In this document: positions 1 through 13,020 of the stretch, one piece after another
How positions within the stretch are numbered: the first letter of the stretch is position 1
Layout of the letters: each line of letters begins with the position of its first letter
Virus record (IMG/VR): IMGVR_UViG_2693429623_000016
Direction: 5' to 3' (one strand)
Source of the DNA: a virus
Taxonomy: Duplodnaviria > Heunggongvirae > Uroviricota > Caudoviricetes
DNA length: 13,020 nucleotides
Program-made: the position numbers and the translations under genes
Notes under the pieces: generated by a model
Database searches by the model: none
The model's input: only the letters and a program-made list of their open reading frames with translations
What the model was told of the DNA's origin: nothing

Positions 1-30
1 AAACACTATCAATAAGTTGGAGTCATTACC
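1..30 (+). mobile_element. IS1 terminal fragment (3' end including right inverted repeat); the IS1 body lies upstream of the window
   Basis: Bases 1-30 (aaacactatcaataagttggagtcattacc) match the canonical 3' terminus of IS1 (…AAAACACTATCAATAAGTTGGAGTCATTACC) as I recall it; same orientation as the window. Confidence 0.8.
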
Positions 31-162
31 AAACGGTTGAAATGTATGCCGCTACTTACGGGTCCTGTAATCCTCTGAATAAACCAGAGGGAAAAGATGA
101 TTTCGACAAAATTTACCGCTTCTTGGAGGACCGCTATATCAAAAGCTTAGAGGACGCAGGGA

Positions 163-540
163 TCAAATCCCCAGTGAAGTCACCATTGTCCTGAGAACTT
201 GCAGAACGTCATGATCATAACTTCCATCCAAACCGCGACGGCGAATTGCTTCTCGTATTACCGGAAGCAGTTCGCTGGAAATCTCGGTGCATATTTCACC
301 TGATAATACGCTTGGCTCAAGTGAGAATATTGGTGAACTTACGGTCTTGGTCTCGACAGTTTCAGAGTCAGTGCCAACATTATAAAGCTCAACGAAAGCG
401 GTCTTGATTTTCCGGGCCAGATCTTTTGCTGGCTCGCTTGCAATATCTTTCCCGATTTCTCGCAGCACAGAATGCAATGTATGAGCTGCTGTTTTCTGTA
501 CATCAGACGGTAAATCTTTAAATTCCATCGTCAGCCTCAT
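163..540 (-). CDS. hypothetical protein (125 aa), distal gene of leftward early operon
   Basis: Six-frame ORF; its ATG (538-540) overlaps the TGA of the upstream minus-strand ORF (ATGA coupling). No recognisable motif. An in-frame ATG four codons downstream (MEFKDLP) is an alternative start. Confidence 0.45.
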   Translation of the reverse strand: MRLTMEFKDLPSDVQKTAAHTLHSVLREIGKDIASEPAKDLARKIKTAFVELYNVGTDSETVETKTVSSPIFSLEPSVLSGEICTEISSELLPVIREAIRRRGLDGSYDHDVLQVLRTMVTSLGI

Positions 541-692
541 CAGTCAGTGTTTCTGGCTAACCAGCAACGCGCGCCAGATTCGGTTTTAAACGTTTTGCTT
601 TTGGTATACGTCATGGCGGTAAACGTTCCATCCTGGTTAGGGAACACGCCGCACACCAGAGATTCGTTGTTGCCAAGATCGATAGTATCCAT
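540..692 (-). CDS. hypothetical small protein (51 aa from the ATG at 690-692; ORF is open to an ATG at 746)
   Basis: Minus-strand ORF just downstream of the OL-like operators. The internal ATG at 692 is preceded by a GAGG Shine-Dalgarno-like motif, whereas the ATG at 746 has none. Function unknown. Confidence 0.4.
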   Translation of the reverse strand: MDTIDLGNNESLVCGVFPNQDGTFTAMTYTKSKTFKTESGARCWLARNTD

Positions 693-872
693 GCTGACCT
701 CATTTCCCCTTAACGCCGGGGTGGCGGAACAAAAAACCTGCTGCATAGTTAAAGATTGAACCCTGCCGTCATGTTCTTACGCCTCGGGCTGGCTACTTAA
801 CCCCTGACCACTGTCTGGTAACTCGAAGTATTGCCCTGCATTCTGTGGGGCGGGGTGGGTTGACGCCTGAAA

Positions 873-914
873 CAATAGCATCATTATTTTTTTGATGTAA
901 ATAGCATCGCTATT
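873..914. promoter_or_regulatory. OL-like operator pair with candidate leftward promoter (PL-like)
   Basis: Two 15-bp palindromes: AATAGCATCGCTATT (900-914, perfect arms AATAGC/GCTATT) and AATAGCATCATTATT (874-888). On the minus strand a TTTACA -35-like hexamer (revcomp of 895-900) and a TATTGT -10-like hexamer (revcomp of 873-878), 17 bp apart, overlap the operators. Confidence 0.5.
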
Positions 915-930
915 GTTTTTTGTTGGGGCA

Positions 931-954
931 AGAAAAAACCACCCTAAGGTGGTT
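931..954 (-). terminator. rho-independent terminator after the toxin gene (minus strand)
   Basis: Minus-strand RNA AACCACC-UUAG-GGUGGUU forms a 7-bp stem with a 4-nt loop, followed by a U-rich tract (UUUUUC). It lies 16 bp downstream of the toxin stop codon (971-973). Confidence 0.6.
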
Positions 955-970
955 CTGTCGGCGGGAATAA

Positions 971-1261
971 TTAACTGTTTTTGCCTGGATACTGTCTTCG
1001 AGAATGCACAATATTTACTACTTCTATGCTTGATGCTGTTACTCGGTAAAGGATGATGTAGTTAGGATGAGTTACAATTTCACGAAGACCAAGAACTCGC
1101 TCGCTTGGAGGATACAGGTAAGGATGCTCTGTGAGCGGCAAAACGGATGTTTCAATTCGAATTTTCATTCTGCGTGCTGCCGCGGGATTTTCTTTAGCTA
1201 TGTAGGCTACGATCTGGCGCAAATCATCACGAGCAGATGGTAGCCATAAAACGGGTAACAT
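971..1261 (-). CDS. ParE/RelE-superfamily type II toxin
   Basis: 96-aa ORF with the size and sequence character of ParE/RelE toxins (MLPVLWLPSARDDLRQIVAYI…IILYRV…EVVNIVHSRR). Its start overlaps the stop of the upstream small ORF, the classic antitoxin-toxin arrangement. Assigned from recalled family features, not a search. Confidence 0.7.
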   Translation of the reverse strand: MLPVLWLPSARDDLRQIVAYIAKENPAAARRMKIRIETSVLPLTEHPYLYPPSERVLGLREIVTHPNYIILYRVTASSIEVVNIVHSRRQYPGKNS

Positions 1262-1455
1262 TATTCACCTCTGTGAGTTGCAGCAGCAATTTGGGCAATA
1301 ATTTGTTCCATTTCCGCCATTACCTCATCATGCGGAATCGCCGGGCGGGGATCCGCGAGGCTTGCTGCTACTTTGGCCCGCAGCCATTCGTTGTAACTAT
1401 TTTCTTGCTCAACTGTCTCAAATTCTGAAACCATTGGGGAAAGGACTGTACTCAT
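1261..1455 (-). CDS. type II antitoxin (ParD-like, cognate of downstream ParE-like toxin)
   Basis: 64-aa acidic ORF immediately upstream of and overlapping the toxin gene. A C-terminal segment (EWLRAKVAASLADPRPAIPHDEVMAEMEQII) resembles ParD-type antitoxins. Starts 17 bp after the repressor stop, so probably co-transcribed with the repressor. Confidence 0.6.
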   Translation of the reverse strand: MSTVLSPMVSEFETVEQENSYNEWLRAKVAASLADPRPAIPHDEVMAEMEQIIAQIAAATHRGE

Positions 1456-1474
1456 TTTACATATCTCCTCTGAT

Positions 1475-1975
1475 TTAGGCGCGACGGCCTTTTTGTGCAG
1501 CTAACCACCGCGCAACCGTACGATCCATTGATTCTTTTTTATCTTTCATCTCCTGAAGCATGTGTTCTTGATCTTCTTTCGGAAAAGCTCTGAACGTATG
1601 GATTAAATCTCGTTCCATCGGCTCTACGGCAAACGGTAGTTCATCCTCTGTTTGTTCTGTGTCTGCTGGTAATGCGACTATGTTATCTTGCTGTGGTTCT
1701 CGACAATACATCCTTGCAATTTGCAGCAAATCTACCATGTCTGGCCTGATTGACTCAGGGGGAACTTTCAGTAAGCCAGCAAACTTTAGAACAGCCTCAA
1801 GGTTTAGTGGGGTTTGACCATTTAGGTAGTGACTTACCGCCCCTTGTGTTGAAAACCCCATAATTTCCGCCGCACGTTCCTGAGTCAATCCCAACTGAGA
1901 TTTCTTTGCCATCCAGATTTCTTTCAGTCTTCTGGCGGCGTTGAGGTCGGTGTCTGACAATGATTTTCTTTTCAT
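1475..1975 (-). CDS. prophage repressor, HTH XRE family (RacR/cI-type, no S24 peptidase domain)
   Basis: HTH_XRE-like segment (LTQERAAEIMGFSTQGAVSHYLNGQTPLNLEAVLKFAGL). Transcribed divergently from the Cro-like gene across an operator-containing intergenic region. The ORF is open to a GTG at 2005; the ATG at 1973-1975 was chosen as start. No LexA-like Ser/Lys protease motifs are visible in the C-terminus. Confidence 0.75.
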   Translation of the reverse strand: MKRKSLSDTDLNAARRLKEIWMAKKSQLGLTQERAAEIMGFSTQGAVSHYLNGQTPLNLEAVLKFAGLLKVPPESIRPDMVDLLQIARMYCREPQQDNIVALPADTEQTEDELPFAVEPMERDLIHTFRAFPKEDQEHMLQEMKDKKESMDRTVARWLAAQKGRRA

Positions 1976-2010
1976 ACATCCAATTCTAATAAGATTGCTA
2001 ATCACTTTGA

Positions 2011-2053
2011 AATAGCATCACTATTTACTTTTAAAAATAACAGTGCTATTAAT
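2011..2053. promoter_or_regulatory. OR-like operator pair with candidate rightward promoter (PR-like)
   Basis: Palindromes AATAGCATCACTATT (2011-2025) and AATAACAGTGCTATT (2036-2050) share the half-site with the OL-like sites. Candidate -35 TTTACT (2024-2029), 17-bp spacer, then extended -10 TGcTATTAA (2044-2052), upstream of the Cro-like ATG at 2087. Confidence 0.5.
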
Positions 2054-2086
2054 TATGCATTGGTAACACATCACATAGGGCGGATT

Positions 2087-2350
2087 ATGAATCTTGGAGA
2101 ATATTTGCATCATTTTCATATAACCCAGAGTTCATTTGCTGAGATTGTTGGCGCATCCCAAGGGATGGTCAGCCACGTTATAACGGGGCGTGCAAAACTT
2201 ACAGGAGAAAAAATATTACGTTGGTGTGAAGCAACGGGATGGGTGGTGACCCCACATGAGATTGACAGTAAAACCTACCCCAACCCAACTGACGGCTTGC
2301 CTGCTGAGTTTCAGGCTAACACACAACCATCGGCGGGGGTTGATTCATGA
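2087..2350 (+). CDS. Cro-like small HTH protein (YdaS-like)
   Basis: Small ORF divergent from the repressor, with an HTH-like segment (SQGMVSHVITGRAKLTGEKILRWCEATG). An AGGG motif precedes the ATG at 2087; the ORF is open to a TTG at 2060. Its stop overlaps the next gene's start (ATGA at 2347-2350). Confidence 0.65.
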   Translation: MNLGEYLHHFHITQSSFAEIVGASQGMVSHVITGRAKLTGEKILRWCEATGWVVTPHEIDSKTYPNPTDGLPAEFQANTQPSAGVDS

Positions 2351-2772
2351 AAATCAAGCATGAACACATCCGCATGGCGATGAAAGCCTGGGCGCATCCG
2401 GACGGTGAAAAAGTTCCGGCAGCTGAAATAACCAGGGTTTATTTCGAACTGGGAATGACGTTTCCGGTTCTGCATAACGACAGCAAGCACAACACGCTTT
2501 ATCTCAACACCCAAAAGATTTTCCGTTGGCTGGATAAAGACACCCCTGACGCTGTTGAAAAAATTCAGGCGTTGTTACCTGCGATCGAAAGGGCAATGCC
2601 ACCTCCGCTGGTGGCTCGAATGCGCAGCCACAGTTCAGCTTATTTTCGGGAACTGGTGGAGACGCATGAACGACTGGTGAGAGACGCTGATGATTTTGTC
2701 GCAGTGGCAATCGCCGGTTTCAATCAGATGAACCGTGGTGGCCCGGCAGGAAATGCTGTGGCAGTACATTGA
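2347..2772 (+). CDS. YdaT-like protein (occupies the cII position in Rac-type immunity regions)
   Basis: 141-aa ORF beginning MKIKHEHI and ending …AVAVH, which matches my recollection of Rac prophage YdaT termini. Translationally coupled to the Cro-like gene. Assignment rests on recall and synteny only. Confidence 0.55.
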   Translation: MKIKHEHIRMAMKAWAHPDGEKVPAAEITRVYFELGMTFPVLHNDSKHNTLYLNTQKIFRWLDKDTPDAVEKIQALLPAIERAMPPPLVARMRSHSSAYFRELVETHERLVRDADDFVAVAIAGFNQMNRGGPAGNAVAVH

Positions 2773-2843
2773 CTGACAATAGCCATATCGAATCGCTCCC
2801 GGCAACTCGTGAGTAAAAAGATTCGGTATCAGAAGAGGTGAGT

Positions 2844-3908
2844 ATGGCTAACGCCTGGCTCAGATTATGGCATGACATGCCAAATGACCCTAAGTGGCGA
2901 ACAATTGCCAGGGTGTCAGGGCAGCCAATTGCAACAGTGATGGCAGTGTATATCCACCTCCTGGTGAGCGCGTCACGAAATGTCACGCGAGGTCACATTG
3001 ATGTCACGACAGAAGATTTGGCAAGTGCGCTCGACGTGACAGAAGAGGTAATTGATTCAATTTTGCAGACGATGCAGGGGCGGGTACTTGATGGTGATTT
3101 AATCACTGGATGGGAAAAACGCCAGGTGCTTAAAGAGGACAACGGCAATATTTCGCAAACCGCAAAATCTCCTGCAGAGCGCAAGAGGGCGCAGCGAGAG
3201 AGGGAAAGAAAGCGGGAACAAAATGGCGATTGTCACGGCGCGTCACGAAATGTCACGCACATGTCACGACGAGTCACGACAGATACAGATAAAGATACAG
3301 ATAAAGAAGATCAAAACACTATGGTCCATGGCGTAAAAAACGCCACGAACCAGGCAGGGGATGTTCAGACCGTCAATCCTGGTCAGCCAGCAGGCTCGAC
3401 ACCGGAAGCCGATTCAGCGTATGCGCTGAAAGCCGATTCGGGCGCTGTGCAGCAGGTGATGACCGCAAGGCCGGAGCAATCACTCCAACTGCAGCAGCCT
3501 GAAGCCGATTCCGCCATTCAGCGGGAAGCCGATCGGGTAGCCCCGGAAAACACCGGGCAGCCTGTGGGACGAGTGGATTATCCGGATGTGTTCGAACAGG
3601 TCTGGCGGGAATACCCGTTGCGTGCCGGGGCAAACCCGAAGAAATCCGCATTCAGTGCCTGGAAGGCCAGATTGCGCGAGGGGGTGCCACCAGAGACCAT
3701 GCTGGATGGTGTGAGGCGTTACGCGAGATACCTGGCGGCGACCGGGAAAGCGGGAACGGAATTTGTTCAGCGAGCGACGACGTTTTTTGGGCCGGACCGG
3801 AATTTTGAAAACCCCTGGTTGCTCCCGGTAAGCGGCACGAACAACCAGCGTTGTGTGAATCATATTTCTGAACCGGATACCGAAATTCCGCCGGGATTCA
3901 GGGGGTGA
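2844..3908 (+). CDS. phage replication initiator (lambda O analogue; YdaU position) containing internal origin-like iterons
   Basis: Sits immediately upstream of a DnaC-like gene, with RBS AGAGGTGAG before the ATG at 2844 (ORF open to a GTG at 2838). The middle is low-complexity and acidic, and the coding DNA carries iterons. The C-terminus ends …IPPGFRG just before the DnaC-like start; the same junction recurs at 5836-5856. Confidence 0.7.
   Translation: MANAWLRLWHDMPNDPKWRTIARVSGQPIATVMAVYIHLLVSASRNVTRGHIDVTTEDLASALDVTEEVIDSILQTMQGRVLDGDLITGWEKRQVLKEDNGNISQTAKSPAERKRAQRERERKREQNGDCHGASRNVTHMSRRVTTDTDKDTDKEDQNTMVHGVKNATNQAGDVQTVNPGQPAGSTPEADSAYALKADSGAVQQVMTARPEQSLQLQQPEADSAIQREADRVAPENTGQPVGRVDYPDVFEQVWREYPLRAGANPKKSAFSAWKARLREGVPPETMLDGVRRYARYLAATGKAGTEFVQRATTFFGPDRNFENPWLLPVSGTNNQRCVNHISEPDTEIPPGFRG
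2972..3008 (+). repeat. iteron cluster 1: four direct GTCAC(G/A) repeats at 10-11 bp spacing
   Basis: GTCACG at 2972, 2982 and 3003, GTCACA at 2992; an inverted copy (GTGAC) lies at 3045-3049. Confidence 0.6.
3232..3278 (+). repeat. iteron cluster 2: five direct GTCACG repeats at 10-11 bp spacing, followed by an AT-rich tandem motif
   Basis: GTCACG at 3232, 3242, 3252, 3263 and 3273. Immediately downstream (3284-3307) is gatacagataaa repeated twice within an A/T-rich stretch. Confidence 0.6.
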
Positions 3909-3914
3909 TGTGGC

Positions 3915-4716
3915 ATGAAAANNNNNNNNNNNNNNNNNNNNNNNNNNNNNNNNNNNNNNNNNNNNNNNNNNNNNNNNNNNNNNNNNNNNNNNNNNNNNNN
4001 NNNNNNNNNNNNNNNNNNNNNNNNNNNNNNNNNNNNNNNNNNNNNNNNNNNNNNNNNNNNNNNNNNNNNNNNNNNNNNNNNNNNNNNNNNNNNNNNNNNN
4101 NNNNNNNNNNNNNNNNNNNNNNNNNNNNNNNNNNNNNNNNNNNNNNNNNNNNNNNNNNNNNNNNNNNNNNNNNNNNNNNNNNNNNNNNNNNNNNNNNNNN
4201 NNNNNNNNNNNNNNNNNNNNNNNNNNNNNNNNNNNNNNNNNNNNNNNNNNNNNNNNNNNNNNNNNNNNNNNNNNNNNNNNNNNNNNNNNNNNNNNNNNNN
4301 NNNNNNNNNNNNNNNNNNNNNNNNNNNNNNNNNNNNNNNNNNNNNNNNNNNNNNNNNNNNNNNNNNNNNNNNNNNNNNNNNNNNNNNNNNNNNNNNNNNN
4401 NNNNNACAGCTACGACAACGGCAAATCCGGTGAAAAATTTTTACAGGAGCTTTGCGGGGTTGATTTGCTGGTCCTGGATGAAATAGGCATTCAGCGGGAG
4501 ACGAAAAACGAGCAGGTGGTATTGCACCAGATAATTGATCGCCGGACAGCATCACTGTGCAGTGTCGGGATGTTAACAAACCTGAATCATGCCGCAATGA
4601 GCACGCTTCTTGGTGAGAGGATTATGGACCGCATGACCATGAACGGTTGTCGGTGGGTGACGTTTAACTGGGATAGCTGGCGTTCAAATGTCAGCTTTCC
4701 GGGAGTTGTGAAGTAA
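3915..4716 (+). CDS. DnaC-like helicase loader, copy A (interior hidden by N-run 3922-4405)
   Basis: ATG at 3915 follows the O-like stop. After the gap the reading frame gives SYDNGKSGEKFLQELCGVDLLVLDEIGIQRETKNEQVVLHQIIDRRTASL…, homologous to the C-terminal half of the intact DnaC-like gene at 5863-6609. Stop TAA at 4714-4716. Confidence 0.7.
3922..4405. other. run of 484 N (assembly gap or masked sequence)
   Basis: Directly visible in the sequence. Confidence 1.
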
Positions 4717-4737
4717 TTTTTGTTGGAGGATGTTTTA

Positions 4738-5463
4738 ATGGAAACTGTATTTGACGCACTGAAAGCACTGAAAAGAGCCTCTTCACATGTGGTGGCGTCC
4801 CGCCTTGGAATCAGCCGTGAAGATGCGGTCAACGAACTGTGGAAACTGAAGCGCCGTGGTGAAGCGGATAACAAGGGTTCGATGTGGTGGCTGATTCAGG
4901 CTGGTGAAAGTGAACCAGTGTCACCGGTACCGAAAGTGACAGCGCAAATGCTGACTGAGGCGATTGAACAACATGGCCCACAAACGGCGGATGAGCTGGC
5001 ACTGATGTTCGGGATTACCTCCCGCCGGGCGAATTCATCGCTGGCCATGGCAATCAGCAAAGGGCGTCTGATTCGCGTGAATCAGGGCGGTAAATTTCGG
5101 TACTGCATACCGGGCGCTGATTTACCGGCAGAGCCGAAAGCCGCATCCATAGCGGAAACGGATGGTAAAGTCTTTCCTCAGCCAGCAGGTGTTGCGTTAC
5201 CGGTACAGGAAGCTGCAACACAGGAAGAAATTAAAACAGAAACTGTGGCGGACATTGTGCAGTCGTTGCCATCGTTCACCGAAACGCAAGCGGATGACCT
5301 GGTTTTACCATCGCTGCATATGGCAAACCGCGAACTGCGTCGGGCGAAAAGTCATGTCCAGAAGTGGGAGCGTGTCTGCGCCGCGTTGCGGGAGCTGAAC
5401 AAGCACCGGGATATTGTTCGACAGATTGTCGATTCCTCCGGTCGTATTGTGTCGGAAAAGTGA
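4738..5463 (+). CDS. hypothetical phage protein (242 aa) with winged-helix-like segments
   Basis: ORF with RBS GGAGGA (4725-4730) seven nt before the ATG at 4738 (ORF open to a TTG at 4720). Segments such as [25 protein letters not shown] and [28 protein letters not shown] suggest wHTH folds. Follows DnaC-like copy A. Confidence 0.5.
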
Positions 5464-5478
5464 TTGCCGGGGGCGCTT

Positions 5479-5616
5479 ATGGCAAAAGTATTTACACAGG
5501 AAGAGCGGGAAAAAATTAAGGGGCAGGTTGTTGAACTCGTACGCCAGAGTGGGCGCGAGACGTTACGACAACTGGAAGCTAAAACCGGGGCGACAAGATA
5601 TTTAATAAGCGTTCTC
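5479..5616 (+). CDS. partial CDS: N-terminus of a small wHTH-like protein, diverged paralogue of the 6624 and 7274 genes, cut off by an N-run
   Basis: MAKVFTQEEREKIKGQVVELVRQSGRETLRQLEAKTGATRY aligns with MAKPFTPEQREELKTRIVELVHQDGRVTIRQLSDETGISRA at 6624 and 7274. Ends at N-run 5617-5625. Confidence 0.4.
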
Positions 5617-5625
5617 NNNNNNNNN

Positions 5626-5856
5626 CAGGCATTGCGAAAACCGATTCGAACGGAGCAGGGCGCTAACGGGGCGATACGGGAACTGGAAAAATTCCGTCAG
5701 CAGGGTTTTACACCTGAGCAGGTGATTCGACACAGCATCGCCAATGAATACCAGGGTCTGTTCGCGCCGAAAGGTGTTCGGCCTGAGACGTTGCTCCGAC
5801 AGGTTAACACCGTCTCGTTGCCGGACAGTGCGATCCCGCCAGGCTTCAGGGGGTAA
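5626..5856 (+). CDS. partial CDS: C-terminus of a second O-type replication initiator, resuming after an N-run
   Basis: Ends …AIPPGFRG-stop at 5854-5856, then a DnaC-like ATG at 5863. This mirrors the 3'-end of the O-like gene and its junction with DnaC copy A at 3880-3917. The upstream part of this gene is absent. Confidence 0.45.
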   Translation, partial: QALRKPIRTEQGANGAIRELEKFRQQGFTPEQVIRHSIANEYQGLFAPKGVRPETLLRQVNTVSLPDSAIPPGFRG

Positions 5857-5862
5857 CAGACC

Positions 5863-6609
5863 ATGAAAAATATTGCGACAGGAGGCGTTCTGGAGCGTAT
5901 CCGCAGACTGACCCCACCACATGTAACCGCCCCATTCAGAACGGTTGCGGAGTGGCGCGAGTGGCAACTTGCTGAAGGCCAGAAACGTTGCGAGGAGATC
6001 AACCGCCTGAATCGTCAGTTGCGGGTGGAAAAAATCCTGAACCGCTCCGGCATCCAGCCGTTGCACCGGAAGTGTTCGTTTGCGAATTACCGGGCGCAGA
6101 ACGACGGTCAGCGACATGCACTGAGTCAGGCGAAATCCATAGCTGACGAACTGATGACAGGCTGTACGAATTTTGTGTTCAGCGGTAAGCCCGGCACCGG
6201 AAAAAATCATCTTGCAGACGCGATTGGCAACCGGCTGATGGCGAAGGGGCGTAGCGTGATTATCGTCACCGTGTCCGATGTCATGAGCGTGTTGCATGAG
6301 AGCTACGACAACGGCAAATCCGGTGAAAAATTTTTACAGGAGCTTTGTGGTGTTGACCTGCTGGTCCTGGATGAAATTGGCATGCAGCGGGATACGAAAA
6401 ACGAGCAGGTGGTACTGAACCAGATTGTTGATCGCCGGACGGCATCGTTACGCGGTGTGGGGATGCTGACAAATATTAACCATGCAGCGATGAATACACT
6501 TCTCGGCGAGCGGGTGATGGATCGCATGGTCATGAACGGCGGGCGCTGGGTGAATTTTAACTGGGAGAGCTGGCGTCCGAATGTTAGCCATTCGAGGGTT
6601 GTTAAGTAG
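5863..6609 (+). CDS. DnaC-like replicative helicase loader (AAA+; IstB/DnaC family), copy B, intact
   Basis: 248 aa with Walker A FSGKPGTGKNHLA and Walker B DLLVLDEIG. Collinear similarity to E. coli DnaC as I recall it (…NRSGIQPLHRKCSFANYR…LGERVMDRM…). Confidence 0.9.
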   Translation: MKNIATGGVLERIRRLTPPHVTAPFRTVAEWREWQLAEGQKRCEEINRLNRQLRVEKILNRSGIQPLHRKCSFANYRAQNDGQRHALSQAKSIADELMTGCTNFVFSGKPGTGKNHLADAIGNRLMAKGRSVIIVTVSDVMSVLHESYDNGKSGEKFLQELCGVDLLVLDEIGMQRDTKNEQVVLNQIVDRRTASLRGVGMLTNINHAAMNTLLGERVMDRMVMNGGRWVNFNWESWRPNVSHSRVVK

Positions 6610-6623
6610 TTTCAGGAGGATTT

Positions 6624-6808
6624 ATGGCGAAACCTTTTACTCCCGAACAGCGGGAAGAACTGAAGACGCGAATTGTGGAACTCGTGCATCAGGACGGTCG
6701 GGTCACGATTCGGCAGTTGTCAGATGAAACAGGTATCAGTCGTGCGTCTGTCGGTCGCTTATGCATGGAACTGGTCGCAAGTGGTGATGTATATAATTCT
6801 GGCTACGG
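6624..6808 (+). CDS. partial CDS: N-terminus of the small wHTH-like phage protein (copy B), cut off by N-run 6809-6819
   Basis: RBS AGGAGGA five nt before the ATG at 6624. Sequence is nearly identical to 7274-7458. Confidence 0.5.
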
Positions 6809-6819
6809 NNNNNNNNNNN

Positions 6820-7259
6820 TTGATGAAATTGGCATTCAGCGCGAGACGAAAAACGAGCAGGTGGTGCTGCACCAGATTGTTGATCGCCGGACAGCGTCGA
6901 TGCGCAGCGTGGGGATGCTGACAAACCTGAACTATGAGGTGATGAAAACANNNNNNNNNNNNNNNNNNNNNNNNNNNNNNNNNNNNNNNNNNNNNNNNNN
7001 NNNNNNNNNNNNNNNNNNNGATGAAATTGGCATTCAGCGCGAGACGAAAAACGAGCAGGTGGTACTGAACCAGATTGTTGATCGCCGGACGGCATCGTTA
7101 CGCGGTGTGGGGATGCTGACAAATATTAACCATGCAGCGATGAATACACTTCTCGGCGAGCGGGTGATGGATCGCATGGTCATGAACGGCGGGCGCTGGG
7201 TGAATTTTAACTGGGAGAGCTGGCGTCCGAATGTTAGCCATTCGAGGGTTGTTAAGTAG
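6820..7259 (+). pseudogene. DnaC-like C-terminal gene fragments (two partial copies flanking N-run 6951-7019)
   Basis: 6820-6950 encodes DEIGIQRETKNEQVVLHQIVDRRTASMRSVGMLTNLNYEVMKT, a variant of the DnaC core. 7020-7259 is near-identical to 6362-6609, the 3' end of DnaC-like copy B. Neither fragment has a 5' part. Confidence 0.5.
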
Positions 7260-7273
7260 TTTCAGGAGGATTT

Positions 7274-7643
7274 ATGGCGAAACCTTTTACTCCCGAACAG
7301 CGGGAAGAACTGAAGACGCGAATTGTGGAACTCGTGCATCAGGACGGTCGGGTCACGATTCGGCAGTTGTCAGATGAAACAGGTATCAGTCGTGCGTCTG
7401 TCGGTCGCTTATGCATAGAACTGGTCGCAAGTGGTGATGTATATAATTCTGGCTACGGGGTATTTCCCTCTGAACAGGCTCATAAAGACTGGCAAAACGC
7501 CCGCAAAAAGCTATCGAGGGTAAAGGTGAAGAAACCGGTTGTGGTTGATCCTGACCTTATCTGGTCATTACCAGACGGAGAAATACGCCGCTACGACAGG
7601 CGCCTGAATATAATCTGTCGCGAGTGCCGGAAGAGCGAAGCTA
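7274..7643 (+). pseudogene. small wHTH-like phage gene (copy B') truncated at its 3' end by the IS element
   Basis: Homology to the copy at 8915-9157 is lost after about position 7645, exactly where the IS terminal sequence (TGAGGT…) begins. The ORF then runs into the IS and ends at 7690. Confidence 0.6.
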
Positions 7644-7686
7644 TGAGGTGTACTGGCAATAGCGGACACTACCATTTGTTCTTTTT

Positions 7687-8592
7687 TTAAGCAGCCATCT
7701 GATGATATTTTTCCCTGAAGGCTGCCGGGGAGATATTCCCCAGACGAGAGTGACGACGCTGACGATTGTAGAAAATCTCAATGTATTCCCGTATTACTGA
7801 GATGGCTTCATCCCGGTTATTAAAACGATAGTGGCTCAGGCTCTCATTTTTCAGCGTTCCCCAGAAGCTTTCCATCGGAGCGTTGTCGTAACAGTTACCT
7901 TTACGCGACATTGATGTTTTCAGACCAGACTGCTCCTGTATGACCCGGTAATCGTATGCGCAGTACTGTGAACCTCGATCAGAGTGGTGGATTAGCCCGG
8001 CAGGTGGGCGCTGGCTCCTGAGCGCCATAAACAGGGCTTTACCTGTCAGCTCTTTTGTCATGCGCTCTCCCATGGCGTAGCCGACAATTTCGCACGTATA
8101 AACATCTTTGATGCCAGCGAGGTACAACCATCCCTCCTGTGTGGCAACATACGTCAGGTCCGCCACCCAGACCTGATTTGGTGCTGTAGGAGCGAACGTC
8201 TGGTTCAGCAGATTTGGCGCAACTGGCAGATTGTGGTTCGAGTTCGTAGTCGCTCTGAACTTGCGTTTCTGCTTACAGCGTAGCCTTAGCTCCTTACGAA
8301 GACGTGCCAGTCGGTCACGACCAACGATGATGCCATTCTCTGCCAGCTCCGTCTGGAGCCGCCGGGTTCCATATGTTTCGCGAGTGCGGATATGTGCCAC
8401 CTTAATCTCCAGTTTTAGCCGCTCATCACTTTGTTTTCTGTCTGAGGGTTCATGCTGTACCCAGTTGTAATAACCGCTCCTGGATACACCAAATACCTGA
8501 CACATCGCTTCAATGGGAAATTGTTGTCGCCATTGTTCGATTAACGCGTATTTTTCAGCGACTCCTGTGCAAAATACGCTGTTGCTTTTTTT
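7687..8592 (-). CDS. IS3-family transposase OrfB (DDE/rve integrase core), expressed as an OrfAB fusion by -1 frameshift
   Basis: DDE integrase-like sequence (…WVADLTYV…HHSDRGSQY…NAPMESFW…). The orfB frame is -1 relative to orfA. Slippery heptamer A_AAA_AAA at 8586-8592 (minus strand) lies within the orfA codons tta-aaa-aaa-gca. Confidence 0.85.
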   Translation of the reverse strand, partial: KKSNSVFCTGVAEKYALIEQWRQQFPIEAMCQVFGVSRSGYYNWVQHEPSDRKQSDERLKLEIKVAHIRTRETYGTRRLQTELAENGIIVGRDRLARLRKELRLRCKQKRKFRATTNSNHNLPVAPNLLNQTFAPTAPNQVWVADLTYVATQEGWLYLAGIKDVYTCEIVGYAMGERMTKELTGKALFMALRSQRPPAGLIHHSDRGSQYCAYDYRVIQEQSGLKTSMSRKGNCYDNAPMESFWGTLKNESLSHYRFNNRDEAISVIREYIEIFYNRQRRHSRLGNISPAAFREKYHQMAA

Positions 8593-8843
8593 AATATATC
8601 TCGCTCAAGGCGAGCTTCATTTAACGCCTTACGCAGTTGCAGAATTTCAGATTCCAGTTCAGCCACCGTGCGGGAACCAGGAGTACCGAGCCCTTTTCTG
8701 GCGGCGGTAACCCATTGTCCTAAAGTGCCTTCAGGAAGAGATAATCGGGAAGCGCCTTCACTGATCGAAAGTTGATTTTCAAGAACCGTTCTGACAGCTT
8801 CGGCTTTGAACTCTTTAGAGTAACGTTGGGTTTTTCTGCTCAT
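8541..8843 (-). CDS. IS3-family transposase OrfA (HTH DNA-binding and leucine-zipper part)
   Basis: 100-aa ORF MSRKTQRYSKEFKAEAVRTV…LERDILKKATAYFAQES, typical of IS3-family OrfA. Recalled as IS600-like. Confidence 0.85.
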   Translation of the reverse strand: MSRKTQRYSKEFKAEAVRTVLENQLSISEGASRLSLPEGTLGQWVTAARKGLGTPGSRTVAELESEILQLRKALNEARLERDILKKATAYFAQESLKNTR

Positions 8844-8914
8844 TATTAGCTCCTTCTGATGCCATTCTATTTCAGGAAGGAGTGTCCGTTAAACTCAGGC
8901 TACCTCANNNNNNN

Positions 8915-9157
8915 TACGGGTTATTCCCGTCTGAACAGGCTCGTAAGGACTGGCAAAACGCCCGCAAAAAACTCTCGAGGGCAAAGCTGAAGAAACCATC
9001 TGTGGTTGATCCGGACCTTATCTGGTCATTACCAGACGGAGAAATACGCCGCTACGACAGGCGCCTGAATATAATCTGTCGCGAGTGCCGGAAGAGTGAA
9101 GTTATGCAGCGTGTACCGGCTTTCTATCAGGGTGATTTTCAGGAGGCGGTACTGTGA
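8915..9157 (+). CDS. partial CDS: C-terminal part of a diverged paralogue of the small wHTH-like phage protein
   Basis: …GLFPSEQARKDWQNARKKLSRAKLKKPSVVDPDLIWSLPDGEIRRYDRRLNIICRECRKSEVMQRVPAFYQGDFQEAVL is about 90% identical to 7459-7643. The 5' part is absent; the sequence resumes directly after N-run 8908-8914. Confidence 0.5.
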   Translation, partial: YGLFPSEQARKDWQNARKKLSRAKLKKPSVVDPDLIWSLPDGEIRRYDRRLNIICRECRKSEVMQRVPAFYQGDFQEAVL

Positions 9158-9214
9158 GTGAAATTAGCTATCAGGCTTCAATTACCGCTGGCATTCGCAT
9201 CAAAGGAGAGGAGC

Positions 9215-9571
9215 ATGGAAATAAAACCAGAAGATGAGTTAAGCAATATTGTTTTATTTCCGGTAAAAGAGGATAACCCTCGTAATCAGGTTAATTTTCT
9301 TTATGAGCCATCGGAAAGACCATATTGCCATCACGCTTCTGTCCGGGTTGACGAAAAAGAGCGTCAGGTCCGCTGTAAAATTTGCGGTGCAGTTGTGGAG
9401 CCATTTGACTGGATGCTCTCTGTGGCGAAAAGAGAAACCAGACTGGCAGATGATGTAAGGCTCTTGCGCCAGGAGGAGCGGGAAAGGCGAAAAAATATAG
9501 AAAAGCTAATCCAGATTGAGCGTAATGCGAAAGCGCGGATACGCAGGGTGACAAAATATAGCCCCGAATAA
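9215..9571 (+). CDS. hypothetical protein with putative zinc-ribbon and basic coiled-coil C-terminus
   Basis: RBS AGGAGAGGAG at 9204-9213 before the ATG at 9215. Cys/His cluster (YCHHASVRVDEKERQVRCKICG) followed by a charged helical segment (RLLRQEERERRKNIEKLIQIERNAKARIRR). Alternative GTG start at 9158 with AGGAGG at 9141-9146. Confidence 0.5.
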   Translation: MEIKPEDELSNIVLFPVKEDNPRNQVNFLYEPSERPYCHHASVRVDEKERQVRCKICGAVVEPFDWMLSVAKRETRLADDVRLLRQEERERRKNIEKLIQIERNAKARIRRVTKYSPE

Positions 9572-9785
9572 TCAAGGTTATTTCTGGAAGTCAAGTCGTG
9601 AGTGATGAGGACTAACAAATACGGTGAACTCGATAAAGAGATTCAGGACGAACTGGAGGCCAGGAATGATTGACAAATCACCAAGTGAGTTCAGCTACAA
9701 AGATTTATTGTCATAACGGGTTATGAGATCGACTTGGTGCGTGATATTCTTCGGGCCAGTTTGCTATGCGCCACCATGAGATGTT

Positions 9786-11758
9786 ATGGCCCGCATGTTT
9801 GATACATTAGGATTTTACATTATGAATGTGCAACATTTTGATTTTTTTACAGATAATGAGTTTTCTAATCTGGAAAGATATCAAACTTGTAAAGCCATGG
9901 CCAAAGGTTATGCGGGCAATTACAAAACCGGGCAGTCAAGGTTGATGCATGCCCGCTCATACTGCTTCAGCATCGTAGCTGCATATTGGGATACCCTTGC
10001 AAAAAAGCAAAAAAGCAGCATTAAAATGAGGGCAGTACCGCACACTGTTTACATAGAAGACATTCCATGTGATGCACGCGAGCTCGCTGAACGAACAGGT
10101 GAGCTTATTGCTCAATTTCCGGCGGAGGACGCTGGATATCTGATTGGGTCAATTTATACGGTAATGCTGCCATCCGCTTACCGTTCGGAATTGGGGGCTT
10201 ACTATACCCCCCCACCTTTGGTAGCGCGTCTCTTGGACCTGGCTGAAAAGTCTGGTGTTGATTTTTCTCATGCATCGGTTATTGATCCTGCGTGTGGTGG
10301 CGGTGCATTTTTGGCACCAGTAGCCATTCGAATGTTAAAAAAAGACAAGGGGTCTTCCCCTGAATGGATGTTGAGGAGAATCAGTCGTCGTTTAAAGGGG
10401 ATAGAAATCGATCCATTTGCGGCTTGGATGAGTTTGGTATTGCTCGAATCTGTACTAATGCCACTATGTGTAAAGGTAAAACGTAGATTGCCTGAAGATA
10501 CAATTATTGTTGCTGATGCGCTTCAGCAAGATAAATTTTCTGGTTATGATCTTGTGGTAGGGAATCCGCCTTACGGACGTGTCACTCTCGATATTAAAAC
10601 GAGAGAAAAATATTCTCGTTCGTTATTTGGTCATGCAAATCTATATGGATTGTTCACCGACTTAGCTGTTCGCATGGTTAAANNNNNNNNNNNNNNNNNN
10701 NNNNNNNNNNNNNNNNNNNNNNNNNNNNNNNNNNNNNNNNNNNNNNNNNNNNNNNNNNNNNNNNNNNNNNNNNNNNNNNNNNNNNNNNNNNNNNNNNNNN
10801 NNNNNNNNNNNNNNNNNNNNNNNNNNNNNNNNNNNNNNNNNNNNNNNNNNNNNNNNNNNNNNNNNNNNNNNNNNNNNNNNNNNNNNNNNNNNNNNNNNNN
10901 NNNNNNNNNNNNNNNNNNNNNNNNNNNNNNNNNNNNNNNNNNNNNNNNNNNNNNNNNNNNNNNNNNNNNNNNNNNNNNNNNNNNNNNNNNNNNNNNNNNN
11001 NNNNNNNNNNNNNNNNNNNNNNNNNNNNNNNNNNNNNNNNNNNNNNNNNNNNNNNNNNNNNNNNNNNNNNNNNNNNNNNNNNNNNNNNNNNNNNNNNNNN
11101 NNNNNNNNNNNNNNNNNNNNNNNNNNNNNNNNNNNNNNCCTGTTTTCTTAATGTATTAAAACAGATGTCTACGCGTTTAGCTGATCTGGGATACTCAGTC
11201 TCTACAGGTCAGTTAGTCTGGAATCGATTTAAGTCGCAGTTGCGTACGACGAAAGGAAAAAATAGCTACCCATTAGTCTGGGCGGAATCAATAACTTCAG
11301 CTGGTTTTCGTTTTAGTGCAGACAGAAAAAATCATGTTCCCTATATCGATATAACCCCACAACAGGGTTTCCTTGTGACAAAATCTGAATGTGTGCTTGT
11401 TCAGCGGACAACATCGAAGGAACAGGACAGAAGGATTTTAGCGGCAATTTTACCTCAGGGATTTATAGATGAAACTGGTGGCGTAGTAGTTGAAAACCAT
11501 ATTAATATTGTATATTCAAACGGATTGTTCTCTGCGGTTCGCCCTGATGTTATTGATATGCTACTTAATTCGCATGTTGTCGATCGGGCGTTCAGGTGTA
11601 TAAGCGGAAGTGTTGCTGTTTCGGCCTATGAATTGAATTCAATCCCGTTGCCTTCTCTGGAGCAGGTGATGGAGATTCAATCGTTAATTGATGCTGGCGT
11701 CCACAGACGGATTATTGAGAGAACTATCGCTGGTTTCTATGGAGTGATGATTGCATGA
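9786..11758 (+). CDS. N6-adenine DNA methyltransferase, gamma class (Eco57I/TaqI-like catalytic domain plus C-terminal target-recognition domain); middle hidden by N-run 10683-11138
   Basis: Motif X-like GAYYTPPPLVARLL, motif I DPACGGGAFL and motif IV VVGNPPYG occur in that order. After the N-run the frame is open back to the gap and encodes a TRD-like region (LADLGYSVSTGQLVWNR … AYELNSIPLP). The two halves are in different frames relative to the N count, so gene continuity is inferred rather than seen. Confidence 0.75.
10683..11138. other. run of 456 N inside the methyltransferase gene (assembly gap or masked)
   Basis: Directly visible in the sequence. Confidence 1.
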
Positions 11759-12837
11759 ATCTGCCTGTTGTTCCCCCATTGAATGTTATCCGGGAAAGAT
11801 TACAATTAATTTTCCCTGAAGGGACTGAGAATCGTGGATATTTAATTCGGGAAATAGCTGCAAAAACAATTTTTGTCATGTTTTATGCTGGTGCGGTTGA
11901 GGGGCTGGGGCGATGGATAAGGCCCAGCCAGGTTGTAAGTATGGGAGATTCGCAGGCTGCTCTTACTGATGATGCGTCCAGAGAAAGCTGGGTAAAGATG
12001 ACTTTCTCTAAACAAAAGATAAGGCCTGCTGATGCATGGTATGCGGAAAATACGCGTGAGCCAATACGTGATGAAACTATAAAAAATGGCCTAATACCTT
12101 GCAATGCAATTGTTGAGCGTAAAGGTATACCCACCACATCCTCTCGTCCTCGTTACAGTTTGAATCGCTCTTTTGCAGCACTCTTTGATGCCGGGCTTGA
12201 AGGAGATTCGCTGCTGAGTGCAATAAGTTCCTGGCAAGAAAATCATTTGAACAAAGCCGCTCTTGCTAGGTTGCGTTTATTGAAATCAGGGGCAGTGATT
12301 GCTGCTGATGCCGTAGTCGTCACTTTCCCAAATGGAGAGAAGAGAACTTTAGCTCCGGGCCCGTCAAGTACAATAGCTAAGGCCGTCATCGAAGTTTTTG
12401 CTCCTAATTTTCTTAAGAATCCAACTGTGCTCTGGTTGTCTGAATCCGGGAATAAAGTTGTTGCTCAGGATGATGTATTGGCAAAAGCATTGGGGCTGAA
12501 TATTGATGCCTCAAAAGCACTTCCAGATATTATTTTGATTGATTTGGGAGAGGACCGAACGGGTTCGGACATGCTTGTAGTTTTCACTGAAGTAGTTGCG
12601 ACAGATGGGCCTATAAACAGGGAACGAAAAGTTACTCTCACTCATTTGGCTATTGACGCTGGGTTCAGCGAGAAAAATCTTGCATTCCTTACGGCATTTA
12701 TGGACAGAAGTGCTCTGCCTTTTAAAAAGGCAATACCAGAATTGGCGTGGGGATCTTATGCATGGTTTGCTTCTGAACCGGAGCACTTAATTGATCTTCG
12801 GGATGGTTATCCGGTAAAGATCAGCCAGAGAAAATGA
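11755..12837 (+). CDS. putative Type II restriction endonuclease (BsuBI/PstI-like?), partner of the methyltransferase
   Basis: 360-aa ORF whose ATG overlaps the methyltransferase stop (ATGA at 11755-11758). N-terminal segment IFPEG…AAKTIFVMFYAGAV…AENTREPIRDE resembles what I recall of BsuBI/PstI-family nucleases, which typically pair with Eco57I-type methyltransferases. No canonical PD-(D/E)xK motif was confidently identified. Confidence 0.5.
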   Translation: MNLPVVPPLNVIRERLQLIFPEGTENRGYLIREIAAKTIFVMFYAGAVEGLGRWIRPSQVVSMGDSQAALTDDASRESWVKMTFSKQKIRPADAWYAENTREPIRDETIKNGLIPCNAIVERKGIPTTSSRPRYSLNRSFAALFDAGLEGDSLLSAISSWQENHLNKAALARLRLLKSGAVIAADAVVVTFPNGEKRTLAPGPSSTIAKAVIEVFAPNFLKNPTVLWLSESGNKVVAQDDVLAKALGLNIDASKALPDIILIDLGEDRTGSDMLVVFTEVVATDGPINRERKVTLTHLAIDAGFSEKNLAFLTAFMDRSALPFKKAIPELAWGSYAWFASEPEHLIDLRDGYPVKISQRK

Positions 12838-12989
12838 CCAAAGTTTGATATCCGCCACGCCCTGAAGGATGGGGGTTTTACGGTGCACTGGATAAAAAAT
12901 CGGTTTCATAGATTTGCCCACCGTGGTATACGCCTGCGATAAAAACTTTATTGTCATCAACGGCAAAAGCAATAATTGTTCTGTGGCGG

Positions 12990-13020
12990 GGTGATGCTGC
13001 CAACTTACTGATTTAGTGTA
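12990..13020 (+). mobile_element. IS1 terminal fragment (5' end including left inverted repeat); the IS1 body lies downstream of the window
   Basis: Bases 12990-13020 (ggtgatgctgccaacttactgatttagtgta) match the canonical IS1 5' terminus GGTGATGCTGCCAACTTACTGAT…; same orientation as the fragment at 1-30. Confidence 0.8.

Follow-up and report, generated by a model that had tools for sequence, protein, structure and literature searches.

In phages lambda, 434 and P22 the operators are shared by repressor and Cro. The lambda operator is TATCACCGCCAGTGGTA, that of 434 is ACAA-N6-TTGT and that of P22 is an 18-bp site. In 434 and P22, repressor and Cro belong to one helix-turn-helix class, with near-identical recognition helices and one shared operator set, and both repressors have a LexA-type cleavable domain.

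[quoted passage not shown] 2021, PMC8630535; Prolic-Kalinsek et al. 2023, PMC9986795). Footprints on OR and ~100-fold repression of PL were obtained with PaaR2, which octamerises, and with YdaS, and PL has been verified with reporters (PMC8630535). The operators are four 18-bp palindromes with the consensus GTTTAGTAA, and paaR2, like cI, is leaderless (PMC8630535). The site described for YdaT, TTGATT-N6-AATCAA, is located where ydaS ends (PMC9986795).

The window analysed here (the whole stretch of 13,020 nt) has the gene order and orientation of CP-933P, regulator-PaaA-ParE divergent from ydaS-ydaT (Table 1). Palindromic sites flank its leftward operon, which consists of repressor, PaaA2-type antitoxin and ParE-type toxin genes and a terminator; a cro-like gene and ydaT lie on the right. 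Judged from sequence, five of these sites very probably serve as operators in a bistable prophage switch of the lambda type: OL has two, and OR has two strong ones and a weak one. The immunity specificity is new; the kind of switch is one already described, with no new mechanism.

Table 1. Features of the switch region, with positions in the window
Feature	Position	Strand	Description
PL-like promoter	872-901	-	TTTACA (901-896), 18-bp spacer, extended -10 TGcTATTGT, -10 at 877-872; scan and direct reading
OL1	874-888		AATAGCATCATTATT, 2 mismatches; 19.1 bits; overlaps -10 of PL
OL2	900-914		AATAGCATCGCTATT, perfect palindrome, 0 mismatches; 22.2 bits; 2-bp overlap with PL -35
Intrinsic terminator of the repressor-antitoxin-toxin operon	930-956	-	9-pair hairpin and U run; -15.1 kcal/mol, z-score -2.9
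ParE-family toxin gene	971-1261	-	96 aa; Pfam ParE_toxin E 1.8e-17; 67% identity to CP-933P ParE2
PaaA2-family antitoxin gene	1261-1455	-	64 aa; Pfam PaaA2 E 3e-23; 75% identity to PaaA2 over 56 aa
Repressor gene	1475-1975	-	166 aa; lambda-CI-type N-terminal DNA-binding domain, disordered linker, PaaR2-type C-terminal 44 aa
PRM-like promoter	1983-2011	-	TTCAAA, 17-bp spacer, TAGAAT, 7 nt to repressor ATG; scan and direct reading
Candidate OR3	1988-2002		AATAAGATTGCTAAT, weak, 3 mismatches; 5.1 bits; within PRM core
OR2	2011-2025		AATAGCATCACTATT, 1 mismatch; 22.0 bits; 2-bp overlap with PR -35; abuts PRM -35
PR-like promoter	2024-2052	+	TTTACT (2024-2029), 17-bp spacer, TGcTATTAA (2044-2052); read directly
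OR1	2036-2050		AATAACAGTGCTATT, 1 mismatch; 21.6 bits; overlaps extended -10 of PR
cro-like gene	2087-2350	+	87 aa, helix-turn-helix; HTH_3 E 4e-4, below Pfam cut-off
YdaT operator, predicted	2340-2357		TTGATTCATGAAAATCAA, perfect; cro/ydaT junction; PRE-type control of repressor operon
ydaT gene, CII equivalent	2347-2772	+	141 aa; Pfam YdaT_toxin; PDB 8bt1 E 3e-70; 77% identity to CP-933P YdaT

Sites were sought across the window with AATAGCNNNGCTATT, allowing up to two mismatches. Five matches were found where 0.45 were expected, a count that none of 200 dinucleotide-preserving shuffles reached. All four sites claimed in the earlier note, now OL1, OL2, OR2 and OR1, are among them, far above chance. 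The fifth, at 7631-7645 (two mismatches), was rejected as a chance match, its invariant core being broken and its position absent from the top weight-matrix scores. It was the only additional match in the window; the weak site at 1988-2002 had been overlooked in the earlier note. A weight matrix trained on 20 sites, all from other loci and none from the window, gave the four window sites 19.1-22.2 bits and the next best window position 6.1; over 100 shuffles, the best scores averaged 8.8, with a 95th percentile of 14.0 and a highest value of 18.7.

The consensus AATAGC-N3-GCTATT given in the earlier note describes real sites, but the conserved core is narrower: AATA-N7-TATT is invariant, and the inner two half-site positions favour G/A then C/T. 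Across seven aligned loci, the AATA/TATT core of OR1 and OR2 is invariant in 16 of 16 columns, versus 13 of 66 other columns, and the central triplets of both sites are free to vary. The centres of OR1 and OR2 are 25 bp apart in all seven; those of OL1 and OL2 are 26 bp apart, and a site at the OL1 position is also present in L001-L003, L005, L007 and L009. The repressor and cro-like genes diverge from a gap of 111 bp (1976-2086) that contains two strong sites and one weak one and in which no further repeated motif was found. OR3 is not significant by itself, given its mismatches and low score; an equivalent site is retained in all loci, reading AATAGTTTTACTAAT in L005, L007 and L009. Conservation of OR3 could stem from PRM alone.

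Operator sites overlap the -35 and -10 of PR and PL and flank PRM, all three promoters being consensus matches. PR falls under the threshold of the promoter scan because its final -10 base is A. The PR and PL hexamers reported earlier are present, and the 17-bp spacing claimed for both holds for PR (TTTACT/17/TGcTATTAA); the PL spacer is 18 bp by direct reading, and the leftward PRM, abutted by OR2, had been missed. Since TAGAAT in PRM is followed by 7 nt and then the repressor ATG, a leaderless repressor mRNA is expected, as in CP-933P. PL is directed left, toward a DUF1391/ydfA-like gene. The terminator lies 15 nt past the parE stop codon, with a similar hairpin in L001-L003, and the OL pair is just outside it, where CP-933P has its experimentally active PL/OL. 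In both prophages the conserved left flank ends ...GGGGTGGGTTG, directly before the PL/OL segment, and the window PL has the same place relative to this flank as the reporter-verified one (PMC8630535). No Rfam family was matched in the window.

The N-terminus of the repressor matches Pfam HTH_3 and, by phmmer, the lambda CI N-terminal domain (E 3e-9). It is a five-helix lambda CI-type helix-turn-helix domain; Foldseek aligned its model to lambda cI-NTD with a target TM-score of 0.81-0.93, 37-40% identity and an rmsd of 1.1-2.0 Å. In 18 homologues, residues T43-Y50 and N52 of the recognition helix do not vary. The model of the C-terminus shows a disordered linker and then two helices; residues 123-166 match PaaR2 residues 80-123 (52% identity, E 5e-15), while the DNA-binding domains of the two proteins are unrelated. 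A Pfam search of the repressor found no Peptidase_S24 domain, the type of RecA-stimulated self-cleavage. A 176-aa repressor with a GTG start was considered and rejected: the RefSeq protein has 166 aa, the lambda CI homology starts at residue 2, and the longer frame would cross OR3 into PRM.

The likeness to CP-933P extends to the PaaA2, ParE2 and YdaT proteins (identities in Table 1), to the last 44 aa of the repressor and to the perfect TTGATT-N6-AATCAA site at the cro/ydaT junction. Other features differ between the two prophages. Besides the unrelated DNA-binding domain of the repressor, the cro-like protein and YdaS have only 25% identity, and the OR sequences are entirely different, the window having 15-bp AATAGC-N3-GCTATT sites and no GTTTAGTAA repeats and CP-933P having no AATAGC-N3-GCTATT site. 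With different DNA-binding domains and operators, the two should therefore be heteroimmune.

The locus also has much in common with lambda. The N-terminal domains of the repressors are homologous (~39% identity), with a basic arm MKRKSL in the window and STKKKPL in lambda; neighbouring sites have centres 23-26 bp apart; both loci have OR1 and OR2 over PR, OR2 abutting the PRM -35 and a weak OR3 in PRM; and, with a repressor mRNA predicted to be leaderless, accessory genes appear to be co-transcribed with the repressor, as rexAB are in lambda. However, the operator sequence is unlike that of lambda, and the repressor lacks an S24 peptidase and any RecA-cleavable C-terminal domain. At OL two sites are detectable, against three in lambda; the cro-like protein has an XRE-type helix-turn-helix instead of the lambda Cro fold, and YdaT stands in the role of CII. 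As in 434 and P22, repressor and cro-like protein have near-identical recognition helices (TQGAVSHYLNG and SQGMVSHVITG), although the operator sequence is unlike either of those.

Eight further lineages have a repressor DNA-binding domain of the window type (L001-L003, L005/6, L007/8, L009/10, L013 and L014). AATA-N7-TATT sites lie between repressor and cro in all eight, in OR pairs 24-25 bp apart, L014 having three clear sites. As in the window, a second site pair outside the repressor operon, at the leftward promoter, was found in all six lineages whose contigs are long enough. The motif is present whether the cargo is ParE/PaaA2, HigB/HigA, HipA-like or absent, and alongside four different repressor C-terminal regions. 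No such sites occur in OR or OL of CP-933P (L004) or of L011/L012, which share PaaA2/ParE, YdaT and the conserved left flank with the window but differ from it in the DNA-binding domain. Orthologues of the cro-like protein (61-85% identity) go with the motif in other loci. Comparison does not separate which protein binds (repressor, cro-like or both), because both co-vary with the motif.

This immunity type was found in prophages of Shigella sonnei, E. coli (including the O104:H4 lineage), E. albertii and Salmonella diarizonae. No sequenced phage of this type was found in the phage collection searched: the protein search gave nothing above 60% identity (the best, lambda cI, had 31%), and the near-identity DNA search hit conserved flanks only, 13% of the query. 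A single-protein scan of species-representative genomes for the repressor found no relative, and literature searches with six operator sequences, the RefSeq accessions or 'paaR-paaA-parE' gave nothing relevant. The prophage in the window is damaged: positions 1-30 are the end of an IS1, and an IS3-family element is inserted at 7687-8505. In this state the switch may have ceased to control a lytic programme.

Position, promoter overlap and co-occurrence with the repressor DNA-binding domain bear out the proposal of the earlier note that the pairs are OL-like and OR-like. Its assignment of the sites to the repressor agrees with this co-occurrence, but it had not considered that the cro-like protein, from its sequence, probably uses the same sites; and while its operator set stands, it had overlooked CP-933P as a published and experimentally studied relative. 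In the switch we propose, the repressor would read the half-site AATAG(C/T) through its lambda-CI-type helix-turn-helix. Dimers on OR1 and OR2 would cover the -10 and -35 of PR, and dimers on OL1 and OL2 those of PL, so that both early operons would be off. OR2 abuts the PRM -35, as does the site where lambda CI sits to activate its own promoter, and similar autoregulation may operate here, with the weak OR3 inside PRM limiting repressor synthesis at high concentration. Transcription from PRM would start at the repressor ATG or one base ahead of it, giving a leaderless mRNA, and would run on through the antitoxin and toxin genes to the terminator, which ends 29 bp before the PL -35. The last 44 residues of the repressor, being 52% identical to the C-terminus of octamerising PaaR2, probably mediate oligomerisation, and would thereby probably supply cooperativity and OL-OR looping over ~1.1 kb. 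The cro-like protein would compete for the repressor's sites, and YdaT would act at its own predicted site.

Other users of the sites were weighed. The cro-like protein might be their sole user, with the 166-aa repressor binding something else; it does accompany the motif in every lineage with its helix (S/T)QGx(V/I)SH conserved. Yet the recognition helix of the repressor is just as invariant, with almost the same sequence, the 111-bp gap offers no other repeated motif, and repressor and Cro have operators in common in lambda, 434 and P22 as well as in CP-933P, which makes exclusive use by the cro-like protein very unlikely. Classical type II autoregulation by the antitoxin-toxin complex would also place palindromes at the promoter, as in most such operons (PMC8630535). 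It is extremely improbable here: the sites remain with HigBA, HipA-like or no cargo and are absent where PaaA2/ParE accompanies another repressor, the antitoxin has by Pfam only a 33-residue PaaA2 motif, and the regulator in CP-933P is PaaR2.

That no protein reads the palindromes as operators was considered in two forms. If they were by-products of a duplicated promoter cassette, likeness of PL and PR would reflect promoter homology; both contain TATTTAC...TGCTATT, the units align over ~42 bp, the right half-site GCTATT includes the TG and the first four -10 bases, and the -35 overlaps the site end. But the left half-sites (AATAG) are invariant although no hexamer reaches into them, dyad symmetry is retained in nine lineages while promoter spacers diverge, and the motif tracks the DNA-binding domain rather than the promoters, switches with other repressors differing in sequence there. 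We give this reading very little credence indeed. Chance palindromes or host nucleoid protein sites might be expected in AT-rich intergenic DNA such as this, but the shuffles never matched the count, the weight-matrix scores exceed those of all 100 shuffles, and positions and spacing are conserved over lineages; we consider the likelihood of this negligible. Operators of the repressor, probably used also by the cro-like protein, are the reading that we prefer.

A tentative further proposal, which we hold somewhat less likely to be right than wrong, is that the 44-residue PaaR-type C-terminus is a portable oligomerisation module that phages put on interchangeable DNA-binding domains. A homologue search showed it joined to the lambda-CI-type domain in the window, to a second helix-turn-helix type in proteins of 132 aa and, in proteins of 244-255 aa, to both domains in tandem. 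PaaR2 carries it on a DNA-binding domain of its own. AAGTGT-N7-ACACTT, a candidate palindrome of the second helix-turn-helix type taken from L011, was looked for in OR of the loci with 244-255-aa proteins and not found. If the proposal is true, the window repressor would be a naturally occurring hybrid, with a PaaR C-terminus joined to a lambda-CI DNA-binding domain, in an OL-OR looping switch of previously unrecorded specificity (AATA-N7-TATT) without RecA-dependent cleavage, and induction would depend on Cro bistability or an antirepressor.

For an uncharacterised immunity type, a predicted DNA target is now testable, AATAG(C/T)-N3-(G/A)CTATT with the core AATA-N7-TATT. The repressor is predicted to be a natural domain swap, a lambda-CI DNA-binding domain on a non-cleavable oligomerisation tail, in a mechanism that is otherwise textbook. 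The window should provide a heteroimmune partner to CP-933P, with the same toxin-antitoxin cargo and a different repressor, and this pairing is useful for asking whether a toxin-antitoxin pair embedded in an immunity operon stabilises the region.

Four operator-like palindromes flank the repressor and toxin-antitoxin block exactly where the earlier note had placed them, and a mismatch search of the window recovers all of them. With up to two mismatches allowed, 0.45 matches would be expected in the whole window and five are present; the fifth (7631-7645) was rejected as chance since the conserved core is broken there. A weight matrix trained on 20 sites, all from other loci and none from the window, scores the four sites at 19.1-22.2 bits; the runner-up window position reaches 6.1 bits. 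A chance origin is excluded statistically: none of 200 dinucleotide-preserving shuffles attains five matches, and the highest matrix maximum in 100 shuffles was 18.7 bits. Centre-to-centre distances are 26 bp (OL1-OL2), 25 bp (OR2-OR1) and 23 bp (OR3-OR2).

Features of the immunity region and its surroundings (coordinates of the whole window)
Feature	Position	Strand	Description
DUF1391/ydfA-like gene			left of conserved leader
Conserved leader	747-861		~115 bp, between PL and DUF1391/ydfA-like gene, left of OL pair
OL1	874-888		AATAGCATCATTATT
OL2	900-914		AATAGCATCGCTATT, perfect palindrome
PL (leftward promoter)	-35 at 901-896	-	TTTACA, 18-bp spacer, TGcTATTGT; opposite-strand counterpart of PR unit; hexamer match
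Terminator	930-956		hairpin and U run, after toxin gene
ParE-family toxin gene	971-1261	-	in repressor operon
PaaA2-family antitoxin gene	1261-1455	-	in repressor operon
Repressor gene	1475-1975	-	166 aa, HTH_3
PRM (repressor promoter)	2011-2006, 1988-1983	-	TTCAAA, 17-bp spacer, TAGAAT, 7 nt to repressor ATG; hexamer match
Candidate OR3	1988-2002		AATAAGATTGCTAAT, weak, only 5.1 bits; in PRM core
OR2	2011-2025		AATAGCATCACTATT
PR (promoter of cro-like gene)	-35 at 2024-2029	+	TTTACT, 17-bp spacer, TGcTATTAA; hexamer match
OR1	2036-2050		AATAACAGTGCTATT
cro-like helix-turn-helix gene	2087-2350	+	87 aa
ydaT	2347-2772	+	replication genes downstream
DUF977 gene fragments	6624-7259, 7274-7690, 8882-9157		within 6624-9157
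457-aa ORF	9786-11159		partly masked by N
BsuBI/PstI-type restriction endonuclease gene	11755-12837		preceded by the 457-aa ORF and a 197-aa ORF

OR2 and the PR -35 share 2 bp, and the TG and first four -10 bases of PR fall within OR1. The 17-bp spacing previously proposed for both promoters holds at PR and fails at PL. PRM, absent from that account, has its -35 abutted by OR2, and its repressor mRNA is predicted to be leaderless because the -10 lies so close to the ATG. At the position equivalent to OR3, a site is retained in all relatives.

Loci were fetched and scanned for each repressor C-terminal type. AATA-N7-TATT sites occur between repressor and cro in every scanned locus with the window-type DNA-binding domain, as pairs 24-25 bp apart (three clear sites in a distant relative, L014), and a second pair lies past the repressor operon in every contig of sufficient length. 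In an alignment of seven loci, the AATA/TATT cores of OR1 and OR2 show no variation in any of their 16 columns, versus 13 invariant columns among the 66 others; the central triplets vary freely. The left half-sites are invariant though they lie outside the promoter hexamers, which contradicts an artefact of promoter duplication. The negative controls, CP-933P of Escherichia coli O157:H7 and two loci with another switch (L011/L012), carry PaaA2/ParE, YdaT and the common left flank with a different DNA-binding domain, and have no AATA-N7-TATT-type sites in OR or OL. The motif therefore tracks the DNA-binding domain, not cargo, tail or flanks. Binding by the toxin-antitoxin complex is likewise contradicted, since the controls have that cargo without the sites, and the sites are present whether the operon carries PaaA2/ParE, HigB/HigA, a HipA-like gene with DUF3037, or none.

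The cro-like protein also co-occurs with the motif and might be proposed as its sole binder; this is unlikely, given that its recognition helix (SQGMVSHVITG) is nearly identical to that of the repressor (TQGAVSHYLNG). Repressor and cro-like protein probably read one common set of sites, judging from these helices; in 434 and P22, repressor and Cro read the same operator sites.

Over residues 2-81 the repressor shows homology to the N-terminal domain of lambda CI (E 3e-9), and the AlphaFold model (pLDDT 85-93 for residues 11-80) matches lambda cI-NTD structures with target TM-scores of 0.81-0.93 at 37-40% identity. T43-Y50 and N52 are invariant in 18 sequences. Disorder is predicted for residues 93-112, and residues 119-165 are modelled as one short and one long helix. 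The final 44 residues share 52% identity with the C-terminal end of the CP-933P repressor PaaR2 (E 5e-15), whereas the DNA-binding domains are unrelated. A homologue search showed the family to be modular. One DNA-binding domain carries the PaaR-type tail in 166-aa proteins, is followed by another helix-turn-helix domain and then that tail in proteins of 244-255 aa, has a variant tail in the 154-aa form of Salmonella diarizonae, and has unrelated tails in two metagenomic contigs. The two-domain repressors (L007-L010; P0013-P0023, 244-255 aa) have two different tandem helix-turn-helix domains before the tail, the first of the window's lambda-CI type and the second that of widespread 132-aa repressors. 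Their OR regions hold AATA-N7-TATT sites only; a search of these loci for second-type operators found none. A domain search found no S24 peptidase domain in the window's repressor, so induction cannot run via RecA-stimulated self-cleavage.

The layout is that of the CP-933P immunity region, where PaaR2 and the Cro equivalent YdaS footprint the intergenic region and both repress PL, beyond parE2, ~100-fold; paaR2 mRNA is leaderless, PaaR2 forms octamers, and a PRE promoter is activated by YdaT, the CII equivalent (PMC8630535). The YdaT target, TTGATT-N6-AATCAA, lies at the end of ydaS (PMC9986795), and a perfect copy at 2340-2357, across the cro-like stop and ydaT start, implies by analogy a PRE-type promoter for the window's repressor operon. 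The conserved left flank has the same end, ...GGGGTGGGTTG, in the window, CP-933P and L011, and immunity-specific DNA with the OL sites starts directly after it; the left recombination boundary of the immunity cassette falls at this sharp end. In position, therefore, the window's OL pair corresponds to the verified CP-933P PL/OL, in line with the earlier OL-like reading of 874-914.

Repressor dimers at OR1/OR2 and OL1/OL2 would occlude PR and PL; on OR2 the repressor may activate PRM, which OR3 may limit. The PaaR-type tail could provide cooperativity and OL-OR looping across ~1.1 kb. The toxin-antitoxin pair would be co-transcribed from PRM, Cro would compete for the repressor's sites, and YdaT would drive the PRE-type promoter.

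The leader is conserved in three different immunity types (also in CP-933P and L011, downstream of parE); Rfam gave no match for it or for any other part of the window, and candidate functions include antitermination or an sRNA. At 163-540 (-) a 125-aa ORF without a Pfam match occupies the position of ydfB/ydfC in L001, a 99% identical E. coli relative. Positions 1-30 are the terminal 30 bp of IS1; they match ~49,000 positions in E. coli genomes, annotated there as IS1 transposase. The prophage's early-left operon is therefore truncated by insertion. An IS3-family transposase with rve domains (7687-8505, -) lies amid the DUF977 fragments, and it looks as if this element inserted and the DUF977 gene was split or duplicated. 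With these two elements the prophage is decayed. The stretch 9786-12837 is probably restriction-modification cargo of the early-right region. Masked N runs (3922-4405, 5617-5625, 6809-6819, 6951-7019, 8908-8914 and 10683-11138) break up a number of ORFs; the replication-initiator-like gene region is affected at its end.

An identical repressor protein is on record from Shigella sonnei, which points to the likely host. The 1.7-kb region is at least 80% covered in 72 of 5,426 genomes, with ~99% identity in two complete E. coli genomes and ~80-82% in the others among the matches listed. A species-genome scan with the repressor protein alone gave no match, and the sequenced phage collection none above 60% identity. 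Literature searches by accession and name returned nothing relevant, and the window's operator sequences were not found in the literature searched. These sequences differ from those of CP-933P, so the two prophages should, from their operators, be heteroimmune; the window holds a new immunity specificity inside an already described architecture.

Follow-up and report, generated by a model that had tools for sequence, protein, structure and literature searches.

In lambda, the slot between the repressor gene and OL/PL is occupied by rexA-rexB, an exclusion system that depolarises the membrane. What, then, is the identity and the role of a toxin-antitoxin (TA) pair that lies in the corresponding slot (positions 971-1455, minus strand) of a 13,020-nucleotide stretch of DNA from a tailed virus (IMG/VR record IMGVR_UViG_2693429623_000016, Caudoviricetes), hereafter referred to in its full length as the window? 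A preliminary description, prepared from the sequence alone, regarded the genes as a ParE/ParD-like pair, presented them as a fresh idea and suggested either exclusion or prophage stabilisation as their role. The pair in fact belongs to a characterised system (Hallez 2010; Jurenas 2021). [quoted passage not shown] The value of the results described below lies mainly in correct annotation, by which the locus is tied to the experimentally studied paaR-paaA-parE system.

The toxin and the antitoxin

The parE-family toxin gene (971..1261, minus strand, 96 aa), delineated from the list of open reading frames and from family matches, encodes a protein that is matched along its full length by the Pfam family ParE_toxin (PF05016, E 1.8e-17). 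The crystallised ParE2 of E. coli O157 (PDB 5cw7_B) matches it with an E value of 6.7e-37 and 67% identity over 93 residues, and because this is identity to a crystal structure, we take the RelE/ParE fold of the toxin as settled. Together with the 83% identity to the PaaR1-type paralogue of the EDL933 stock, these matches identify a ParE-family toxin closely related to ParE1 and ParE2, and the toxin family named in the preliminary description was borne out by the profile search.

Immediately upstream, the paaA-family antitoxin gene (1261..1455, minus strand, 64 aa) ends in a stop codon that overlaps the ATG of the toxin by one base (TAATG). Both family and structure matches define it: PF21217 (PaaA2; E 3e-23, Pfam), NF050103 (E 3.3e-27, NCBIfam) and the PaaA2 structures 3zbe and 5cw7 (E 1.4e-23). 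No RHH, ParD or other DNA-binding domain was found in the antitoxin at E<=0.01 in the Pfam and NCBIfam scans, and the earlier label "ParD-like" was wrong at the family level. That the two genes constitute a type II TA pair, as had been claimed, is nonetheless well founded, in that both ORFs match curated families far beyond chance.

Classical parDE modules (those of RK2 and parDE2 of Vibrio cholerae) likewise combine the ParE fold with an antitoxin that wraps the toxin. However, ParD, according to an excerpt of PMC10776004, possesses an N-terminal ribbon-helix-helix domain and autoregulates its own operon, while PaaA lacks this domain and the regulation passes to a separate repressor. Since a PaaA-type antitoxin is devoid of a DNA-binding domain, the repressor encoded upstream would act as the regulator, which makes the locus a three-component paaR-paaA-parE module.

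In comparisons with homologues, the dN/dS ratio ranges from 0.06 to 0.13 for the toxin and from 0.05 to 0.16 for the antitoxin, with dS saturated in both cases. Judged from these ratios (0.05-0.16), both TA genes are under strong purifying selection.

The repressor and the divergent genes

The gene in the CI position, encoding a PaaR-type repressor, extends over 1475..1975 on the minus strand (166 aa from the RefSeq ATG at 1975). The protein contains an HTH_3 domain (E 9e-9, Pfam) and its N-terminal domain resembles that of lambda CI (PDB 1lmb, E 2.5e-9), while the C-terminal ~50 aa align with the C-termini of PaaR1, PaaR2 and DicA, as revealed by a DicA C-terminal match and the alignment. The S24 peptidase domain is absent from the repressor according to the Pfam scan. 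The combination of a lambda CI-like N-terminal domain with a PaaR/DicA C-terminal domain is ordinary lambdoid mosaicism and the only local twist of this locus.

Between the repressor and the antitoxin there are 19 nt (1456..1474, minus strand, read from the sequence), in which a Shine-Dalgarno element GAGGAG (1465-1470) precedes the antitoxin ATG by 9 nt. The statement that the pair lies directly downstream of the repressor and on the same strand was correct, although the gap had been given as 17 nt. The TA genes are thus preceded by a co-oriented regulator with a PaaR/DicA C-terminal domain and an N-terminal DNA-binding domain of the lambda CI-like type.

On the plus strand, divergently from the repressor, there is a gene for a Cro-like HTH protein in the YdaS position (2087..2350, 87 aa; HTH_3, with the start and layout as in RefSeq), followed by the gene for the CII analogue YdaT (2347..2772, 141 aa, PF06254), whose product is 77-87% identical to the homologues compared. 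The junction of ydaS and ydaT contains the YdaT operator OM (2340..2357), an exact match to the published motif TTGATTN6AATCAA, which occurs once in the window against 0.06 occurrences expected. In CP-933P, as stated in an excerpt of PMC9986795, this operator marks a PRE-type alternative start of the repressor-TA operon.

Homologues of the gene at 2347-2772 are called "toxin YdaT family protein" in RefSeq and YdaT_toxin in Pfam. Experiments on CP-933P identified YdaT as a CII-like transcription factor and no toxin (PMC8630535; PMC9986795), and the "toxin" label is an annotation trap for TA-finding pipelines.

Promoters, operators and terminator

A consensus scan and inspection of the sequence point to a PRM-like promoter (TTCAAA-17-TAGAAT) at 1983..2011 on the minus strand. 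Its -10 element TAGAAT and the downstream ATG of the repressor are 7 nt apart, and a leaderless repressor mRNA is therefore predicted; at the level of consensus matches, both the promoter and the leaderless start are putative. For paaR2 of CP-933P, the leaderless mRNA has been demonstrated experimentally (PMC8630535).

Two 15-bp palindromes between the repressor and the cro-like gene (2011..2025 and 2036..2050) constitute OR-like operators, and another two (874..888 and 900..914) constitute OL-like operators overlapping a PL-like promoter (901..872, minus strand, from the consensus scan) that is directed into ydfA. Copies of the palindrome AATAGCNNNGCTATT start at 874, 900, 2011 and 2036; five occurrences were counted in the window, compared with 0.45 expected, and none of 200 shuffled sequences reached five. 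The recurrence of the same palindrome at OR confirms the OL-like operators of the preliminary description. Across other loci, the sequence of OL/PL varies with the type of the repressor and the flanks are conserved.

The unit formed by the repressor, antitoxin and toxin genes ends at an intrinsic terminator at ~929..956 (minus strand), a hairpin AGAACCACC-UUAG-GGUGGUUUU followed by a U-tract, which begins 15 nt past the toxin stop codon and folds with -17.2 kcal/mol (z -2.4). A simple consensus scan for terminators missed this hairpin, probably because the stem runs into the T-run, and folding was needed to confirm it. In the PaaR1-type loci a hairpin is present at the equivalent place with a different stem sequence, which argues for a functional terminator. 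A rho-independent terminator ahead of the OL-like operators had been postulated, and the fold supports it. The layout of the genes is that of one predicted transcription unit, shared by the pair with a CI-like repressor and ending before OL/PL.

We also considered whether the TA genes might have a promoter of their own at a promoter-like site within the repressor gene (1888..1860, minus strand), and set this candidate aside as a bare consensus match, with 4 such sites observed against 3.1 expected. The Rfam scan of the whole window returned no match, so that neither an RNA antitoxin nor a riboswitch is indicated. The GC content of the cassette (0.43-0.48) is close to that of the flanks (0.44-0.50), and the composition profile reveals no GC anomaly and no compositional evidence of recent foreign origin.

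Relationship to known systems and mosaicism of the immunity region

A characterised relative of the locus, paaR2-paaA2-parE2, is an operon in the immunity region of the cryptic CP-933P prophage (PMC8630535; PMC4803016; partly after Hallez et al. 2010), where, as stated in PMC9986795, paaA2-parE2 takes the place of rexA-rexB. The rexAB-equivalent position proposed for the pair in the window has therefore been stated in the literature for its homologue. PaaR2 is a functional analogue of CI; its mRNA is translated without a leader, and the sites it binds are OR-like and OL-like operators, while YdaS and YdaT are the analogues of Cro and CII, respectively (PMC8630535). In the window, too, the pair belongs to a lambdoid immunity region, with the ydaS-ydaT genes in divergent orientation on one side and OL/PL beyond the toxin on the other, and the order repressor, paaA, parE, OL/PL and ydfA, with divergent ydaS-ydaT, was found in every related locus examined.

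The CP-933P/Sp12 locus of O157:H7 (Hallez 2010; Sterckx 2016; Jurenas 2021) is represented in our data set by a locus (L004) in which the toxin is identical residue for residue to ParE2 of the PDB and the regulator begins with MQKKE, the published N-terminus of PaaR2. It shares with the window the gene order, the strand logic, the rexAB-replacing immunity position, the C-terminal domain of the repressor, the divergent ydaS-ydaT genes with an identical YdaT operator motif, and OL/PL past the TA pair; its toxin and antitoxin are each 67% identical to those of the window. On the other hand, the repressor of the window has 166 aa compared to 123 aa in PaaR2, the two are only 28-33% identical depending on the alignment, and the lambda CI-like N-terminal domain is unlike that of PaaR2. 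The operators differ as well (AATAGCNNNGCTATT in the window versus the published GTTTAGTAA-type repeats in CP-933P), and the Cro-like protein is only 30% identical to its CP-933P counterpart.

Among characterised pairs, the second paralogue in the EDL933 stock (L003) has the toxin and antitoxin nearest to those of the window (83% and 78% identical, respectively); we assign this locus to the paaR1 type, as the one in that genome that is not of the PaaR2 type. The DNA homology between L003 and the window is unbroken over positions 549-1602, which include ydfA, parE, paaA and the final ~43 codons of the repressor gene. Across 1603-2275, a segment that covers the N-terminal domain of the repressor, OR and the N-terminal part of the Cro-like protein, the homology is lost; it resumes within the cro-like gene, at its 3' end, and in ydaT, and OL also differs between the two loci. 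These comparisons show that the TA cassette and the C-terminal domain of the repressor form a conserved block, against which the immunity-specific module has been swapped. At least three immunity specificities have been recombined onto this block, and the swapped immunity modules provide natural material to test the published idea of immunity-region protection.

The far edge of the slot is marked by ydfA (DUF1391; 540..692, minus strand; PF07151, E 3e-28), the first gene downstream of PL. The dicA-ydfABC-dicB region of the Qin prophage of K-12 has in common with the window the family of the repressor C-terminal domain and the downstream ydfA operon, with ydfA 90% identical at the DNA level. 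However, in Qin the slot is empty: dicA and ydfA are direct neighbours, and the TA pair is missing between them. Beyond ydfA, the window contains an ORF of 125 aa (163-540, minus strand) that has no match in Pfam or NCBIfam; an ORF of 121-125 aa is found at the equivalent place in the sister loci L008-L015.

In E. coli 2013C-4974 (L006, positions 2932-3795), two repressor-like genes occur in tandem upstream of paaA-parE, one of the PaaR2-like type (123 aa) and one of the PaaR1-like type (153 aa), the latter with its 3' end overlapping the start of the antitoxin. This arrangement resembles a scar left by recombination of one immunity type with another.

Lambda cI-rexA-rexB exhibits the same position and logic, with the pair placed downstream of the repressor, expressed from PRM/PRE in lysogens and terminated before OL/PL. 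Searches of Pfam, NCBIfam and PADLOC reveal no sequence relationship between RexA/RexB and the pair in the window, and the equivalence is positional only. Pairs with toxins from the ParE superfamily are also carried by other prophages, namely ParE(SO)/CopA(SO) by CP4So of Shewanella and PfiT/PfiA by Pf4. The former is reported to stabilise its prophage and the latter to affect phage production and prophage induction; these pairs are set apart from the one studied here by other antitoxin families and other types of prophages.

Distribution

DNA related to the cassette is present in 842 of 5426 complete E. coli genomes, with an identity of at least 99% in only two of them. The immunity type of the window is carried by 72 E. 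coli genomes, and likewise 72 cover the whole span from the repressor to the TA pair. The exact toxin protein was found in 6211 blocks of public assemblies, including more than 100 contigs over 1 Mb; the eight of these long contigs that were examined have 4.8-5.0 Mb, and IS1 is present in five of them.

Positions 1-3921 of the window are 100% identical to one of these long contigs, the 5.03-Mb chromosome CP032523.1 (L009). The similarity ends abruptly after position 3921, just past an O-like replication gene; in CP032523.1 the DnaC-like gene comes directly next, and in the window the two are separated by ~1.9 kb, including a DUF1627 gene (4720-5463). Comparison of the two sequences suggests that this difference is a mosaic joint or an insertion.

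In the phage collection, only Escherichia phage Evi (LR597642.1, L024) carries a close homologue, in the same position. Its ParE2-like toxin gene (2501-2776) is unannotated, although the upstream regulator and antitoxin are annotated.

The scan of species-representative genomes returned eight loci, none of them enterobacterial, and says little on the spread of the module among enterobacteria. Outside this group, PaaA-ParE pairs with 58-73% toxin identity (L016-L021) were found in Paracoccus, Acetobacter, Komagataeibacter, Pseudomonas and MAGs. Those of Paracoccus, Acetobacter and Komagataeibacter are located on small plasmid-like contigs beside Rep-like genes, and that of Pseudomonas in a 91.6-kb scaffold. 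A CI-like repressor was found upstream of PaaA-ParE in none of these non-enterobacterial loci, and for this reason the two-gene cassette is more widely mobile than the name "three-component" suggests.

Proposed mechanism and alternative explanations

We propose the following mechanism, built on the gene identities, layout, operators, terminator, mosaic structure and purifying selection observed in the window. In the lysogen, the gene of the CI-like repressor would be transcribed leftwards from the PRM-like promoter, probably as a leaderless mRNA, and the transcription would run on through paaA and parE as far as the hairpin at 929-956, stopping short of OL/PL. A start of the PRE type at the ydaS/ydaT junction, dependent on the CII-like YdaT, could also feed the repressor-paaA-parE unit. 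PaaA, a small and largely disordered protein devoid of a DNA-binding domain, would wrap and neutralise ParE, and control of transcription would be left to the repressor and the Cro-like protein. By homology, PaaA is expected to be unstable, as a substrate of ClpXP/ClpAP, and ParE to be stable; ParE would therefore be freed when the cell loses the locus or stops expressing it. Free ParE would then act on the nucleoid, leading to SOS induction or growth arrest, with death or arrest of the cell as the outcome. The overall result would be addiction, by which the prophage and its immunity region are stabilised.

The functional steps of this scheme, i.e. toxicity, cognate neutralisation, co-transcription, instability of the antitoxin and post-segregational killing, are transferred from paralogues that are 67-83% identical. 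The homologous toxins are toxic, are neutralised by their own antitoxins, and are co-transcribed with the repressor (PMC8630535; PMC4803016); PaaA2 is a substrate for degradation by both ClpAP and ClpXP and is devoid of a DNA-binding domain (PMC8630535). Neither PaaA1 nor PaaA2 neutralises the toxin of the other pair (PMC4803016), and we assume that the PaaA-ParE pair of the window is cognate and specific. The homologous locus stabilises plasmids, including mini-F, via post-segregational killing (PMC8630535), in agreement with the prophage stabilisation that was suggested in the preliminary description. Addiction is thus the best-supported reading of the available data.

It is tempting to consider a role of PaaA-ParE beyond plain addiction, although we regard it as rather unlikely. 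The pair could either bring about rex-like abortive infection when a superinfecting phage interrupts transcription from PRM or the supply of PaaA, or act as a guard that kills heteroimmune recombinants in which the immunity region has been replaced. The argument in favour of such roles is that the pair is located outside the immunity-specific segment and yet is transcribed from it. The guard corresponds to the proposal of Jurenas et al. that the TA pair stabilises the immunity region of the prophage against rearrangement (PMC8630535).

Abortive infection or superinfection exclusion in the manner of Rex, taken by itself, seems to us improbable. According to this scenario, which could coexist with addiction, a superinfecting phage would shut off transcription of the host or the prophage or speed up the turnover of PaaA, and the released ParE would kill the infected cell before the phage cycle is complete. 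The pair does occupy the lambda rexAB slot between the repressor and OL/PL, and it is co-oriented with the repressor expressed in the lysogen; moreover, phage defence is a known function of other type II TA systems. However, the toxin, the antitoxin and the repressor each match none of the families of PADLOC-DB v2, so that assignment to a known defence system was dropped, and Pfam and NCBIfam reveal no relatedness to RexA or RexB. Exclusion, abortive infection and superinfection go unmentioned in the main paper on the homologue, and of 48 papers since 2022 that mention PaaA2, none of the 40 titles listed refers to anti-phage activity of the module. The exclusion role raised as one option in the preliminary description thus found no support: no phage-exclusion function of paaR-paaA-parE was reported in the literature searched, and its homologues, unlike RexAB, have been shown only to be addictive.

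To return to addiction by a ParE-type toxin and its molecular target, ParE2 induces SOS. Poisoning of gyrase has been shown for the ParE toxins of RK2 and Vibrio, whereas ParE2 reportedly neither binds GyrA59 nor inhibits gyrase. This absence of gyrase inhibition in vitro might be taken to mean that the toxin is a ribosome-dependent mRNA interferase of the RelE type rather than a ParE-type protein acting on DNA or topoisomerases. The generic RefSeq labels (RelE/ParE toxin and RelB antitoxin), the breadth of PF05016, which spans the whole RelE/ParE superfamily, and the NCBIfam assignment to RelE_StbE, marginal at 29.3 bits against a cut-off of 27.9, point in the same direction. We consider this very unlikely, as the five best matches among solved structures (5cw7, 5czf, 6x0a, 5ceg and 3kxe) are all ParE or plasmid stabilisation chains and the sole RelE/StbE chain has an E value of 0.3; furthermore, ParE2, to which the toxin is 67% identical, was seen to colocalise with the nucleoid and to trigger SOS (PMC8630535).

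Least probable of all is that the pair is a decaying, non-functional remnant in a cryptic prophage, as might be thought from the IS insertions in the surrounding prophage (IS3 family at 7687-8843; IS1 in sister loci) and from the lack of detectable ParE2 activity in either steady transcriptional state of CP-933P (PMC8630535), since both ORFs are intact and of full length with respect to the family models, the translational coupling through TAATG has been kept, dN/dS is as low as 0.05-0.16 with dS saturated, and an identical toxin protein recurs in the 6211 assembly blocks mentioned above.

Other features of the window

The prophage early region contains a restriction-modification cluster (9786-12837, plus strand). 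An N6-adenine methyltransferase with PF02384 and Eco57I-type domains (9786-11159) is followed by a 197-aa ORF that matches no family (11165-11758), and the third member is a restriction endonuclease of the BsuBI/PstI family (11755-12837; PF06616 and PF17728); all three are encoded on the plus strand. Upstream of this cluster there is an IS3-family transposase (7687-8843, minus strand) with rve domains, which corresponds to IS600 in the annotations of related E. coli genomes. It is adjoined by three DUF977 genes or fragments on the plus strand (5464-5856, 6624-7259 and 7274-7690), and the DnaC-like gene lies at 5863-6609; the DUF977 copies suggest a duplication or disruption downstream of the DnaC-like gene.

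Follow-up and report, generated by a model that had tools for sequence, protein, structure and literature searches.

The window analysed here, the whole stretch of 13,020 nucleotides, contains five genes from parE to ydaT that are all intact, full-length open reading frames, together with predicted operators, promoters and a terminator (Table 1). The left arm of the window begins with a DUF1391 ydfA-like gene, which a PL-like promoter with its operators precedes, while the replication functions 3' of ydaT on the PR side also include a DnaC-like gene. Further downstream, an IS3-family element at 7687-8843 interrupts a DUF977 gene, and there are duplicated gene fragments and runs of N (assembly gaps). 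Direct observations on this DNA are which genes it carries, their homologies, the layout of operators and promoters and the absence of an S24 peptidase. An initial annotation had described positions 1475-2772 as a Rac-type immunity region, and its recognition of a lambdoid prophage immunity region is borne out by what follows.

Table 1. Genes and predicted regulatory features of the immunity region.
Feature	Position	Strand	Details
PL-like promoter	872..901	-	-35 TTTACA 901..896, 18-nt spacer, TG-extended -10 TATTGT 877..872; promoter scan
OL operator 1	874..888		AATAGCATCATTATT, 2 mismatches to AATAGC-N3-GCTATT; overlaps PL -10; kept in L001 and L004
OL operator 2	900..914		AATAGCATCGCTATT, perfect palindrome; adjoins PL -35; kept in L001 and L004
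Intrinsic terminator, repressor-paaA-parE operon	930..955	-	GAACCACC-UUAG-GGUGGUUU then U-run; kept in L001 and L004
ParE-family toxin gene	971..1261	-	96 aa; Pfam ParE_toxin E = 2e-17; PDB 5cw7_B (ParE2) E = 7e-37
PaaA2-type antitoxin gene	1261..1455	-	64 aa; Pfam PaaA2 E = 3e-23; NCBIfam NF050103 E = 3e-27; PDB 3zbe E = 1e-23
Immunity repressor	1475..1975	-	166 aa; CI-like DNA-binding domain 1-91, disordered linker 92-112, two-helix C-terminal domain 119-165
PRM-like promoter	1983..2011	-	-35 TTCAAA 2011..2006, 17-nt spacer, -10 TAGAAT 1988..1983; promoter scan
OR3-like weak operator	1988..2002		AATAAGATTGCTAAT, 3 mismatches; inside PRM spacer; 23 bp centre-to-centre from OR2
OR2-like operator	2011..2025		AATAGCATCACTATT; adjoins PRM -35; centre at about -43 from inferred PRM start
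PR-like promoter, inferred	2024..2052	+	-35 TTTACT 2024-2029, 17-nt spacer, extended -10 TGcTATTAA 2044-2052; sequence read
OR1-like operator	2036..2050		AATAACAGTGCTATT; overlaps PR extended -10
Cro-like HTH regulator, positional YdaS analogue	2087..2350	+	87 aa; HTH_3 E = 4e-4; PHROG 35 E = 8e-17
YdaT operator OM, predicted	2340..2357		TTGATTCATGAAAATCAA, exact TTGATTN6AATCAA; centred on ATGA
YdaT, CII-analogue transcription factor	2347..2772	+	141 aa; Pfam PF06254 YdaT_toxin 36.9 bits (cut-off 21)
Replication initiation (lambda O-position) gene	2838..3908	+	PHROG 3729 'replication initiation protein' E = 3e-250; next gene on PR side

The repressor lies in a minus-strand open reading frame (1475-2005) that opens with GTG. 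The ATG at 1975 is the start in the RefSeq annotation of a 96%-identical E. coli locus and yields a protein of 166 aa, close to the roughly 167 aa first proposed; the XRE helix-turn-helix (HTH) proposed with it is found as a Pfam HTH_3 match at residues 27-74 (E = 8e-9). The N-terminal domain is a true homologue of the lambda CI DNA-binding domain, as seen both by phmmer (E = 3e-9 to the CI N-terminal domain) and by Foldseek (39-40% identity, target-normalised TM score of 0.81-0.93). In the alignment, the repressor keeps the basic N-terminal arm and is acidic where CI has Glu34 and Asp38, the positive-control patch. The AlphaFold2 model is all-helical, with a five-helix N-terminal domain, a linker (residues 92-112) of pLDDT below 50, two C-terminal helices and no beta domain; as a model of a monomer, it does not bear on the oligomeric state of that C-terminal domain.

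Profile searches for Peptidase_S24 find none in the whole repressor at E ≤ 0.1 or in its C-terminal 73 aa at E ≤ 10, as the initial annotation had claimed. The linker and C-terminal domain contain no AG or CG cleavage dipeptide, and an S24 fold cannot fit because only about 65 residues follow the linker. Since the S24 domain is absent, RecA-stimulated autocleavage is not expected, which supports the earlier suggestion that induction by this route is unlikely.

BLASTP instead relates the C-terminal domain to that of PaaR2, the repressor of the CP-933P prophage (52% identity over 44 aa, E = 5e-15). This alignment is restricted to residues 123-166 and the PaaR2 N-terminal domain (PDB 7nkv) is unmatched, and thus, the two repressors are not homologous over their DNA-binding domains. 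The C-terminal block is conserved in 22 sequences. It is 56% identical over 64 aa to the repressor of a second O157:H7 locus and also resembles DicA (29% over 51 aa, E = 2e-6), with the NCBIfam DicA model (NF007257) covering residues 106-162 at profile positions 74-130. Membership of the DicA family itself is rejected, as the match scores 32.4 bits against a cut-off of 101 and is confined to the C-terminal helices. The repressor is a mosaic, consisting of a lambda-CI-like N-terminal domain, a disordered linker and a C-terminal domain of about 50 aa that is of PaaR2/DicA type, with the DicA resemblance being weak.

Around the repressor, four predicted operators with at most 2 mismatches fall into two pairs, with sites 25-26 bp apart inside each pair. 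A more specific operator pattern gives 7 matches where 1.0 is expected, a count reached by 0 of 200 shuffles. Matches to a looser palindromic pattern, with 3 mismatches allowed, are no more frequent across the window than expected by chance, and the case for the operators thus rests on the sites with at most 2 mismatches, on the way these are paired and on how they are conserved among relatives. Paired sites are present at OR and OL in all fetched loci with a CI-like N-terminal domain (L001, L004, L007-L009), and paired AATAGC-type sites are absent from the loci with other N-terminal domains (L002, L003, L005, L006). The half-sites are conserved among relatives while the central bases vary, and operators, promoters, terminator and OM are all conserved in relatives that are 83-96% identical. 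The OR3-like site is the weakest of the five and is not above chance on its own. OL and OR are separated by about 1.1 kb.

The PL-like unit repeats the operator/-35/-10 layout of the PR-like unit, which the promoter scanner does not call because its last -10 base is A. On the repressor side, 7 nt lie between the PRM -10 element and the ATG at 1975, which leaves no space for a Shine-Dalgarno sequence, and we infer a leaderless repressor mRNA. Leaderless translation of the repressor has been shown experimentally in CP-933P, where the PRM geometry is alike (PMC8630535). At the other end of the operon, the terminator RNA folds with -15.1 kcal/mol (z = -3.5), and 0 of 200 shuffles are as stable.

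Just outside 1475-2772, paaA- and parE-like genes (971-1455) apparently form part of the repressor's operon. The paaA gene has its own GAGGAG Shine-Dalgarno sequence; a 19-nt gap separates it from the repressor stop, and it shares 1 nt with the start of parE. The Pfam PaaA2 and ParE_toxin matches are both above cut-off. A megablast search with the parE-paaA DNA recovers only 6 E. coli genomes, with the O157:H7 loci being reached by a distant search mode. In CP-933P, the corresponding PaaA2-ParE2 pair is reported to be the addictive element (PMC8630535).

On the divergent side, the Cro-like protein has no PDB match at E ≤ 0.01 and is unrelated to the YdaS proteins of CP-933P and Rac (no BLASTP alignment with the latter); the corresponding protein of the second O157:H7 locus shares 36% identity with it. 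YdaT matches PHROG 163 'CII-like transcriptional activator' (E = 3e-40) and, in the PDB, 3c4r (E = 4e-79) and 8bt1 (E = 3e-70). The ATGA at 2347-2350, previously interpreted as translational coupling, is a genuine overlap of the Cro-like TGA stop (2348-2350) and the ydaT ATG (2347-2349); it is also the centre of the predicted YdaT operator, and hence more than a coupling signal. OM is the sole zero-mismatch TTGATTN6AATCAA site within the window. L004, L005 and L006 also have the site at this junction, and L001 and Rac have it with 1 mismatch. This operator was defined for the YdaT of CP-933P (PMC9986795).

Judged from sequence, the nearest characterised system is paaR2-paaA2-parE2/ydaS-ydaT of CP-933P in E. 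coli O157:H7, in which we identified the paaR2 locus by published primers. Genes are ordered and oriented alike in the two loci: 3' of the repressor, apparently in one operon, come genes for a PaaA-type antitoxin and a ParE toxin, and on the divergent side stand a Cro-like gene and ydaT, with the ATGA overlap and an identical OM. The YdaT proteins are 77% identical, and the repressors align over the last 44 aa. Both loci have a -10 element 6-7 nt away from the ATG of the repressor and operator pairs at OR and OL, and neither repressor has an S24 peptidase. In contrast, the DNA-binding domain is lambda-CI-like in the window and unrelated in PaaR2, the Cro-position proteins are unrelated, the CP-933P operators are GTTTAGTAA-type repeats rather than AATAGC-N3-GCTATT, the repressor has 166 aa versus 123 aa in PaaR2, and the ParE/PaaA alleles diverge (parE-paaA DNA about 76% identical over the aligning parts). 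According to published work, the CP-933P repressor lacks an autocleavage motif and is unresponsive to mitomycin C, PaaR2 counts as analogous to CI 'despite lacking sequence similarity', and CP-933M carries a homologue of the system (PMC8630535). For YdaT of CP-933P, both structure and operator have been solved (PMC9986795).

The second O157:H7 homologue (L005), which is distinct from CP-933P and may be the one on CP-933M, likewise has a related YdaT (81% identical), repressor C-terminal domain and Cro-like protein, but its 133-aa repressor carries another XRE HTH, and its operators are different. DNA homology to this locus spans 549-1602 (DUF1391 gene, parE, paaA and the repressor C-terminal domain), halts at 1602 and restarts at 2276, extending to 2770 (Cro C-terminus and ydaT). 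The break at 1602-2276 coincides exactly with the predicted immunity cassette: repressor N-terminal domain, operators and Cro HTH.

With lambda, the window shares a homologous repressor N-terminal domain (39% identity), OL and OR sites that flank the repressor operon, three OR sites spaced 23 and 25 bp, a geometry that suits a leaderless PRM transcript and a cargo slot 3' of the repressor. Unlike lambda, it has no S24 autocleavage domain and hence no expected RecA-mediated induction, its recognition helix and operators differ, and its cargo is a toxin-antitoxin pair rather than rexAB. Moreover, the Cro-position protein matches generic HTH profiles only, and the protein in the place of CII is a member of the YdaT family, for which no detectable similarity to lambda CII is reported (PMC9986795). 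The designation 'Rac-type' holds for the divergent repressor/Cro-like/YdaT layout, and Rac also has a near-consensus OM at the ydaT start, a RacR without a Pfam S24 match and a left-arm DUF1391 gene with 88% identical DNA. By sequence, however, the alignment with RacR, YdaS and YdaT proposed in the initial annotation succeeds only for YdaT (33% identity); RacR is rejected as a relative of the repressor (BLASTP E = 29), YdaS has no detectable similarity to the Cro-like protein, and no toxin-antitoxin pair follows the repressor in Rac. Qin dicA-dicC has similar C-terminal helices in DicA and the same ydfA-type gene in its left arm, but the HTH domain differs, the DicA score falls below cut-off as described above, and Qin has neither YdaT nor a toxin-antitoxin pair in the operon.

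We interpret the locus as the immunity region, the on/off switch between lysis and lysogeny, of a lambdoid prophage that belongs with CP-933P and CP-933M but has a different immunity specificity. We assign a probability of roughly 0.85 to this switch model as a whole, comprising a repressor without SOS cleavage, Cro-like and CII-like partners and an embedded ParE toxin-antitoxin pair. The locus is a heteroimmune immunity variant of the known CP-933P system, and we reject a toxic module of a new kind. In the switch model, the repressor would bind the 15-bp AATAGC-N3-GCTATT sites through its CI-homologous domain, both at OR (1988, 2011 and 2036) and at OL (874 and 900), turning off PR (Cro-like gene, ydaT and replication genes) and PL (DUF1391 gene and leftward genes). 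When bound at OR2, it would probably activate PRM and so its own transcription, with the mRNA probably starting at the ATG of the repressor gene. Oligomerisation and cooperativity would come from the small helical C-terminal domain, which PaaR2 and DicA also have, instead of from S24, leaving the repressor blind to RecA, while the Cro-like protein would compete for the same operators and thereby create a bistable switch. YdaT, as the CII analogue, would bind OM at the cro/ydaT junction and give rise to a leftward PRE-type transcript towards the repressor; because activator-dependent promoters match the consensus poorly, this PRE-type reading rests on identity with CP-933P around OM. Finally, the repressor operon would run on into paaA-parE and end at the terminator (955..930), with the toxin-antitoxin pair making the immunity region addictive.

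Binding, the leaderless start, oligomerisation, bistability and addiction are thus predictions from homology with CP-933P and lambda. It is only for CP-933P that octamers of the repressor, bistable expression and toxin-antitoxin addiction are known (PMC8630535; PMC9986795). Neither the DNA-binding domain of the window repressor nor the Cro-like protein is related in sequence to PaaR2 and CP-933P YdaS. The order in which the operators are filled, the activation of PRM and bistability are extrapolations.

The initial annotation had proposed that the locus may behave as a toxic module of the RacR/YdaS/YdaT type, with an essential repressor and with Cro-like and YdaT products that are themselves toxic when derepressed. 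In Rac, racR is essential and ydaS-ydaT are reported to be toxic on derepression (PMC5700377; PMC5700373), the Pfam family bears the name 'YdaT_toxin', and prolonged overexpression of PaaR2 and YdaS leads to growth defects in CP-933P (PMC8630535). The window repressor and Cro-like protein are nevertheless unrelated to RacR and YdaS, and the YdaT of CP-933P is a non-toxic, tetrameric DNA-binding activator whose operator is exact here (PMC8630535; PMC9986795). The toxin label has been disputed in one paper (PMC5917428) and rejected in another, which identifies YdaS and YdaT as Cro and CII analogues (PMC8630535) and so supersedes the toxic-module proposal, which we regard as highly improbable. 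A bona fide toxin, ParE, is in fact encoded in the repressor's own operon; because it lies downstream of the repressor, just outside 1475-2772, a toxicity test by repressor deletion would be confounded.

Derepression could also be harmful through downstream prophage functions instead of the Cro-like protein, YdaT or ParE. Candidates are dicB/kil-type division inhibitors of the PL operon and in-situ replication from PR by the O-like and DnaC-like genes, which would make the repressor conditionally essential in the manner of DicA in Qin. The left arm of the 96%-identical E. coli locus carries ydfA, ydfB, ydfC and dicB, the window's own left arm starts with a ydfA-like gene, replication genes lie 3' of ydaT, and the DicA-like C-terminal domain links the repressor to the Qin system. 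We hold this possibility only tentatively, as the window ends before any dicB-like gene and the right arm is broken by the IS element and assembly gaps; moreover, it is compatible with the switch model and concerns only the aftermath of derepression. That the module is instead an inert remnant of a decayed prophage with a dead switch seems very unlikely. The IS insertion, the duplicated gene fragments and the N runs would fit such decay, and CP-933P-type prophages are cryptic (PMC8630535; PMC9986795), but the five genes and the regulatory sites are intact, the sites are also conserved in the 83-96%-identical relatives, and the switch of cryptic CP-933P still works in reporter assays (PMC8630535; PMC9986795). 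With the surrounding prophage IS-disrupted and gapped in the assembly, the switch may now control little.

The switch model corrects an annotation-led misreading, in that 'YdaT toxin' and 'Rac-type toxic module' misdescribe a locus whose toxin is ParE, 3' of the repressor, and it assigns a prophage switch from Shigella/E. coli to the CP-933P class, which has been characterised by experiment. By joining a CI-homologous DNA-binding domain to a PaaR2-type C-terminal domain, the window repressor links two repressor classes by descent of parts. A phage specialist would be unsurprised, since lambdoid phages as a rule exchange their immunity cassettes in mosaic fashion. With its clear, conserved predicted operators, the allele is a convenient subject for work on the setting and flipping of a lambdoid switch that is blind to SOS.

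The shared C-terminal domain is found with several DNA-binding partners: the lambda-CI-like domain of the window, the PaaR2 type, a third XRE type and DicA. It is conceivable, though we would not count on it, that this domain is a portable, SOS-blind oligomerisation module with interchangeable DNA-binding partners. If so, the window repressor would be a natural hybrid of a lambda N-terminal domain and a foreign C-terminal domain that loops OL to OR. Natural repressors of 240-255 aa carry two different HTH domains in tandem, and on the same premise, such tandem-HTH repressors might immunise against two phage groups simultaneously.

The window locus is a heteroimmune member of a characterized class, represented by the paaR2-paaA2-parE2/ydaS-ydaT immunity region of the cryptic O157:H7 prophage CP-933P, which has the same layout (PMC8630535) and which we found in an O157:H7 genome through the primers published there. 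The layout described in the initial annotation, in which an HTH repressor without an S24 domain faces divergent Cro-like and YdaT genes that overlap at an ATGA, is confirmed as written by the ORF table, Pfam and AlphaFold2, and in the raw sequence the ATGA at 2347-2350 is common to the Cro-like stop and the ydaT start. The RefSeq annotation of a 96%-identical E. coli locus places the repressor start at the ATG at 1975, giving a protein of 166 aa. Of 5426 complete E. coli genomes, 72 match at least 80% of a 2-kb query that spans the locus (900-2900).

Features of the locus, its relatives and its cargo (window coordinates unless a locus handle is given)
Feature	Coordinates	Strand	Evidence or remark
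DUF1391 ydfA-like (YdfA/YdaF-like) gene, 68 aa	within 163-746	-	downstream of PL-like promoter; its segment matches Rac (ydaF) and Qin (ydfA) alike at 88-90% DNA identity
ORF, 125 aa	within 163-746	-	likewise on the far side of the PL-like promoter; without confident family
OL, predicted operators	874-888, 900-914		past operon terminator; 900-914 a perfect palindrome
ParE toxin, 96 aa			1-base overlap with paaA end; Pfam ParE_toxin E 2e-17; PDB ParE2 E 7e-37
PaaA2-type antitoxin, 64 aa			starts 19 nt past repressor stop, own GAGGAG; Pfam PaaA2 E 3e-23; PDB PaaA2 E 1e-23
Repressor ORF	1475-2005	-	GTG start; ORF table and raw sequence
PRM-like promoter	-35 at 2011..2006; -10 TAGAAT at 1988..1983		promoter scan
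OR3-like predicted operator	1988-2002		3 mismatches, weaker
OR2-like predicted operator	2011-2025		1 mismatch
OR1-like predicted operator	2036-2050		1 mismatch
PR-like promoter	2024-2052		TTTACT, 17 nt, TGcTATTAA; read by eye, uncalled by scanner
Cro-like ORF, 87 aa	end at 2350	+	weak HTH_3 (Pfam)
YdaT ORF, 141 aa	2347-2772	+	Pfam YdaT_toxin, score over cut-off
Replication gene in lambda O position	right of ydaT		PHROG 3729, E 3e-250
N6-adenine methylase, NPPY motif	within 9786-12837	+	N6_Mtase and Eco57I matches; broken by N
ORF, 197 aa	within 9786-12837	+	no Pfam match
BsuBI/PstI-type restriction endonuclease, 360 aa	within 9786-12837	+	PF06616, PF17728
Tandem-HTH repressor genes of relatives	L007:4001-4735; L008:1512-2246; L009:865-1599

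The "Rac-type" label suits the architecture and YdaT (33% identity) but not the repressor, for which a relationship to RacR was rejected (BLASTP E=29). The idea of a toxic YdaS/YdaT-like module was built on Rac reports (PMC5700377 and PMC5700373) that were disputed (PMC5917428), and it is contradicted for the much closer YdaT of CP-933P (PDB 8bt1; 77% identical to the window YdaT), which is non-toxic and does not form a toxin-antitoxin pair with YdaS (PMC8630535). The whole CP-933P region does stabilize a mini-F plasmid, through ParE2 (PMC8630535). Derepression could be harmful by another route, via division inhibitors of the PL operon or the replication genes, and the 96%-identical E. coli locus has a dicB gene in its left arm; this alternative concerns the consequences of derepression rather than the nature of the locus. 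Deleting the repressor, as initially proposed to test toxicity, would have polar effects on paaA-parE that confound the outcome.

The repressor joins a lambda-CI-type DNA-binding domain to a PaaR2-type C-terminal domain, which is the one mildly new point of the locus. Pfam places HTH_3 at residues 27-74 (E 8e-9), and the N-terminal ~90 residues share homology with the DNA-binding domain of lambda CI (phmmer against 1lmb, E 3e-9), with Foldseek matches to 1rio, 1lmb and 3kz3 at 39-40% identity, rmsd 1.1-2.0 Å and target-normalized TM 0.81-0.93. The alignment with lambda CI retains the basic arm at the N terminus and has acidic residues where CI carries Glu34 and Asp38, the residues of the positive-control patch; the recognition helix is not alike. 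The AlphaFold2 model, built from 25 sequences (mean pLDDT 78.5), opens with five helices, which are followed by a linker (92-112, pLDDT <50) and two C-terminal helices (119-129 and 133-165), and is free of strands; Peptidase_S24 gave no match, either to the whole repressor at E<=0.1 or, at E<=10, to the final 73 residues. The initial inference of a repressor without an S24 domain was right, and had already been published for the nearest system: PaaR2 of CP-933P is missing the autocleavage motif and shows no mitomycin C response (PMC8630535). The last ~50 residues of the window repressor are 52% identical to PaaR2 over 44 aa, and its C-terminal region is 56% identical over 64 aa to the repressor of the second O157:H7 locus. 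The resemblance of the C-terminal helices to DicA is weaker (29%, E 2e-6), with positions 74-130 of the NCBIfam DicA profile matched at a score far under cut-off. In the homologue search, the 100% and 99% matches carry the label Shigella sonnei, and further relatives (75-90% identical) come from E. coli and E. albertii.

At the DNA level, homology to the second O157:H7 locus covers 549-1602 and 2276-2770. The swapped segment, 1603-2275, is a classical immunity cassette: the repressor contributes its N-terminal domain with the linker, Cro its N-terminal HTH part, and the OR operators belong to it as well. Across a 22-sequence alignment, the one C-terminal domain is joined to at least four different HTH domains. 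Some relatives (P0013-P0023), seen only in metagenome and Logan assemblies, are tandem-HTH repressors of 240-255 aa, in which a CI-like domain is followed by a second XRE HTH, which is that of the 132-aa PaaR-like repressors, and then by the common C-terminal helices. Their loci share the same genomic context, with OR and OL of the operator type of the first domain; they are a curiosity deserving a separate look.

The intergenic inverted repeat resolves into 15-bp sites with the consensus AATAGC-N3-GCTATT, spaced 23 and 25 bp centre to centre at OR. The specific search pattern has 7 matches versus 1.0 expected, a count reached in 0 of 200 shuffles; a looser palindromic pattern at 3 mismatches was not significant on its own. 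Decisive support for the predicted operators comes from comparing sequences: all five fetched loci with the window-type N-terminal domain (L001, L004, L007-L009) have pairs 25-26 bp apart at OR as well as at OL, and such pairs are absent from Rac, Qin and the two O157:H7 loci, whose N-terminal domains are of other types. Half-sites are conserved across relatives, and the central three bases vary. OR2 adjoins the PRM -35 and OR3 lies within the PRM spacer, while the PR-like promoter overlaps OR2 and OR1. On the left, a PL-like promoter found by the promoter scan left of the terminator is a paralogous copy of the PR-side operator/promoter unit. The PRM -10 ends 7 nt ahead of the repressor ATG, the same geometry as in CP-933P, where leaderless repressor translation has been demonstrated (PMC8630535); a leaderless start would be expected here by analogy.

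Within the window, 2340-2357 is the sole zero-mismatch match to the published YdaT operator (OM), 5'-TTGATTN6AATCAA-3', and is centred on the ATGA. An identical site at an identical junction occurs in L004, in the second O157:H7 locus and in CP-933P, and L001 and Rac have it with one mismatch. OM has been footprinted at the ydaS end and tied to a YdaT-activated PRE promoter feeding the repressor operon (PMC9986795); the overlap is therefore a site of regulation, in addition to any part it may play in coupling.

Given these parts, their homologies and their geometry, the best-supported reading is a lambda-like bistable switch. The repressor would be RecA-insensitive and would oligomerize by its small helical C-terminal domain, the Cro analogue would rival it for the same operators, YdaT would act at OM as a CII analogue, and ParE/PaaA would form an addiction module carried within the repressor operon. 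CP-933P and lambda are the models from which binding order, PRM activation, looping, bistability and addiction would be carried over to this locus.

The leftward operon is closed by a hairpin and U-run at 955..930 (-15.1 kcal/mol, z -3.5). Inside the repressor gene, a promoter-like site at 1860-1888 (-) (TTGACT, 17 nt, AATTAT) is directed at paaA-parE. It could be a source of repressor-independent transcription of the pair, which in CP-933P is transcribed in both switch states, or may equally be a chance match, the scan behind it having found 4 sites versus 2.8 expected. The parE-paaA allele (971-1455) is rare, with near-identical copies in 2 of 5426 complete E. coli genomes and other copies at most ~81% identical, and the ydaT and DUF1391 segments beside it are widespread, which suggests that the pair diversifies faster than its neighbours or is exchanged independently of them. 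In the tandem-HTH loci, paaA-parE is replaced by a 249-aa HipA_2 (PF20613) gene and a 275-aa DUF3037 gene (L007:4787-6360; likewise L008 and L009). The place behind the repressor therefore acts as a cargo slot, as at rexAB in lambda, and the exchange suggests that the slot is a variable one for cargo or defence.

Elsewhere in the window, an IS3-family element at 7687-8843 (-), presumably IS600-like, encodes orfA (100 aa, HTH_Tnp_1) and orfB (272 aa, rve) and splits a DUF977 gene, the 5' part of which lies at 7274-7690 and the 3' part of which resumes near 8882-9157. Runs of N accompany repeated partial DnaC/IstB-like ATPase 3' ends and DUF977 5' ends at 3920-4420, 4465-4716, 5863-7690 and 10680-11140; for example, the segment 6624-6800 is repeated at 7274-7450, and DEIGIQRETKNEQVVL is found four times, with a fifth, variant copy, DEIGMQRDTKNEQVVL. 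The pattern resembles the product of scaffolding, or of collapsed copies from several similar prophages, and not genuine tandem biology. Finally, restriction-modification cargo occupies 9786-12837 (+).

Follow-up and report, generated by a model that had tools for sequence, protein, structure and literature searches.

Phased GTCACG repeats inside an initiator gene as the probable replication origin of a lambdoid Escherichia coli prophage

The DNA analysed here, a window of 13,020 nucleotides, comes from a lambdoid E. coli prophage. Its replication initiator gene is flanked by regulatory genes on one side and a helicase loader gene on the other:

1475-2005, minus strand: cI-like repressor gene, upstream of the initiator gene
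2060-2350: cro/YdaS-like gene, upstream of the initiator gene
2347-2772: CII/YdaT-like gene, upstream of the initiator gene
2844-3908, plus strand: replication initiator gene, 354 amino acids, with the PGAP name 'phage replisome organizer'
3915-4716, plus strand: DnaC-like helicase loader gene, immediately 3′ of the initiator gene

The 354-amino-acid initiator matches PHROG 3729, 'replication initiation protein', with an E-value of 3e-250. The loader gene is masked by N from 3922 to 4405, and its readable portion (4465-4716) lies in a different frame from position 3915. This readable open reading frame matches PHROG 50, DnaC-like helicase loader; at a homologous locus, PGAP calls the product 'ATP-binding protein'. 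The window shares the order cI, cro, CII/YdaT, initiator, DnaC-like with four metagenomic relatives (L144-L147). The best E. coli match is a degraded prophage that retains this order only from YdaT onward.

Several DNA elements are written into the coding sequence of the initiator:

2972-3008, plus strand: iteron cluster 1, four copies of (T)GTCAC(G/A) at 2972, 2982, 2992 (GTCACA) and 3003
3035-3040, minus strand: a lone inverted copy, GTCACG
3232-3278, plus strand: iteron cluster 2, five copies of (T)GTCACG at 3232, 3242, 3252, 3263 and 3273
3279-3321, plus strand: AT-rich tract of 43 bp, purine-rich on the coding strand and 30% GC, a candidate DNA unwinding element
3322-3352, no strand assigned: 13-bp imperfect inverted repeat, tggtccatggcgt-aaaaa-acgccacgaacca, directly 3′ of the AT-rich tract

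The original prediction described nine direct copies of GTCAC(G/A) in two clusters with 10-11 bp spacing, and all nine can be read directly at 2972-3008 and 3232-3278. Successive copies are 10, 10 and 11 bp apart in cluster 1 and 10, 10, 11 and 10 bp apart in cluster 2, and the two arrays are separated by ∼230 bp. The inverted copy that it reported also exists, but its position had been given as 3045, ten off from the actual 3035-3040. Likewise borne out was an AT-rich tract with a tandem repeat after the second cluster: the 12-mer AGATACAGATAA occurs twice in succession at 3281-3304, and the GC minimum of the whole initiator gene (0.30) falls at 3280-3319, where the plus strand is A-rich. The tract also contains a GATC site at 3309-3312. 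Read on the minus strand, the inverted repeat at 3322-3352 resembles a terminator hairpin followed by a T-rich run. Apart from this hairpin, a promoter and terminator scan returned chance levels, and Rfam gave zero families anywhere in the window.

This concentration of hexamers is far from random. The 13-kb window holds 14 matches to GTCACR, and 10 of them are the nine direct copies and the one inverted copy described here. At the density found after shuffling, 0.124 direct copies would be expected in 307 bp, and the Poisson probability of at least nine is 1.8e-14. The phasing is non-random too: five hexamer copies are followed, 10 or 11 bp on, by another copy, and no hexamer exceeded two such copies in 200 first-order Markov simulations. 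The nine hexamers are spread over all three reading frames (2,0,1,0 in cluster 1 and 1,2,0,2,0 in cluster 2), so what is repeated is DNA and not peptide. There is nonetheless a repeated peptide, as had been claimed for SRNVT. ASRNVT appears at residues 43-48 and again at 133-138, and it is the product of a 19-nt repeat, GCGTCACGAAATGTCACGC, that lies at 2970-2988 and 3240-3258 in the same frame both times.

Selection on the DNA itself was directly apparent once homologues of sufficient divergence were compared. Among close relatives with 94-100% amino acid identity, every hexamer is in place in 59 distinct alleles; the 80 IMG/VR relatives in this identity range are too close to part DNA from protein constraint. 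A species-level scan with one genome per species provided 58 loci from Gamma-, Beta- and Alphaproteobacteria, Acidobacteria and others. From these, the window and 23 GTCAC-type species (24 in total, median amino acid identity 72%) were placed in a codon alignment. Inside the hexamers, the commonest third base had a mean frequency of 0.96 over 12 codons, compared with 0.54 at 65 other conserved codons (Mann-Whitney p = 6e-8). In cluster 1, near-complete fixation is seen at A43 (GCG, 22/24), S44 (TCA, 22/24), V47 (GTC, 23/23), T48 (ACG, 23/23), G50 (GGT, 24/24), H51 (CAC, 23/23), V54 (GTC, 23/23) and T55 (ACG, 22/23). The same holds in cluster 2 for H131 (CAC, 22/22), S141 (TCA, 24/24) and V144 (GTC, 24/24). 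R49, a spacer codon between two hexamers, is scrambled by comparison (CGA 8, CGT 7, CGC 8). The inverted copy follows the same rule, with the Val65 codon being GTG in 19 of the 19 GTCAC-type homologues that retain valine. Into the AT-rich tract, the first codons keep A or T (GAT 21/21, AAA 17/18, GAT 18/21). Comparing homologues at the DNA rather than the protein level had been put forward as a check in the original prediction; across 24 species it showed hexamers, phasing and AT tract to be conserved at synonymous sites. The outcome named there as a refutation, homologues that keep the protein but lose the repeat phasing, was thus not what the comparison gave. As judged from these alignments, the hexamers are conserved as DNA across species, and their invariance in close alleles together with synonymous fixation between species indicates purifying selection and not hypervariability.

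The AT-rich tract is itself a consistent companion of cluster 2. At 37 homologous loci, the 45 bp 3′ of cluster 2 have a mean GC of 0.32, compared with 0.55 for the gene, and are 73% purine. The tract is present at these loci although the GC content of the gene spans 38 to 69%. Its length is less constant: the ACAGAT/DTDK unit after 3278 differs in copy number between close relatives, whose genes range from 1065 to 1107 bp. Hairpin-capable repeats after cluster 2 are modestly enriched (score 6.1 versus 5.3, p 2e-4, 39 loci), and the hairpin DNA at 3322-3352 is kept in locus L142 and in L144-L147 despite their different iterons. This sequence evidence is suggestive, and the origin proposed below may include the hairpin as a third element.

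The two-array layout extends well beyond the GTCACG loci. About 45 of 54 full-length homologous genes have two phased arrays of 5-6-mers, at approximately nucleotides 120-165 and 345-430 of the gene, and these come from Gamma-, Beta- and Alphaproteobacteria and Acidobacteria. A simple scan revealed no obvious phased array in the other ∼9 of the 54, while four further metagenome homologues display the same two-array pattern. The repeat core varies between groups of loci and yet is identical in both arrays of any one gene. The main cores are:

GTCACG: 24 species loci in the scan; the codon test used 23 of these
GTAACG(C): for example, loci of Pantoea, Enterobacter and Marinobacter
CGAACGC: loci of betaproteobacteria, Acidobacteria and unclassified metagenome bins

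Many GTCAC-type loci have the inverted copy at the same gene position, and at most loci with a CGAAC or AACGC core the gene lacks an inverted copy of that core. Copy number also varies, since cluster 1 of some alleles contains two additional hexamers (a range of 4+5 to 6+5). Inter-array helical phase was considered as a sign of cooperative looping between the arrays, but this idea was dropped as the phase is not conserved (R = 0.25, p about 0.1, 37 loci).

The clearest co-variation comes from a natural chimera. At L142 (protein P0033), the N-terminal 155 residues are unrelated to those of the window protein, but identity is 94% over the C-terminal 199 residues and 85% for the upstream CII/YdaT-like protein. 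The L142 initiator gene contains zero copies of GTCAC. Instead, it carries AAGGGGCTT at 185, 196, (207) and at 441, 452 and 463, in an 11-bp phase and followed by a purine-rich tract. The recombination junction lies directly 3′ of the AT tract. Thus, of everything in the neighbourhood, it is the N-terminal domain of the initiator alone that the repeats accompany.

An AlphaFold model of the initiator, built on a 17-sequence alignment and with a mean pLDDT of 53.6, divides the protein as follows:

residues 1-89: N-terminal winged-helix domain, the confident part of the model, with five helices and a hairpin
residues 110-129: basic helix
residues 128-243: disordered linker
residues 244-322: helical C-domain
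last ∼22 residues: DnaT-like C-terminal tail, recognised by sequence match

Cluster 1 encodes residues 43-55, which make up the end of the helix at 29-45 and a low-confidence loop where the pLDDT dips. Cluster 2 encodes residues 130-145 and, together with the AT tract, residues 130-160 at the start of the disordered linker. Insertions and deletions among homologues fall at exactly these two places, those encoded by cluster 1 and by cluster 2 with the AT tract. Embedded in coding DNA as they are, the sites occupy stretches where nearly any protein sequence is tolerated, with cluster 1 in a loop at the protein surface.

In the model, the N-domain looks like the winged helix of the DnaD N-terminus, a fold shared by DnaD, B. 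subtilis DnaB and RepA_N. The usual recognition helix of a winged helix (residues 67-77) is acidic here, a point against the origin reading that leaves the presumed DNA-contacting surface ambiguous. Zero significant sequence matches were found between the N-domain and initiators with a mapped origin, and no RepA_N sequence match to the window initiator was found. A Pfam search at E ≤ 0.01 gave zero families for the 354-residue initiator, and hence none for lambda O; relaxing the cutoff to E ≤ 0.5 added noise and PF09681 (Phage_rep_org_N) alone. PF09681 has an E-value of 0.0081 and 16.6 bits, below its cutoff of 23.3, over profile positions 1-119 of 121; it matches 8 of 28 members of the initiator family at E ≤ 0.1, with a best value of 6.9e-4. 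TIGR01714 behaves similarly (E 0.015, 15.4 bits against a threshold of 49.8).

The other end of the protein carries a different signature. The tail (…SEPDTEIPPGFRG) resembles the C-terminus of DnaT, with E 0.0016 in NCBIfam and E 0.019 when 6aep is compared by phmmer. A DnaT-like assignment for the C-domain as a whole was rejected: the profile of alignment A1 matched 6aep with E 2e-8, but this vanished with window-type sequences only, and it was therefore due to alleles that carry PF17948, the DnaT C-terminal ssDNA-binding domain. PF17948 has no match in the window C-domain beyond the last ∼22 residues. A complete DnaT-like ssDNA-binding domain of the PF17948 type does occur in sister alleles that have this N-domain and these iterons, so the C-terminal module is interchangeable.

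Together, these observations make it likely that the lambdoid E. coli prophage has its vegetative, theta-type replication origin at 2972-3352, inside the coding sequence of its own initiator. The locus has the traits of an iteron origin: phased direct repeats, a coding location under low constraint, an adjoining AT tract and co-variation of the core with the N-domain. As candidate sites, the GTCACG hexamers are very probably bound by the initiator encoded around them. The N-terminal winged helix would bind the (T)GTCACG hexamers, and with 10-11 bp spacing the initiators bound within an array would all lie on the same side of the DNA. Oligomerisation on the five-copy array would then strain and open the adjacent 43-bp AT/purine-rich tract, possibly assisted by the four-copy array ∼230 bp upstream. 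Finally, the C-terminal part of the initiator would bring in DnaB, with either the phage DnaC-like loader or host DnaC. For binding, unwinding and helicase recruitment, we infer the role of the initiator by analogy with better-known systems. The original prediction had proposed an origin bound by an O-like initiator. Its origin reading is supported by synonymous fixation, co-variation, the L142 chimera, genetic context and a layout shared with experimentally established origins. The label 'O-like' needs correcting: with no Pfam match at E ≤ 0.01, the protein is not a homologue of lambda O, and the label holds by position and presumed role only.

One of the closest architectural parallels is oriL of phage SPP1, where the boxes bound by G38P and the DNA unwinding element lie within gene 38 and 356 bp suffice in vitro. 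Our reading of the gene 38 sequence found four GACA copies in an 11-bp phase in mid-gene with an A-rich AT tract directly after them. Both systems thus place the origin in the initiator gene, with short direct repeats, an adjoining AT-rich unwinding element (a candidate one in the window) and a loader gene downstream; the window protein even shares its PGAP name, 'phage replisome organizer', with G38P. Homology to G38P was nonetheless rejected, with an hhalign probability of 0.1-0.2% and no detectable similarity, and G38P itself matches only PF09524, at its C-terminus. The window also differs in having two arrays ∼230 bp apart, the first in the part that encodes the N-domain, whereas a repeat scan and a GACA search gave a single phased array in gene 38. 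The hosts differ, as do the loaders: a DnaC-like AAA+ protein for the window, and G39P together with the phage-encoded helicase G40P for SPP1. SPP1 has a second G38P-binding site, oriR, while in phage Tritos, which carries a window-type array, the array is unique.

A second parallel is the plasmid pSK41, whose Rep uses a DnaD-like N-terminal domain to bind four boxes located centrally within rep. There, the linker encoded by the origin is dispensable, and a natural chimera swaps the N-terminal domain and the origin as a unit of roughly 500 bp. pSK41 is a Gram-positive plasmid, in contrast to the proteobacterial phage of the window, and the C-domains differ. Its copy number is controlled via antisense RNA, a feature with no counterpart seen in the window.

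Lambda and the Stx phages carry 4-6 iterons and an AT tract in the middle of O. The lambda origin has the same genomic setting as the proposed origin in the window, with cro and cII on one side and the loader gene on the other, and in both the iterons and AT tract lie midway within the initiator gene. Alleles differ in iteron number in both cases: lambda and Stx phages have 4 to 6, the window family 4+5 to 6+5. In lambdoid phages, iteron specificity follows the N-terminal domain of O, and in lambda a palindrome follows the AT tract. Lambda iterons are ∼19 bp long and internally symmetric. The window has 6-7-bp cores every 10-11 bp in two arrays, unlike the one array of 4-6 iterons in lambda, and its loader is DnaC-like instead of lambda P.

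The E. coli dnaT-dnaC pair offers a further likeness, as it too places a gene with a DnaT tail directly upstream of a DnaC-type gene. However, DnaT is recruited to forks by PriA and PriB, not by DNA sequence, and the C-domain of the window initiator (residues 244-322) is not detectably DnaT-like.

Other explanations for the repeats merit consideration. The strongest of these, which we regard as unlikely, accepts the hexamers as initiator sites and assigns them a mainly regulatory purpose, with the real start site elsewhere. Possible roles include autorepression, a transcription roadblock, copy-number control by handcuffing, or a fork barrier as suggested for SPP1 oriR, a late origin at which bound G38P reportedly might stall the fork. 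Such roles would fit the presence of two distinct arrays, of which one is 230 bp away from the nearest AT-rich tract, and plasmid iterons commonly combine regulation with origin function. Speaking against this reading, an AT/purine-rich tract directly adjoins cluster 2 at all 37 loci measured, and the proven analogues employ this arrangement as their origin. Complete phage Tritos also argues against a start site elsewhere: the array is unique in its 46 kb (10 copies in 320 bp, a maximum of 2 elsewhere), and no other repeat-plus-AT locus was seen.

It is improbable that the repeats bind another protein, such as the CII/YdaT-like neighbour, the downstream DUF1627 protein or a host factor. The acidic recognition helix of the modelled N-domain would be accommodated by this idea, but L142 exchanges the initiator N-domain alone and the repeats change with it. 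Furthermore, the core changes between loci whose hosts belong to widely separated phyla, a pattern that speaks against a single host factor.

Still less probable is that the repeats are slippage- or recombination-prone DNA, a mosaic boundary or a linker contingency locus with no replication role. Variation of this type does exist at the locus, in the copy number of the ACAGAT/DTDK unit, in the two extra cluster 1 hexamers of some alleles and in the L142 junction right 3′ of the AT tract. The hexamers and their positions, on the other hand, are invariant in the 59 close alleles, and their synonymous sites are fixed across species. Finally, a by-product of a needed peptide motif (SRNVT or VT) would explain the double ASRNVT, but this reading is refuted by the presence of hexamers in all three frames and by the fixed synonymous sites, and it also conflicts with the encoding of a low-confidence loop and a disordered linker and with the unrelated L142 N-domain, which has its own DNA repeats in the same layout.

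A prophage origin within the initiator gene fits what is familiar from lambdoid phages and will not surprise a specialist. The architecture is of a known kind; what is new is a widespread proteobacterial prophage origin built from 6-7-bp cores in two arrays. A literature search on GTCACG/TGTCACG iterons, DnaT-like phage initiators and prophage replisome-organizer origins found no description of it, and the phage records examined lack a rep_origin feature. More noteworthy than the location are the dual-coding signal, the natural specificity variants and the DnaT-type C-terminal modules.

A bolder interpretation, which we consider possible but doubtful, is that these loci form an undescribed, two-part class of origin, widespread in proteobacterial prophages, in which the initiator mimics the DnaT step to obtain DnaB-DnaC. 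If so, one array would be part of the DNA that encodes its own reader, the DNA-binding domain, and the second, ∼230 bp off, would adjoin a polypurine AT tract and a hairpin. Any shift in specificity, from GTCACG to GTAACGC to CGAACGC, would then need a simultaneous change in two arrays and in the peptide encoded by one of them. The exchangeable C-modules, either a true DnaT-like ssDNA-filament domain or only the DnaT tail seen in the window, would imitate the DnaT step of the restart primosome.

Returning to the single-origin reading of 2972-3352, narrowing the proposed origin to ∼380 bp offers a precise target for work on prophage replication or its inhibition. The same segment is a candidate initiator-dependent vector replicon, and the specificity variants GTCACG, GTAACGC, CGAACGC and AAGGGGCTT might be mutually compatible. 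It also presents a clean case of overlapping selection on coding DNA. For annotation, a simple rule follows from the homologues: two arrays of 6-7-bp cores in a 10-11 bp phase, at approximately nucleotide 130 and nucleotides 350-430 of the gene, and then a purine-rich AT tract, would point annotators to the origin in this family.

The initiator is widespread. A search at 80% identity or above placed DNA of its locus in 2543 of 5426 complete E. coli genomes and seven sequenced phages, and the same N-domain is present in O157 prophages. In the record of phage Tritos, the initiator is the sole annotated replication gene.

Conserved and variable elements flank the second iteron cluster of the initiator gene, and the 3′ end of the gene carries a further feature of interest:

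3180-3225, plus strand: nearly pure polypurine run (AT skew 1.0), just 5′ of iteron cluster 2
3322-3352: imperfect inverted repeat, directly 3′ of the AT tract
3834-3905 (aa 331-354): initiator C-terminal tail, VNHISEPDTEIPPGFRG, resembling the C terminus of DnaT from E. coli

The polypurine run codes for the initiator's basic helix, ERKRAQRERERKRE. Within the AT tract, the ACAGAT / AGATACAGATAA unit (3279-3304; peptide DTDKDTDK) differs in copy number among alleles that are otherwise 94-100% identical (close IMG/VR relatives, L002-L081). The resulting gene lengths are 1065, 1071, 1083, 1095 and 1107 bp, with the window holding the shortest form. Read on the minus strand, the inverted repeat gives a hairpin of 13 pairs with a T-rich run after it, and so has the look of a terminator of antisense transcription. 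The peptide encoded by the same segment, NT(M/L)VHG(E/V)KNA, is unusually well conserved for a disordered linker.

The likeness of the C-terminal tail to DnaT is seen in matches to the NCBIfam DnaT model (E 0.0016) and to 6aep (E 0.019). This tail is retained in distant homologues and behind different N-domains, as in P0033, the chimeric initiator with an unrelated N-domain. As with E. coli dnaT, the initiator gene also sits directly 5′ of a dnaC-type gene. N runs occur in the window at 3922-4405, 5617-5625, 6809-6819, 6951-7019, 8908-8914 and 10683-11138, and the first hides most of this adjoining DnaC-like loader gene. The 3′ part of the gene that can be read (4465-4716) does not share a reading frame with the start at 3915. 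In two sequenced phages that carry the same initiator, the following gene is small and not DnaC-like: it is annotated LygF in vB_EcoS-640R1 and encodes a hypothetical protein in Tritos, with no DnaC-like gene at either position. A phage-encoded loader thus seems optional, and host DnaC may be used in its place.

An apparently truncated second replication module lies at 5464-7690, followed by an insertion sequence:

5464-5856: fused ORF, Ren-like in its N-terminal part and ending in the C terminus of an initiator of O-like or ‘primosomal’ type (PHROGs 142, 6451 and 678)
5863-6609: second DnaC-like gene, intact (NCBIfam PRK12377, E 8e-152), 3′ of the fused ORF
6624-7259: first of two DUF977 genes, after the DnaC-like gene
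7274-7690: second DUF977 gene
7687-8505, minus strand: transposase of the IS3 family, with HTH_21 and an rve integrase core, directly adjoining the DUF977 genes
8882-9157: Ren-like C-terminal fragment, on the far side of the transposase from the DUF977 genes

Since the fused ORF keeps only the C-terminal end of an initiator and is accompanied by its own DnaC-like gene, the window holds two loader genes but only one complete initiator. The position of the Ren-like C-terminal fragment beyond the transposase suggests that a Ren-like gene was split by the IS3-family insertion sequence.

A toxin gene and possible defence genes were also found:

971-1261, minus strand: ParE-family toxin gene, beside the cI-like repressor together with the small ORF that follows in this list
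1261-1455, minus strand: small ORF upstream of the ParE-family gene (PHROG 3936, function unknown)
9786-11159, 11165-11758 and 11755-12837: three consecutive ORFs that weakly match PHROGs of DNA methyltransferases and of a restriction endonuclease

The small ORF is possibly the antitoxin of the ParE-family toxin. Judging from their matches, the three consecutive ORFs, which include the last N-masked run, may represent restriction-modification or other defence cargo.

Follow-up and report, generated by a model that had tools for sequence, protein, structure and literature searches.

Reiterated replication genes in a Shigella sonnei draft scaffold almost certainly reflect a chimera of three prophage loci

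Genes of a phage replication module recur several times within a few kilobases of the window analysed here (the whole stretch of DNA, 13,020 nucleotides), which raises the question of whether the module was amplified in a genome or reiterated by the assembly of that genome. A sequence-only reading had placed the problem at 3915-7458, had ranked first a merger of several related prophages by assembly or scaffolding, and had left an amplified replication module open. The window proved to be record CXCR01000135.1 in its entirety, as deposited (GCA_001259815.1, Shigella sonnei), base-for-base equal to locus L019 among the loci compared here, and the runs of N are therefore original to that record. 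A masking tool was considered as their source and rejected, given that the deposited record is identical and that the N-runs do not have the lengths of the sequence that they replace. Six N-runs divide the window into seven pieces, S1 to S7 (Table 1). Those at 5617-5625, 6809-6819 and 6951-7019 had been listed before and are confirmed in the sequence; the 484-N, 7-N and 456-N runs had not been listed. The earlier claim that the N-runs sit at switches between paralogues also held, as all three listed runs lie between non-colinear pieces, and together with the 7-N run they make up every non-colinear join of the scaffold.

Table 1. Pieces, gaps, joins and genes of the window. P1, P2 and P3 are the three prophage modules described in the text; L010 and L022 are the P1 and P2 loci of CP032523.1.
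Feature	Position	Strand	Remarks
S1	1-3921	+	Left part of P1; 100% identical to CP032523.1 (L010 5319-9239); holds a 30-nt IS1 end, DUF1391 gene, ParE/PaaA2, cI-like repressor, Cro-like gene
YdaT	2347-2772		In S1, P1
O-like replisome organizer, 354 aa	2844-3908		In S1, P1
DnaC-like copy A	3915-4716	+	First 7 nt in S1, 3' end in S2
Scaffold gap, 484 N	3922-4405	.	Inside DnaC-like copy A; true sequence 429 bp (L010 9240-9668)
S2	4406-5616	+	P1; 100% identical to L010 9669-10879
DUF1627 gene	4738-5463		In S2, P1
P1 DUF977, 5' part	5480-5616		First 137 nt, in S2
False join P1 to P2, 9 N	5617-5625	.	
S3	5626-6808	+	P2 interloper; 100% identical to L022 7764-8946 (CP032523.1) and likewise to S. sonnei 53G
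DUF977, codons 1-62	6624-6808	+	In S3, P2
False join P2 to P3, 11 N	6809-6819	.	
S4	6820-6950	+	P3 interloper; 131-bp internal fragment of ydaV-type DnaC-like gene
False join, 69 N	6951-7019	.	
S5, first part	7020-7643	+	P2 stretch again: 3' end of DnaC-like B, DUF977 from 7274
IS600, complete	7644-8907	-	Within S5; 1,264 bp, IS3 family
IS600 orfB	7687-8505	-	Pfam rve
IS600 orfA	8541-8843	-	Pfam HTH_Tnp_1
False join IS600 end to P1, 7 N	8908-8914	.	
S6	8915-10682	+	P1 resumes; 99.7% identical to L010 10922-12689
P1 DUF977, 3' part			In S6; codon 61 onward, stop at 9157
118-aa gene	9215-9571		In S6, P1
Methyltransferase			P1; 5' part in S6, 3' part in S7
Scaffold gap, 456 N	10683-11138	.	Inside methyltransferase gene; true sequence 316 bp
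S7	11139-13020	+	P1; 100% identical to L010 13006-14887
BsuBI/PstI-type restriction endonuclease	11755-12837		In S7, P1
IS1 end, 31 nt			Within S7

Four of the pieces (S1, S2, S6 and S7) line up colinearly as one prophage module, P1, which is present at 99.7-100% identity in nine closed S. sonnei chromosomes; these were the closed chromosomes carrying the exact DUF1627 protein, and they come from other isolates than that of the window. The gene order of P1 is YdaT, O-like initiator, DnaC-like A (248 aa), DUF1627, DUF977 (140 aa), the 118-aa protein, methyltransferase and restriction enzyme. Its initiator takes the name phage replisome organizer from the RefSeq annotation of homologues 93-95% identical in nucleotide sequence, and the protein (in a 356-aa reading from the GTG at 2838) had no Pfam match. 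In the closed genome CP032523.1, S2 and S6 are separated by 42 bp, at a place where the scaffold writes 3,298 positions (5617-8914), and the three true P1 gaps measure 429, 42 and 316 bp, against 484 N, these 3,298 positions and 456 N. A sister draft, L018, holds S2, the 42 bp and S6 contiguously with zero N. The true sequence here is S1 + 429 bp + S2 + 42 bp + S6 + 316 bp + S7, with a single replication module. The problem noticed at 3915-7458 is thus real there, but it reaches 8914 and includes IS600 and the 7-N join.

The pieces interposed between S2 and S6 have homes elsewhere in the chromosome. S3 and S5 each reconstruct part of a single locus, P2 (YdaU, DnaC-like B and a DUF977 gene cut by IS600), which lies 79.7 kb from P1 in CP032523.1; S5 maps to L022 8508-10395 at 99.7%, and its overlap with S3 there is 439 bp. 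At the sites that discriminate P2 from P3, S3 is of P2 type at 110 of 110 and S4 of P3 type at 20 of 20. S4 occurs exactly (match at 8506) within an intact P3 gene (8001-8747) in each of the loci L029-L036, which include CP032523.1 (at ~2.973 Mb) and S. sonnei 53G (HE616528.1); in CP032523.1, where S4 is exact in L031, P3 lies 1.10 Mb from P1. A scan of genome contigs with a 24-nt S4 pattern gave matches in S. flexneri and E. coli chromosomes, and a homologue search with the P3-type loader returned no identical representative, the best being 96%. More than one paralogous variant had correctly been recognized from the letters, but the modules number three, not two. Because S2 and S6 adjoin in finished genomes (the flanks are adjacent in all nine closed chromosomes) and the interposed pieces match the P2 and P3 loci of CP032523.1 at ~100%, the explanation ranked first in the sequence-only reading is borne out: the region is almost certainly a chimera that repeats induced during the assembly and scaffolding of a short-read S. 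sonnei draft, GCA_001259815.1.

At 5863-6609, the DnaC-like copy B described earlier proved to be an intact gene of IstB/DnaC type encoding 248 aa (PF01695, 66.1 bits; cut-off 24.1). Copy A is likewise present as described, yet its real bases amount to only 7 + 311, and since its N-run exceeds by 55 the 429 bp that it stands for, the span of 802 is not divisible by 3; the fragment still reaches 25.9 bits against PF01695 (cut-off 24.1). With Walker A and B motifs (GKPGTGKN and LLVLDEIG) in the translation, the product is a DnaC/IstB-like AAA+ protein (PF01695) of YdaV type, a predicted helicase loader. The A, B and P3 proteins are 81-88% identical to one another, and 6820-6950 and 7020-7259 are, as supposed, C-terminal fragments of such genes. 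The stretch at 5626-5856 had been taken for a second O-type C-terminus; it is indeed the C-terminus of an initiator, but one of the YdaU/DUF1376 family. The 76 residues encoded by 5626-5853 occur exactly within a PF07120 protein (399 aa) of S. sonnei 53G, and likeness between the YdaU/DUF1376 initiator and the 354-aa O-like protein is confined to the last 19 residues (68% identity). The several N-termini of a small winged helix-turn-helix gene were correctly seen, and are DUF977 starts at 5480, 6624 and 7274; PF06163 (YdaW-like winged helix) scores 104.7 bits for 7274-7687 and 54.7 bits for 6624-6806 (cut-off 22.1). Chimeric open reading frames had been anticipated as well, and the record's own gene calls annotate one, at 5479-5856, as a 125-aa gene, which is a DUF977-YdaU hybrid spanning N.

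The near-identical direct repeats of about 430 bp reported earlier can be accounted for in the same way. Near identity stands, as 6370-6808 and 7020-7458 agree over 439 bp with 4 mismatches, far above chance, but two genomic copies do not: the scaffold writes a single P2 stretch two times. A further repeat, 7454-7645 with 8915-9106 at 92%, straddles IS600 and the 7-N run. The IS600 is 100% identical to a copy in L010 and 99.4% identical to one in E. coli that bears the annotation 'IS3-like element IS600 family transposase'. It truncates the P2 DUF977 gene, giving a 138-aa product (7274-7690), and the same DUF977::IS600 arrangement is found in closed genomes.

We also compared the piece ends with the blocks of identity between paralogues, which measure 131, 265 and 41 nt for P2 and P3 and 47 nt for P1 and P2 (copies A and B). 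S3 extends exactly from the first base of the 131-nt block to the last base of the 41-nt block; S4 ends 3 nt upstream of the 265-nt block, and S2 starts 2 nt ahead of the 47-nt block. S5 stops at the final base of IS600, and both ends of the scaffold are IS1 termini. No long shared block lies at 5616, where S2 ends, or at the start of S4, and these two breaks are unexplained by repeat edges. Chimerism is also found inside N-free pieces. S5 is a P2/P3 mosaic with P3 alleles at 7034, 7040, 7043 and 7417 and P2 alleles elsewhere, its four allele switches all falling within shared blocks. S6 carries a patch of 10 bp (9061-9070) in which five P2/P3-type bases constitute all five of its mismatches to L010; the patch is absent from the closed genomes and from the sister drafts that cover the site (L018 and L020). 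A recombinant S3-S6 junction produced by unequal crossing-over between P2 and P1 was considered and rejected, as only 12 nt are shared there and S3 does not stand beside S6.

The piece mapping, identities, gap sizes, S3/S5 overlap and fit of piece ends to repeat edges are direct observations, and a plausible course of events can be proposed from them. The genome contains three defective lambdoid prophages with paralogous modules, each encoding an initiator, a loader of DnaC/IstB-like type and a winged-helix protein (DUF977). The assembler would have broken contigs at the edges of identical blocks and of the multi-copy elements IS600 and IS1; read pairs within the shared blocks would then have tied P1, P2 and P3 contigs to one downstream contig, and a greedy scaffolder would have turned these ties into a linear chain with estimated N gaps, S2 (P1), S3 (P2), S4 (P3), S5 (P2/P3 mosaic with IS600) and S6 (P1). 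The software was probably a Velvet/SSPACE/GapFiller pipeline. The paper on the Sanger assembly pipeline describes SSPACE and GapFiller as greedy, with false joins possible, and includes 299 S. sonnei assemblies with a mean of 405 contigs (Page et al. 2016, PMC5320598); the neighbouring WGS prefixes CXBN, CXBR and CXBV belong to S. sonnei isolates from the collection of Holt et al. 2012 (PMC5447701). The accession was sought in the supplements of PMC5320598 and not found there, so for CXCR01000135.1 we infer this pipeline from the series to which the accession belongs and from the pattern of its N-runs. The scaffold resembles false joins of Velvet, SSPACE and GapFiller in its N joins of estimated length, its breaks at repeat and IS edges, its chained paralogous contigs and the single-N joins of sister assemblies, whereas the mosaic in S5 and the patch in S6 exceed a pure scaffolding error.

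Those internal mosaics bear on the possibility that P2/P3 DNA was transferred, or introduced by conversion, into the DUF977 region of P1 within a small clade represented by three drafts (L019, that is, the window, with L020 and L021), the scaffold partly reflecting a real event. P2 and P3 pieces are mutually adjacent in all three drafts and adjacent to P1 pieces in L019 and L020. All three have in common a rare A at the position equivalent to window 7417, linked to P2-type DUF977::IS600, and the corresponding protein variant, WP_052977980.1, is found in only 3 contigs, those of the three drafts, compared with 113 for the usual form; the S6 patch, moreover, resembles a short conversion tract. 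However, the arrangements of L018, L020 and L021 differ from the window and from one another, two sister drafts having the same kinds of pieces in other orders and positions with single-N joins; L019, L020 and L021 conflict over both the choice of pieces joined and the position of the joins, and their joins are all N. In closed genomes the A is the P3 allele, and between it and the P2-specific sites lies a 41-nt shared block, across which a crossover in a k-mer graph is possible, and the S6 patch is missing from L018 and L020. We therefore give lineage-specific recombination as a source of the scaffold a very slight probability. There is a slight chance that the clade carries real conversion tracts between modules (the A at 7417 and the patch at 9061-9070) or a real insertion of P2/P3 DNA into P1; if so, the conversion or insertion would represent ongoing exchange among defective prophages in one Shigella chromosome.

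True local amplification, with tandem and partly truncated module copies at P1 exactly as written, appears extremely unlikely. The pieces do share one orientation and one record, and the N-run lengths are mere estimates within which junction sequence could hide; on its surface the region looks like a genuine tandem amplification, with a same-strand gene set reiterated within a few kilobases. However, no paralogue-to-paralogue junction is sequenced in the window, every candidate being N, and the units are unequal and consist of different paralogues (81-88% as proteins), each with a home elsewhere in closed genomes, where the pieces match three separate loci at 100%. The sole pair at 99% (6370-6808 and 7020-7458) is P2 written twice, one rendering carrying P3 alleles, and an exact 131-bp P3 fragment between N-runs is implausible as the product of duplication. 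The arrangement of the window was not seen in any closed genome examined, and among 5,426 complete E. coli genomes (a collection without Shigella) none holds at least 80% of the window in one place, the matches there being of single modules at 83-99.9%. The weakest alternative, a mixed template in which two S. sonnei strains or a heterogeneous culture supplied S3 and S5 as two renderings of one locus, could accommodate their 439-bp overlap with four differing sites, but has a vanishingly small probability: all four S5 differences are P3 paralogue alleles present in a closed single-strain genome, so a second strain is unneeded, and the remainder of the scaffold matches closed genomes at 100%.

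With the chimera as the preferred reading, the three modules can be placed among known systems. P1, P2 and P3 share the order of the Rac/Qin-type lambdoid module of E. coli and Shigella, whose components are a YdaU or O-like initiator, the DnaC-like loader YdaV and YdaW/DUF977; the order, which annotated E. coli prophages also show, is YdaT, an initiator, a 248-aa IstB/DnaC-like ATPase and DUF977. P1 differs in having an extra DUF1627 gene between loader and DUF977, together with an O-like 'replisome organizer' that lacks a Pfam match, and the P2 initiator is of the DUF1376/YdaU family. None of the modules is new, as hundreds to thousands of assemblies contain proteins identical to theirs. The biological weight of the finding is small, since all three are ordinary and already identical in many closed Shigella sonnei genomes. 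Its practical weight is that of a data-quality warning: fusion reading frames such as 5479-5856 have been called as genes, the scaffold artefact yields the rare variant WP_052977980.1, limited to three sister drafts, and false positives of this kind are to be expected in scans of IS-rich draft genomes for duplication, gene fusion and copy number.

An exact-protein look-up with the IS-truncated DUF977 product (7274-7690) led to the deposited record CXCR01000135.1 of assembly GCA_001259815.1 (13,020 bp). The window is identical to it, base for base, and its N-runs therefore belong to the deposit. Six such runs divide it into seven pieces, S1 to S7. A listing of N-runs, a repeat finder and Pfam searches confirmed the reiterated pieces and the N-runs noticed in a sequence-only reading, although that reading had missed three further runs, one of which removes most of its "copy A" of the DnaC-like gene. 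The repeat finder paired 6370-6669 with 7020-7319 (99%) and 7454-7645 with 8915-9106 (92%); direct comparison of 6370-6808 with 7020-7458 gave 4 mismatches in 439 bp. The outermost 30-31 nt of the record (1-30 and 12990-13020) match what lies next to IS1 genes in closed genomes and are, we take it, IS1 terminal repeats, so that the scaffold halts at a multi-copy insertion sequence on either side.

Pieces and features of the window. Counterparts are in closed genome CP032523.1; P1, P2 and P3 are the prophages at its loci L010, L022 and L031.
Feature	Window (nt)	Strand	Counterpart, identity	Placement or evidence
Piece S1	1-3921		L010 5319-9239, 100%	
N-run (484)	3922-4405			
Piece S2	4406-5616		L010 9669-10879, 100%	starts 2 nt before 47-nt P1=P2 block
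N-run (9)	5617-5625			
Piece S3	5626-6808		L022 7764-8946, 100%	starts at first base of 131-nt P2=P3 block; ends at last base of 41-nt P2=P3 block
N-run (11)	6809-6819			
Piece S4	6820-6950			ends 3 nt before 265-nt P2=P3 block
N-run (69)	6951-7019			
Piece S5	7020-8907		L022 8508-10395, 99.7%	ends at last base of IS600
N-run (7)	8908-8914			
Piece S6	8915-10682		L010 10922-12689, 99.7%	starts inside 12-nt P1=P2 block, 6 nt before 23-nt P1=P3 block
N-run (456)	10683-11138			
Piece S7	11139-13020		L010 13006-14887, 100%	
YdaT	2347-2772			Pfam
IstB/DnaC-like ATPase, copy A 3' end				Pfam, 25.9 bits
DUF1627	4738-5463			Pfam
IstB/DnaC-like ATPase, copy B	5863-6609			Pfam, 66.1 bits
DUF977	6624-6806 and 7274-7687			Pfam
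IS3-family orfB	7687-8505	minus		Pfam
IS3-family orfA	8541-8843	minus		Pfam

The pieces map to three related Shigella sonnei prophages, P1, P2 and P3, lying at about 4.077, 4.156 and 2.973 Mb in CP032523.1. This bears out the explanation favoured from the sequence, that related prophages were merged by assembly or scaffolding; the reiteration is almost certainly a scaffold chimera rather than a real genomic feature.

S1, S2, S6 and S7 belong to P1, where the real gaps between them are 429 bp (S1-S2), 42 bp (S2-S6) and 316 bp (S6-S7). The scaffold has 484 N for the 429 bp and 456 N for the 316 bp, indicating that its N-run lengths are estimates, and it replaces the 42 bp with 3,298 positions (5617-8914). 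The P1 DUF977 reading frame is consistent with a true gap of 42 bp: S2 ends about 138 nt into the gene (codon 46), and S6 begins at its nucleotide 181 (codon 61) and stays in frame as far as the stop codon at 9157. Sister draft CWVT01000151.1 carries S2, the 42 bp and S6 as uninterrupted sequence free of N, and the P1 pieces are likewise colinear in E. coli M3, at lower identity. The exact DUF1627 protein is recorded in thousands of samples. In all nine chromosome-length records (4.8-5.0 Mb) among the matches listed for it, the P1 order reads ParE/PaaA2, HTH repressor, an 87-aa product, YdaT, a 354-aa O-like protein, a 248-aa DnaC-like protein, DUF1627, a 140-aa DUF977 protein, a 118-aa product, a 610-aa methyltransferase and a 360-aa BsuBI/PstI-type endonuclease. 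Next to the locus lie, on one side, a dmsC-like gene and clcB and, on the other, a mannitol dehydrogenase gene, ydfZ, genes for a GntR-type protein and a short-chain dehydrogenase, and dcp; by the E. coli K-12 map, this is presumably the Qin prophage site. IS1 copies flank the P1 remnant in closed genomes.

P1 also carries a restriction-modification pair (9786-12837), whose N6_Mtase/Eco57I-like methyltransferase and BsuBI/PstI-type endonuclease are both intact in most closed genomes listed; the 456-N gap of the scaffold cuts the methyltransferase gene in two. A ParE-toxin/PaaA2-antitoxin pair (971-1455, minus strand) adjoins the prophage repressor gene (1475-1975), and YdaT is a "toxin family" gene.

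The interposed pieces have homes elsewhere. Closed genomes, among them S. sonnei 53G (HE616528.1) and CP032523.1, carry the exact DnaC-like B protein within the P2 order Cro, YdaT, YdaU (DUF1376, 399 aa), DnaC-like B, an IS600-truncated 138-aa DUF977 protein and IS600. Because the counterparts of S3 and S5 overlap in L022, these two pieces are overlapping renderings of one P2 locus; the 430-bp direct repeat described earlier is thus real as sequence but not as two copies, the scaffold having rendered L022 8508-8946 two times over. S4 lies, letter for letter, within the intact ydaV-type gene of P3 in CP032523.1, 53G, CP104423.1 and others; E. coli FDAARGOS_943 and FDAARGOS_944, as well as S. 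flexneri, also contain it without mismatch. The three loader proteins (A-B 83%, A-P3 81% and B-P3 88% identical) are, judged by sequence, clearly different paralogues.

The 76 residues previously read as a second O-type C-terminus are indeed a C-terminus, but an exact part of YdaU. A 125-aa gene call at 5479-5856, found in public collections, fuses the P1 DUF977 N-terminus to this YdaU C-terminus across an N-run, one of the chimeric ORFs noticed at such junctions. The likeness between YdaU and the P1 O-like protein is confined to the last 19 residues: the 354-aa "phage replisome organizer" (2844-3908), for which no Pfam match was found at E <= 0.01, shares this tail (...PPGFRG) with the unrelated P2 initiator. 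In both modules this tail comes ahead of the loader gene; we speculate that it may be a candidate loader-contact segment. The P2 YdaU gene is broken by another IS600 in CP032523.1 (L022 6242-7505) and intact, at 399 aa, in 53G; directly after the P2 IS600, L022 continues from 10396 with TAATGACTCCAACTTATTGATAGTGTTT, presumably an IS1 terminus. The insertion-sequence load of these prophage remnants differs among strains.

The exact blocks common to P2 and P3 in the closed genome measure 131 nt ahead of the loader gene, then 265 and 41 nt spanning the 3' end of that gene and codons 1-62 of DUF977; P1 and P2 have 47 nt in common within the loader gene. The placement of piece ends relative to such blocks is the pattern expected of a k-mer assembler halting at branch points between near-identical repeats. 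Typing of sites that distinguish P2 from P3 gave P2 alleles at 110 of 110 sites in S3 and P3 alleles at 20 of 20 in S4, while S5 runs from P3 (3 sites) to P2 (18), through the shared 265 nt, to P3 (1, at 7417) and P2 (15), with every switch inside a shared block of 20-265 nt. Since all four differences between S5 and S3 are P3 alleles, a mixed culture is unnecessary as their source. Within S6, five bases in the 10 bp at 9061-9070 are of P2/P3 type (GGCGCCTGAAT); closed genomes and the sister drafts CWVT01000151.1 and CXBH01000142.1 have the P1 type (GACATCAGAAC). This patch comes either from an assembly error that mixed paralogues or from gene conversion over a short tract.

Lineage-specific conversion or insertion, which would make the arrangement partly real in these isolates, is disfavoured because three drafts conflict and all joins are N. 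In CXBH01000142.1, P1 runs unbroken across the loader gene and the 42 bp and is followed by a different interloper (P3-type loader, shared block, P2-type DUF977 3' part and partial IS600) bounded by single-N joins at 5857 and 8233; its insertion point in DUF977 differs from that in the window. In CXDR01000259.1, a one-N join links a P3 contig with one from P2. True amplification of the replication module would call for junctions that are actually sequenced, for units descended from one another and for the arrangement to occur in at least one finished genome; none of the three was found in the window or in the closed genomes examined.

How the chimera arose can be outlined conditionally. Reads derived from the DUF977 3' region shared by the paralogues would have been pooled, P1, P2 and P3 read pairs would then all have led to S6, and a scaffolder working greedily would have chained S2, S3, S4 and S5 ahead of S6. 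The Sanger pipeline runs Velvet, SSPACE and GapFiller in that order, and its authors write that these steps, being greedy, "can lead to false joins"; the S. sonnei assemblies that they list, 299 in number, average 405 contigs (PMC5320598). Similar WGS prefixes (CXBN, CXBR and CXBV) belong to S. sonnei isolates from the collection of Holt et al. 2012 (PMC5447701). We infer that this pipeline made the record, whose accession was sought in the supplements of PMC5320598 and not found there.

P1, P2 and P3 are each ordinary examples of a Rac/Qin-type lambdoid replication module, and many annotated E. coli genomes carry the same module, comprising YdaT, YdaU or a "phage replisome organizer", the YdaV "ATP-binding protein" and DUF977. 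The module proteins themselves are nothing new. The IS-truncated product of 7274-7690 is named "DUF977 family protein [Shigella sonnei]" in source databases. The A at 7417, the P3 allele in the closed genome, yields an Ile variant of this DUF977::IS600 protein that is known only from three sister drafts, namely the present record, CXBH01000142.1 and CXDR01000259.1; the Met form occurs in 113 contigs, closed chromosomes included. Doubtful or artefactual proteins from the scaffold, of which this variant (WP_052977980.1) is an example, are in public collections.

Follow-up and report, generated by a model that had tools for sequence, protein, structure and literature searches.

A Type II restriction-modification cassette with a PstI/SdaI-family nuclease in a remnant prophage of Shigella sonnei

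In the window (the whole stretch of 13,020 nucleotides of viral DNA analyzed in this study), two adjoining genes on the same strand lie past the replication genes of a decayed Shigella sonnei prophage (Table 1). The first gene encodes a DNA adenine methylase and the second a 360-aa restriction enzyme of the PstI/SdaI family. The two genes overlap by 4 bp in an ATGA sequence, which the first-pass annotation had read as translational coupling and which is indeed present; the same overlap is observed in homologues from Kluyvera, Citrobacter and Serratia and in the PstI-type system of Stx2 phages. The pair had also been judged by eye to be AT-rich, and its G+C content is 43.4% compared with 49.6% in the remaining window. 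The inverted repeat at the right-hand edge, which we take to be the left end of IS1, cuts the prophage 152 bp beyond the nuclease stop codon, and window positions 1-30 read as the other IS1 end. InsA/InsB come next in the identical complete genomes, and the IS1 copy described beside the pair is real. Intact prophages (loci L001 and L009) carry a complete parDE pair (ParE and ParD) immediately 3′ of the cassette.

Table 1. Coordinates of the features at the locus, in window positions.
Feature	Position	Strand	Basis or remark
Conserved 5′ leader of the mobile cassette	9663..9821	+	Cross-genus DNA homology
Gamma-class N6-adenine DNA methyltransferase	9786..11758	+	Pfam, PADLOC, invariant motifs, AF2 fold
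Predicted helical N-terminal domain of the methylase (aa ~13-135, counted in the 610-aa form)	9822..10190	+	Predicted helices, conserved residues
N-run, 456 N	10683-11138		Stands for 316 bp in complete genomes
ATGA overlap	11755..11758	+	Nuclease ATG 11755-11757 on methylase TGA 11756-11758, visible in the sequence itself
BsuBI/PstI/SdaI-family Type II restriction endonuclease, 360 aa	11755..12837	+	Pfam, SdaI match, PADLOC
3′ remnant of ParE/RelE toxin gene, cut by IS1	12878..12989	-	Homology to L001 and L009 ends at 12989
IS1 left end	12990..13020	+	Complete S. sonnei genomes 100% identical here; InsA/InsB and then a chromosomal ydfI-type gene follow

The product of the first gene has Pfam matches to N6_Mtase and Eco57I and a full-length match to the PADLOC model MTase_II PDLC03338 (E 3e-299). 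The gamma-class motifs listed in the first-pass annotation are all found (YYTPPP at aa 139-144, DPACGGGAFL at 167-176 and NPPYG at 260-264) and are invariant in 37 homologues. Their order, from motif X to motif I (SAM binding), motif IV (NPPY) and a C-terminal target-recognition domain, is that of the gamma class, and the C-terminal half is homologous to an M.BsuBI-like recognition domain. The AF2 model (pLDDT 87, pTM 0.85) has an M.TaqI-like two-domain fold, and its best matches are CamA, M.BseCI and M.TaqI (E 1e-17 to 1e-20). These enzymes are monomeric members of the gamma class and share the motif order, NPPY and a C-terminal recognition domain with the present methylase, but they have other recognition sites and are only 14-19% identical to it. 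Translation from position 9786 yields 610 aa and translation from the ATG at 9822 yields 598 aa; because most homologues have 598 aa and an AGGA sequence precedes the ATG at 9822 by 7 nt, this ATG is probably the true start.

An N-terminal extension of roughly 130 aa had been proposed for this methylase, and the comparison with relatives bears it out: compared with its place in the M.BsuBI-like methylase of Stx2 phages, motif IV is shifted ~125 aa away from the N-terminus. The helical domain that occupies this extension is absent from canonical M.PstI/M.BsuBI-type enzymes, as it is from M.TaqI, CamA and M.BseCI. Helices are predicted at residues 28-136 (pLDDT ~90), and Y32, C35, K36, R52, R57, C60 and W68 are conserved; residues 13-157 have no Pfam match even at E = 10. 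The position of the domain resembles that in Type I HsdM and Type IIG enzymes, and the catalytic core begins near the same position as in the HsdM structures 2okc and 5ybb.

A run of N divides the visible methylase into an N-part (9786-10682) and a C-part (11141-11758). Read literally, its 456 N leave the two parts in different frames (frame 0 from 9786 and frame 2 from 11141), whereas the 316-bp gap of complete genomes brings them into one frame. Therefore, the length of the run is uninformative. We rejected the reading of this length as real; another N-run in the window also disagrees with complete genomes (484 N vs. 429 bp). Complete S. sonnei and E. coli genomes (loci L001 and L008) match the readable sequence of both genes at 99.9-100% identity and encode the methylase in one uninterrupted ORF of 610 aa. 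With the gap filled from these near-identical genomes, the methylase is one gene rather than the two genes or the pseudogene that had been considered.

The 360-aa protein contains both domains of the BsuBI/PstI family, namely, a winged-HTH domain for DNA binding at the N-terminus (Pfam PF17728, E 1.2e-30, residues 10-172, exceeding the gathering score) and a C-terminal PD-(D/E)XK domain (Pfam PF06616, E 9.3e-45, residues 188-349). All 37 homologues compared keep P257, D258 and E279, as does the window's own sequence. SdaI (PDB 2ixs) is the sole structural match at E < 1e-3 to the AF2 model (pLDDT 81; Foldseek 5.8e-17, probability 1.00), and the two sequences are matched by phmmer at 1.8e-16. 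The global TM-score between the model and 2ixs is only 0.40-0.44, which probably results from a differing orientation of the two domains in the model. SdaI, the only solved structure that matches, has the same two-domain layout at about 20% identity, and its residues D233 and E248, which we take to be catalytic, align with D258 and E279. The position of SdaI K251 is an invariant alanine in the present nuclease; however, this substitution is not disqualifying because the active EcoGIII-type enzyme also lacks that lysine.

EcoGIII, the PstI/BsuBI-type system of Stx2 prophages in E. coli O104:H4, O145 and O103, is among the closest known systems, and its activity and its methylation of CTGCAG have been demonstrated experimentally (PMC3893438), whereas the present pair is known by its sequence and predicted structure. 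Both systems are prophage-borne and consist of a methylase gene followed by a nuclease gene with a 4-bp stop/start overlap. The nucleases belong to the same family (hhalign probability 98.8%, 30% identity over 230 columns), and homology between the methylases, at 25% identity, extends from motif IV across the C-terminal recognition domain. However, the EcoGIII methylase has 489 aa and lacks the N-terminal helical domain of ~110-125 aa found in the present enzyme (598-610 aa), its nuclease has 317 aa rather than 360 aa, and EcoGIII adjoins cI, whereas the present pair comes after replication genes. Pairs of a BsuBI/PstI restriction enzyme and an N-6 methylase have also been described in SGI1-related genomic islands (AGI1 A025-A026; PMC9035990). 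The resemblance of these pairs to the present one is one of annotation: the same annotated genes are carried by mobile elements in Gammaproteobacteria, among them E. coli and Vibrio, but on islands instead of a prophage.

The two genes are closely linked. In 78 of 80 phylogenetically diverse bacterial loci, the nuclease gene is immediately preceded, in the same orientation, by a homologous methylase gene, and the pair travels as one unit of ~3.1 kb between different prophage types and plasmids; it occurs as an insert in prophages of the lambdoid and P2-like types as well as on conjugative plasmids, and the neighboring genes vary between hosts. DNA homology with prophages of Kluyvera and Citrobacter extends from ~110-160 bp before the methylase gene to 5 bp past the nuclease stop codon. 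The last ~130 nt of the leader are near-identical in three genera, and the leader presumably holds the cassette's own promoter or operator; a sigma-70 consensus scan of the leader gave no strong match, and scans for promoters, terminators and repeats found nothing above chance. The mobile unit consists of the leader and the two genes, with no small HTH controller gene, and thus differs from a system controlled by a C protein. The exact nuclease protein occurs on at least 1000 S. sonnei contigs. A large proportion of sequenced S. sonnei appears to carry the cassette, which is found in only two of 5426 complete E. coli genomes and appears to be rare in that species.

Because of the Pfam domains of both proteins and the SdaI and EcoGIII-type matches, the pair is an ordinary Type II R-M system that databases already annotate, and the nuclease identity that the first-pass annotation had proposed is borne out, as is the placement of the pair at the edge of the prophage. 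We consider it very probable that the locus is a conventional Type II R-M cassette carried as an accessory insert in a lambdoid prophage, which in S. sonnei has become a remnant between IS1 copies. According to the first-pass annotation, the 360-aa protein might instead be an effector of another type and the pair a novel defence module. This proposal did not hold: both BsuBI/PstI domains score far over threshold, SdaI alone gives a significant structural match, PADLOC Type II R-M models span both proteins end to end (REase_II PDLC03589 at 2.8e-128 for the nuclease), and both proteins already have names in RefSeq. We regard another kind of effector as extremely improbable. It is likewise improbable, although less so, that the N-run conceals an insertion, deletion or frameshift that has broken the methylase of this isolate. 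The run exceeds the reference gap by 140 bases and is out of frame as written, and the assembly is messy elsewhere, with five further N-runs and ~3.3 kb of extra, partly duplicated sequence that includes an IS3-family element. However, N-run lengths carry no meaning in this assembly, the sequence on either side of the gap matches complete S. sonnei genomes at 100% identity, and a simple IS insertion would not account for the loss of 316 bp of unique DNA at the contig ends. A more serious alternative is that the system is a silent or inactive relic in S. sonnei. In that case, the ORFs would owe their intactness solely to the youth of the lineage, and the nuclease would be unexpressed or inactive. 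The prophage is decayed and cut by IS1 at both sides, and the consensus scan recognized no promoter in the leader. Furthermore, S. sonnei is a recent clone; therefore, identity among isolates says little about selection. A single S. sonnei assembly (L007) combines an intact nuclease gene with a methylase gene that carries a 1-bp frameshift, and if this frameshift is genuine, the nuclease can be tolerated without its methylase and would be weak or silent. However, this single 1-bp indel in one assembly could be a sequencing error, both ORFs are full length with all family-invariant residues kept, and IS1 stops short of the nuclease gene, which leaves the cassette and its leader intact in a genome rich in IS-disrupted genes. 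On balance, we consider a relic unlikely. We found no activity, methylome or expression data for the long-form subfamily, no S. sonnei methylome and no study of the gene pair itself in the searchable literature.

The identity of the recognition site is a separate matter on which a genuine R-M pair allows two readings. That the site is CTGCAG, or contains a CTGCAG core, has in our estimate slightly under an even chance. To our knowledge, this core is common to the characterized relatives PstI, BsuBI, YenI and SdaI/SbfI, and EcoGIII has it as well; the YAxNTRExxR motif and other blocks are shared by the present nuclease and the EcoGIII type. PstI isoschizomers have been reported from several genera that carry the cassette, such as XphI of Xanthomonas phaseoli, and X. 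phaseoli plasmids carry a 55%-identical member of the subfamily. However, a PstI-like specificity is a guess because the nuclease and the methylase share only 27-30% and 25% identity, respectively, with characterized CTGCAG enzymes of the EcoGIII/BsuBI-like type, values too low to transfer specificity. It is quite conceivable, if not the reading we would choose, that the long form (a 598-aa methylase and a 360-aa nuclease) is a specificity class of its own within the PstI/SdaI family, with a site other than CTGCAG. PADLOC has separate models for the long form, the PstI form and the SdaI form, and SdaI, which is similarly distant, already differs in its site, the 8-bp sequence CCTGCAGG. In a self-avoidance test whose power was not validated, synonymous codons were shuffled in 60 non-redundant cassettes containing both genes (165 kb) and all 64 six-base palindromes were scored. 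None of the 64 was absent from these diverse cassettes, the depleted GGGCCC, CCCGGG and CGTACG resemble generic palindrome avoidance, and CTGCAG was the most over-represented palindrome (94 observed vs. 66 expected, z = +3.8). XorKII, a CTGCAG system of Xanthomonas oryzae pv. oryzae (PMC2853133), was considered as a lead to the specificity. X. translucens carries a 61%-identical member of the subfamily. Among the 120 matches listed in a search seeded with it, X. hortorum and X. oryzae pv. oryzicola were represented, but no match bore the name of pv. oryzae. XorKII is therefore probably of the short PstI type, and this lead lends no support to a CTGCAG specificity.

What the analysis shows is the family and domain architecture of both proteins, their conserved catalytic residues, the linkage and intactness of the genes and the mobility of the cassette. 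Based on the conventional R-M reading and on family knowledge, we infer the following mechanism, together with enzymatic activity in this strain and expression from the cassette's own promoter. The first gene would encode a monomeric methyltransferase composed of a helical N-domain, a Rossmann core bearing the DPACGGGAFL SAM motif and NPPY, and a TaqI-like C-terminal recognition domain, and at a short and probably palindromic site this enzyme would modify N6 of an adenine in each strand. The second gene would encode an SdaI/PstI-type endonuclease in which the N-terminal winged-helix domain reads the site and the C-terminal PD-(D/E)XK domain (D258 and E279) cleaves DNA without the methyl mark. 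Because the methylase gene comes first and overlaps the nuclease gene in ATGA, nuclease translation is expected to depend on methylase translation, and a new host would be protected before cutting begins. The pair would shield the lysogen from incoming phage and plasmid DNA, and its loss would be penalized because residual nuclease would kill cells that lose it.

Prophage-borne Type II R-M systems are well documented, including PstI-type systems in Stx phages of E. coli, and the present pair is already named in RefSeq and modeled in PADLOC; therefore, its importance beyond correct annotation is small. The long-form subfamily is spread over many phyla at >50% identity, and its recognition site is not documented in the searchable literature. 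The helical N-domain might substitute for a C protein and autoregulate the operon, or it might contact the nuclease. Moreover, the cassette could be a lineage-defining barrier to gene and phage flow because it is apparently frequent in S. sonnei and so seldom found in complete E. coli genomes. Taken together, the propositions that the subfamily is its own specificity class, that the N-domain does more than scaffolding, and that the cassette is such a barrier are somewhat doubtful. Given its apparent frequency in S. sonnei and rarity in E. coli, the system may influence transformation efficiency, phage susceptibility and plasmid uptake in S. sonnei.

We consider the two genes at the right-hand end of the decayed Shigella sonnei prophage to be a standard Type II restriction-modification (R-M) cassette. 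The first-pass annotation had allowed for a novel defence module; this alternative is rejected because the pair belongs to a known family that is already annotated in RefSeq and modelled among the PADLOC Type II systems. The full-length models (MTase_II PDLC03338, 3e-299; REase_II PDLC03589, 2.8e-128) fit exactly the long form found here and are separate from the shorter PstI-type and SdaI-type models.

The methylase is visible in the window as two ORF pieces on either side of an N-run, followed by a third piece of 360 aa. YYTPPP, DPACGGGAFL and NPPYG follow one another in the first piece, the ATG of the third overlaps the TGA of the second in an ATGA at 11755-11758, and the G+C content of the pair is 43.4%, compared with 49.6% in the remaining window. 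Therefore, the motifs, the overlap and the AT richness that had been noted by eye all stand.

Features of the window, with coordinates and strand
Feature	Coordinates	Strand
IS1 right end	1-30	
ParE toxin, PaaA2 antitoxin and HTH regulator (three genes)	971-2005	-
IS3-family element, orfB	7687-8505	-
IS3-family element, orfA	8541-8843	-
118-aa ORF	9215-9571	+
Repeated element of the leader	9718-9790	
Methylase, first ORF piece	9786-10682	+
N-run (456 N)	10683-11138	
Methylase, second ORF piece	11141-11758	+
Third ORF piece (360 aa)	11755-12837	+
Truncated ParE	12878-12989	
IS1 left end	12990-13020	

If the 456 N are taken as written, the two methylase pieces fall in different reading frames, so the gap had to be resolved through other genomes. 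Of 5426 complete E. coli genomes, megablast recovered two with this region (99.9% and 99.4% identity). In both, RefSeq gives a single 610-aa "HsdM family class I SAM-dependent methyltransferase" and, after a 4-bp overlap, a 360-aa "BsuBI/PstI family type II restriction endonuclease"; at the position of the N-run, both genomes have 316 bp, which brings the frames together. An exact-protein look-up placed the nuclease sequence on at least 1000 contigs with the NCBI name Shigella sonnei, and two complete S. sonnei chromosomes (L006 and L008), identical to the window (100%) over all visible bases of both genes, also have the 316-bp gap and one methylase ORF. Read through these genomes, the methylase is one gene and not two. 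The length of an N-run is uninformative, because a second run of the window has 484 N where complete S. sonnei genomes have 429 bp. The homologues are mostly 598 aa long and an AGGA lies 7 nt 5′ of the ATG at 9822, where the methylase probably starts. In another S. sonnei assembly (GCA_040189005.1; L007 8209-10004), a 1-bp indel splits the methylase into ORFs of 133 and 428 aa beside an intact, identical nuclease; this may be a sequencing error, or else the strain can tolerate the nuclease in the absence of its methylase.

Judged by sequence and predicted structure, the 360-aa partner is a restriction endonuclease, as the first-pass annotation had suggested, and belongs to the BsuBI/PstI family. 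It matches both BsuBI/PstI Pfam domains (HTH, 1.2e-30; nuclease, 9.3e-45), and SdaI (2ixs, 1.8e-16) is the only solved structure related to it in sequence. SdaI is also the sole significant PDB match (5.8e-17) of an AlphaFold model built from 37 homologues (pLDDT 81). Residues D233 and E248 of SdaI, which we take to be catalytic, align with D258 and E279, which are invariant in all 37 homologues, the window's own sequence included. The lysine that follows them in SdaI (K251) is an alanine here. This is no argument against activity, because the lysine is also missing from the CTGCAG enzyme of Stx2 phages (EcoGIII type), which has been reported to be biochemically active (PMC3893438). Profile comparison with the latter enzyme gave 98.8% probability and 30% identity over 230 columns.

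The methylase matches Pfam N6_Mtase and Eco57I, and its model (pLDDT 87, pTM 0.85) is closest in fold to three monomeric gamma-class enzymes, CamA, M.BseCI and M.TaqI. Motifs X, I and IV show no variation among 37 homologues; the catalytic residues of the pair are intact. Its identity to the M.BsuBI-like methylase of Stx2 phages is 25% over the part from motif IV to the C-terminus; thus, nuclease and methylase are each distantly related to the PstI/BsuBI pair. The N-terminal extension noticed earlier is real: it has no Pfam match, and residues ~28-136 are confidently predicted to form a helical bundle with conserved residues. The residue number at which the catalytic core starts nearly coincides with that in Type I HsdM structures, and the model aligns over long stretches with Type IIG enzymes and BrxX, which suggests that the extension is the helical N-domain common to the HsdM/Type IIG/BrxX methylase branch.

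The two genes are linked and mobile. Each protein has more than 3700 homologues. A set of 80 loci with a nuclease 51-68% identical was drawn from species-representative genomes (Proteobacteria, Acidobacteriota, Firmicutes, Chloroflexota, Bacteroidota and Spirochaetota), and in 78 of them the gene immediately 5′ of the nuclease, in the same orientation, encodes a homologous methylase. Between the Shigella/E. coli copy and the prophage copies of Kluyvera and Citrobacter, DNA homology covers window ~9663-12842, from ~110-160 bp 5′ of the methylase start to at most 5 bp past the nuclease stop, and the flanking genes vary with the host. Lambdoid prophages of Kluyvera and Citrobacter carry the cassette in the interval that separates their replication genes from the nin-type region. 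The Serratia marcescens copy (L097 3580-10302; nuclease 75% identical) belongs to a P2-like prophage, where gpA and the portal gene flank it; this interval is a known hotspot of defence genes carried by phages. Burkholderia glumae and Xanthomonas phaseoli have the cassette on conjugative plasmids. The final ~130 nt of the leader hardly differ between Shigella/E. coli, Kluyvera and Citrobacter, and no recognisable promoter was found in this conserved leader. An ATGAGAT(C/G) element, a possible operator, is repeated there (TTATGAGATCG ... CCATGAGATGTTATGG) and kept in Shigella, Kluyvera and Citrobacter. Just 5′ of the cassette, a 118-aa ORF with a weak zinc-ribbon Pfam match accompanies it in E. 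coli and S. sonnei prophages and lies outside the unit common to Shigella/E. coli, Kluyvera and Citrobacter.

The window is the entire segment between two IS1 copies, and the IS1 ends at its borders indicate that these are directly oriented and bracket the remnant, a composite-transposon-like, deletion-prone arrangement that includes the R-M pair. In intact relatives of the prophage, the cassette is followed by a parDE toxin-antitoxin pair and late genes. In S. sonnei, an IS1 copy 152 bp past the nuclease stop truncates the ParE gene, and the chromosomal genes for a ydfI-type mannitol dehydrogenase, ydfZ and dcp lie beyond; therefore, the cassette sits at the prophage edge, as first described. 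The remnant once held two ParE-type systems and the R-M pair; the left-hand one is of the paaR2-paaA2-parE2 type according to Pfam matches of identical genes in comparison locus L005. Complete S. sonnei genomes lack the ~3.3 kb of window 5617-8914, which lie between short N-runs; in these genomes, 5616 meets 8915 across only 42 bp. This segment contains an IS3-family element, another DnaC-like gene (82% identity to the first) and DUF977 fragments that are partly duplicated, and it apparently combines a genuine IS insertion in the DUF977 gene with contigs scaffolded in from a paralogous prophage.

To our knowledge, all characterised relatives have a CTGCAG core in common. Recognition of this core has been reported for EcoGIII (PMC3893438). 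We consider 25-30% identity to the CTGCAG enzymes too low for a transfer of specificity. Under a synonymous-codon shuffle of 60 cassettes, no palindrome was avoided and CTGCAG was over-represented. A lead through XorKII, the CTGCAG system of Xanthomonas oryzae, failed, and literature searches returned no methylome paper on S. sonnei or on the present gene pair. CTGCAG, or a site containing this core, is a tentative candidate for the target.

If the pair is expressed and active, the methylase would most likely mark a short site at an adenine of both strands, and the nuclease would cut this site when unmarked. The methylase-first order and the overlapping stop and start codons would couple nuclease synthesis to earlier methylase synthesis, and the pair would defend the lysogen and penalise its own loss. 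The remaining interest lies in the specificity of this very widespread long-form subfamily and in the apparent near-fixation of the cassette in S. sonnei.
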